NCBI GenBank assembly: GCA_051294905.1
Contig: CM119381.1
Span: 17,484,001-17,548,000 of the forward strand
From: Botryllus schlosseri
Taxonomy: Eukaryota
Reading direction: 5' to 3'
Length of the DNA stretch: 64,000 bases
Positions 1 through 64,000 of the stretch are shown one piece after another. The translations under genes were made by a program, and so were the position numbers. How positions within the stretch are numbered: position 1 is the first letter of the stretch; each line of letters starts with the position of its first letter. The notes beneath the pieces were generated by a model that worked only from the letters and a program-made list of their open reading frames with translations, was not told the DNA's origin and did not search any database.

Positions 1-3000
1 GACAAAAATGTTTCGACTCGCCGAAAGTTCCCACGGCAACAATTAATGGCGAACTCACAACATCTGCGTGCACCTTTTAGCAAGCGAACCAAACGATAGA
101 ACGGAATCAATTGGGCGATTGATTGGCGTATTCCGGTCATAACACAACTCGCCAAGACTCATAGATTCCACAAAAAATTGCGAAGCTATGAACAGATTGT
201 ACCTTGCGAGCGGATCACCGTGTCTTGGTCCTGATCCTCCGGTGAATTCGCTAAAAATGAATAAAAGGATTAGAAATTTTGAAACGGCTCCATTACAGCA
301 TGAATGCGTGCAGGTCAACACACAACACAAAACCAGAAAACATTACCAGAAAATATACCAACGCAATCGACAGAAACAGCGCCATTTTGAATGAAAGCCA
401 TAATTTTGCCGAAGGCAGACATATTATAACCATACCCTGCAAAGGCATACGCGATAGAATTTAAACTGTTACGCGTGCAGAGAAAAACCCGGGATAAAGG
501 CAATCACAACTCCAACATCTCATCTACTCCTTGCACGCAGTAGAACCTCTGCTTAGTGCCTATTCTGTCATTCGCTGTTGCACCAACTCTTATGACAGGA
601 TAGTTTAAATCCGCAATTCACCTGAAAAACTTTTCATACACTCACTTATTCAAACTTGGCGATCTGATAGCTCACAGTAAATGGCGCGGGTCTATACGGA
701 ACCAATCGGTGACATTAGAAAGCTTCGTAATCTCCCTCCCAGTTCTGGATATCAATTCCGACCGATTGTGCGTCATAAAAGGCGACGTTTATTGCGTTCT
801 TTCCATTTCTCGCGCGCTACTCATTTGGCATATTCCGAAATCAAAAACACAATGCCGAAATACGCTCAGCAGCACGGGATTTATCGGAAGAAATTTGAAT
901 GATCATTGAACCAGAAAAAGAGAGATAGTAAAAAGCGGACTGCTAACGATTTTTAATTAGGTTGACCATCTATAGAATTAGGAGCCATTACGCGAGAGAA
1001 GAAAGGACCGCGTCGAGAAAAAAAGGAGCAGGAAATATTGATGACAATGTAACTCGGCATTGTGACGTCACTTCACACATAGTCGGATCTTTGGCTCCCG
1101 GAGCAATTGTAATCGAAGCCATCATCTCCAATGTACACAAGACTTGATCGACCGATACGGGCAAGTATTAGTATCTTAAATACGATGAAAGATAGCTCTG
1201 TATTTGATTGACTTATTTGTCGGCTGCATGTCAGTAAACAATAGCGGAACTCGGGCGGTTTTATTGTTTGCGCACCAAGTTCTTGACACAGATCGCCAGA
1301 TTGTCAGTAATGAAAGTTCGGATTCGCATCGCTGCGATAGCGCGTATCTCGAGTCACTAAATCGGTAGGACTTGGGTCAAGTGCTTCTAGCACAATGCAA
1401 AGACCTGACATCGTGCGTATGAGTTTATACAAAAAGTGAGTCAAAGACATAGATATAACCCTGCTTATTTTTACCGAATGATATACGGCGCAATAACTGA
1501 GCAAAGGGTAATGACTGGGAACTCCAAGTCACGCGAGAAAAACCGCTTTGGCCCCGCCAGACCTAGCGATCCAAACATTACATAGCGACGTCATAATCAG
1601 ATAAATCTTTTCCAGCAGTCATCAGAATTGTCCGATCAGAAACGCTTCTTCACGACCAACAATGTATGATCGACCCTTCATTGCGTCATGATTCTAAGCC
1701 CGTTCGTATACACACAATTGCGCGGGTACAGGATCTGTATCGTTTGTCACGGACGAGCATAAATATATACGAGCCGCGGATGGAATCGTATACGCTTGCT
1801 GATTAATGACAACTTCCTGTGTTTCGTAGGCTGGCAGCAACATGCATTCCAGCTTTTACTCGCGAAGTGCGAAAATCGATTCGATTGATGTGTATGTAAT
1901 ACTTCCTCGGTGTATGACATAATCTAGTGACAACCAACCAAAAATAGGTTGCCGATCTTATGTCGTTTGACTTGTAACTTCCTCTACGCGGATCGAAGTC
2001 AAACTCCGGTTGAAGAATTCGAACACCGGTAACTAACAATTGCATGTTTCTCATTGCTAACAGACACGATCCGGATTTTGTGAGTTCAAAAATGTAACCG
2101 TTACATGTTCCACCCAATCGTGCATATCAATTGTCAAATCACTATATTAGCCAGAATTTCAAGTTCTCGGAGAAAGTTACGTGCATTGGATCGGCGTAAA
2201 ACCGCCCTCGCGCGAAAATATTAATAATGTGCACCCGTTGCATTGTATTTATGCAGAGGCATTGCATTTTGCAAAGCCGTAAACACAGGCCGGCCTCTTA
2301 AGGGTATCGGCGTCTATTTATACGACAGATAATAAAATCTTCCGCTGTAATATCCTAACACACACTCAAACAGCCGTCTTACCGAAATTTCCTTTTATTT
2401 TTACTATGCATATGCGCGCAGTCTCATACGGCTATGAATCGTTGGATTTGACATAAACCAACCTTAAGTGGAAAATATAACGTAAACAATACCGGGGACC
2501 GAACGAGACTTGTCATAAGCATATTGAATATTTCATGCGGGTGAGATTGCCTTCCTCTTTGATGCGCCGAAAAGAGCGGCGTAGAATTCGGCATAAATCT
2601 TGTGATATGAAGGATGGAACATCTTTTTCTGGTATTAAATACTGGCTCTCAAAGACGACTGTGTGGGTGATAGAAGAGTGATAAAATCCATTCGAAAAAC
2701 GCGACATCTTGCGACTTCTAATCTTGCATTACAACTTATACGAGAGCGCATGGATGTCATATGAAACAACCATTCGAGTTCAGCACAATCTCTCCTATAG
2801 TCTCGACACACGAATTTAAACCTATTGGTTCCATACTATTTTGTTTCTACTGGAGTAACAACGAATTGCGCATAGCATTGAGATCGAGAGGCAAATATCT
2901 ATAATCGACAGTAAAGGGGTATTCCGAATTTTCAACTTATTAGGAGGTAATATAATTTCCTGCGGTGACAAAAAAACAACAGTTTCATTCAAGAAATGAT

Positions 3001-6000
3001 ATCATTCATCAAATTCGTTGCAAGACTACACCCATACCTCAAGTACCACAACCTTCCGAATCCGAACAACTGTTATTTGCAACTGATGAAATATCAGTAA
3101 AAATTAAGATGCGATGCAGTCTGTGTAGCAACCAGAACAAACATGTATAAACATCGCGAACTAGATTGTCGTCATACCTAGGCGGACGGCAAGTCCCACC
3201 ACGCCCCCGCCTCGTGAATATCCACGATGCAGAGTGTATGATCTACGACTGCCCGTAATATTGGACACCATAGTAAACACGGAGCATCTTCGTTACCGTC
3301 GTTTAATAGCAGGTTATCAATAACCGAATTAACAATTGCAAATATAGAGTTACTACTACGGCTCATTGTGCATTTTGGCTCGCATTGATCGACGACAAAA
3401 GCATATGATATCATTTTGCGTGTGTACGGTATCGCGGCCCGCTTCTTTTATCAACGATTTTTGTGGAAAGAATATGTCGGATGAGATGTATCTTCACTTA
3501 GTGATGGTATCAACTTACCAAAAAGCGAGAATTGAATTCAGAGCTTAATGAAATAACATAACTAGAGCATGGAACAAAAACGGCGGATCGCGTATCATCT
3601 ATCACTGGCAATTAACGGAGATTTTAGTGCTCCCATGGCACTGTTTAAACGAAAACTTACAAATTACTGAGTCCTAAAACATTCCGTTACACGCCAAGCA
3701 TTTTGAGCCCACGAATCTAGAAGTTTAATCATCCGGCATCATTTCCCGGCATTAAATAATGATGTAAAAAAGCGAGAGTTTACGGTCGGGGAACATTTAC
3801 ATCCCATCCCCGAATGTGTAAACAGTTGTTACGGCGGGCAATCGCCGGATAACGATTGTGGGTGCTAGGAATTTTATCCCAGGAGTATAGGATTTCATAC
3901 GTTCGCCGTTCGTAACGGTGGCTGTATTTATTTTCGGACCCCGCCGACAACATGACTTACACTCCCACGAAAATGGTCGGAGAAAATTTAGGCCGATGAT
4001 AATCGGATGATGTTCGTCCCGTGTTCCATAAACGACACGGTTAGTTTTGTCCTGAGTGAAAACTTCCGCTCGCTCGCAAGGTCAAGCAAATAGCTGGCGA
4101 AAGTCGTTTTTCGACTTTGAGCCCTCTCGAAGGGTCGTCGCGGCGTAACCGACCCCGAGCGCTTCGAGTGGCTGCGCTGGTGCGGAATTTCAAATGATTT
4201 TTCGCAGAGTCGTATCAATTTCGGATGTACGCGAGTTATTACGTTAGAATCGCGAACGGGGATTAACGCTCAGCTACCGTTCAATTTTATGACAGCGTGA
4301 TCAACTTCAACGAATCTTAGATCAATTCAGCACAACAATATATCAGCTGGCGTACTAGTGTATCCCCAACCAGCACTCCGTGATAGCAGAAAAGTAACAG
4401 CACCACGAAACATCGGAAGTGAGGATGACAATTTATGCAAATAGAAAAACCGCCATCGCCATTGACAGGACGCTGCGGAACCAATTTTGCAACTAAGCCT
4501 GTAAGGAAACCTTGAGCATATAAATAAGCATTTACTTTTCTATCATTTCGGGTGACGGTGAATATCCCCTGAAGCAGGGAATATACTACAGTAAACTCTT
4601 CGGCAATACAGGAATGCATCTTCGTCGCAAACGCGACACCTATACCCTTTGCGACAGGACACGAGAATTTTGTGGATCACTGAGCATGGAAATCGAATTA
4701 TGATGAGGCTGAATCAACATGTCGAGAAGCAGTGTTGAGTATCAACATTAATGATAGCTGGGCAACTCTCTCATGAGTTGGCAATGCTGTTTTCATCGGC
4801 TTCTGTAACGAAACATAATATCTCGGGGAATCGCCCCCAGACGCGGTGAGTCAAATGGGTAAACAAGAATATATCAGTGAGCGAATTCTCACGATGAAAA
4901 TTGGAATTGTTTCCCATGAAGATAATCCACGCATGGCTGATTTTTCAGTGAGGTCATAAGGCAGGCTGCTAACACGTGTTTGGAAGTGCGCCGTTAAGAA
5001 GAACACGCGCTCGTTAGCTGTATCGTGGAACCGACAACTTGTTCGGTGAACATGAAAATGGGAAATATGCTCTGTCGCGATTTCAAGGGCATATCGCATT
5101 GAAAACACAGCTATTCCGCTGATTGCATCGGATCATGATTTCAAAAGATCACCGCTATCATCTTGGGCAACAGTAACGATAGTCGATATTATAGTGGTAG
5201 TGGTAGTATCAACCGCATAACATAGTATCGTGGAAATCCCATTCGCAACTATGCAACAAGTATTGTCATCTGCCGACCGGCCGGCTCATCGCTCATAACC
5301 TCTTTCTGTCAGATTCGGATGACGGCAGAAACGGGAATGCGACCCTCATTTTACTAATTTGATTCCTAAGTAGCTTTCATCAATTTATGTACAGTTAACG
5401 TGAAAAAGATCCAGTCCCGTGCGTCATTGATGGTGATGAACAACTTACTCGGAAACATTGACGCTAGATAAACCCACTTGATATCCCACCACTCAGTATT
5501 ACCCAACTGTATTGTGGGTTATATGATACAATCATCCAGCTGACAAGTTTTACCTAATTTCGACTTTGCTCATGCATAGTGGCCCCGACGTTATCATCGG
5601 GCATTGAAAAATAATACGCGTGGATAGTGTTATCTTTGATGGCGAGTGGAGGCAGCGGTACCGTATCCGGTTTAATTGACAAAATTTTAGCTTCTGAGAC
5701 TAATGAAGAATTTCAAATCTAATGATGAAATCTGACGCTCGATCACGCCTGTTGCACATCTACACAGAGGCGACCCGCACTTGAAATAGTGTTTATAAAG
5801 GATCTGCAGTCGAACAGAAAAACAGCAAAGGCAGCGAACTATTTCTTCCTTATGATCAAAGTACACTAATCAAAATGTTGTGGGACTATAGAGCGACGCT
5901 AAGTCATGAAAAATAGCTTTATGCAATTGTGCAAATGTGCATGTTTGCATAATATAAGCACTAAGCAGTGACTTGGATAAGCCTACCCCTAAATATATCA

Positions 6001-9000
6001 CATTCATCGAGTGTACTTGATAAATCAATTATAAATGTCAGTAATTTCGGGTAATCTGGAACCTCATAGGTTATGCTGATGGGTGAGTTAGTGTGCCGTT
6101 TCGGTGGAAGATGTGCTGTAAAACAAAGCCGCAAACTATCGTATGCAATGTATTCTCAGGTCGGTGGTGCAATGATGCGACAAGTAAATTAAAAATTAAT
6201 GTACTGCGTTATAATTTTGTCGACAAATCGGCATATTAAACATCTGCTTATATTCGCCATTGTCGCACACAAAGTATATACACGTCTGACCATGATAACC
6301 CGTCGAATTACGATGATATCAAAACGTCGAAGAAAACTGTACAGACAAAGAAAACACAGCAGGTGGAACACCAAACGTATATTAGCGTGTTTCTTCCGAA
6401 AAAATTGATGACAATGTTATACAGATGACGTCTATATCTATACAGATAGACAGATTGGCATGTACTGGAAATCTTGATCGCCACATTTAAATATTTCCCA
6501 TCGTCATGCATGAGAGTGAATACATTAGCGATAATTTACGTTGGATTTCAAGGATCTGATGGTGGTATCAATTTTATTTCGCTGTTTCGAAGGCGATTTT
6601 ATTCCACGTGTTACTGTTACAAACTGGAACAGGCTGAGATAATGAACCGTACATAATGTTTAGCAGTTGCGCGCATTCCATATGGTCTCGAATCGTCCTT
6701 TACACGAAACGGGAACGGTCATCTTTTGGGTCTATAATCAAGGTATTATGCCATAAAATTTGTGAGTCATACTAGGATAATTGAGAACATTGTCATGCTA
6801 GAAAACGCGATTTCTTCGCTCATATGATTAGTGAGCTTCGATTAAAGCGGGCTATAGAATTATTGTGGTTATACGAATATATGAGAAATTATTGGATGCC
6901 ATATGATAAACGTGTAAATAATTGATAAATGTAAAAGGTAACTATAAGTTTTGGCTCCATAGCGATCTTGATATCGAAGTAATCGTCAACGAAACATATC
7001 TTTGACATGAATAGATAATGTTGCACATCGAGACAGCAGCCTTATGCGTTTTAGTTTGACTCTAATGCGCCGGGTTGAGATGCCTGATGGTAACCGTTAC
7101 GATATGAGTCGATATGAGATAAGAAATAACACCAAATTCGCTGTCGCTCAGATAGAATAATTCATTACTATGTGTGAGAAAATATGCTTGGACTTCCTGT
7201 TTTTCAATCAATTAATAATTGACATTCTTAGATATTGTTCAAATAAATCATATCTGAGGTGGGCGTACTCTGTTGGGAGGAGGAAGCCTGAAATATCTCA
7301 AAGTAGGTGAGGTGAACCTATACAGTCGAAATTATTCGTCTCTACTTTTATTCGACTCTTTTATTGCTCTGACCGAATCAATTTTCTTTAGCGAAGTAAC
7401 GCAATAAATCATAGAACAACGCTATTTTAACACGGCGGAAATCATTTCTGAATAGTTTGTTTCCCACATAGGGGATTGCAAATTATTACCCAGACTGATC
7501 TTCGCATGCTGTAGCATCGCGTGAATCGAGCTGTTTGAACCCAGTGCCCATGCTGGTACACTGTTGCTCCTTCATTGGTTAACCATGATAGTTGAGATAT
7601 TCACCTTTGATACGGAGTAACACTTTACCTTAAGAGCAGAGTGGGGATCATGAAACATTTGACTATTTTTCCATTTTGAATGAATAAAAATGAATTACAA
7701 CTTATTGTCTTGGCCGTAGCACCTTTACATATACAGTTATACACGCATTGCACGCGCATTCTATCAAATGAAGTTATAAATAATCTTTCGTTTATATCTC
7801 ATATTATTTCAAATTCGTTACACGCCTCCCGCCCACGGGGGAGACAAATCAAAGTGAATTATAATTTCAGAGTGAATTTAATGCAATAAAATGAATATAA
7901 CGCGATTAATATTTATTCTAATAACGTTAAATATTTCACGGCTTGTTTGTATTCCGATCTCTTGGGCTTCAGCACCCGATTGCGCCATATTTCCGATGTA
8001 TTCCTACATCCGGGGCGTCACGGGCAATTTCGCGCAGTGGTTTGTGCGGTTCCGCGTTCGAAACAGGAGGTGCGCACTGTGCAGCACAACGGATTTGCCG
8101 TTTATGGAGCGACCCACACGACCGATGATCGCATCATATATTTGTAAAAGCTAACAAGACAAGGAATTTATGAAAGCACAAATACTATTTATCGTATGAT
8201 CGAACGGCGATTCTCCAAATGCAAGACGCGAAAATCTCTCCGAATTACAGACTGCGTTGCTTAATTATGCATCGCATGTTGTAGCGCGTTATTTTCGGCA
8301 ATTTAATCACGCACGAGATTCTCAAAACAAGACCCAATTTCGTGTTACCTCTCTGAAGTGGTAGCGGCGTGCGCAACGTTATTATAATATTCCGGAAGCT
8401 TAGAATATATCAAACGTCCAATCGCGAAGGGACATTCACAAGTTGAAATGAATGCCTATCGCGATAAAACGGGAAAAAGGAACCATAACGTTTAATAAAC
8501 GATAAGCAGACGAAAAGACCATGATATAGCCTATTGGCAAATCGAGGAGGGGTTCAGCGCGAAGTTACGGATATATATAATTTCGCGAAAACTCTCGGCA
8601 AAGTTTATGAATACAGATAGCAGCACCATAACCGTACCAATGTCATTCCCGCGATATGACTCCACATCGTGCGCACGCAATAAACGCGACTGCACAGACT
8701 TTTAAGAGGCGTGCCCGGAGTCGTTAGTATTAAAGCTTTTTATTTAATGACGGTTTTTTTACGACAGTCTGGATAATATCACTCTCGCCGTCAGAATTGA
8801 CGCCGGCCGCAACATCAGATCGGTTCGCTAAAGTTACGCAGTATAAGCCAACTAACCGTCAATAACGAATATATGTGCTATTCCGCGGGAGTACAGTTTT
8901 GTAAGGTTGGTGGTTTAGTAGAGACAATTACGGTTAATCTCGCGAAAATTACATAAAACCAAGGCACGGAATTTGAATAGGTGGCGAAACGATATGGATT

Positions 9001-9316
9001 TAAAACCGACCGCGATAAATGTCGGTTGATATGTCACGATCGCGTAAACACAACAAACTAAGATGGGGCGAATGCTTTATTCTGAAAATGATGTCCAACT
9101 TGCAGACACGGATGAAATCGCTGGGGCCACATAACTGTTCTATGCACGGATCGCAACCACAACATTTTTTGACAAAATGACACAAATCCAACTCATAATT
9201 TCTACCAATACGGATATATTGACCTTCATCTCAAATCTTAGTTTTAGCATCCTAGATCGTCGATATATGTATTCCAAACTTTCGAAAACATGTAAAATGC
9301 CGAGATAATAACGTAC
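1..9316 (-). other. Probable first intron (partial, >9.3 kb) of the SALL/BCL11-type gene
   Basis: Begins at the GAG|GTACGT donor at 9316 (minus). I found no in-phase exon with a C2HC/C2H2 zinc finger and no TIR/TSD-bounded element in this span by eye. Confidence 0.6.
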
Positions 9317-9800
9317 CTCCGCTATCCAGCGATTCGTGTCTTCCGTTCCACGCTCGTTGATTAGGCAGCTGGAACGGTCGGCATCGCGAATAGAGCAAAG
9401 TCCGATGAGAAGAGACGAATTGACGGTGGCCTGGCGCTAGCGATTCCGGCGAAAAGTCATTGTTAACGTCGACGCTGGCTCGATGAACCGCCATATGCAA
9501 AGTCTCCGATTCCTCTATACCGGTAGAGGCTTCGGCGTGGCCGTTTTCGAAAGCAGCCAAATCTTTCTCGTTGCCGATCGCGGTTTCTGGATCCTGCTCC
9601 GCGGCAATGTCGCGTGTTTTGTCACTAGCTTCGTCCGAAGCTGTTCTGCGTCCGTCAGTCAAACCGCCGCCCATCGAGTGCGGTTTCTCTACCGTCGTTA
9701 CGGAAGCCACGGTTTCGCCGCTTGCGTCGCCCACAGCTAAAGAACTCGTATTGTCCGGGAACTCAACGTGTTGAGGCTTGGATTGCTTCCTTCTCGACAT
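9317..9800 (-). CDS. First coding exon of a NuRD-recruiting zinc-finger transcription factor (spalt/SALL- or BCL11-like); 161 codons + 1 nt
   Basis: ATG at 9800 starts MSRRKQSKPQHVEF, matching the MSRRKQxKPQH motif of SALL1-4 and BCL11A. It is followed by an acidic Ser/Ala/Glu-rich tract and ends at a phase-1 donor (GAT AGC GGA G|GTACGT). No zinc finger is in the window, so SALL vs BCL11 is unresolved. Confidence 0.8.
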
Positions 9801-9955
9801 CTTCAAGAGAATCGGGCAATAGTCACGATTTTGCCGGCGATTGCCTCGAAGAAACAATGACGAGACTAATGCGATCGAAAAAATGCGCAGGCAAATAGTA
9901 ATAGACCGCTAAATTATTCTATTCTATGGAAATTTCTGCAAGGCGAGGAATATTG

Positions 9956-9990
9956 CTGTTATTGTTACAAGCAAAGAGAAAAAAAGTCCA
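9956..9990 (-). promoter_or_regulatory. Candidate splice acceptor (cis 5'UTR intron or trans-splice site) 155 nt upstream of the TF ATG
   Basis: Minus strand reads ggactttttttctctttgcttgtaacaataacAG|caatatt, with AG at 9957-9956. Confidence 0.35.
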
Positions 9991-11215
9991 CGGGCGAACG
10001 TAAGAGAGAGGAGATAAACGAGCAATCAACAAAATGCGAGAGAAATATCCACTCCATCAACGCAGATGTCACATCTAAACTGCATCATGAGCGAACAGGG
10101 GCGATGCTTACATTGCCGTGGGGTAGGAATGACTACGCATATTGATAAACACCCTATACCAAATAATAAGACATCACCATAAACGGAACCCCGCCGCATG
10201 TCACTTAGCCCTACACTGCAGTTACGTAGGTATTAATACCTTCGTGAATTCCCCTGATTTAACGTCAGTTTCCTAACGTTACACAATATTCACGATGTCG
10301 ATGAGAAGATGATACCATATACTCAGTAGTCCACTGATCTCTAAACTGCAACTGTAAAACGCCTACAATAGTTGAAAACACAACTGCACGTTATTCATAC
10401 CCCATATCGTTGCACAGGCAAACTCGTTGACACCCTCTGCATAACTGCGCGTGATTGTCCTTGCATCAGACTGAAGAAGTAAAACCATCTCTTTCTCTTG
10501 ATTATGATTACCCGACGCGGGAAATGCGATAATAGCATCGAGTATAAAATATATAACGAAGGACCCACCGTCTCGACAAAGAGAGAAGAAGATGCAGCAG
10601 AGGTTAAATGAAAACGGCGGATAAATTATTTCAAAGATTGCGAAAAGGCGCAACACAATGGCGCTGGGTAAAGTTACCGCGGGTCGTGTTCTCACACAAT
10701 CGGTCGGACACTCGAACTTTACTAGACTGCTTGTTGTTAAAAACGAATATAATCATCTAATGAGAAGATATTAAATTCGCACTTCAGCGCGAAATTCTCA
10801 GTCAGTTTTCCAAACACGGTGAAGATTTTTTCACCATTTTCACGCCATTGAAATGAAATTAGGTTGGGTAAGCTATTGATCGCAGGTATTTTCTTGTTAA
10901 TTACGTCATTTTGATCATATAACATTGTGTATGTTCTTCAGACGCTATGTTCTACCATACGTCGCGGGCGGACTAAAGATAAATTGCATGCAAGTAGCTC
11001 ATTTCGGCGTGGCAGAACCTGTACCGCAGACTTACACCACGGTATACATTAAAAACAAATAACAGTTTAATCCAAATCATGCTAGCACGTAGCAATGTAT
11101 GCACGCACAATCGTACAAACGTATAGGATTTTTATAACTGCGATAGAATTATGAGTAGGGATCCGTTGCCGTGTACCACATATGGGGTGTCAATACACAG
11201 GCTTTTCGCTTAGAG

Positions 11216-12072
11216 CAGTGGTACTCAACCTTTTTGTCTTCACGGACCCCTTTCGGAACGTTACGGACCCCGCGGACCCCCACGAAGTTTTACTTCAATT
11301 TCAGCTCAATCATTATGCAATCGTCATCTCTGTCTTGTGCAAATGATCACTGTAGGCATAGTGATAAACAGTAACAAAATGACTTTTCTTGAAAATAAGA
11401 TCATACTATTCATGTAGAACTAGGGTTGACTTCTATTATTTCAAATTTCTGCAACTGCTTTTCTTAAAATATGCGTGGTCGTGTCTGGAAAATTCACGCC
11501 TTCGATTTCATATGAACGAGTGCCAAAAATCCATTTCCACAAATATATGTGATGGCGAATGTAATAATAGCGCATCACGCTTCCGACGACGCATATGGGT
11601 ATAATCGCAGCAAATATGGCACCAAAATTGACAAACAATTTTTTTAATGAATATATAACGTCAAACCTGTTTTTTTTCTCTCTAGCATTCTAGCAGCTTA
11701 TCTTGAAGTTATCATGGAAAATGGTTATGTATATCACTAAAGAAAAACGATTTTTGTAAACATTTCGAAGTCGCCACGATTGACCTATAACCTAACTCAT
11801 CCAACTTTCTTTTCACAATTCCCAACAAAACATTTCTAAACATCAAAAATGTTTGTACCAGTAGGCTATTGGCAATTAAAATGAGTTTGCACAGTGTAGG
11901 ATATTTCATCTCAGGTGGCCATTCTGTTAATGTGAGCTCTGGAGTTTTACCAGTAATGCAGTGAAACTGCCTCGTGATTTTCGGAATTTAAAACAAGATT
12001 AGGTTATCAATTATTTTGAGGCTTCGCGGACCCCTTGAAAATGCTTCGCGGACCCTCGGTTGAGAACCACTG
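11216..12072. mobile_element. Non-autonomous hAT (Charlie-like) element, 857 bp
   Basis: TIRs CAGTGGTACTCAACC / GGTTGAGAACCACTG; perfect 8-bp TSD GCTTAGAG (11208-11215, 12073-12080); subterminal CGGACCCC repeats at both ends. Confidence 0.92.
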
Positions 12073-13399
12073 GCTTAGAGCGTGGAACGCGTAATGGTTC
12101 ATTTCACCTTGAGGAATTAATATTTCATCTCTCGTTAATTATTTGTCTCAGTCCAGTTGAATGTCTATTTCGAAAGGTTGAGGGTCAACATATTGTTTAA
12201 CTATAGACAGCTTACATTTCAAAATGTATCGAAGTGTCTAGCAATGTGAATTTATCCAGCTATTAGTGGTTTCATAAAAGTCTCCTTGGTACAAGGCAAC
12301 CTACACAAGGCGATGTGTAAACACTGAATAGTTTCCCTCTGTCGATAAAGCAAAGTAGATCAGCTCACTAAAATGCTCAACGATTCTTCAATACCAGTCG
12401 AGCCTGTAGGATTGAATTATTACAAATGTGTTACTCATATTCCAGTACTTACTGCACAATGCACAGTGCACACGTATCATGTAGGGTATATACTGAGTAC
12501 ACGTCATAATCGTTCCTGCTTGAATTAACATGTTATATACGCGAACGAACATATACATAATTTTGATCATGACGCATTAGCTTCAAGCGACAGACAAATA
12601 TTGTGTTATCAATACATTTGTGATGTTCGTGCGAAACCGTGTAGCTACCGTCAACAAGTTGGGGGTACAAGTTTCGGGTATGCAACAAGTGGCGCCAAGG
12701 TCGGATGTCATTCTTAACAAAGGTCGAAAACGTAACGCGGCAAGACAGGTGACCCCTGGTTTAATGTTGCAGATATGCGCAGACAACATTGTTGCGTTTT
12801 CAACAGATTCTTTTCCGATACTTTGAATGGCTACTGTGGTGTTCCGAGTATGTTCGGAAGTACCATAGGAAACATGGTCCTTGAAAGCGATTCGGCGGTT
12901 TTAAATCATTCACCTTTTTGGTATAATGTATCGGCGATTTGACGCTGTGGAAGATTCCTTTGCAACTAAGGCTGTATCTCATAATCGACATAATTAGATA
13001 TCAAGCGAAGAAATTAGGCCTTCACAGAAGGAGCGGAAGATTGTTCTATAAATCTCGAGGCATTTAGAAACACTTTATTCCATCGTTAATCACAGGCATT
13101 CCATCATATATATTTAGCCGGGTACAGGTGCTCATGACAAGATATTACAATTTTAGTTTGTATTCACACGAATAAAACGTCAATTATAATTGTCGTGTTG
13201 GAACTGCCTGTCTCGAAGTGGCATGAAGCGCATTTTTATGGACTGACAACTGATAATTATGACATGCGTTTCCTCGTGAATGGATATGTGTACTATGCGT
13301 GTGGTGCACAGTTGCACACATAGTAATCCATATGATCCTTGGTTGACGTCAGTTAAAAATACGTATATACTGCTTCGTTTACACGTTACAAGTAATAGA

Positions 13400-13579
13400 A
13401 GGAGCCATGTCCAAGCAAGTAAAGATAGTATTTCTGAACTAGTTTAGCCTAACAACTGAAAACTGTGAAGTAGACGAAGTAGTCTAAAACCATGGTCACT
13501 TGAGCAAGTAGCGCAAATAAGCAAAACCTACTTGAGTAATCCGAAAAAAGTAGACGTACTTCGTTACCTACCACCTCTG
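13400..13579 (+). mobile_element. Right-end fragment of the CAGAGGTGG hAT family
   Basis: Ends in GTACTTCGTTACCTACCACCTCTG, like the right TIR of 27539-28833, with GAAGTAG/CTTGAGTA subterminal motifs. Left boundary approximate. Confidence 0.6.
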
Positions 13580-16500
13580 TAAAATACCAAACGAATATGG
13601 ACAAGCGATAGAAACGATATGAGTAGACGAAAAAGGTCAGCGGTGCTATTATGACGTAATACGCAAGATGACGTTATTGCTTTATAACATTTTGCTTTTC
13701 CTACTACTGACGGTGCCTCCGGGGTCTGCGATAAATGCTAGGCCCCGGTGCACCCCAGGTAGTGGCGAGAATACAATCGCGTGTTATTGAATATGGATGC
13801 TGGCAAACAAGGGCAGAGACAAATATTACAACGACTATGCAACCAGACTTCTGCACGGTGAAATTACAGTGGATTTTATGTACCCATTACCTTGGCAACA
13901 TGGTTTTTATACGTAAAGGGTACTGCCACTCCGTATATGGACATTGGACAGGATATGCAAGACAACAGAATATCACAAAACCGTTATCATAGCATCTATA
14001 AATCATATTCACTTTGTCCCTGCTAGCATGCTGACAGAATTGGATCATTGACTGGAATACTGCATCAATTCTGCTCTGTGCGGCTTGATCGACCGCCTGA
14101 TTCCTATCGCGATATTCATAATCGCTGCCTTTGAAGGCAGCCGAGTACAAATTGAATATTGAATATACGCGAGAGTCATTCGCAACTGCACTCGGGGACA
14201 AGAATAGAGGCAGCATCAAAAGTTGCAATCTATGAATATTTCATAATGGAATTTCATATGGGATATTCATAACTCATATTTCATTCGGACATTAATTATG
14301 TATATTTATAAGCGGTCATTCATTTTCTTCTCCTTGAGCGATGACGTAAGCACTCCCTGGAGCGTCAAGCAATCCATAATTGAAGTTTAAAATGCAGACC
14401 GGAATATGCGATTGAATTGAAGTGACTGATATAGAGATCTAGTATTTTAAGACTGGCACGCCAAACCCAATTTGCGTCACGGGCCGGATTCAGACCTCCT
14501 GATCGCTCGCGGCCAAGACCAATCAAATCCTGCCAAAACGGTATGTCCACCTTTGTTTTTCAATGGGATGCTGCATTATCAGGACCATGCATGATTAATG
14601 ATATTGCGGATTATCAGGGCTATATTCTAGCAACACCTATATTCGCAAACAATGGAGTTGGTAAAAAATCATTCATTGTCCGAATGTATGCGGCCGTAAG
14701 CCAATAATTCAGTGACTTTTAATCCACAGGTCAAGACGATATAGTTTAGTACATTTCTATTGCCCCATAGGTTCATTCATCATGCGGTGCCGGCCTTTCA
14801 TATGCGTTGCGGGGAATACCAGATATATAACTGTAAAACGGAAGCTTCGAATTTGGCTCATTATTACTAAATCACCTTTTGGATTTCGACGCATACAACA
14901 AAATATTTCCGAAAACGCGTCACTGAACCAGGTATATCCCTGCACTGAACAAATTCACCACTATGATATCGTTCTATCTTGGAAAATTTGATGGATGGAA
15001 TTTGATTAGCTTTATAAGGATGGTACTTATTCGGTCAGAAGTTTATAGCCGAGCGACGACAGATGTTTGCATTCTATTCATTCGAGCACTATGACTTGAA
15101 CACAACGGTCTAGCCTTGTTGTTTTCGCTTATGTGGATTACTAGTTTTCGGTCCATTATTTCCTCGATATCACCGCAGTATGCACTACCTTTTATTTAAA
15201 ATGTCCTGGACAATAATAGCGTTTTTATTTACTCAGCATTGCATCTCTGGATGGATGAAATATACCGGTAAGCTGTATGCTGGACTAATAGTGGACATCC
15301 CTGGGTTTGAAGTAATTTTCAGCGGTGTCCACTGTCCATCTTATCTGGACGAGCATTATTCGATAACGACCGTAATCCTAAACGGTATTCTTTTAACTCA
15401 AGAAAGTCGAAAAGTATATATCAAAGACTAGAATCTTCCACCAATAGGAAACAGTAATATTCCTATAGTACCTTAGTATACAGGTATATCGTGATGTCGT
15501 GAGTCCACATTTGGACTCTGTCTCGCAGTTTAAACAATAAGGCGGGTTTAGAAAACTCATGACAACGAAAAACTTGGAGTGACAGTATCATGAGTAGCGA
15601 ATTCAAAATTCGAGACAGAAGTTACCCTTCTGCAACTTGGCTATATCGTCGCTGTGAAATCAAAGTATAGCTCATGTCCATTTTACACATTGAGAGCAAA
15701 TTAACTTTATGTAAAGTTATCATTTACTTTCGGCTATATCTAGACCGTGGTTATTTTTAGAGCAATGGGAAAAAATAAAAAATGGCCAAGTGTGATCGGT
15801 ATAAGATGAAAATTCTCCCAAAAACTTGATTTTCGATCAATTTTAAAAAATGGATCTTAAAATTTGAAAAAAATAGACATTAGCTACTTTGGTTCCACCG
15901 CGACGATATGCACTCGATGGCAAGTCTATTCGCTCCTAGTGAATTGCGGAGTTCACGGCGTATGGCATAAAGCTGCTAACTCGAATTGTAGCAGATAAAG
16001 GTCAATCGCTCATGATCTAGTTGAAATATGGTTACCGTATGAAAGTACGGATATAAATTCTTTATTGGGCGCTATTACAGCAGAAGCACCGGCTGCATGG
16101 GGATATATTACATATAACGTTAATCTTGTAATGACTGCCATCACGGTAACGTTAACGAAGGCGATTGCGAAACTATGCATTTGTTATCACCGCGAGGTTC
16201 ATGGACCGCCAGTTTTCAAAACAACGCCCCCATTAATTGCACGCATTTAGTCTTTGATAGGCATGAGAAAATATTTGGAATGAGTACTCAAATTACTTAT
16301 ATAATGGTGGTAACGTCATTTTAAAATATGCAAGGTATATACGGTGGTACTTAATTGCGCCTTTTTTTCTTTACCACTTAGTCATATTTATATTGGACAA
16401 AATCAAATTATTTTCATGAACTCTGTCAAATTATGTATCAAATTAGAGATATATCTCATATGCTTCAATACTCAGGTTTCCCACTGAAAATACTCCTGAT

Positions 16501-19500
16501 TAATATAATAATTCGGTTGTTTACACGGACGGGTTCCAAATTAGGCCTGTCGGAATATTACTCGGACAATGAAAATGGAGCCAGCGATTTCCCTCTTCGG
16601 TATTACTGCGACACTGGTAATTAAACACATGTTCAAGTTAATCAGTGCAATATCATAACGAAACACCATCTTCCACTTGCTCGCAAAGTGTTATAATCGC
16701 TATCCATTAGGATTGTCGGACAAAAGCCGCCATTGATTCCGTAAGACGGGGATTTTTCAAGCGAATACCGAAATAAACTGGAAATAGCTACATATAATAG
16801 ACTTCATCGCTGGTAAGCGACTAATAACAACGTGGCGACTTAAGAAAAAACACAAAAGCCAAGTGATGTAGGACGATTGGGTATAGGGTGAGTCACGCGG
16901 AATCAGACTAAGGACGGGTGAAAATCGAGAGCTCTCTGATTCAATCCCGGTAGGGATTTCACGGTATCATATTTCTTCACGCACTGTTCATACGGGTAAA
17001 TATGACCAACTGGGTATAATCGAACGAACCCATGTTACGCGAAGGCTGATTTTATCAGCTAATAAATATTCTTTGTTGTAGCAAGGTCAATTTAAATCCG
17101 CAGCCAACTATCGCTGTACGTCAACGGACGAATAACAGATTGCTCAGCACACGACGTCTTGCTGGCTGCATCGTTTAAACAGGACTTCTCAAACATTTTG
17201 GTTCGCGACGACACTTTTTATAATATTAAAATATACCGCGATCCATACGGTTAATATAAAATTATTATTAATAATGTTGGATTCGGAGTGTATTCTGGCC
17301 TGGTACGCCACGAAAATACCAAGTTATTCAGAAATTGATAGCCATATAACTAAGAATTGTTTTCTAATCTACATTGAACGGCAGAAATAATCACATCAGA
17401 ACAATTCAGACACTACGTGATGCTTGCCGGACGAAGTTATAGATTACGCAACTGAAGAAAATAATTGCGGCCAAGTCAGTAGAATGCACAAAGCACGAGC
17501 ACCATGTGCGTTAAGGTTAACGCATGCGTCATCAAGGAAAGTCATGTTAAAATTATAATTACTGCAATGCATCAGTGCGCGATCGACCGTTTCGGGAACA
17601 CAAGCACGTGTCATAGAGATAGGATACAAATATCGGAATAAGACAAACTACACTGGCTTGTTGCGATAAGAATCATACTTGCCGTGTAGACGTCGATTCT
17701 ACTATCATCGCAGAGTCAAAACTCTCAAATGCGACTCACTCGACATCAGCACTATTGTGCAAATCAACTGAATGCACAGTGTTTCATTGTTTTTCGATGT
17801 GAGAGTGCAACTATATGTTGTACAATATGTACGCTATAATTGGCTTTCAAAGTCGATGTGGATGTCGATTTAGATCTGTCGCTGCTGCAACTACATCTTC
17901 AACTGTAGGTAACTACCCTTGTTGTTCTTCGGTTTTGTGAACCGCATGTATTCATTAATATGATTAGTTGTGCTTTTTTAATAGCGAGTTACTATAGTAT
18001 ATACGCTCCTTCGACGCCGTATGAGCACATTGGTGTTAAAACTATGCCAATGGCTCGGAGTAGCGTTAATAAAACTCCACACAAGAGAGAGCTAAGCTGA
18101 CGTTGGTGGAAGAACTTACAACACACTCATTTTGGACCTGTCCTCCACTAACTTGTCCTCGCCATAGCCACGTCATTTTGTAATATCGTCAGCTATTTTT
18201 AGATTGCCCGTCTTAAGTGCGTTTGACATGCAACTGGTAACTACATATATACGCGAGCGGGGAAAAATATACATACCAAGTGAAACATGTAGGTTTACAA
18301 AGCTCAACGTATAGGAACAGTAATTAAGGCTCTGCATTATCGTAATACTAACATATGGAGTTGGTTTCAAAGGCATGCCCTAACCCTTTACCTAAGTTCG
18401 AGATTTATCGAGTTTACACCTGGACACTGCTAGAAAATTACATCAATGATTCTGCTATTCTGGTCACATTTTGTTACTCTATTAATGGAGTCATAATTTA
18501 GTACTGATAACCTGGAATTAGAATCGTCGCCACTAATTTGTGATCACTTTATAACACCATATAGGCTTAATCACATCAAAATTCGATCAGATCCTCACGG
18601 AAAAGTACGAACATCTCAACTACTACACGCATCATCAGCAATAAAGTTGATATTTCGCTGTTAGTAATGCGTCGAATATCGCGCGCGTTAGTTCCCCCAA
18701 CGCATATTTAGCGGATGACCAAAATATTCTTTTGGAAACATGAGATAACGCTGGAAATGAAGCGTGGACATAAGGTGGTAGTAATATTATGATAGGATAC
18801 CTAACTCAATAACACTTGCGAATAACTTGAAATGAATAAACCGTGAATATGCTCATGTAGTGTTCTCGATTCGAAAACAGATTTGAAATACAATCGAAGC
18901 ATACAATCTCTTCGCATAGACAGAGGACGGGGATTGAATCGAATTTCAAATGGCGTACAGTACGTATTTAGCGACGTAGCAAACCAGGATCTTCATATGC
19001 ATAATATTGCATATTCGATGGCTCAACATATGTATAGTAGCACATCCGCCAAGTGAAAGACTCGGCAATACAAATGTTGCCGTGGCTGAAAGGGAATCTC
19101 AGAATGATGAGACGCAGTAGACCAATTGTGACATCACACATTTGACGACGCTAACTAAATCACGTACGGAACTTGAATTATTTGACTTAGGATACCATGG
19201 GATACCGTAAGCAAATTATAGCTATCGGCAATCTCGTCGATTCAGAAACATCGGTCTCAATGTCTATCTACAACGTACATGCGCGGCTTGTGCTGGCATG
19301 TCGTACATTGTGCACTGTGCGGTAGTGCACTCAGCAGTGAATCCGCGAGATTTAATTGATAAAGAGGCGTTGCAGCTCCATGCAAACTGGAAGTCCGTTG
19401 TGAGAAGGATGCTATGTATAAAAATACCACTTTCATTATGATACTTCACTCTTTTTAACCGCGAAGCAAACGCAAATCCTCATAGAATTATATTGTAAGC

Positions 19501-20812
19501 TATGATCATTCTACCTACGCCAAAAATGCAACGATGACATCTATCATTAAAGTAAGCGTCTGGTTTGAAATTACGGTTTGTTAGACAAGTCTGTCGTAAG
19601 AACTGTTTTTCTCTCGATGGAGTATTTTATTACAATGCATGTGGCATGACGATGACGATTGTTATAGGTATATTGATATTAACCCATACTCCTCACCGGG
19701 CAATAGATTGCATACCCATCACGGAATTCTTCGAGAGGGGAATTGTTATAGTTAATATTTGCGAGCCACGGTCTTCAACTATCATAATTGGATATATATG
19801 TATGCGTTACCGGCAACATGTAATTACGTGTTACCATCCCGGTTATACTTTGTCCTTGCGGTAACAAATATTCTTTTAAACTGCATTCCGAGACATAATA
19901 TATATCAATAATGGCTACGTGCAAAATGAAAGAGGTGCGCTATCACGAATGATGCTGCCATATTGATTGCTACGACTGGAACGCAATTATTACATGTGTA
20001 AAGGCCCATACCAATGTGTAAATGCGATCGACACGCAAATTTTCGCTGAAGCTCGGCAAAAGCCTATCAGAACTAAAGTAAACAGTGCCATTGAGTATAG
20101 CATGGTGCTGCCCGTTACAATATATATCCAATACACGCGGCTACGCTATTTTTCGCTAGGAGCATTTTAGAAAACGAGGTATATAACCCAAGATTGCAAT
20201 CAGTGCCGATTAGGGCATCTTGATAGAGCAACCAAACGTTGCAGTACGATTGTGCTTTCGAATATAATTCACAACGTGTGAAACCGCTAAATTTTAGACT
20301 CTGCTGGAATCGGCATAACAGAATCTAGGCGAGTTTCTCGTTTTTTTCGGATCAAAGTTCACGCTTTCTTTGCGCGGTGGAGGAAGAAACCAACACCTAA
20401 GTAGTATTGCGTTAAACCAGGATGTACCACCGCCATATATTGATTCAGCGGTCACAAAGTCTCATGCTATGCTTAATGTCCATATTAAACTAGTTTTTTT
20501 TCAGACACCGATTACCCTGACGCGAACAATATGGTGATGAGGAGCCCATCGATAAATCCCCAACACGAAGGTTCGACCTGGTTATTGTTCTAGTAGAAAC
20601 TGACTCAGTTCGAGATATTGTTTCAAATCAACGTTTTATAAAAAATATCTATGCCCATGGTTGGGGATTTAGGAAAGTGTGTGTGGCGGTGATATTCACC
20701 ACTAACTACACAGGCGAACGTAATTCGATTCTCGCCAGTAGCCGAAGCCGGCGTCAAAAACCCAGAGAAGTGTCCGGTTAAGGTCGAAAAGAGCAAGTAA
20801 GGGCGTTTATAG

Positions 20813-21112
20813 CAGGGTTATCAACCACGCAGCCCGCCAGAACATTTTGTGCGGCCAGCGTCGAAAGCAAGTCCAAACATAATTTTATTCAAATACTTTA
20901 AAATGTGATGTTTTTCGTGCCAAGAGTGAATTGCAACATGGTAAATCACATTTTAACGATGGGTGTGGAATTTCATTCTGCAAGATCCCGTCAAATAGGC
21001 ATATACTTGCCCACTTGGAATTACATTGAATTCCCCTATCGATGCTGCAGCCTGCGGCGTCGTCAAAAACTAGGAAATTGGCCCGTGAGCAAATTTGAGT
21101 TTGAGACCCCTG
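20813..21112. mobile_element. Decayed Charlie-like hAT MITE, ~300 bp
   Basis: CAGGGTTATCAAC ... TTTGAGACCCCTG imperfect TIRs, GCCCGC/GGCCCG subterminal motifs, decayed TSD GTTTATAG / GTCTAAAG (6/8). Confidence 0.7.
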
Positions 21113-24100
21113 GTCTAAAGAAAGGCAACGAAAAATCAAGATGGAACACTGTTACATTGTAGGCATCCTGCCGAGGTAGATTCAGCATACTCCCATATCT
21201 TTTCATTACATCGCATTGTGTCTCGTATGTCATATTGTAGATTGTGTGCGTGTCGGACTGTGGTAATATAAATGTCTGCAACTATTACGATTAATAATAC
21301 GCTCTACGTCCGGAAAGACTGTGCTACCGGTTAGAATCCAAAATTTATACACAATATACGTATTCACAGAATTAAATGTTCCCATCAAAACCCGGTGTTA
21401 AATTGAATACCCGTCGAGGCTTTACAGTGTTCCCAGTACTATTGACAGGAATATTGCCGCAAATCACAATTATCAGCTTTAATCATCATAAGACAATACC
21501 GCTTTTCCTCCTATTTCCAAGATTTGAATACGTCTTTTCATTCACGCGTAGGTGCGCATTTTTGAGAACAGGTTTTGCTTCCGCATAATATCATTCTTCA
21601 TCGTTAATCAAGTGTATTCTTTATTATTTAAAACGACATTTAGCTCTTTTATTGCATGTCGCCATATCTGAGTTTCGACGGTATGATTATAGCTGCCTAG
21701 TAAAAGGAATTTGCTAATTGCCGCCCATAGATTCGACGCTTCCTGCTGTATATACTCAAAGATATTTGTTCATAATAATTAGCGCAAACTAAATTGCTAG
21801 TTTCGGGCAATATAGCTCAGTCTATTCAACGTTAATCAGCCTTAAAATAAGATATCTATACTTCCACACAAAAAATGACGCGAGACAACAGAGAATCATT
21901 TTCCGACGTGACTTTTAATAACCGGTGCGCTGAAAAAACGGTTCTATCGAAAAAGACCGAGCAAAGATGTGTTCGAGATATGCCGCACGCAAGCTGAGGA
22001 TCACGTATCGTTGAACTTGCCAATAAATTCAAACGCTATTATCGATACTGGCGGCGCGCGAATCCGATTCGATATAAATTATATCGTAAACCTTGTGAGC
22101 CATAGCAATGCAAATGGGCTTGAGACAAGTTCATTTGCAGGGACGATAAGTGCTCATTGCACTCCTCAACGCCAGGCAATTACTAGGTAAAAGATAGACT
22201 TCAAAATTGATGATCTCGATTATAGTGTAAATGTGAATACACACGGTATTATAAGGCGCCGGTGCGTAGCGAGAAAATACTTGGGAAGAGGATAGTCATC
22301 AATAAGAATATTCAAGGCCCCAAGGTGACGTGTCATAATGTTGCCAATCAGAAATTTGGGTGGCAGCCCGCGCCGCTAGTATGATCGGTATGACGCAGAA
22401 CGTTTAGTATACTCATACCCAGGCACCCCCGAAGAGCTATCTTACGGATCTTCCTGACAATGCTCAATCTCAATACACAACACGCCAATTCTTGTGTATA
22501 TAAGCATTGTTATGTCTGAAGGAATATGTCGCACTTGTCTCGTTCGCGGCAGCTATTTTCGGAACTATCCCTATATTATGAATTTTTCTCTTTTTCTCGA
22601 GTCCAACAAGGTTGCCGACGCCCCATTTAACTCGGTGCTCGCGGCCGCTGTCGCATTGGAAGTATATTTTCACGGCTCAATTATTGTCGGGCCACTTAGC
22701 GGGATTAGTTATTTCAAGTAATATTTCCAAGATGACTAATCGCGTCAGTGTCGAAATCTGCAGTGTCCCATGTCACCCAGTCGGCGCGACGTCTCGGGAT
22801 AAGTTGAAACGCAAGCGATCCATACCGGGGCCGAGATTGGGCCCATAAAATAGTTTTATCCATAGTTATGTAAACAGCGATAAATTACACCGAAAGGCCA
22901 TTTTCGAGTAACTGGAATCGACGATCGCTGGAAAAGCGATGAGTGGAATCGCGGCGCTCGGATCAAAATGTTGACGAGACAATTGCCCTGCATAATCACA
23001 AGTCTTTCAAGCAATATTTAATATTATCGATGTTGTCGAGTATACGTAAGAAGATACTTAAAGGGAATTCAAAATTACTCAAGCGTTTAGCCTTCCAGGT
23101 TGATAGAATTACTTTCCGTGATTAATACACGACCATGCGTATGGTTTCCATCTTCAGTGCCCGTCATACAGTACCTCAAGTAGCTGTGGCGATCTGCTTT
23201 ATGAAATCGATGGAGCTTTATCAATCAGACTCTGCAAACTTGGCATTGGGAAAGTTCCAAGTATCGGTGTTCTGACCTGAGAAATTGTTACAGTACAAGT
23301 AAAATGGTAAAAAAGTAAAACCACTTGGATAGAAAGTTTTATACGTGGCTTATCATATATTTGATCGATATTCAATGTTATATTTTAAGTACATATAGGT
23401 GGTGTGCAAATCAGGGTGCAATGTTGGGTTAAAATTTGCGAGTTCACTTCTCGGTGCATAGCCATTACTTTTAATAAGTATTAGACTTCAGCTTTCTCAA
23501 CAGGGTTCTAGCCCAAGAAAGAGGGCCACGTCGCGCTTCACAAGAGGATGTTAACTTAAATGAAGATGAAGAAAGATGTTATTATCGACGATGCGCGACA
23601 TTTTCAGAGTTGTTGTCTTTTTACACCGATTAATGACACCTTATTCTGCCAATTACAACACATTACCAAATATGTCATTGAAGGGGTCAAGACGGTTCAA
23701 CGATGAAAACCCCAATTATAAGTATTTGTGTATTGCATATCTAAAGAGAGCGCAAAGAGTCAATTTGAAATTACTGATATATAACATTGAAACGTCATCA
23801 CGATGTTCATTTATCCACCCGTTTCTGGTAACTCGTTTGAGTAATCATCATAGATTTACGACGCGTCTGGAAGCCGTTTGTAAATGTCAATAAATATGCT
23901 TAAATATCGATACTTGTCAGTTGACACATTATTATCAGCAAAATGGATTCATGGTCGAACATGTCCTTGCGGTTGCAAAAATCATTATGAGATCATTCGT
24001 CAAAATGTGTGGCGGGTATGTGTACAGTGTACACCGTATTTACGAGAACTTGGGATATCTTAGTTAGAAAGCACATGACTTATCACATCAAATTCTGCAG

Positions 24101-24162
24101 TCATCTTTCTATGGAATAAGTAAGGATAAGACATGATGTAAATATGCTCGATTGCTCTGGAT

Positions 24163-24245
24163 TAAGGATGGTGTGAACCTCTGAAAGGTTCAGGTTCGTG
24201 TGCACGCGAACCTCTTTGAAAGGTTCTGTGTGAACCCGAACGAGA
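24163..24245 (+). mobile_element. Probable left end of a TAGGGATG-type hAT MITE
   Basis: TAAGGATGGTGTGAACC followed by clustered GAACC/GGTTC repeats; no partner end found. Confidence 0.4.
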
Positions 24246-24414
24246 ACATCATGACGTCACGTGACGTCATATTGCTAATTCCAACCATACGTTTCAGTGA
24301 AGTGATATAGGCCTTTATGTACGGGTACACGATACATATAGTGACGACTCGCGGCCCCTAATACCACAATGTTGAAGTACGTACTGGCTCATTAGCTATG
24401 CACTGTCTTCAATA

Positions 24415-24802
24415 TTCCGTCTCCGATCTGGACACTGTCGCCTAAAAGGGCATTTATTCAAAATAGGCTGCATCGACACGCCATTCTGTGACTTATGCCT
24501 CGTACCCGAGAATATGGATCACTTCCTCCTCGCATGCCCAAAATATAACTGGCACCGAGCATATTTGATTGATTTCTGCTTGAACTTGAAAGTTGAGTTC
24601 ACCACATATAACCTTCTAGTGCGGCCAGAACTTCTATCGCCTCTCGTTCAGTTCGTCCTGGCCAGCAACGTGTTGATTTAAGCAAATTTTTTTTGGGTGG
24701 ACGATTTGACACATGTAATACGAAATTTTTGTCGAGGTGCACCAGACCGATAAGGTGATAAGCGCCACAATGTCCCATTTTCACAATTAATAATAATGAT
24801 AA
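24415..24802 (+). mobile_element. 5'-truncated non-LTR retrotransposon (I-group LINE) 3' end
   Basis: Open frame without ATG to TAA at 24679-24681: FRLRSGHCRLKGHLFKIGCIDTPFCDLCLVPENMDHFLLACPKY...LVQFVLASNVLI*. This is the RLRxGH + CX2C-X7-H-X4-C knuckle typical of I-group ORF2 C-termini. (TAA)n-like tail and perfect 9-bp TSD TCTTCAATA (24406-24414, 24803-24811). Confidence 0.88.
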
Positions 24803-25739
24803 TCTTCAATACAGTCATACATATATGTAATGCGTTACTATAAACCCCCGCTATTATCTGAGGCTGGTAATTAAAACCTACCGACATTTTTCACAACACA
24901 GATTCATTATAAAGCAACAACAAACTCAAGAAAAATATGTTTAAGGCCACTATGATTTTAAGTCATGTCTTTCGTTATTATATGATGACACGATCCATCA
25001 TGACAAGATATCGGGGGAAAACAATTCGGCATCGCACAGATATGAATAATGACCAGATCTGGTTTTCCGGGTGATCAACCGTGACATATTTCGCTACTCA
25101 CAAAGGCCACAAACCGAATCACCACGCCATGTTTTCTTACCATCATATGCCATAATATATATTGTAAATATTGTCGTAGTATTACGGCGACTGAGCTGAG
25201 CATACTGTAGCGCTTATCAAAGACGGTCTTGTGAGTCGCGCTGATGGGTGACATATTGCAGAGACGACTAGAACAACTCGCAAATACGACCGTCTACGTC
25301 TATATGCGTACGGGAAAATGGTATACGTGCTTGTGTTTGATAAGTACGAAGTATGCGAAAATGGCAAAAGCAATTAACCTTTACCTTGAGAATCGTAAAA
25401 ACGCAATTTATCGTCCATTAGCACACGACATTTTACCACTAAAAACCTTGCAACTGCAAGAGTGCAGTCGCACTTTCGTAAATTACAAACTGGTGATCAT
25501 CAGATAGCTTTGTTTCTGAGCATAGGGTCTGTTTAAAAATTTTGTAAAAAGAAACAATGCCGAATGTAATTTTCTTTCGCTGACAAATATTATTGCACCG
25601 GAATCAATCAGAGTGAAGATAAATATCCCAGCTCACGGCTGATTAGTTGAGAGTTTTCGTTCACAACTCAGGATGTTGGACCCCAGTTATATAATCATAA
25701 TGACAAAAAATTAATTCCTTTAACTCATTTAACTGCGGC

Positions 25740-25793
25740 ATAGCGCCCCACTTCAGACACCTTCACGCACCCCCCCCCGCTTGAGAACCACTG
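25740..25793 (+). mobile_element. Orphan right end of a Charlie-like MITE
   Basis: CCCC...TTGAGAACCACTG, same terminal 13 nt as the 11216-12072 right TIR; left end not found. Confidence 0.5.
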
Positions 25794-26940
25794 CACTGAA
25801 AGGTATTTAGGATAGTACAAAGCTTATTATCTTGGTCGCTGCCTTCCGAGCAGTGTACACTGTCGAGCTTGGGGAAATAGCTTTGATGTTGAGCAAAGCT
25901 TGCAGTTTTTCTGAAATTCGACATCCCTTGACCGATTGACTGTCATCGTGTTTTTGTCAAGACCGACTTTAAATTAGATCCTTAATCTCGGCGACCTGCT
26001 CAGCACAAACTGAAAGGACGGGTTGGCTCCGGTATATTAATATTTAGTGTTCCAAACCTTCTTGGAATTTCTTGTTTTACGAATTTGGGATTTGGAAAAC
26101 TATCACGTAACAATTTGAAACACAGACAACGAAGGTTTGAACTAAATAAACTATATGGAAATAGTAATTCTTGTGACTTTATTTTCTACTCATACTTTGC
26201 TCCATTGACTCTATTTTGAATCTGGATTACGCGTACGAGGTACGTATGGGCAGTGTTATTGTGGTTGTGCCTTTTAAACGCGTTTTTCTCAAAATATACT
26301 TTTTCGGCACAAGAATTGCTTCTGCTCCACGCCTGCTTCTCCGATTCATCTGAAATTTGTGAAGAATGATGGTTAGGGTATATATTATAAATCAATTGAG
26401 CGTTTTCTCAAAATTTTGTCCAGAAAGATTTTTACGGGGGTAAAATTGTTGAAAAAAAGTCAAAATTTAGGGTTCGCTACAAAAAATTTCCAAAATTTTG
26501 TTAGGAAACCTTTTTTTTGAAAATCCCTCAATATAGGTTTGTAGACATATGTATGTACTATAACTACCCCAATTTTGGAAGGAATATCTTGAGATTGTTT
26601 TGACTTTTTAGGGTTTTTGTGCACAGGTAACAAAAACAGGTTTTTGAGGTTGTGGCCTCTTAGGGTGTATGCCTATGTTTCAAAATAAAGGAAATTTGTA
26701 AAGAAAATTTCCTGTCCTTTCCAACAATATTTGGATCATGAGGCTAGCATCTACCTTGTGGTAGTAATGACCACAAACGTGAATGAACACCTATAAAATT
26801 CATTTTAAAAGAGAAGTGCCCCTTCAATTAACGGGCTTCACAGTAAACGAATTTCCTGTTCAGATGATACAGCCTATGGTTTTAGTTCACGCATCAACAT
26901 TCAAAAGCAGGTTTTATGTTTTGAATTCCAAGCAACCTTT

Positions 26941-26988
26941 CGCGGGTCGCACACATTTGGCCCGCGGACCGCACTTTGCCCAGATCTG
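26941..26988 (+). mobile_element. Orphan right end of a Charlie-like MITE
   Basis: GCGGGTCGCA...TTTGGCCCGCGGACCGCACTTTGCCCAGATCTG, a pattern typical of Charlie-type MITE ends. Confidence 0.45.
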
Positions 26989-27538
26989 CTCAACAGGATG
27001 GCAGGATTTTACAAAAGCCAAATAACCAAGTCTAGAAATAGGCCTAAAATACGCCTTAAAAGTAGTGGTATAGGAGGATAGGTTGCGTGGACACGATGTT
27101 GGGCATGAAGTTGTGAGAATATCGCAAATCTACAACGCGTCTATATATGACTTGAAAACGCTATAGGAGGTGGTTTTCGGCCGATTAAGTCGTATGATGA
27201 AAGCGATGATTATGATTATTCGATGCGATAGGCATGTGTCAAAAAGAGGCATTCAAACATAAAGGAACTATGAAGGATCTACTGTACACAATATGCAACA
27301 TTTACAGAGAGTCTGTATTTAGAGTCACGAGAGAGACGGCGACGGTGATTACATCTGTAATATCCAGTAAAAAACAAGGACCTCGAGGGAAATACACGTG
27401 GACTCAAAGGTCATGATGAAGTTTCTGTCAACCAGCGGCTGATGGCCCCCCGACGCGACATGACCATTCGGTGAAGAAGTGTACTTTTGTCAGAAAGAAT
27501 ACAAGGTAGCGATTTCGAACTTTCAGTGGGGTCATGAC

Positions 27539-28833
27539 CAGAGGTGGGCAAAGTAGTCAGGAAAGCTACTCAAGTAGAAGTAGAAGTAGCGATGAAAATA
27601 TCTACTCAAGTACGAGTAGAAGTACTTCTTCCATAAGCAACTTAAAACTACTTGAAGTAGGAGTAGAATTGACTGACTTTAAAAGTACTCAAGTAAGTAA
27701 GTAGTTGTGAAAACGATCCTAATTCGTTCACTTGGATTGTAAAAAGGTGCAAATTGAGCTATGCAAAAGGTGACGAGCTTGATTCATCTTGATGAATACC
27801 AACAGGTATCCAATTTTCGATAGCATAAGCATTCATCCACATCATGATAGTATTGATATGGAAATGCGATACTTATCCTCTGTTTTCTCGAACAGCACCT
27901 TTTAGAAAATTGCATGGTACGGCGCCATCCCCCATATTATAAGGCTCGTAGTTTAGTCGAAGTGCAATACGGAGAAGTTGTAAAGGATACGATGTAAACA
28001 CTTTGCGCGATTAGTAAACGTTAATAAAAAATATGGTGGACCGTAAAAATGCCATATTCTGTAGATTTATTTCCGGAAATTAAAGGCATTACTACACTTG
28101 ATTTTATACTTCAACACGTATGTTATCCGGACGAAAGAACTGATATTAATTATAGCTCAAAGTATATGATACTGAGAATTAAAAGTAAAATATAAATACT
28201 ACTTCTAAAAGTGGAACATGTATTTCATGCCTTTAGTCCAGAAAGTTTCAAAGGTGGTATGCTAAAACAGCTCTAAAACTGAATAAAAGTGTGAGACTCC
28301 ACTCTTCCAGATTAGGACACGCCATGGGCTGGACATATGCTAGATTACGATATGACAAGTAAATGCTTTATTGCGAAACATCAGTTTCAAACATTATGAT
28401 GAGCCATATATACTGTGATGAACTATTTCATATGGGCGAAAGGGCGACAATACAGTGTGAACGGAACCACGCCAACCCGCTACCTAAATTATATTCACCG
28501 ATACTTTCGTAAAATCATACTGGTCACTCCGCATCCACTGCGCACGAAGCGCGACGAAAATTCTTGGCTTTACTCAACTTTTATGAAAATTAAATGTTGA
28601 TACACCGTGAAAACAGCCCCAAAATTTCTCAGGCTATCTTCCTGATTGGAAGATTGAACTACTTCTACTTGACAAACTGAAAATAGCGAAAAGTAAGTAA
28701 GTGGATCACAAAATATTACGAAGTAGAAGTAGAAGTAGCGAAAATCAGATCTACTTGAGTAAGTACCAGAAGTAGAGGAAAATTACTTGAGTACTTCGAA
28801 AAAGTAGAAGTACTTCGTTACTGACCACCTCTG
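27539..28833 (+). mobile_element. Non-autonomous hAT element, CAGAGGTGG family, copy 1 (1295 bp)
   Basis: Termini CAGAGGTGGGCA / TGACCACCTCTG; perfect 8-bp TSD GTCATGAC; colinear with 43133-44421 and, inverted, with 57722-59665. Confidence 0.95.
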
Positions 28834-31619
28834 GTCATGACTGATGCTGATAATGTACCGAGAAAGCGTCCATTGCCAGAACTATTCCGACCTAATATTA
28901 ACTGCTATCGGAAGAAAGGTCCCTTTGCGAAAGCTTCACTGATTTGTGTTTATAGACTATTCCGCCAGTGTTCCGTATCATTCTACCACTGATACCATTT
29001 AATATTGTACCTTTTATCATTCGAATGCATGATATGGCAAACTTGATGGTTCGCGCGTCAGCGTAAACTCCAGAAAACAGTATGTACAATGTACATCGTT
29101 ACTGGCATCAGCCTGTACGGATAGAAATGAGTCACTTGTGACAATGAAAGCCGTGGGTACAGGTAAACCCACGTCTTCGAGTGTGAAGTAAGTTTCATGT
29201 GAAATTTGTTATTTATAGTTAGCGCCAGCACTGAATCAACGTCGCAGGGTCTGGAGGTGTATGAACTAAAAGTAACAACAACTCCTCAACAAGCTACGCC
29301 GAGATCATCATTGTGCGGTTTTGATTGCAAACAAAAGGCTTTCTTCTGCTACTGAAAATTTCCGCGAACATCGCAAATTTGCTCATGAAACCCATCGCCG
29401 GCTTGCACGCAATCCCGCGTATCTCTTATTGGCGATTATGATTAATAAGACCGCCGAGTTCGGTGCCTATCGTATTTGTTGAAAGTCAAAATAGCGCGAT
29501 TGTAACCCGGCGGTGCGTGCTCGTGGGAAAGAATTCTCCCTGGCTGTGACATGAAAAGAAAACTTCATGATTGCTTACCGGAACTCACGATTTAACAAAA
29601 ATTTGCTATTGCAAATTTGTTACATTGATTTGTTGCAGCGCTTCGTTGTGCGTTTCAAGGTCGGGCCCATTGTGCGGACGCAATACGACACCGCTAACTC
29701 TCGAGAGGAATAAGCCAACGATGATGGTGAAGTGCCTGGGCCTTAGAAAGTCTTCAATTACTTCTTGATATCGAGTGTATTGTTACGTTTGTATTTGGGT
29801 CTCTGATAACGGTACCTACGTCATAAGGCCCGTGAGTAATCAAACGTTGGGTTGGTAAGAAAAAAATTGGAAACAGATCCCGAAGATAATGGAGTGTGGG
29901 AGTGCGGAACGGTGTTGCAAGGAAATATAACTTGTGACCCCGCCCTTTTCAAGATGTAACATTTGTGCGACGGAAGGATTTGGAAATAATCCTTTCGTGT
30001 CTGCCTGCAGACACTCAACAAGGCCTGCGGTCGGTCGGGTTTGGGTGTATGCGCAATTGCGCACATGACGAGAACATCGCATCGTTGGCACCGGGTATGG
30101 TAGTAGCCAGCGGGAAACAGATCAACAGCTACAGCTATATATAAATTTCTGCCGTTGTGATATTCGTGATGATGACATCATAAATAACGTATGACGTCAC
30201 GTCGATGCTGCATTTCGTTTGTAATTGTCTAGGTTCTTACTGCGATACTCTAACCGTGAATTCTTTGATATAAACCGAGTCCAAAGTGGACAACTGGACA
30301 TTCAACATATAGACCAAACGGATCCCCACGGAATCACAAAGAAGATGGTCTGCAAAATTCAATCGAAACAAGAAAACCAAATTACTGAAACTGAGAGACA
30401 AAAAGTTAAGAATTTCGATACCGCCCTGTGACAAACAGAGCAACATACGCCACAAAGGGATTTTGTGATGCATAATATTGATGCGATGTAACTGTCAAAA
30501 GCGAGCTTCGCCTGAAAGCCTTGTGGAATTAAGAATGACTGCAAAAACCCTAGTGGGTGCATTATAGAGATTCGCGTGTATAGGTTCACACGCATTGATA
30601 TGAGACATGGGCCATTCCATACCCTTTATCACACTTGTAAGGTCGAGCGGGTTACCTAGTAAGTCGTGGGAGAGTGGGATTTATTCAGACGCCAGTTATC
30701 ATTACAATAACACCAACGCAACACAATCCTGCGAATCAAGTTCAACGATTAAATCCCATAAGCGATGCACCGGTATGCACCGGATATTGGGAGATACCCA
30801 GACAGATGCTTTAAAATGGAAGACATCAAGTTACGCCCACAGCTCGGAAATACGTACGTATAATACACGTAACATATACATTTGTTTTTGAGCCTATCCA
30901 AATCACGAGACATGACATGAAAGAATATGGCGATTTACAATCGCCGAAATACCGCAAAGTGAATCGTCAATATAGATATAGTTTACGAGACTAAACACAG
31001 GCGATTAATATGTTGCTTTATGCAGGTATAGACATATCATGAGTGTAATATTTTTTCATAGCGCGCTTCACATGCGCCGCAATATAGCAGACAGGTCGGT
31101 GACTCTGACACTACGCTATAACTTTATTTGGGCTGTTAATAATTATCGGCAGTTTCCGCGCGATCAATCATTCCAGAATATCTTCTGCTCGTAATTCGGG
31201 TTTATTTCCTCAAGTTCCCAACGTCATAAAACAACGCTATATTCAATAAATATGCCCGGCGTAACAGACGTCTGTATACATGATATTTTACGACCTCAAA
31301 CCCTTTATTCCAAAGCGCAATCATATAATTTATGGAATATGATTTGCCATACAATATACTGGTATTTTCCTATCTATTCTTGCCGGAACATAATATACGC
31401 GTGTAATATCTGTTTTTATGATGATCATTTCAAGGAATGAGTCGTTCAAGTGTCGTTGACCTTTTTTGTGCCTTCCCATACATATATGAAAAAGCAAATG
31501 TTTATCATATACCGGCCTTGTCATAACTTTATACTGCTATTTCAAAACCGCAATGCAAAACGTTCTCTACAAGTCTGAACGCGTCTGATGCCAAAAATGA
31601 ATAATAATCGTACTACGAT

Positions 31620-32132
31620 TAGGGCTTGGCAAAATCTAGTACCTGGTCCTGAGTGATTCGATTCTGAATCACGGATTACTCTTCGAGTCGAGTATTCGAT
31701 TATCACTCATTATGACGTCACAACAGAATGTACTACGTCAAAGTTCAAATGTGTTCCTGTTACGCCACCACAAAGAACATAATGCCTGTTATCCGACACA
31801 TTAAGATACTTTGGTATTTTTTCGATCATACCGATTTCATTGAACTTCTTGACAATGTTGTGGGATGATCATAACTTCGGAAATGTGTTATTTCCAGTAA
31901 CGTTCGTAGCTTTGTACCATGTATCGTATGCTGCGACACGACCAATCATGGTTCAAGGCTTCCTTAGTGGAAAATATTATCCAATCTATACTTCTCGTTA
32001 GTAAACTAGCTTTCAGTTGCGAGGAGCGTATAATTTCAGTTCTCGAAAAAATCGTATTTTACTACTCGACTCGAATCATTGAAATTATACTCGATTCAGA
32101 TTCGAGTACTCGAATCATTGTGCCCAGCCCTA
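31620..32132. mobile_element. hAT MITE (TAGGG-type), 513 bp
   Basis: TIRs TAGGGCTTGGCAAAAT / ATTGTGCCCAGCCCTA; perfect 8-bp TSD ACTACGAT; subterminal GATTCGA/CTCGAAT repeats. Confidence 0.92.
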
Positions 32133-35100
32133 ACTACGATAGGACGATCGAATAATACTTAGCCTCTCATGGCGGCTCAAATTAAATTTGCCCGAATCAT
32201 ATACATGCCAAATTATAAAAAAATTCTATAAGTAATTGGGCATGGCGAACTGGTCGTAACATCATGCATGGAGAAGGTTGTGCCGAAATGCGTCACAGGG
32301 GCATGTTATGTCACGCGAATTATGGTAGTGATATCTACTGGGTGCAGGACTATAGATCCACCTCGCTTATACGAGGCCGGGTCTGAAGATCAAATAATCA
32401 AATAGAGGCTCTACTGGACGTGAAGTCACAGGGAGAGGGTGAGAGAAAGAGAGAGATAGCGGTAGGGAGTAATGATTGTTATCAATAATTTTTAGCAAAC
32501 GCATTCCATCGGGTTTGATGCCCGAAAAAAGATGACACACGGCTAGAATTTAATATTGTATTAGTATCCACGCAGCTTTCACCCACGTCATCGTAAATTA
32601 TATTGTATTTACTACAACCACTCCGATACTAGCTAGCGCCTCATCAAGAAACAAATGTAAGGTATCTAGGCCGAGTATGCCGCAGCATACAACCCAGTCC
32701 GGACACTTATCGGTCACTTAATCATTGCCAACTCTATATGTCACAGACCGCCCGAGATAGGAGCCTATTTTGGGTCGCTGATCTCAAGGTAAATACAGCC
32801 GTCCATCTTTGTCAGTCATTTATGAAATCCCAATCCGCCGGCAAACGATGAATTTCGCACACAACCTTTAAATAGCGAAACGTAAACACAAGGAAAATTC
32901 TACTTAATTAGTTCAATATGTGGAGTTAAAATGGCATTTGACCCTCTTAAGTCTATAAGCTTTCGCTTTCTCCACGTCAGCCGAGGAGTATTTTAAAAGA
33001 ACTGCTTTCCTGCGGATATTATCACGTTAAATATCATGACGCCAATTACCGTATATACGGCTTTGGACCAGTCCGTATATTGTCAGTGTTCCGCAGTGCT
33101 TATTCCTACCACCAATTATGAATAACCAAAACCATATGCATTCAGCTGCTCATTAAGATTTAATGAGTACACACAGCTTTCGCGACGTACCCGCATTGCT
33201 GTTTTAGGACTCGATAGTTATAAAAATAACAAAAATGTAACGATAACACAGGAATGATAAAAATGTAAGCGACTGTTAAAAAGGGACGAGACAGTGCAGA
33301 AATTCCAGTCACACAGCACGAACTTGAACGCAGGCCCTCATTAAAAAGGTTAAAATAACAAACACGAATGCATGGTAGAGCTTTCGGTTTTGATAGCCTA
33401 TTGAAATTGTTATGGTAAGGAAGCCTGGTTTGGCTTGTTTTAGACCACTTGAGTAACTTGTTAATCCATCCTGATGCTGTCACGATGCAAAAACTGTAAA
33501 TCACGAGCACTACTCTTATAAATCATAAATCGATTTCGATCGCTTTAAAGAGCCGATATTTCGTCAAATCGGATAACTGATTCGGACTACGTGCACCGCG
33601 ACATTTTAATAATGAATACTGTATATTCAATGATGGCAATGACGACGCAGTCCAAATCCAAAACTGACGGGGTGAAGATGCTCTTCACTTCATGCCGGTT
33701 GCAAACTCCCGCTAACAGGCAGAGCTTATATTATAGCAAAATTTTTAATAAACCATGTCAAGACAGATCCGCATTGATGCGTATGGTATGCTATTTAGAG
33801 GTCACACGTAGCTTGAGTCTGACGGTACCATAACGCCGCGTCTTCGATCTTCGCATATTGTGATATATTGCTGTTTGTACTATCGTAAGTTGAGCGGAAC
33901 CACGCGAGCATTATTCTGGCTGGTTTTGATTTAACAGATTTTTACCAGCTAACAAGTATTTCTCAAGCGCATCAGGCGATGAATAACAGGTTTCATTTTT
34001 ACAAATCACCCTTGTCGACTCGACATCCTATCTCCTGTCGAAACTAATTTCTATGGCTTATCGCCTCTGACGTGCTTGATCATGTATTTGTATGCGAATG
34101 CGAATTCTTACAAATTAATGCGTTTCTAGAATTGCTCCAATCATGAACTGCTCAAAATTCATCAGTTCATTACTGATGTGGAATATTGAATCGGTCAGAT
34201 ATACTGTGTCGTGAACTCTCAGTCAGTTGTTGACTTGAGATATATGGCGTCTGTGTTCCGTTTTGTTGTAGTCTTCTCATTTGACTCTAATCAGTGACGC
34301 CAGTGATTTCTATTTTTTGGAAAGACTCTGTCAGCTGTAGTACAAGCATCATTGGTTACTATAAGTAGCACCGGTCTATACACTGTTTGGTGACTGTCGT
34401 TGCAATAGCGGTGTGCTCATCCAACCACTGTGCGGTGGCAAAAAAGAGCACAAGCTTCTTCAATACTACGAAAACAAGAACTTACAGTTTCACGACAAGA
34501 ATTTTCCTGTTCTTTCGGAATCTGACTGAATCCCATGAAGGAAAACGGAGACTCAAATGTGTAGCGTGGACTGAACAACGCAGTTAATTTGAATAAGCGC
34601 GAAGAGGTATGCAACTCAATTTTGAATTTCAAATTATAGTTAAGATTTCTGGCCCGATCCGCCATATTTAATAATTAGGAACCATTATTTGTGACTACTT
34701 AACGTTACTTACGCCGATATTTTCTATGGCGACACCCCTTGTCAGTACAGAGGCCCTATATCTTAACGTTTCGCTTACAGATTTCAGATTCGGGCGTCAT
34801 ATCCGGGTTCGATCCTGCATCGAGTAAGAAAGGCTTGATATCCGGAATTTAGCAGTGTATAGAATAGAGATGAAGACATAGGGAGGTTTAAATCGGTGTA
34901 AGCCATGCTTGTTTTAGTGCTAGTGAATATAAATTAATATGTCGCGAAGCAGATGACGAGCCAAGTAAATATCAAGAGCGATAACGATATTTTATGTCTG
35001 GAATTATCAAGGTGGATACTGGACAGATATATTGGCAATTACACAAGTTCACTGATAACGTTATCATACAAGTCAGCATTAAGGCTTTCGCAATGTGCGG

Positions 35101-38100
35101 TACACTAATAAGTAAAAGAAGAGCTTGTTGGACAACAGGTTCAAAACGTATCGATCGTTCGGCGGCTTCCGAATAATTTCTCTCGTCCCGACCCTCCGAT
35201 CAAAATGGCGAATAATATCTCGATATGTTTAAGAGATCTGATTCCAGTTGAGTAAAGTAGACTGACCCAGCGGTATATTGGCAGTGGGCAGTGGGTACCA
35301 GTAATTGGATAGAATTCGGTAGTCGATCTGAAGTAAATAATATCTAGCAATACTATGAACTGTACGATTATATATTTCCAAGATACGAATTGACTCGGTG
35401 CGTCCTGCGACCAGCATATAGACACGAACTGGCGTTAGAAAAAGTGTGCTCTAGCAAAAGGAATTTGCATATGGACGAAAGCCCATGGTTGTACATTTAT
35501 ACTCATTGAATGTTATTCTATCACAGGCACAGCTTCAAACGCTCGCTGTATATAAAAGGCGTTGCAACACTGGCAAACACTGGCAATAATGTTGTTTAAC
35601 GATTCCTTTTAATGTCTGAAGAGTGAAGATATTCGTGACATCGTTTCATTTCGTACATGCGTCTGACACGAATTACAAATACATGACTATCAAACACGTA
35701 GTTGTTGGAATTCAGTCACATGAATTACACCCAGCCTCACAACATCCGTTTAAAATTAGAAATTATGCATGTGGAGTGCCGCGGGGTAGAATGGGGTTCC
35801 TTATACATTGACTTTCGATCTACAGTATCGGAGGTTATCTTAAATCCTATATATGTTTAATGCAAGATTTTGTATCCCACCAAAGTTGAGATTAATCACA
35901 ACATTAATGACTTTACGACACACTGTACACAAGATTGTCACAGGGTCAAGGATTGACGACCAGAATTCGATGGTTGGCGTTTCGTGAGCAGTGGCTATCT
36001 AGCAATTTCTGGTGAACACAAGCGTTCGTGTGAAGTTATGTAACATGTCAATAACCAAGTCGCACACGACTGTTGAATTCCACGTAATCAAGAAGTCAAG
36101 TTATCTACAAAATATGACTTTATGCCACATCGGATAAGGAAGGGTAACGGAGAACCGGGTATCTTCCGTTTAATCTAGGTTTGCACCTAGTGCGTAGCCG
36201 TAAGTAATACTTCCGCTGTGCCATGAATACCCAGTATAACAGGATATTACTATTCAACAAATTGTTATGATTTCTTCAATGAATTTGTGTGACATCAATG
36301 AGAAGCTATCGTACGACCAGACAGGTACATGGCGTTTGTCGCAGATAAATACTTCTACCGAGTTTGACATCAAACCCAATGACTTTTCCCCGATTTATTT
36401 AATTTCCTGCAATAATTGTTTGGTGATGTTATCGCATATCGCCTCGAATCCAAATTAACTATATCTCTTACAGCGCTTCGTCAATCTCCACACTATGTAA
36501 AGGAAAACCCGAATTTCCCATCGTATAGGTCTCTACCGGATTACAGAAACGCTACATAAAATTAAATTGAATTATATCCACAGATGAAATGTAACCATCA
36601 AGCAAATCCCACAAAATGCCTCTCATATAATACAGCAGTAACTCGTAAGTTACTTTAAAAATCGATAAATATTTTAGGACACGGTATGATCGCAAAGGTG
36701 ATTTAGCAAAGGGGTGAATCAGTAATCTTTGATTCCGTATAGATTTGGATCTTTAGAAGTAGGCCGTCTCAATGTACTCCCCTCTGGGACGAGTAATGTC
36801 CATTATAGACGTCTTGAATATTGAATGGATAGCGACTCGACTTTCGAATTAATTTTTCATCGATACATATAGCTAAGATTTCGCTTCGCTAGTATAAATT
36901 TATTTTTGGTCGTGATCGGAGACCACACGGAGTGCTCCAAACAATGCCACAATTGTAAATTTTAATTGATGCATTCAAATTAGAATCTTCAACGGTAGAG
37001 AGAAAATTGTATATAAGTAACGGCACAAATACTGCGGTGTATAGCTAAAACGTGGATATATTTCGTTTCGCATATTTTATCATTATCATCAAGGTTAAAA
37101 CATATTGATTGAGACTGTTCACTGCTGAAGGTTATATTTGTGGAAACAAAGCACCGTGTTTCCATAGATAGGGCCTATCATGCCGTCACAGTCCTAGTGT
37201 AAGCAACTCGACACAGACATAGTATGCAATATACAAGCCCCTTTTCAAGATTTTAGTTGAATTATTATCAAACTCGATCAAAATCCTGCCGATTACCGGA
37301 AATAAATATATTAATAAATTAATTCGACAGTTTAAATAAAGTTCAGTATATTCTCTGAAACTAACATAGAACATTAAAAGCAAGCACCGTGTCTGTAATT
37401 TATGTAACTTTACCGTATTGCTGGAAATTATATATTTTATTTACAAATCCCAACTTGCGTCTACTGAATTGCATTTCAATTTGGATAATAATGATTTGTG
37501 ACTCGATTATACAGGCAAACGCGATAAATCATGATGTAAACGACTGTGCCTATATAAGGATATGCAGATGAAAGGAAAAGTTTTGCAAAGCGTCTAAAAT
37601 GGGTGAATTCGAGAACGCATCATTTTGTAATTAGCATACTTCTCTATTTCATTATGTTGTAGATCAGTGAATCTATTTTCCTCGCTAAAATATAATCAAT
37701 TTTAATCTCTTCCGCTTGATATATCTCCACCATGCGCCGTAAACAATAAGTTTCGACGAACGCTGTCTAATTAACACTTGGTTATTTCAAACGAATTTAA
37801 AAAAATTCGTGACCTATACTACTTTGTTGCGACATTGCTATGTTAAAAAACTATTACCGTAGACATTGTCGGAATGCAAAATTGAGAAACAGTGCTAATA
37901 TGCACAGCAACTCGGTATCGAGCGATTCGTAAATTGCTTTCAAAATTTAATTACAAAAGTATTACGTTTAAGTTTTCTTTTAACAACTGTAATAGTACTA
38001 TTCAATAATCCTCCTTGTCAAGCGATTTATTTTCTTATTACCAGGCAAAGTATGTTTCTTCGGGGCTGGCCCCGATATAGCGACTGATGTCAGTGGAAAA

Positions 38101-41100
38101 TATCATCACAGATCAAAGGAGCGGAATTGGGTTTTTAAACACACCTTTGCGCTGTTCCTCCTGTGAGCATTACATAATGAAGGGAATCATCAGTTTTTTC
38201 GCCATATTTTCAATATGAATCTTCAAAACTCTGCGGTATCGCTTTTGCAGGAAGTGATTTGTAATCGCCTACCGGACAATTTAAGCATATAAGCATGTAG
38301 GGTAAATGATTGCCCATGAACAGCTTCGAAATAGTGTCGGGGCTAGTGGGATTAGGATTGTAAATTATAATGAAAAAAATCTTGAAAAGCAAACGAAGTT
38401 TTACAAAAAGTAAAGCGAGATTCTACTGGCTGTCAGTGCCAGATATGCCACATACAGACATGTTATTTTCCGTACATTTACGTCCTGTATTCACTCTTAT
38501 AAAATCACCACATCCACAAAAAAAAATAATGCAGGCTAACCATTTTTATCCAGCTCCATTTGTCGGCTTAATTATTGCGGTAATGAGTTATCAAGTTTCG
38601 TTTGTTTCGAATATGCAAGCACACGAATTCTCATTATGTATACCTAGTTTTATGCGATACGCAAGCGTACTGTTCATTGGGATATGGATGGTTAGTACTT
38701 AGTATCCATGAGCCTTATTGCCGATTACGTCACCATGGCAATTTAAGTATAGTCCCAAAGAATTCTCTCAGATATGGCTTCTGAGCATCCGGTTACTGGG
38801 AAATTTTTTATTCGCAATACAGATTACAGTCACAGCGTACAATTAAGACACTGCCAAAGAGTTGACATCTGGTGGTGGTTTCTCACCATATCGCATTCAT
38901 CAAATTGCCATCTCCCTATCCTATTTTCAAGATGATACTCAACAAGTCGCCAAATAGGATGGAGCCGGAATCAGAATAGACACAAGGATTATTCATATTT
39001 TATGATATGAAAAATTCAGACAATCCCACCTTCCGAAATTAAATTCTAGCATACCCAGGTTTCTGGATGAACACAACCCACGAGTTCCACTACGAAACGG
39101 GGTCACTCGAGTCACAACGCAAACATACTAATGAGTGGGCCGGTTTTTACGTTTGCAACGATATACAGGGTGCATGATTACCAACTAATAGTTCATTGGG
39201 AGTGTTATTCATACAACGCATTCTGTTTATACATTCCACGTATCCATGCAGGTTGCTCAGTCAAATCCAGAAATTTTGACAACCCGCACTAACCTAAAAG
39301 GCTTTTCACCAGAGGGACTATCATGCTATCGTGTCAATATGCGATTGCACGACAACTGATAAAATTGATAAGCGTGAGGGCTACGCGAATACCTTTGCCT
39401 TGTCAATGTACTTAAATAAACAGGTTTTGGTGACGTTGGAAGAGTATTACCAAGTAAAATCCGTCCTGAGTGGATGACATCTCGCAATCTCGCTGGACGG
39501 AATATACTTTCAGTCAAATCCATTTGCGCGGGTTTTAGCCGCGATAAGCGTGGATCAGACGGCGGCCCATTTGCACTGGATAAGGGTGCATATTAAGAGT
39601 GCGTTTTATGGCAGATGTGGAATCAAAATAAAAAAATCTCAATTACATTATTTAGTACATTTCGGGTGGAAAACAAAATTCGATTCCATCATCGTACATC
39701 GATCGACCGCGCATGCGTCAGCGCGATTGCGGAAATATTAACTAAAACGCGACAAATCGAAGAGAAAGAATGTAATCGCCGTAGTCCCGGGCCTTTATTA
39801 CAAACGAACGACACCGAGTTATTCCACTTTATAAAGGGAGATAATGTAATTATGACCGCAGGGAAGTAAATAAACAATGAAGTTTTACTTCGGGCGACAT
39901 ATTTCATAATCCAATTCTACGGTTGATATATGTCCCCAAGTGTTGGTGTACTCGTAAATAGTAACCGCTAATGGCGGGGGATGACACAGACGACATCTGT
40001 TATACAAGCATATATTACAAGGTCCGAACAGGAATTATGAATGAGTGAATTTCGTTGACTCGATAACGCCTACTATACAATACACGCATCTCCCTTGATA
40101 AAGCGACCGTTATTGCAATTCCTATGAATGTTCGATTTTTCACACCAACAGATGACCAGACAAAAACGCAGCTTCTTTTGTAGTAGAATTACAAATATTT
40201 TCGGAAATGAATTGTTGTAATTGCGAATCGTGACGTCAAAACACAATGCCACGATGTTGCTCTGACTTAGTGCAAATGCCGCATGGAATTAACTGTACAG
40301 GATTAGACGACTTCCTAAAATCGTAAAGGCACGATCCATTAGCATGCAGAAATTTATTTACTATAGCTGCAGTAAATCCTTTCTCGGACACAACGAACAG
40401 CATCGTTTAATTGAAAACAGCATGTTGTCCCACTAATATGTCCAATTTGTACATATGATGAGATACACAATGTACACATATGCTCACCTTGCAAAGAATC
40501 ACTGTATCCCAGAATACTTTCAGTTAGATATTTTACAAAATAAACCTTTTGCCGTAAGTACCCGTAAACTTTTATGAATGCCAATGCTCCGGATTTAAAT
40601 ATGGTATATTTTAGTAATTTTTTGCGCAACAATGTTCCTCAGTTGCATTCTATTCTGGATAAATGAGTAACGTAACCATATGTAAAACCGAATCACCAAC
40701 AATATTATGTAGGAGATATGTATGATTCACTTCATACAGTACTCACGGCTTTCAGCATAGTTGAATTTATACTAATATGGCAAATATGAATCATTATTTT
40801 TATCCACAAAAATTCTACCCATATTATAACACCATCTCATTTATGAAACCGGGTAAATTTATACTAGATTTTTACCCGTTCTGGGCTCGTGCGTTCAAAT
40901 TATTCGCTTCGATCTTGATGCCTGCTCGACTTCAATGCTTTCGCGGCAATGTAGACGCGCCCCTCGATTATATCGCAACCGCATCATTAAAATGAAAAGT
41001 TCTGTCTCAAATGATTAGAATGCGAATCGATATTTCGGAAATCCCTACCACGTCGGCATGACAATTTCTATATTTGATTCCCTCGGCCACAATTAATCTT

Positions 41101-42222
41101 GCGATTATCTGAAACAGAATTAACGACGCAGAAAAGGCATAAATTGGAACGATTTGTCCTGCCTTTGCGATTGTGATGTGAATGAAATTGCCAACGAAAA
41201 TGATTTGAGGCTGTCGAGGTATTGATTTTTCGCGAACGGGAATAGATCGAGAAGCTATAAAAACATTTCTTTTTGACAAATTTGAAATAATTCATTCCAG
41301 CAGTATGACTGTGACAGTCGTCATTACTAATCCTTCGATCCATTACGTCAAATTTATCCGCCTGTCGCAGGCAGAAAAAAAGTTTTAATGATAGTAGCAG
41401 TAGTGAACTTTCACCTCAGTTACACAACAGGCTTTCAGAAAAATAGGAATGCCTAAAGGGTGCGAATTACTTATCTGTAGGCTCCTAATTCCAGCTGGCT
41501 GGACGAAAGCCCGGTGCATGCGTTATTCAATGCTTCATTGCATGGTTACCATAGCAATCATCAGAATTACGTACTGATGTAGCCTACAGATATACTATAT
41601 ATTATGTATAGATATATATTCAAAATATGTATGATTCTGAATAATTGATGGACGTATCTTCTGATGTTACAATGCAAGTAGATGAAGGGTACTCGCAATG
41701 AAAACATATTGTGAAAAACTCGTTTCACTGCTCGCATATAAGGAAGTATACAAGCGATTGTGATTATGCGTAATTAAACTGAGCGTATAAATTCAAGTAT
41801 TGTCACGTAGGCGATTTGGCATCTCATAACGAAGGCTCATTCTTTTGCCGAAAAAACCTACTTTTGTGCGGAAAGTCAAGCAGTATTTCGAAATTATATA
41901 TAATGATCAGAAGCAGGAATTCATCGTATTCCAAAAAAGTAGCAGCAGTGTTCGTCAGTTGATATGAAAACCGCATTCGATGCTATTGTCACCGGTAAGA
42001 CTGACACAAATTCACTAATAGATCAAACGACATAGCGCAAAAATAAAATCCGGTTCAGACACGGTCAACATGACAATCACTGACCAATCTGTTTTCAAAT
42101 AACGATCTCTATCGCCAGCTGCTGAATAAAAAAGGATAAAGGGGTGATAATATTTTGATTGAAAAAGACTCGTGAGATGACTCTGAATTCTGGGCATTAA
42201 TTCGTAATCACAGTGGATGATA

Positions 42223-42374
42223 NNNNNNNNNNNNNNNNNNNNNNNNNNNNNNNNNNNNNNNNNNNNNNNNNNNNNNNNNNNNNNNNNNNNNNNNNNNNNN
42301 NNNNNNNNNNNNNNNNNNNNNNNNNNNNNNNNNNNNNNNNNNNNNNNNNNNNNNNNNNNNNNNNNNNNNNNNNN
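42223..42374. other. Assembly gap (152 N)
   Basis: Run of N in the sequence. Confidence 1.
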
Positions 42375-42540
42375 CATCAAGTTGGAAAGCGATATGACGA
42401 TTGTGAATGGGCCACTGCAGAATCTCCACCAACACTATGATGTTCTGCTGAGGTAACGGGCGTTCGGCGCTTCGTGGTGGGACTAAATTTCAATGATGAT
42501 AGGATTCCCAACGTTTGAAATATTGTGATATTATTTATAT

Positions 42541-42580
42541 CAGGGTTGACCAACCTTTTCGGTCAAAGGGTCACGTGCAA
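42541..42580 (+). mobile_element. Orphan left end of a Charlie-like MITE
   Basis: CAGGGTTGACCAACCTTTTCGGTCAAAGGGTCAC; no partner end seen. Confidence 0.4.
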
Positions 42581-43039
42581 TTGACGAACCATTGCGCGAA
42601 TTTTTTTCAAAGTTTATACGTCAATAATATTGTTACTTGAGTATATTGCGGGTCTGTTGTAGGCTATATCGCTAGACTCAGTGTGTAAGGACAGGACTAT
42701 TCGGCGCCTGAATATATCGAAGCTTCGGTCAACAATCCTCAATGATTTTGTGCCTAGGTTTCCTTGTGGACCGTCTTTCTGCGAGGAAAAACGCAAGGTC
42801 GCATGTAGTACGACACTTTGTCTCGTATTATGGCGATTATACTTGGACTCAATATGGTACGTTTTCAGGGGGGGTAACAATATTAATAGCAATATATCGA
42901 GTGACAACATATTGCGCGAGGCTTGAAGAAAATTTTACTTTAGATAAATCTACCGAAAAATATTCTACTTTATTGTAATGTACGATGATTTACCAAAAAT
43001 ATGACTGGGCCTTGGATCTTCCAATGTAACGGAGCTGAT

Positions 43040-44870
43040 ATTTTAGTCATCAACATCCCAAAGGTTGCTGTCATTGCTCCGAATATTTCAACTTCTTTAC
43101 CTCGGAATCAAAAGCGCACAAGTACAACACACCAGAGGTGGTCAAAGTAGTCAAGAAAGCTACACAAGTAGAAGTAGCGATGAAAAAAATCTACTCAAGT
43201 ACGAGTAGAAGTACTTCTTCCATAAGCAACCTAAAACTACTTGAAGTAGAAGCAGAATTGACTGACTTTAAATCTACTCAAGTAAGTAAGTAGTTGTGAA
43301 AACGATCGTCATTCGTTCGCAGGGATTGTCAAAAGGTGCAAATAGAGCTACGCGAAAGGTGCAGATCTTGCTGCATATTGATGCATACCAGGAGGTGTTC
43401 AATTTTCGAGACCATATGCATTCGTCCGCATCATTGGATGAAAATGATAGTATTGATATGGAAATGCGATATTAATCCTCTGTTTAATCGAACAGCACGT
43501 TTTAGAAAATGTATCATGGTATGGCGCACTCCCCCATATTATGAGATCAGTAGTTCAGTCGAAGAGCAATACGGAGAAGTTGTATAGGATACGGTGTAAA
43601 CACTTTGCACGATTAGTAAACGTGATTAAAAACTATGGTGGATCGTAAAAATGCCATATTTTGTAGCTTTATATCCGGAAATTAAAGGCATTACTACACG
43701 TGCTTGCACACTTCAACATGTATGTTATGCAGACAAAAAAACTGATATTAATCAGAACTCAAAGTATATGATACTGGGAATTAAAAGTGAAGTATAAATA
43801 CTACTTCTAAAAGCGGAAAATGTATTTCATGTTTTTAGTCCCGAAAGTTTCAAAGGTAGAATGCTAAAACAGCTCTAAAACTAAAAAAAGTCAGAGTACA
43901 CTTTTCCAGATTAGGTCACGCCATGGACTGCTAGATTACGATATGATACGTAAATGCTAGATAGCAAAACATCGGTTTCAGACGTTATGATGAGCCATAT
44001 AGAATGTGATGAAATATTTCATATGGGCGAAGGGCGACAATGCGGTGTGAACGGAACCACGCCAACCCGCTACCTAAATTATTCACCGATACTCTCGTGA
44101 AATCATACTGGTTACTCCCTATCCACTGAGCGCGAAGCGCGACGAAAATTATTGGCTTTACTAAACTTTAATGAAAATTAAATGTTGAGACTCTTTGAAA
44201 ACAGCCTCGAAATTCCTCAGGCTATCTTCCCGATTGGAGGATTAAACTACTTCTACTTGACAAACTGAAAATAGCGAAAAGTAAGTAAGTAGTTCACAAA
44301 ATATTACGAAGTATAAGCAGAAGTAGCGAAAATCAGATCTACTTGAGTAAGTGCCAGAAGTAGAGGAAAATTACTTGAGTACTTCGAAAAAGTAGAAGTA
44401 CTTCGTTACTGACCACCTCTGCAACACACGCGCGTCCACATCGTCCAAATATCATATGATCGACCGAAAAGATCATCGCTCCATCAAATATGCCGGAACT
44501 GATGTGTGGAACAGTATCCTGCCAGCCATCCGACAGTCGACGAGCATGTCCACTGTCCAGTGTCCACATTCAAGTCAAAATACAAGCAGCCACTACTAAA
44601 TAAATACTAGTCCATCCTCCAGATTATCGGACCACGACTGACCTATCGATCTCGCCTTCCACGACATGCCACTCCATTTTTGTCGCTTGCTTTTTTTCTA
44701 TACTATAATCTTCTTTTACTTTTCATTCAATGTGCATGCCTCCCCCTTACATCGCCTAGGCCAAGGTGGGTGTCTGATTCCATAGACTACTCCAAGTCGC
44801 TTCGACACCTCCCTATCTTTTCATTGTATCGCATTTTTGTGGTGTATTGAACTGATAAAAATTGCTAATC
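43040..44870 (+). mobile_element. 3' remnant of a CR1/L2-group LINE, interrupted by the hAT at 43133-44421
   Basis: Removing the hAT and one TSD gives EYFNFFTSESKAHKYNTRASTSSKYHMIDRKDHRSIKYAGTDVWNSILPAIRQSTSM, then (after a 7-bp triplication at 44547-44567) STFKSKYKQPLLNKY* with TAG at 44608-44610. This matches the HxYNTR...WNSLP...FK C-terminus of CR1/L2-group ORF2. Outer boundaries approximate. Confidence 0.75.
43133..44421 (+). mobile_element. Non-autonomous hAT element, CAGAGGTGG family, copy 2 (1289 bp)
   Basis: TIRs CAGAGGTGGTCA / TGACCACCTCTG; perfect 8-bp TSD CAACACAC; colinear with copy 1. Confidence 0.95.
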
Positions 44871-45044
44871 AACCAGCAATGATGATGCAATGATGCTGCA
44901 GACTAATCAAATTTCCAGTTGGCCTTGCAAGTTCACAATCTGGGCAGTTCATTTTTGATAATATAACTAATTTCGAAAATTACATCGCGGGCCGCTCCTG
45001 ATTTATATTATTGGCAAGATCAATAACTGTAGACTTGCTTTACT

Positions 45045-45781
45045 GCACCGGATGTTCCCGGGGTACCCCAGGGGTTCCCTGAGCCAGTCTCATGGGTTCC
45101 ATGGAGGTCAAGACACTCACTCGATCAATTCATACAGCCTAGGATTTGAGATGAAACACCCGCCTTGACCACCATTCATTGCAGGCAATTTGCCCTGATT
45201 ACTATACTAGTGTCGATACGTCGTGTGCAACGGTGTATGAAGGATAGGCTGGGGTCCAAAATTTTTCTAACTCAAAAAATTCATTCGTGCGAGGTGCGAT
45301 TTCATGATAACGGTCGTCTTGATTTTAATATAGATAACATCAGAAGTAGTGTTGGAAATGGACAGTGGCTACGAGAAATTTTATTGAAACCTCACGTGGT
45401 ACGAACGCTAAAAAGGTCAGGAAACACTCTTCTCTTAGAGTATAGCGTTACATTATAGCGCTATTGCGTTTCGACCGAGAATGCGATGGCCCCTTCCAAG
45501 GTGAAGCCACACATTCTGTACTGGTATCCGAGAGGGAACAGCAGAATAGTCACACAATACATATTCATTACAATGTTTCATTTTGAGTGAAAATGATTGT
45601 ATAACACTATGTTGATGCAGAGCTCATTTAGTAAACAATAATCAATAATTCTGTACTAATAGTGTATTAGATGTGTAGTTCGATTTGCATTGCATTCTAG
45701 AACTGAAAGAAAATTTGGGGATCCCGCAGGCTTGCAGCTTAGCGTAACTGTTCCCTAGGTTGGTAGTGGAAGAACCACTGA
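45045..45781. mobile_element. Possible decayed Charlie-like hAT element
   Basis: GTTCCC GGGGTACCCC AGGGGTTCC left-end-like motif near 45055 and GAAGAACCACTG right-end-like motif near 45770-45780; no TSD; whether both belong to one element is uncertain. Confidence 0.3.
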
Positions 45782-46292
45782 ACTAGACTACTAGGTAATA
45801 AACTAGTAGAACTTTTACCTGTACGTCTGTCTCTTATTTAGATAGCTCAGTGGTCAAAACAATGAAGCTGAGCGCAAAATAGCAGCAGGCGATCGGCGGT
45901 AGTCCTGTCATCGACTGTCGCTTGCGACACGAAACCATCCATCGCGGCATTGGAAGCATACACGACCCAACGACACGGAAAGAAATATGACTGGCGTTAT
46001 CCTTCCTGTGGCCAAATTAATTTTCACAGATCAGTAATCGTGAATTTGAGATACATTGTTTAGCCTATGCGCATCATTATTACAAGAGAAACAGTAATAC
46101 CCAAAATATTATTTGTATATCATCATTTTGATTGATTGATACGCCCAGCCAAAATTGGTGGTCACTGGAGCAGAAAGACAATGAAAACAGCGTGGGTTCT
46201 GTATATTCGTGTATAGTGACTTTTCTTCCAAAATTCGAAAGCTCCTATGAAGCATCTTGCTGTTTGCCGTAGTGAGTGTTAGTTCATTTGCC

Positions 46293-47567
46293 ATGTTTGC
46301 GGTAAAATTTGCTAAATCGATAAAAAACAACCCAAAAAAATCAGTTGTTGTAGCTGGAGCGCTAGCATGGGCTGCTTCGTACGCAAGAGATAAATATGTT
46401 GCGTTTCTGACGGTTCGAGGTGAATGTCAATCAGCGGTGTTATTGGGACGACAGCCGCTAAACCAATTCCAGAACCCGACCCGCGTGTCCGTTTTCATAA
46501 ACCCGGCAGCAAATAACGGAAAATCCGTGAAATTATACGAGAAATATGCCGAGCCGATCTTGCATTTGGCTGGATTCAAAGTTCAATTGGTGAAGTTGCA
46601 GTATGAAGGGGAAGCTAAACAGTTGATGTCAGTTGTGGACGAAACGGATATTATCGTTTCTGCAGGAGGGGATGGCACCCTGACCGAAATTGTGACAGGT
46701 TTACTCCGCAGACCAGATGACGAATGGAAAAAAATTCCAATTGCAATTTTACCTTTGGGAAAGTCAAACACATTATGTAAACGCTTATTGCCGGATGCCG
46801 ACCATGAAAAACACCCTCACCTTATCAGTTCGGCTGCAACTGCGATCACCAAACAAGCATGCACTCCAGTTGATGTGATGCAAATTGAGGGGTCGGAAGG
46901 CAAAACAGTTTATGCCGTGAATAGAATTTCTTGGGGAAATTACTGTGACGTCGAAGAGAGATCACGTAAAATGTGGTATCTTGGTTATCTAAAACCGTAT
47001 GCCGCATATTTCTTGTACTACCTCAGAGGGCGCTTGGATCCACAAACTTTCAAAGTTGCTTTTACAGATCCCTGTGAAGCTCCTGGTTTAGTGGAAAATG
47101 CTGACTATCCCACACAGCAGCAGCAAATATCAAGCTCGTCTGTTCTGTCAAGAATTTTCACAAGACTTTGGCCGTGGCAGTCATCGTCTGCCGATGCCCA
47201 AGATGAATTTCCAGAGCCACAAGAAGAATGCTCAAATTACGCCTGGCACGGCCATGAATCGTCGAGCGTTGAATTCACAGCAGAGGCAAACACCCATCTG
47301 ACGGCAGGCAATCGTGATCTGGCCTCCATAAAAGTGTTCGTTAATAGCGACACGGCATCGATAAATGACTTCTTAAGCCAAAAGGATCATGATTTTTCAA
47401 AGGTGCAAGAAACCTTTGATGCAGGCTCGTTCCAAGTGTCATCCGATGAAAGTGCTTCTGAAAACCGATATATTTCTATTGATAATGATAGGTACGAAGC
47501 AATGGATTTAACAGTGAAACTGTTGCCAAACTGCATAAAAATGATCCACTCTCCATCTGCTGTATAG
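46293..47567 (+). CDS. AGK: Acylglycerol kinase, mitochondrial (DAGK-family lipid kinase), single coding exon, 424 aa
   Basis: N-terminal MFAVKFAKSIKNNPKKSVVVAGALAW like vertebrate AGK; VFINPAA, PILHLAG, YEGEAKQL, SAGGDGTLTEIVTGLLRR catalytic motif, KMWYLGYLK, and C-terminal ISIDNDRYEAMDLTVKLLP all align by eye to AGK. First ATG is 46293; the ORF-track start at 46257 is a TTG. Confidence 0.97.
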   Translation: MFAVKFAKSIKNNPKKSVVVAGALAWAASYARDKYVAFLTVRGECQSAVLLGRQPLNQFQNPTRVSVFINPAANNGKSVKLYEKYAEPILHLAGFKVQLVKLQYEGEAKQLMSVVDETDIIVSAGGDGTLTEIVTGLLRRPDDEWKKIPIAILPLGKSNTLCKRLLPDADHEKHPHLISSAATAITKQACTPVDVMQIEGSEGKTVYAVNRISWGNYCDVEERSRKMWYLGYLKPYAAYFLYYLRGRLDPQTFKVAFTDPCEAPGLVENADYPTQQQQISSSSVLSRIFTRLWPWQSSSADAQDEFPEPQEECSNYAWHGHESSSVEFTAEANTHLTAGNRDLASIKVFVNSDTASINDFLSQKDHDFSKVQETFDAGSFQVSSDESASENRYISIDNDRYEAMDLTVKLLPNCIKMIHSPSAV

Positions 47568-47650
47568 GCTAACTATCTTGTGATGTTTTATTATTGATAT
47601 TACTGGTATATGATAACATTATACTACAATTATGTTCAGTGTCGCATCAT

Positions 47651-47662
47651 ATTATGTTTCAG
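47651..47662 (+). promoter_or_regulatory. Splice acceptor 30 nt upstream of the NAT10 ATG (trans- or cis-splice)
   Basis: ATTATGTTTCAG| resembles NAT10 acceptors such as TAATGTTTTCACAG and TATTTTTCAG; a second TGTTCAG ends at 47639. Confidence 0.5.
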
Positions 47663-47692
47663 AATTTTCTGTAATTACCAAATAGTATCAGT

Positions 47693-50600
47693 ATGGTTCG
47701 GAAAAAGGTTGATAATCGCATAAGAGTCCTCACCGAAAATGGCGTGGCGTTGAATCAAAGGACTATGTTCGTAATTGTTGGGGATCGGGGAAAAGATCAA
47801 GTCGTCATCCTACATCACATGCTATCGAAAGCTGCTGTGAAAGCAAGACCCTCAGTTCTTTGGTGTTACAAGAAAGAATTGGGTTTCAGCACGTATGATC
47901 ATTATTTATTGTCATAAATTTTAATATCCTTGGCAAATAATTACAGTAGAGACTTTGTATTATTGATATGATTTACTCGCTATTAATATGCTTACACAAT
48001 GACTAGACTTTTCGTAGCTGAAATTCTATAATATTTTTACATCATTGATATTTGTTGTATTATAGAGACTCTTGGAGGTACAGAACTCAAGTATAAACCC
48101 AGACTGGAATCGGTGGTTGTTTTCGTCAATAAGTTGCGCGTGACAGAAGGGTTTCTTCCGTAGAATAATTGAAGAATTAAATGAAAAGTTGCGCGTGACG
48201 TTTGCCACCAATTCCACTCTGGATATAAACTGAATAATATATTCATATTGAAATATAGCCTACCTGGATATTTTCGGCTGATACTCGTCAGGGGTAATCG
48301 TCACTCCTCTACTAGTTCACTACTATAGTTGCTGACGATTAGTCCTGACGAGTGTCAGCCGAAAATATTCGGGTGTCCGTTGATATACATCAGTGATACT
48401 ACTAAAATGTCACTTACGAAAAGTCGAGTTCGGTCAATTATTATTCATGATCATTAAGTGATCATAACATCATAAAATATTTCTCTAATAACAGAGTAGT
48501 TCTGTCGAATTAATTGAATTGTCATATTGTAAGATTGTAAGGGGATCAAGTCTGCACTACTTAAATGAGTTGGTCAGTTTACTTGCCAGACTGCTGTGTA
48601 TATTGCACTTGAATGTAGTACCAAACAATAATCCAACATTTAGAAATCGTAAGAAAAGAATGAAGCATCTTCAGAAAAGAATCTCGAAAGGCACTCTGGA
48701 TGTGAATGAAGACGATCCTTTCGAATTGTTTGTTGCCGCAACCAACGTCCGGTATTGCTATTACAATGAGACGCACAAGATTTTAGGAAGCACATATGGA
48801 ATGTGCGTCCTTCAGGTAATGTGATTTTAATGCTACTATCATACACGCTTAAAACTTGATACTCATGTGTCATGTAAACTTGAATTCCATGTCTGGATAT
48901 TGAATAAATTCCCTCTCTCCAGGTTTGTTTTTTGTTAGATGTGAGCCTATTAAAATTCAGACTATGCCCGATCGACTATTACACCTAAGGGTAGCAATTG
49001 TGATTATTGTGATGCAAACGCGAGGTTGAATAAGCATATTATTTGTTGCACCATGGAAAGTTGATGGACGGGTTCATCTAGTGATAATTCTACATTTTCC
49101 AGGATTTCGAGGCACTCACGCCAAATCTTCTGGCTCGGACCATCGAGACAGTCGAAGGCGGCGGAATCATTTGTATCCTGTTAAGAACTATGAAGTCATT
49201 GAAACAGCTCTATACGATGACAATGGTATTGTGCCAGCCGTTATGAACTATGATTAGTTGGGTATTAATTTTGATTGGCATTTAGGACGTTCACTCACGA
49301 TTCCGTACCGAGTCGCATCAGGATGTGGTCGGACGCTTCAATGAAAGGTACGAATCATTTCACACGACACGAAGTTTGATGCTGCAGATTGACATGAGCC
49401 CAAATCTAGTGGCAATTTTGTATCTTTGATTAGTTGGTGGTTATTCGGTGCGATTTCACTCCCAAGTATATATACCACCCATTGTAACTTAACTTACTAC
49501 TTTCAAAATTTAATGTTGCCACAACCAACCATATTTGCTGTGTTAATATTCCGGTTGTGTCCTATTTGTTAGATTATGATTGTTGTCCATCAATTTCAAG
49601 TTTCATATCAAATCAGATAATGTTTTCACAGATTTCTACTATCGCTGTCGTCGTGCAAGCATTCGTTGGTGATCGACGACCAACTCAACATCTTACCGGT
49701 ATCTTCACACGCGCTTAACATCACTGCCATACCTCCAAAGCCGGCGGAAGAATCAATGCTACCCAAAGAAAGAGAGCTGGCCGATTTGAAAGAAAGTTTA
49801 CAAGTAACGTTTGCCTTGCACGGTTGCCGCCGAGCGTTTTTCACATTGAGATTTCCCAGGACACTCAACCGATCGGGTCAATCGTGAACTGTTGTAAGAC
49901 GATGGATCAAGGTAAAGCGTTGCTGAAGTTTATCGACGCGATTTCCGAAAAGACGCTACGCGCCACTGTCGTGATGACGGCAGGTATGCAAAGAGATTAA
50001 AGCCACGGTCGCGACTTTACTTTCAAAGCGACTTATTTTCTGCTTTCCAGCCAGAGGAAGAGGCAAGTCTGCAACACTAGGTCTGGCGCTGGCCGCCGCG
50101 GTCGCGTTCGGTTATTCTAACATATTTGTGACGTCGCCAAGTCCCGAGAATCTCAAGACCCTCTTCGATTTTGTATTCAAAGGCTTCGATGCTTTGGAGT
50201 ATCAGGTACCTGACCTTGCTGTTGCAAACTGGGATATTTATATCATGTCTCACGCCCGCTGCTTTCGTGTAGGAGCATATCGACTACGAGTTGGTTCAAT
50301 CCACCAACCCAGCCCTCAACAAAGCGATCGTCAGAGTCAATATATTTCATGAACATCGGCAAACCATTCAGGTACTTACTTGTTGGCCAACTTGATTTCG
50401 TGAATGCTGTGCTTCTCCATTTGACTTCACTTGACTAATTCACTCGTACCTTTGCAGTATGTGCATCCCACCGACTCAGCTATGTTAGCGCAAGCAGAGC
50501 TGTTGGCTATTGACGAAGCAGCAGCTATACCATTGCCACTTGTCCAAAAGCTCATGGGCCCGTATCTGGTATTTATGTCTTCCACCATTAACGGGTATGT

Positions 50601-53600
50601 TGAAATATTGGTTAGGGGGCTCTAGCCTTGTTGAATCTGATTGTTGTTAAAGTTACGAAGGAACCGGTCGATCGCTTTCGCTCAAACTGGTACAGCAATT
50701 GCGGCAACAGAGTGCGACCAACTGGGCTGACTCAAAATCGGTGAGACACTTGCAGTATTTACTTTTCGGTGACATTCATTGTCCTTACTTGAATTTAAGA
50801 AAAAGTAGTATTCTACAATGTCATTTATCGTTACTTGAATTAATAATTATGCAATAGTTGTTGTTGATGTCACGCTAGTAGACATAACCCATCTAGAGCA
50901 TCAGCATCAACAATAGATCGCCATTGACTCCATGATCACCCCTGGCGGAGATTTTCTGTGATATATGTCGCCATTTAGAGCGGCGCTTGATATTTTGTCA
51001 TGGCCGCGTGTGTTTCAGACAAAGTCCCCTCTCGGACGGTCGTTGTACGAGCTTACGTTGGAAGAATCGATCCGATACGCTCCAAACGATCCCGTGGAGA
51101 ACTGGCTCAACGATTTGCTGTGCCTGAATTGTACGTCGTCGTCGCCTCTCGGGCTCATTGGGGCCGGATGCCCTGTCCCTGATGCGTGTGAACTATATCC
51201 TTTGCTTAGACGTTTTGTGCTCATAATATGACGTGTTCCACGGTGGTATTACGGAAGCTAGTCGACAGAAGCGGTGTCGACCGCGGGGTGGCGGACTGCG
51301 AGTTTTTCAACTACGCTGTGATGCAGCGATGCAGGGGCTCGGCATTCAAAGTCTACTTCCCTAGGGTCACCATAGTTTGAATTCCAAAAAAGAGGACACT
51401 TTTTACAAGGTATTAAAGCTTTGGTAGTGGTCAAGGGTAAAATTTTTGCGGATAATATTATTGGGTTGACTGAAAGAAAGTAATTCTTCCAACTCGACTC
51501 TCGTAAGACCGACTCCCACGTGAATTCGCCTTTTTTGTCAACCATGCCGGCAACCAATCTTCCCTCTAATTTGTGACGAGTCTGCTCACACTCACCAACT
51601 CACTGCGCAGACCCTTGGAAAACCGTGCGTAACGACTAAAAAAAAGGTCATCACTTCAGATTTTTCGTGCGCAAGTTAGATTTTCTGTGCGCAGAGACCG
51701 TGAAAGCACTGCGCATTTGCGCACGTGCGTAGCTTAGAGGGAGCATTGCCGGCAACCCTCTCACAATCTAGATATGACGTCATTTATGCCATTTATTAGC
51801 CGTCCCTGTACAGTCGCCTGGCTATCAAAGCTATAAAGGAGGACAAATTGCCAAAAATGGGGACATTTTCGATTCCTTGGAAGAGCGGGACAAATCATCA
51901 AAAGAGGACATATGCTAACCCTATGTACCTGATGCCAGTTCTGAGACTGCGATTCTCTTCAAAATGCGTCTTAGTAAACCACCTGGGTAGTGCTAGGGAA
52001 AGTTTTAGAACTTGTGATAAGACGTTAAAATTTGGAATAGTTTTCATTGTTCTTCCTCATGATTATCTGTTAGTGTTTATATTCAATCGAAATCAGTATG
52101 TGGCATCTCCTTGACTCCGATCGCACATATTACGTGAATCGCGACACTCTGTTTTGCTACCACAAAGCGTCGGAATCTTTCCTGCAAAAGCTCATGTCTC
52201 TGTATGTCGCCTCGCATTACAAGGTATGCGGTCGTGATTGATTTTCCTCCACCTTTCTGTTTCGTAACCGCCTCGCGTTTAGAATTCTCCGAACGATCTC
52301 CAGATGTTGTCAGATGCTCCAGCTCATCATATATTCTGTTTGCTACCGCCCGTCAAGCCGGATCAAAAGAACATACCGGACGTCTTGTGCGTTTTGCAGG
52401 TAAGATAAATTTATTTGCCCCCCCCCCCACCCACGTGGCCATTTCTGGGAATACGCCTGTTTTTAGGTGTGCTTCGAAGGGGAGATTAGCAAGGAATCGA
52501 TATCCGCAAGTTTGAGGCGAGGCAAGCGTGCCTCTGGCGATCTGATCCCGTGGACGATATCGGAGCAGTATCAGGACCATCAGTTCGGGAATTTGTCGGG
52601 GATTCGAATCGTAAGTGTTTGAAGTAGATTCAGTATGCTTTCAAGTGTGGTCAGGATCGATCATTGGCTAGAATTCTGTGTCAATGTCAGTATCAGCCAC
52701 TTGATGGTCAGTAACGAAGTGCTTCTACTTTTTTGCAGTACTCAATTACGTTTTGCCTACTTGCACTTCGATCTTTCGATTGCTTCCACTTCTACCTGAC
52801 AGTTAGATTTCAGTTTCTTAGGAAAAGCTGGCCTAGAAGACTTACTTTTCTGCTATGAAATCATTACGTCTACTACTTGAGTACCAATGATGACTACATC
52901 GACCACCTCTCTGGTCATCGTTATGCGTTCGACAAGAATATAAAAGATTGTGTAACTTGTAGATGTATCAGCATATTTTGTGAATTTCGAGAAGTAACTT
53001 TCTCATCGTAATGCAGAGACACTCACTCGCCCTATATTTCCGAAATATTCCCTTGTGCCGATTACGATTTCTGATTTAGGTGAGAATCGCCACGCATCCG
53101 AGTTACCAAAGCATGGGGTACGGGGGACAAGCGTTGTCCATGCTGCAAAAGTATTTCGAAGGCAAAATATATGACATATCGGAATGGTCCGGGCCGCGCG
53201 AAAATGAACTCGCCATCAACAGAGTAACGGAAGAGGTACGGGATTTTGCAATCAAATGTCACTCCAAATGTTTTAAGATATTATAATTTGCGCCTCTTTA
53301 CCAGGACGTCGGATTGCTGGATGAGGCAGTCGTGCCTAGGAAGAATCTTCCCCCGTTGTTGTTGAAATTAACCGAAAGGAGACCGGAAAGACTGGACTAC
53401 ATTGGCGTGTCGTTCGGACTGACCGGACCGCTTTTAAGGTGCTCTTGCGTACCCTAATATTAATTAATTAATTAATTAATGACTGAACCGTTGCGCTTGC
53501 CTCAAGGTTTTGGAGCCGGCAGGGGTTTGTGCCGTTGTATTTGAGACAGACCGCTAACGATTTAACGGGAGAGCATTCGTGCATCATGCTGAAAGGCCTC

Positions 53601-56600
53601 TCGCATCAGCAGAAGTCGGATTCGTACGGAACACCGGACCCGAAGTCCGACTGGTTATCGGCGTATTGCAAAGGTACGCGTGCGACGCTGACACACAATT
53701 AGGGTTTTCTCTAGCTTGCTTAATTAATAATTCAATCACATAAAGAGGCGTCGCTTGCTTTTGGTCAGGAACCACTTGAGCTTCCACCGATCGGAAAGGC
53801 CCCAAATTTGGTCGATGACGATTATTTGGACAATACAACCAGTCGCGACCGATTAGCTAGCTAAATTTGTGGAAACAGCCGGTGCTATGAAGTTATGAAT
53901 TATTCCAGATTTTGAACGGAGATTCGTGTCGCTCCTTCCCTATCAGTTTGCGAAGTTCAAGACGTCGGTCGCGCTTCAGATCCTCCACCGGAAAAAGACG
54001 GAATTCAAGAGTCTTGCCGGCGACTCGACGCTTTTAACCAAATCCGAGCTGGACATTCATTTTCTTCCGTACGACTTCAAGCGGCTCGAGATCTACTCGA
54101 AAAACATGGCCGACTACCATCTGATACTGGACCTGCTGCCGTGCGTCGCGAGGCTGTTCTTCCTCCGCAAGATCGACGTGCCGCTGTCGTCGGCGCAAAA
54201 GGTACGGTGTTACCGATGTTGATCAAGCTAATATACGCGACTTATTTGCAGAAGTGGTCGAAATAGTCAGCATTGCCAGTAAGAGTAGAAATAACGCGGC
54301 CAAATTACAAGTAGACAGACTGTTTCAAGGGAGATTAGAAACTGATAGGTTTGAAAAGTACTCGAGTAGTTTTGAAACTTGGACTCAGTCACGGGTTCGC
54401 ATGCTTTAGCATTTGCTCGTAGTTGGCTACATTTGAAATTGCAAGATGCGTCTTCACAGAGGGGGACCAAGCAGTCGGCGTTGCTACTCAAGTAAAAGTA
54501 GAAGCAACGGCGTGACTTTCTGCTTGTTTAAAAGTTGAAGTAGCAATTACCGAAACATAGCAAAACTGCTTTGACTGGAAGTAGAAAATGGAACGTCTGA
54601 AAAGTGTTCAAATAGACACTTTCAGAAATTTTATTCGGTTGATTGTGTGCATCCTTGGGCACTGGGCAGTTACTTGGTGGTGGCTACTTTCGAATTTGCG
54701 AGATGCATCTTTGCGAGTAACGCAAAGTCGGTACTGGCACTACAAATGGGTACGATCTTTGAATTATATTTACCATTACCAGTTACTGTTACACAGGCTA
54801 AATTCGCGACGTTCTTACAACGATTTCACATGATGCAAACTTAACCCAAAACTAATTTATTTATTAAATTTCCAAGTGTTAACAGTAAGTAGTTTTACCA
54901 AAAAGGTTCAAGTGTACAAACATAACCAAGAATGACTAAGCGTTTCGTTACAGACTACGTCTGTAATTGCTATAGTGTGGTTTTGTAAATTCATCGCCAC
55001 TTGAGTATGTAGCGCAAATAGGCAAAACCTAGGTTGCTTGGCGACTTTGTTACCGACCGCCACTGGTTGTTCGCAGGCGATTTTGATGGGGATGGGCCTG
55101 CAGCACAAAAGCGTCGACGCGCTGGCGAAGGAACTCGGCTTGCCGTCGTCTCAAGTAAGCTTTTGTTTTCGCTCCCGGCCGGCGCATGCTGATGTCGTCG
55201 CTATTTGTAGATTCTGGGACTTTTCAACCGTACCGTCAGGAAGCTGACTGGTTTTCTCGACGAGGTCGTCGCAAAAGACGTCGAGATATCTCTGGAGGGC
55301 TTGAAACCGGCGAGCGCCGCGAAAGACGTCGACATGAAGCCCGTCGAGGTGTCTTTGGACGATGAACTGGTGAGATTTGAGGATGGTTGAAATGATTATA
55401 TCGGCTAATTTGTGGAGTCTGCTGCCACGGAGCAGAAGGAGAAGTAACATCGTAGATTGCTACTCTATTTCGAGTAGATATACTACTTTGAGTAAATTAG
55501 AAAATGGATGTCTGTAAAGTAATCTTGCGAGTAGTTTCAAAGGTGGCCATTTTGACAATTCCAGGGTGCGTCTTCACGACTTAACCGAAACGAAAAACTT
55601 CACTACAAATAGGTGCAATTTTCGAAAATGTGTTCATTGTTTTTTACCGCGAGACGGTTGCTATTTTGCCGTTTTGCCCATTCACTTATGGAAGCGATAC
55701 ATATTCCAAAACTACTTCTGCTTTACAAAATCCAAAGTTTAAAAAGGAAGTAGTTTTACCTTGATATGTTGAAGAAGTGGAAGCAGTCTAAAGACGTAAC
55801 CGTTTGAGACGAATGGATATCTGTGAGGGCTTGTTAATGTGGGTAGCAGGATTGCCATACAGAGTTAGTGGTAGGTTTCGTTTATCCGTTGTGACAACTT
55901 GTCATTATAGTGTTAAGCTGTGAATGTGCTAGAATTTCCAGCTGAAATTATTAGGATACTAACATCAGATCCACTATTCTGGTTGCTCTACTAACACACT
56001 GGTAAGAACATCAACGAGATGTAGTCATGTCAGGACAATAAACTCCCAGTACTCATAACAGATTGGTGATGACATGGTACTTGCGTGGACCTCCGTCGAT
56101 AATCGCGTATGCATGTGGTCTTGAAATTGGCGATGTTAAGAGCCGGCCGTGTTCAAGACAATGAATTGTTGAGTTATTGTGTAATCTTAAACCTTTTGAA
56201 AGTCCTTGCTATCCCTGATCATTTTTACGAACCGGAATCCTTGTTGGCGTGCTCAAATGTGCATGACATGTGAGGGATTTCATCTGTCAAATTTTGATTT
56301 CAAATTTAGGACCAAGCTGCCGAGGAAGTGAAGAAGAAGCACACGACTGAAATCAAAGCTGCCTTGGATGGTCTCGACTTGGCACAGTAAGATTTCAATT
56401 TCCAAACATTTTCGCTGAGAAATCATCCTCCAGGACACCACCACAAAGCATATTTGTTTTGCACATACAAACTTTTGAATGTGGAAATGCACTTTCATTA
56501 GTGTTTTCCATTTGATGTGAAAAGACTATTTTTCAGGTATGAGATTCGCGGGTCCAAGGATGATTGGGACAAAGCTTTGTCCAAGGGCAAGAAAGTGAAC

Positions 56601-56798
56601 ATCATCAGCGTCAAAAGGTATACTTATTATCAAGACACTTCTCTTGGAATTCAGAGTGGCAACTTTTTTATTTTGCTTAGCGGGGAGAAAAGAAGCGCCG
56701 ACAACGATGAATCGGTTGTGACGGAAGAAAAGTCGAAAGTTCGAAAAAAGAAGAAATTTGGCGAAAAGTCGAACAAAAAATTCCGCAAACAAAAATAG
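47693..56798 (+). CDS. NAT10: RNA cytidine acetyltransferase NAT10 (Kre33), 23 coding exons, 1042 aa
   Basis: Exons: 47693-47892, 48644-48815, 49103-49225, 49286-49347, 49632-49803, 49860-49983, 50051-50205, 50273-50371, 50458-50594, 50653-50740, 51019-51194, 52127-52223, 52283-52399, 52467-52610, 53080-53235, 53305-53438, 53507-53673, 53909-54201, 55077-55154, 55211-55369, 56310-56386, 56537-56617, 56681-56798 (3129 nt, all phases compatible). Motifs MVRKKVDNRIR, TAARGRGKS (Walker A), IDEAAAIP, RIATHPSYQSMGYG (GNAT acetyl-CoA site) and a Lys-rich C-terminus. 21 introns are GT-AG and one is AT-AC. Confidence 0.97.
48060..48375. repeat. Interspersed repeat in NAT10 intron 1 ending in a ~43-bp-arm inverted repeat (48261-48303 / 48332-48375)
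   Basis: Arms GGATATTTTCGGCTGATACTCGTCAGGGGTAATCGTCA and TGACGATTAGTCCTGACGAGTGTCAGCCGAAAATATTC. It shares CTTGGAGGTACAGAACT, TATATTCATATTGAAAT and the arm sequence with 60520-60640. Confidence 0.8.
51362..51923. mobile_element. Decayed hAT (Blackjack-like) MITE inside the U12 intron
   Basis: Ends TAGGGTCACCATA / TATGCTAACCCTA with subterminal GAGGACA and GGGACA repeats; no TSD recognisable. Confidence 0.6.
51555..51748. mobile_element. Small hAT MITE nested in the above, 194 bp
   Basis: TIRs CAATCTTCCCTCTAA / TTAGAGGGAGCATTG; perfect 8-bp TSD CCGGCAAC (51547-51554, 51749-51756). Confidence 0.87.
52698..52913 (-). mobile_element. Short (~215 bp) decayed derivative of the CAGAGGTGG hAT family in NAT10 intron 14
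   Basis: TGGTCAGTAACGAAGTGCTTCTAC at left and GACCACCTCT at right; similar to 57280-57491. Confidence 0.6.
53461..53480. repeat. (TAAT)5 microsatellite in 68-nt NAT10 intron 16
   Basis: taattaattaattaattaat. Confidence 0.9.
54249..55065 (+). mobile_element. Decayed ~817 bp member of the CAGAGGTGG hAT family filling NAT10 intron 18
   Basis: Left CAGAAGTGGTCGAAATAGTCAG and right ACTTTGTTACCGACCGCCACTG are degenerate family termini; flanks CTTATTTG / GTTGTTCG (5/8, possible decayed TSD); GTAGCGCAAATAGGCAAAACCTA shared with 13400-13579. Confidence 0.65.
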
Positions 56799-56861
56799 CC
56801 TTGGTTTCATGACCATGCGAATTTGTCGTGAAGGATGTCCGATTGTCCGTCCAGGGCGAGA

Positions 56862-56867
56862 AATAAA
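56862..56867 (+). terminator. Candidate polyadenylation signal of NAT10
   Basis: AATAAA 63 nt after the stop codon; a second AATAAA at 57063-57068. Confidence 0.5.
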
Positions 56868-57279
56868 TGTCAGCATCGGCGCTATCGTGTTTTCGTGACC
56901 ACAGCCTTTTTAGTCTGAATCCTTTTAGAATACAGGTGACTATGGTACCTGCTGCGTGATCGTGGAAGTGTCATTTCATGCTGTTTCGCGCATCGCAGCA
57001 TTTTCGGTGGGGTTGCGCGGTGTTAAATGTGTAATGATGGCAATACTTCATCGCATTTTGATAATAAAGCCATTCACTGCAAAGACTACTTTTTCGGATC
57101 TTCCGTGTTTATTGTTAGCCTTTGCGACCGTCAGACTTGTGGCATTTTCGACAATTATCAGCTTGGCTATGTTTACTTACTGGAGACGCACATTTTTATC
57201 GTTAATACCATGGTAGTTATGCGTTACTGCTGTTGGCCAAACGGTTCTCGAAATTGATAGCTTCGTAGTTCAACACGGA

Positions 57280-57491
57280 CGCGCCCGGTCAATAACAAAG
57301 TAGGCTACTTCTTTGCAGTACTAAGCAGATTTCACCTGTTTGAACTACTCTAGTTCTGATGTTGGGCTGCTTAGCGCTTATACTTTTCAGGCAAAACAAG
57401 GCCTAGAATACTTCTACGTGAATTTAGTAGAAATTTACGACGTTACTACTACTACTTGGGCATTAGTGATGAGTTTAGCTGATCGCCGCTG
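57280..57491 (-). mobile_element. Second short decayed derivative of the CAGAGGTGG hAT family
   Basis: GGTCAATAACAAAGTAG ... TGATCGCCGCTG ends; internal motifs (TTTGCAGTACT, GGCCTAGAA, TACTACTTG) shared with 52698-52913. Confidence 0.5.
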
Positions 57492-57721
57492 TTGCCTCAC
57501 CGCTGCAGGAGTTCAGAATTCCCAGCTATATTTGGCCGTAACGGTCTAGGACTTGGGGGGGGGGGGGGGAGAATTGCGCAAAAATTATGATCGACCAATT
57601 GAAGTGTTGTATTGTCGGGCCACATTACTCTGCCCGAATCTGAAGATACGTTGTTTTGCCGATCTGTGCGAAACGCGAAGACTATGTGGGGTTGCATTTA
57701 AAACAAATGGTTGTTTAAAAC

Positions 57722-59665
57722 CAGAGGTGGTCAGTAACGAAGTACTTCTACCATTTGGAAGTACTCAAATAGTTTTCCTCTACTTCTGGTACTTACTAGA
57801 GGTCGACCGATACTGATTTTTGCAGGTCGATACCGATTATCGACACACTCTCAAGGCCGATAACCGATATCATTGGCCGATATTATTATGAAAGGAGCAG
57901 AGAACCATTTCGTCAAAGGCAAGATGGCACTTGTACGGTACATGCCACAGAAAGCTGAACAACAAACGAGAAAACTGAAGATATAAAAAGTTATTGCTTG
58001 ATTGTGCATTTTCATGGAAATTTGGGATAACCCAAAAAGCAAGACGTGATACAGAAATGCAGATCAGTCCAGTAGAGGTACATTGTAATGCAGGGAGCAA
58101 AGTTTCTCTGCATGCTTGCTCGCCAGTTAAACTCGTCCGACAAGGGTAAATCAGTCACGTATCGCCCTATGCGTCATCGATTTCTTGAGATTGAGAACGG
58201 AGCATTGAATTTCCAATATTTTAGAATTTTTTCATGTATAAAATATTGGCCGCGATATCGACCTTCATAGGCCGATATCGATAATCGGGAAACCTCCAAA
58301 CATCAGCCTCGATAATCGGCCAGGTCGATAATCGGTCGACCTCTAGTACTTACTCAAGTAGATCTGATTTTCTCTACTTCTACTTCGTAATTTTTTGTGA
58401 TCTACTTACTTATTTTTCGCTACTTTCAGTCTGTCAAGTAGAAGTAGTTTCATCCCCAATACGAAAGATAGCCTGAGGAATTTCGGGGTTGTTTTCACAG
58501 AGTACCAACATTTAATATTCATAAAAGTCAAGTAACCCAGAAGCTTAGTTGTGCTTCGCGCACAGTAGTCATGGAGTGACAAATGTGTTTTGACGAAAGT
58601 ATCAATGAACATAATTTAGGTATCGGATTTCTTGGTTCAGCTCACACCGCATTGGCGCTCATATCAAATATTTCATCACAGTAAATACGGCCCACCATAA
58701 CGCTTGAAACTTATCGTTTCGCAATCTAGCAATTAGCTATAAGTCGGCAGTTACGGAATAAAATGAAGAATATTGGCCTGGTGTAAATGACCATAGTAGT
58801 CGACAAACACCATGAATAGGCCTACCTCAAAACCAACCATCCAAACCTTTCATATCGTATTCTAGCAGCCTAAGACGTGTCCTGTCAATCTGGAAAATCC
58901 GGCTTTTTTGACGTTACACCTTTTTTAGCAGATCATCTCTGAAGCTTTATGGACAATACACTAAATACATGAAATATATTTTCCGCTTTTTAGAAGTGGT
59001 ATTTGTATTTCACATTCAATTCCGAGTATCATACTTTGATTTCGAATTACTTTCAGTTCTTTCGTCTGCAGAACATACATGTTGAAGGACAAAAGCAAGT
59101 GTAGTAATGCTTCTGTTTACCGAAAATAAAGCTACACTGAATATAAATTTACAATCCACAATATTTGTTATCAACGTATAGTAATCGCGCAAAGTGTTGA
59201 AACCTCCTATATAAAACTTTTCGGTATTGCTCTTCGTCTAAACTTGGGGCCTTATAATATGGGGTAGGGTGCGATGCAATGATATTCTCTAAATGGGGTC
59301 TTCTAGTAAACAAAGGGTTAAAGTATCGCATTTTCATATCAATACTATAATTTGCATCCCATGATGCGAAAGAATGCTTATTCTGTCGAAAATTGATACC
59401 TCCTGGGATGCATCAATACGAATCAAGCTCTCTGCACCTTACGCATAGCTCAATTTGCAGCTTTTGACCGTCCATGCGAACGAATTAAGACTGTTTTCAA
59501 AACTACTTACTTACTTTGAGTAGATTTAAAGCCAGTCAATTCTACTTCTACTTCAAGTAGTTTTAGTGGCTTATGGAAGAAGTACTCCTACTCTTACTTG
59601 AGTAGAATTTTTCGTCGCTACTTCTACTTCCACTTGAGCTTTCTTGACTACTTTGACCACCTCTG
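57722..59665 (-). mobile_element. Non-autonomous hAT element, CAGAGGTGG family, copy 3 (inverted, with nested insertion)
   Basis: TIRs CAGAGGTGGTCA / TGACCACCTCTG; perfect TSD TTTAAAAC (57714-57721, 59666-59673); reverse complement colinear with copies 1 and 2 but more diverged. Confidence 0.93.
57797..58345. mobile_element. hAT MITE nested in copy 3, 549 bp
   Basis: Perfect 15-bp TIRs TAGAGGTCGACCGAT / ATCGGTCGACCTCTA; perfect TSD GTACTTAC; CCGATA/ATCGG subterminal repeats. Confidence 0.94.
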
Positions 59666-60180
59666 TTTAAAACACTTTGTTTGAAACATATTTTACAGTT
59701 TTTGAACAAAGGCGTTTTTGAAAAACAGAAATGTTATTTTCAAGTTATATAACTGTGTAAATACTTTGAAAAAAATATGTTGTATGAGCCTACGAACGAC
59801 AATTACCACCCGATATAGCCGACGTATACGATATCCGATATGACAGGTTGGAACGCACGAAGTAGTTTGTTCAACAGCTATAGCACGTAGATATAGATCA
59901 TTGGTACGAAATGAATGTTCTGATGATGATGACCGCCGACCGTAAAAATTCTGCAAGACTATGTAGTCCTGGTTAAAGATATTTTTGGTCCGTATATGAG
60001 AGTGTTTGAAAGCCTATTTCAAGGAGCTATATTTATCGTGTATTTTCAGTTGCTTCGGGTTTTAATATATTTATGATGTTAATATATTATTAAAATGTAT
60101 ATTTAAATTCTGTACGCCAAAAAGTATTTTCGATTGTGAATATGAATTTACTATGACGTCACAATTGAATATGTGTGACG

Positions 60181-60270
60181 CAGGGCTGCGGAGTCGGTAA
60201 ATTCTACCACCGACTCCAACTCCGACTCCTGAGTCTTTCAACGTACCGACTGCGACTCCGGCTCCAACAG
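60181..60270 (+). mobile_element. Left end of a CAGGGCTGCGGAGTCGG-type MITE
   Basis: CAGGGCTGCGGAGTCGG followed by tandem CCGACTCC units; right end not found. Confidence 0.55.
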
Positions 60271-60519
60271 TATATTACCGGTTTGGTTCGAAAATTATAG
60301 GACACAGTGGCGGTTAAATGACCATTATATAACCATTAAACATATGCAAACATATGATTAACGGTAGCATGCAAAATTGTTTTATTGTGGCACAGCTCGA
60401 ATTTTATTCACTATGCAATTAACATAGAAGAATGCATTTTTAAATATGCTTCCTTTTTTCATTTTTTCTTAGTTTTTATAACATGAATAATTCAAACATG
60501 ACATATATACAATCATTTA

Positions 60520-60640
60520 TAAAGAGCTTCTTGGAGGTACAGAACTTCAATATACAATTAAATAGTATATTCATATTGAAATGAACCCGAATATTTTCGG
60601 CTGACACTCGTCAGGGGTAATCGTCAGCAACTAGTAGAGA
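60520..60640 (-). repeat. Second locus of the repeat found in NAT10 intron 1
   Basis: CTTGGAGGTACAGAACT, TATATTCATATTGAAAT and GAATATTTTCGGCTGACACTCGTCAGGGGTAATCGTCAGCAACT shared with 48060-48375. Confidence 0.78.
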
Positions 60641-61330
60641 ATTGGAAAGAACATTGTATATCAACAATCGTATCACAAAATATGACGTCACCAGCATGAA
60701 ATTTCGAATGAGAGAGCGTTCAATGTACTATTTTTAGGTGGTACACGAACTCCTTTTGTTGACAGAGTTTTGGTTGGTGTATTTATAATTTATAATCAAA
60801 ATGTCGGGATAAAACAATCGAAGTGTAGCTCTTGTGTATGAGTCAGCAACTAATACAGATATGTAAGTTACTAATTTTCTCATTACACATACTGATTACA
60901 AGCACATACACACTCTCACTGCTGATAAACATTGGCCAGATCCAAAATTTTGGAAGTTGTCAAATAGCACACGTTTATTCCACATGCAGTTAGTGAAGTA
61001 TTCAAGGACTAGGACTTGCGCTCTTTCTTAATCATTTGTTCGACCCAAGCAGCTGAGCTACACTAAAAATATTTTGAATTTTGTCAAGTGGAAAGCAGCG
61101 TTTGGTTATATTTACATCAATTTTAGAATTCTACAAAACTAGATGATGTATTTTCTCTGTCGCCGTATAATTCCGAAAATTGCATCAATTTTTGACTGCA
61201 TCGCGAAGATGCATATTGCAACTGCAACTGAATTGCAATTTGCAAATGATGTTTAGTTTTTATCAATATCGCTTATTCGCTACTAATAACAGTGATTGAT
61301 GGTACATAAAAATCCTATTTTAGTTATTAT

Positions 61331-61899
61331 TAGGGCAAGTTTTTGCAACTATTGCAAGCTTCCTAATTACTCGGAAGTTATGTAGCATGGTGTTTTAAGC
61401 TGTTTGGAGGAATCCCATAGTGCAACTTTTTGCAACATTTCTCCATTTTTTCAGACAATTTTTTTCAACTTTATCGGTATTTCATGCAACTTTTTCCGAT
61501 TTTTCATGTAAATTTTTGCAAGATTATTTTTCGATTTTTCATGCATCTTACTTTTTACTGGAAATATTTGGCACTATGTGAATAGATCGCTCGATTATTT
61601 CACAGTCGTTCAAATTTGAGGTCCTTTCTGATTTGACGTATATTCAGGCTAGATCGCCGAAAATTATATTTTCACTGGGTAAATTTTTTCAGGCTTTCGA
61701 TTTTGTCGAAGTCGGCAATATTGAGTTTTGCTACAGTGACTTGGATATGGATCGATTTCAGTATCTCATACCCTCATGATTTCAACGAACTTGTCCATAA
61801 ATACAACTGTAGTGTAACTTTTGTGAAAAATAAATGCAACTTTTGTAAAAAAAATGATGCAGCTTTCGTCGGATTTGACTGCAACAAAAACTTGCACTA
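61331..61899. mobile_element. hAT-type MITE, 569 bp
   Basis: TIRs TAGGGCAAGTTTTTG / CAAAAACTTGCACTA; perfect 8-bp TSD GTTATTAT; ATGCAACTTTT subterminal repeats. Confidence 0.87.
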
Positions 61900-61965
61900 G
61901 TTATTATTTGTAATTTAAAGATACCTTTGAAAGCAATTGTTTTCAATTGTTTTCTGGTGTGACGC

Positions 61966-62062
61966 CAGGGCTTAAAAAAACAATAAAAAACATGTTTTAA
62001 ACAAGGTCTTTGTTTCAAACATGTTTTTTTTAAATTGATTTTTGTTTTGAAACACAATCCCA
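61966..62062. repeat. Small AT-rich MITE-like repeat (CAGGG...; AAACAT/TGTTT arrays)
   Basis: CAGGGCTTAAAAAAAC start, internal AAACATGTTT palindromes; CTTTGTTTCAAACAT matches the sequence flanking copy 3 at about 59675-59690. Confidence 0.4.
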
Positions 62063-63835
62063 AGGATCGGTCTATTCTATATCTCTTCGTGCAGTGTATT
62101 TGATTGCTAGTAAATCCGTATCTGGAGTGTCAGCGGTCGAAACACCAATGTTCTTATGGTCTCATGACATGCCTGTAGCCTACATTCTTGTCCGATATGT
62201 GGGATTCATGATTTTGGGATACAGCTATGATGTCAACGCCTGCCTTTTCCAACGACATGTCGTGTTGTTTTTACCGTAATTACGGGAGAGGCATTGTTAT
62301 ATTGACCGGGCTGAGGCTTACGTCTCGTGTTCCGGTTTTGTTCGACCTTTTGTATCATGGTAATAACCCTTTAATCACAGCTCGCACTGACTATGCTCCG
62401 TAGCAATAACAATATCATTCATCCGACATGTACGGTTGTACGCGCGCTACTGGCAACGCCCCCGATTGTTATTATACACACGGGACGGGTCAAAAGTGTA
62501 GTATGACTTCATATTTTGGCAACAGTTAAGCTAGATAGCATAAATGGATATGGGCGGTTATCTGTTGAGTTTGCGATACAATAGATTATCGAATCTTCAG
62601 TAAGATATTCTAGCTAGGCCGGTTAAAAGCGGATATGGTTTTGAACTACATGCAGCTTCTCCAGCCAAAGAACTAATAGCCATCAGTTAACCCTGAATTA
62701 TAACCGAATGTGGCCTGGTGACGACGTACATCCCCATACTTTTAGGGCGGTTTTTGAAGCAGCCTTTATTCATTTACTTGCCTACTGGTCGCAGTGTCAA
62801 TTCTTAAATGATATACAATACATGTTTCTTTATTGCCCCTAGAAGGCAGATATATAGCCTATGTACGCTATATACTACAAGGACCATCTTCATAACCTGT
62901 CCAACCCAATGTTCATTTCATACCTATATATTCTCTGGTTCCACCGACAAGATAGCGTAATAGTGGAGGTCTGGCTTCTTTTGATCGGTAGGTCGTGGCT
63001 CGAGGGTAGCTGTAGCGGTAGCTTCTCCGCTTGGCGCTCAGCATATCTGGGATAGCATGGAGGGGTGGGGCAAGACTTACAAAGCCTTGCAAGACAATAT
63101 CTGCACTTTCCTTGTCCAATGTCCAGCGGCATATGCATATCATGCATACCACGGATGCATGATATGCACATTTACAATGTACATTGTACATAATGTGTCG
63201 GTGTATATACGCCGCTAAAACATTAAGAACAAAAATAAATAATGTCCTATTCTCCTATTCTATTCCACAAATCTACCATGGCTGACAGTTAGTCGCCTAC
63301 GTATGTCCTATGAATGTCTCTATTGGAGATTTATTGCTCGTATTGCTCAATCGCACACACCGTGTGTATAATGGTTAATGAATGATATTTATGGTCCGTT
63401 GTGTGAGATTGATCCTGGACTCCGAAGAGCAGCCCTACAATATCGGGCGCAAGCGAACTCAAAGTGACCTCAGATCCAGGGAAATGTTAGCAACGATCGA
63501 GTTACTCTGTCATCTATGATAAGACACGCGCTCTAGTAATATTTGTATTACTCATGTTATGAATTGCACCAGGCGCATTTTCATTTGTTGACTTTCACAG
63601 AGAAAATGGCATATTTTGGAGACAGCACCATGAAAGAAAGTGAGGCAACAGTTATATCAAGGCCGTGTTATTTTTGGCATTTCGGGAGCCAAATGCCAAA
63701 ACTACCAAAATTAAAAAATTTAAAATGCCAAAAATAAGACTTTTTCAAAATATAGATTTTTATGAAAGATTTTGATACGAATGTCAACAAGAATTGGCGA
63801 GAGTTTTTAAGAAGCGACAAAACAAGTGTGTGAAG

Positions 63836-63910
63836 CAGAATTCTCAAATTAGGGTCCATGAATCCTTCGGGGGTCCGCAGACTATATCCTAGGGGTCCAT
63901 GAAACGTGAA
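63836..63910 (+). mobile_element. Decayed left end of a Charlie-like element
   Basis: CAGAATTCTCAAATTAGGGTCCATG...GGGGTCCGC...GGGGTCCATG: the reverse complement of the CGGACCCC subterminal motif seen in 11216-12072. Confidence 0.45.
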
Positions 63911-64000
63911 TGAAAAGGTCAAAAAGTACAGTGAATAAATCCGGAATTACGGCCTATCTGTGGATTGATCAATCCAGAGATTTGGACCCTTATGAATTGT

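What the first reader, a model, noticed from the sequence alone, without database searches (positions are those of the whole stretch)
51195..52126. AT-AC minor-spliceosome intron in the middle of NAT10
Seen: ATATCCTTT donor, TCCTTGAC branch box 12 nt from a terminal AC, and exact restoration of ACELYYVNRD; no GT-AG solution keeps this sequence. Known: these are the U11/U12 consensus signals, AT-AC introns are rare, and several lineages have reduced or lost the minor spliceosome. Inference: this organism keeps a working minor spliceosome. Retention reads ELYPLLRRFVLII* and truncates NAT10 before the GNAT domain, so ac4C-writer levels could depend on U12 splicing. GT-AG-only gene predictors will mis-model this exon pair.
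Basis: partly seen in the sequence, partly recalled or inferred. Interest (0 to 1): 0.7.

Follow-up and report, generated by a model that had tools for sequence, protein, structure and literature searches.

The report
Conserved U12 AT-AC intron in NAT10
The NAT10 gene in this window has a real "minor spliceosome" intron with AT-AC ends, but it is the same intron already catalogued in human and mouse NAT10 and present in many other animals, so it is a correct, ordinary observation.

Summary
Observation confirmed. Window 51195-52126 (932 nt) starts ATATCCTTT and has TCCTTGAC with its branch A 12 nt from the terminal AC. Joining 51194 to 52127 restores ...PDACELYYVNRD.

A 1263-nt intron-less transcript contig from public run X1 uses exactly this AT..AC joint. 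Its other 12 intron joints are GT..AG.

The genome carries single full-length U11, U12, U4atac and U6atac genes, all above Rfam cut-offs. They have intact recognition boxes and a shared upstream CACC(G/A)(T/G)AAA promoter-like box. A PDCD7 (U11/U12-59K) gene is also present. The minor spliceosome is therefore there.

It is not new. NAT10 is a listed minor-intron gene in human and mouse (MIDB), with donors ACT|GTATCC and GCT|GTATCC that fit the same Leu codon and phase. Seven other eukaryotic contigs have an intron at the identical codon position: three AT-AC U12, three GT-type U12, one short U2-type. In addition, 42 of 150 related protein fragments read "LYP" there, which is the read-through signature of an [A/G]TATCC donor.

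So this is an ancient, conserved U12 intron, here in the AT-AC subtype and enlarged by a high-copy MITE. The idea that NAT10 dosage is regulated through it is generic and untested. The scan noted other U12 introns elsewhere in this genome.

The parts
47694..56795 (+). NAT10 (RNA cytidine acetyltransferase) gene. The start ATG is at 47694. The 3' end is approximate and was not mapped in detail.
   Evidence: Exon translations match human NAT10 in the PDB. Pfam GNAT_acetyltr_2 and tRNA_bind_2 match. Exon-like ORFs are listed. It is the only GNAT_acetyltr_2 locus in the genome.
51019..51194 (+). Upstream exon (176 nt). It ends with GAA CT, that is Glu plus the first two bases of Leu (human E506/L507).
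   Evidence: Contig joints are. The acceptor was corrected.
51195..52126 (+). U12-type AT-AC intron, 932 nt, phase 2.
   Evidence: Sequence. The joint 51194->52127 'AT..AC' is in the X1 contig, record 2.
51195..51203 (+). 5' splice site ATATCCTTT (U11/U6atac recognition).
   Evidence: Predicted duplexes with this genome's own U11 5' end and U6atac AAGGAGAG box are.
52108..52115 (+). Branch-point box TCCTTGAC. The branch A is at 52114, 12 nt from the intron end.
   Evidence: The predicted duplex with U12 GUAAGGA is -10.1 kcal/mol with one unpaired base.
52125..52126 (+). 3' terminal AC.
52127..52221 (+). Downstream exon (95 nt), A + YYVNRDTLFCYHKASESFLQKLMSLYVASHY.
   Evidence: (human residues 508-538) and the joints.
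51555..51748 (.). MITE-like insertion of about 195 bp inside the intron, with 15-nt terminal inverted repeats. It is a passenger, not part of the splicing signals.
   Evidence: Inverted repeat. There were 2104 first-look candidates, and all 40 scored matches (one is this copy itself) are 90-100% identical. Read depth is very high on both strands.

Best explanation
Window 51195-52126 is a functional U12-dependent (minor-spliceosome) intron of the AT-AC subtype in the single-copy NAT10 gene. It splits the codon that corresponds to human Leu507, one short exon before the acetyltransferase (GNAT) domain.

Inferred mechanism, from established knowledge of U12 splicing:
- The U11/U12 di-snRNP binds the ATATCCTTT donor and the TCCTTGAC branch box together.
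- U6atac then replaces U11 at the donor.
- The branch A at 52114 attacks, and the exons are joined at 51194|52127.

The intron is orthologous to the known NAT10 minor intron of human and mouse, which is of the GT-AG subtype. It is also orthologous to introns at the same codon in many other eukaryotes. It is therefore an ancient retained minor intron, not a lineage novelty. Its length here owes at least about 195 nt to a MITE insertion. A close relative has a 113-nt version.
For: Shown:
- Consensus donor, branch box at the right distance, AT-AC ends and exact frame restoration.
- A 1263-nt intron-less contig of run X1 with the AT..AC joint, next to 12 GT..AG joints.
- Only one NAT10 locus in the genome, so the contig is not a processed copy from this assembly.
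- U12 at 101.9 bits, U11 at 96, U6atac at 75.7 and U4atac at 61.2, all full length and over Rfam gathering scores.
- Intact GUAAGGA (U12), AAAAGGG (U11) and AAGGAGAG (U6atac) boxes.
- A shared CACC(G/A)(T/G)AAA box 56-66 nt upstream of all four genes.
- A PDCD7/59K gene.
- MIDB lists NAT10/Nat10 as a minor-intron gene, with 5'ss ACT|GTATCCTCC in human and GCT|GTATCCTCC in mouse (PMC6717393 supplements).
- Same-position introns elsewhere: L007, L008 and L009 are AT-AC with TCCTTGAC, TCCTTAAC or CCCTTGAC boxes. L010, L011 and L012 have GTATCC donors, and L012 ends in AG after TTCTTAAC.
- 42 of 150 hit fragments read L-Y-P after the exon.
Against: - Only one run supports the junction. It is stored as contigs, and its RNA label is a guess.
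- Three raw-read RNA runs had under 1.5x depth on NAT10 exons and showed no read across this joint.
- Dependence on the minor spliceosome is inferred from sequence signals, not tested.
- Identity of position with the human intron rests on the three exon letters printed in MIDB and on protein alignment, not on a direct genomic alignment.
Confidence: 0.93

Rival explanations
1. It is an AT-AC intron removed by the major (U2-type) spliceosome, a rare known class.
For: An earlier scan note reports a U2-type AT-AC intron elsewhere in this genome (s1-262580). I did not check it.
Against: U2-type AT-AC introns lack the ATATCCTT donor and the TCCTTRAC box. Here both are perfect or near-perfect, the branch box sits 12 nt from the 3' end, and no polypyrimidine tract precedes the AC. 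Orthologues alternate between AT-AC and GT-AG while keeping TATCC and the box, which is the hallmark of U12 introns.
Confidence: 0.02
2. The main transcript uses a different (GT-AG) pair, and the AT-AC joint is a minor or artefactual isoform.
For: Twelve in-frame, stop-free GT..AG pairings exist mechanically. Raw-read runs were too thin to count junctions.
Against: None of the twelve restores the conserved ACELYYVNRD. The only transcript contig across the site uses AT..AC at a depth equal to its neighbouring joints (39.6). Three other species restore the same peptide through AT-AC.
Confidence: 0.02
3. The intron is a regulated ('detained') switch: NAT10 and ac4C output is tuned by how efficiently the minor spliceosome removes it. 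Retention would give a truncated or NMD-targeted product.
For: Retention gives a stop after 12 codons, before the GNAT domain. MIDB file 7 lists retention values of about 0.08-0.10 for the mouse Nat10 minor intron in its table of retained minor introns.
Against: No evidence of retention here. X1 depth in the unique intron bin 51301-51477 is 0.9, against 16-40 on the flanking exons, although contig depth is a poor measure. The argument applies equally to every minor-intron gene.
Confidence: 0.15

Closest known systems
Human and mouse NAT10 minor intron (MIDB; Olthof et al. 2019, PMC6717393)
   Same: Same gene. The donor core is TATCC and the branch box is TTCTTAAC-like. The exon letters before the donor (GA[A/G] CT) fit the same Glu-Leu codons and phase 2.
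   Different: The mammalian intron is the GT-AG subtype (GTATCCTCC) and measures 593 nt in human and 534 nt in mouse. Here it is AT-AC with a perfect ATATCCTTT, measures 932 nt and carries a MITE.
Orthologous NAT10 introns in unnamed eukaryotic contigs L007, L008 and L009 (AT-AC) and L010, L011 and L012 (GT-type)
   Same: Identical codon position and phase, U12 donor and branch box, and the same restored peptide LYYVNRD.
   Different: Lengths are 113-955 nt. The subtype varies. L013, a Tara Oceans scaffold, has a 52-nt U2-type GTATGT..CAG intron at the same position, so the type has switched in some lineage.
Minor spliceosome of ascidian tunicates (Didemnum vexillum ncRNA survey, PMC5006418; pan-eukaryotic survey, bioRxiv 10.1101/2022.09.24.509304)
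   Same: The genome carries one copy each of U11, U12, U4atac and U6atac, close to what was reported for D. vexillum (two U11 copies and one each of the other three).
   Different: That this genome is a sea squirt comes only from earlier scan notes. I did not verify it.

Membership tests
U12-type (minor-spliceosome) intron, AT-AC subtype | 5' splice site /[A/G]TATCCTT directly at the exon boundary | tested here: met
   ATATCCTTT at 51195-51203.
U12-type (minor-spliceosome) intron, AT-AC subtype | Branch-point box TCCTTRAY about 10-15 nt upstream of the 3' splice site, with no strong polypyrimidine tract | tested here: met
   TCCTTGAC at 52108-52115, with the branch A 12 nt from the end. The spacer TCCGATCGC is not a pyrimidine run.
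U12-type (minor-spliceosome) intron, AT-AC subtype | Terminal dinucleotides AT and AC, removed at exactly these boundaries in RNA | tested here: met
   The joint 51194->52127, ends AT..AC, is in a 1263-nt intron-less contig of run X1. This is one run, and raw-read runs were too thin.
U12-type (minor-spliceosome) intron, AT-AC subtype | Cognate machinery present: U11, U12, U4atac and U6atac snRNAs and specific proteins | tested here: met
   All four snRNAs are over Rfam cut-offs and full length. Pfam PDCD7 matches at 58.5 bits.
U12-type (minor-spliceosome) intron, AT-AC subtype | Splicing depends on the minor, not the major, spliceosome | not testable with these tools
   This needs a U12 or U6atac knock-down, or an in vitro assay.
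Orthologue of the catalogued NAT10 minor intron | Same codon and phase as in other species | tested here: met
   Six contigs have U12 donors and one has a U2-type donor, all after the second base of the same Leu codon. For human and mouse this is inferred from the MIDB donor strings ACT| and GCT| and from protein numbering, not from a genomic alignment.
NAT10/Kre33 RNA cytidine acetyltransferase | Helicase, GNAT_acetyltr_2 and tRNA_bind_2 domain order, and close similarity to human NAT10 | tested here: met
   Flanking exons hit human NAT10 (7mq8_NJ) at 1e-15 and 2e-13. PF13718 and PF13725 match downstream exons. PF05127 is recorded for homologous upstream fragments.

The most novel reading that the evidence does not exclude
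The AT-AC NAT10 intron acts as a dosage valve. In a lineage said to have shed many minor introns, this one may be kept because slow U12 splicing, possibly altered by the MITE inside it, sets the level of the only ac4C writer. It would link ribosome and tRNA acetylation to minor-spliceosome activity.
Probability: 0.1. Interest if true: 0.4.

Novelty: already known. Interest (0 to 1): 0.12.

Why it matters
The main value is for annotation. Gene predictors limited to GT-AG will break NAT10 at this exon pair. Many database 'proteins' are in fact ORF calls that run from this exon into the intron and read 'LYP...'.

It also adds one data point on which ancestral minor introns survive, and on AT-AC versus GT-AG subtype switching at one orthologous site. 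It does not open a new question. The presence of the minor spliceosome and the status of NAT10 as a minor-intron gene are both published.

Tried and rejected
- Raw RNA-seq runs X16, X18 and X20 gave under 1.5x depth on NAT10 exons. They could not confirm or deny the joint and gave no usable retention estimate.
- An odd joint 50723->51018, 'GG..CA' with 22 extra letters, looked like a micro-exon. It is an alignment artefact of a 6-nt in-frame indel between the assembly and the X1 individual. The real intron is 50741-51018, GT-AG.
- A second ATATCCTT at 47924 lies inside the ordinary GT-AG first intron of NAT10 and is not used.
- Rfam found nothing in the window or inside the intron, so there is no intronic snoRNA.
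- L005, a weak U4atac hit, is the major U4 gene.
- Full-text searches for NAT10 with 'minor intron' or 'U12-type' gave only incidental reviews. The information was in MIDB supplements.
It gave one chance-level hit with a mismatch, which is uninformative.
- Two look-ups meant to show U2-converted introns returned no DNA.

Full report
**Observation.** The sequence is as described.
- The stretch 51195-52126 (932 nt) begins ATATCCTTT.
- TCCTTGAC lies at 52108-52115. Its branch adenosine (52114) is 12 nt from the last base, and the stretch ends in AC.
- Joining 51194 to 52127 gives ...GCPVPDACE-L-YYVNRDTLFCYHK. The Leu codon is split after its second base (phase 2).
- An ATAT repeat on both sides makes the cut formally ambiguous by 4 nt. 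Only the leftmost cut gives AT-AC with a consensus donor.
- Reading into the intron gives ELYPLLRRFVLII followed by a stop.
- I enumerated GT..AG pairs around the site. Twelve are in frame and stop-free, but none restores the conserved ACELYYVNRD.
- The donor 8-mer alone is not rare in the window (3 seen, 3.5 expected).
- The significance lies in the combination. The donor sits exactly at an exon end. The only + strand branch box within 20 kb sits at the right distance from an AC that restores the frame.

**The gene.** The flanking exons match human NAT10 in the PDB.
- The upstream exon matches residues 457-506 (E=1e-15). The downstream exon matches residues 508-538 (E=2e-13). The intron therefore splits the equivalent of Leu507.
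- Pfam GNAT_acetyltr_2 matches start at window 52280, and all matches in the 495.5-Mb genome lie in this one locus. NAT10 is single copy, and the intron lies one 95-nt exon before the acetyltransferase domain.
- tRNA_bind_2 follows further downstream.

**Transcript evidence.** I laid four runs on 49000-54300.
- Run X1 is kept as contigs, and its RNA label is a guess.
- X1 holds a 1263-nt contig (depth 39.6) from which introns are removed.
- The intron joints listed for X1 include 51194->52127, 'skips 932, AT..AC'. Twelve other X1 intron joints are GT..AG.
- One X1 joint, 50723->51018, carried 22 extra letters. It is explained by a 6-nt in-frame indel between individuals. The true intron there is 50741-51018, GT-AG.
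- Because the genome has a single, intron-bearing NAT10 locus, the intron-less contig must come from spliced RNA.
- The three raw-read RNA runs had under 1.5x depth on NAT10 exons and are uninformative. This is the main weakness: one run supports the junction.

**Machinery.** Infernal searches of the whole assembly found one full-length copy of each minor snRNA above the Rfam gathering score (re-scored).
- U12 scored 101.9 bits, U11 96.0, U6atac 75.7 and U4atac 61.2.
- A second weak U4atac hit is the major U4.
- The functional boxes are intact: U12 GAGUAAGGAAAAU, the U11 5' end CAAAAGGGCUU, and U6atac AAAAGGAGAG.
- The predicted duplex of the branch box with U12 is -10.1 kcal/mol with one unpaired base.
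- All four genes share a CACC(G/A)(T/G)AAA box 56-66 nt upstream, which looks like a proximal sequence element. U6atac also has a TATA-like run.
- A PDCD7 (U11/U12-59K) gene is present.

**Is it conserved?** Yes.
- The MIDB supplements (Olthof et al. 2019, PMC6717393) list NAT10 and Nat10 as minor-intron genes in both human and mouse.
- The human intron is chr11:34131532-34132124 (593 nt). Its donor is ACT|GTATCCTCC and its branch region is GGTTTCTTAACT. The mouse donor is GCT|GTATCCTCC.
- The exon letters GA(A/G)-CT fit Glu-Leu in phase 2, as here. This is an inference from three letters plus protein numbering, not a genomic alignment.
- I searched the 1.84-billion protein representatives with the upstream exon. 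By a rough pattern match, 42 of the 150 best hits continue '...C[E/D] L-Y-P'. Many of the hits are short ORF calls.
- That is what CT|[A/G]TATCC gives when it is read through.
- I fetched DNA for six of these and read the sites.
  - L007 (88% identical exon) has CT|ATATCCTTTT ... CCCTTGAC ... AC, 113 nt.
  - L008 has CT|ATATCCTTTT ... TTCCTTAAC ... AC, 360 nt.
  - L009 has TT|ATATCCTTTC ... TTCCTTGAC ... AC, 281 nt.
  - L010 has TT|GTATCCTTTG.
  - L011 has CT|GTATCCGCTG.
  - L012 has TT|GTATCCTTTC ... TTTTCTTAAC ... AG, 955 nt.
- All six sit after the second base of the same Leu codon. Where the acceptor was on the contig (L007, L008, L009 and L012), splicing restores LYYVNRD.
- A Tara Oceans scaffold (L013) has a 52-nt GTATGT...CAG intron at the same position, which is a U2-type version.
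- The position is therefore ancient, both U12 subtypes occur, and the type has switched somewhere. All of this is known behaviour of minor introns.

**Context.**
- Earlier notes of this scan call the genome a sea squirt and list further U12 introns in it (SRSF10, BRCC36, hnRNP L, a HECT gene). I did not verify the taxon.
- If the label is right, the literature already reports minor snRNAs in ascidians and their loss in Oikopleura (PMC5006418).
- NAT10 would then be one of the retained ones.

**Intron content.**
- The intron holds a 195-bp MITE (51555-51748) with 15-nt terminal inverted repeats.
- There were 2104 first-look candidates, and all 40 scored matches (one is this copy itself) are 90-100% identical.
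- This explains the very high read depth on both strands there, and part of the size difference from the 113-nt relative.
- Rfam finds no RNA gene in the intron.

**Regulatory idea.**
- Retention would truncate NAT10 or expose it to NMD. This is true of most minor-intron genes.
- I saw no sign of retention. X1 depth is 0.9 in the unique intron bin, against 16-40 on the flanking exons, but contig depth is a poor measure.
- I rate a specific regulatory role at 10-15%.

**Verdict.** This is a real, correctly read U12-type AT-AC intron that uses a present minor spliceosome. It is orthologous to a catalogued minor intron and therefore already known. Its practical value is for gene models.

Noticed in passing
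window 46251-47564 (+), and the gap 47565-47693: A single-exon 438-aa ORF carries DAGK_cat and AGK_C domains (acylglycerol kinase). It ends about 125 nt before the NAT10 start codon on the same strand. A TTTCAG acceptor-like site lies at 47657-47662.
   Followed up: partly
window 51555-51748: A MITE of about 195 bp with 15-nt terminal inverted repeats. It has 2104 first-look candidates in the genome at 90-95% identity. Reads cover it on both strands in all four runs.
   Followed up: partly
window 52540-52893: A second high-depth repeat (X1 depth 1,500-2,500) lies inside the 469-nt GT-AG intron 52611-53079. I did not characterise it.
   Followed up: no
window 50724-50740: A 6-nt in-frame indel, plus 3-4% substitutions, separates the assembly from the X1 transcript contig. 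It falls in the poorly conserved linker of NAT10 (TNWADSKS against TNSGAADSKS). This points to high polymorphism or a different population.
   Followed up: yes
L001, L002, L003, L004 (56-66 nt upstream of each snRNA start): All four minor snRNA genes share a CACC(G/A)(T/G)AAA box, a candidate proximal sequence element. U6atac also has TATATATAG nearer the start. U6atac lacks the 17-nt internal hairpin of the Rfam consensus.
   Followed up: partly
L013:1586-1637 (Tara Oceans scaffold): A 52-nt U2-type intron (GTATGT..CAG) sits at exactly the NAT10 codon position that holds a U12 intron elsewhere. It is an example of a type switch at an orthologous site.
   Followed up: partly
protein hits P0001-P0150: The protein collection holds dozens of 'proteins' that are ORF calls running from this NAT10 exon into the minor intron. 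They are recognisable by the L-Y-P continuation. This gives a cheap way to survey U12 donors without genome annotation.
   Followed up: partly
window 42223-42374: A run of 152 N (gap or masked).
   Followed up: no
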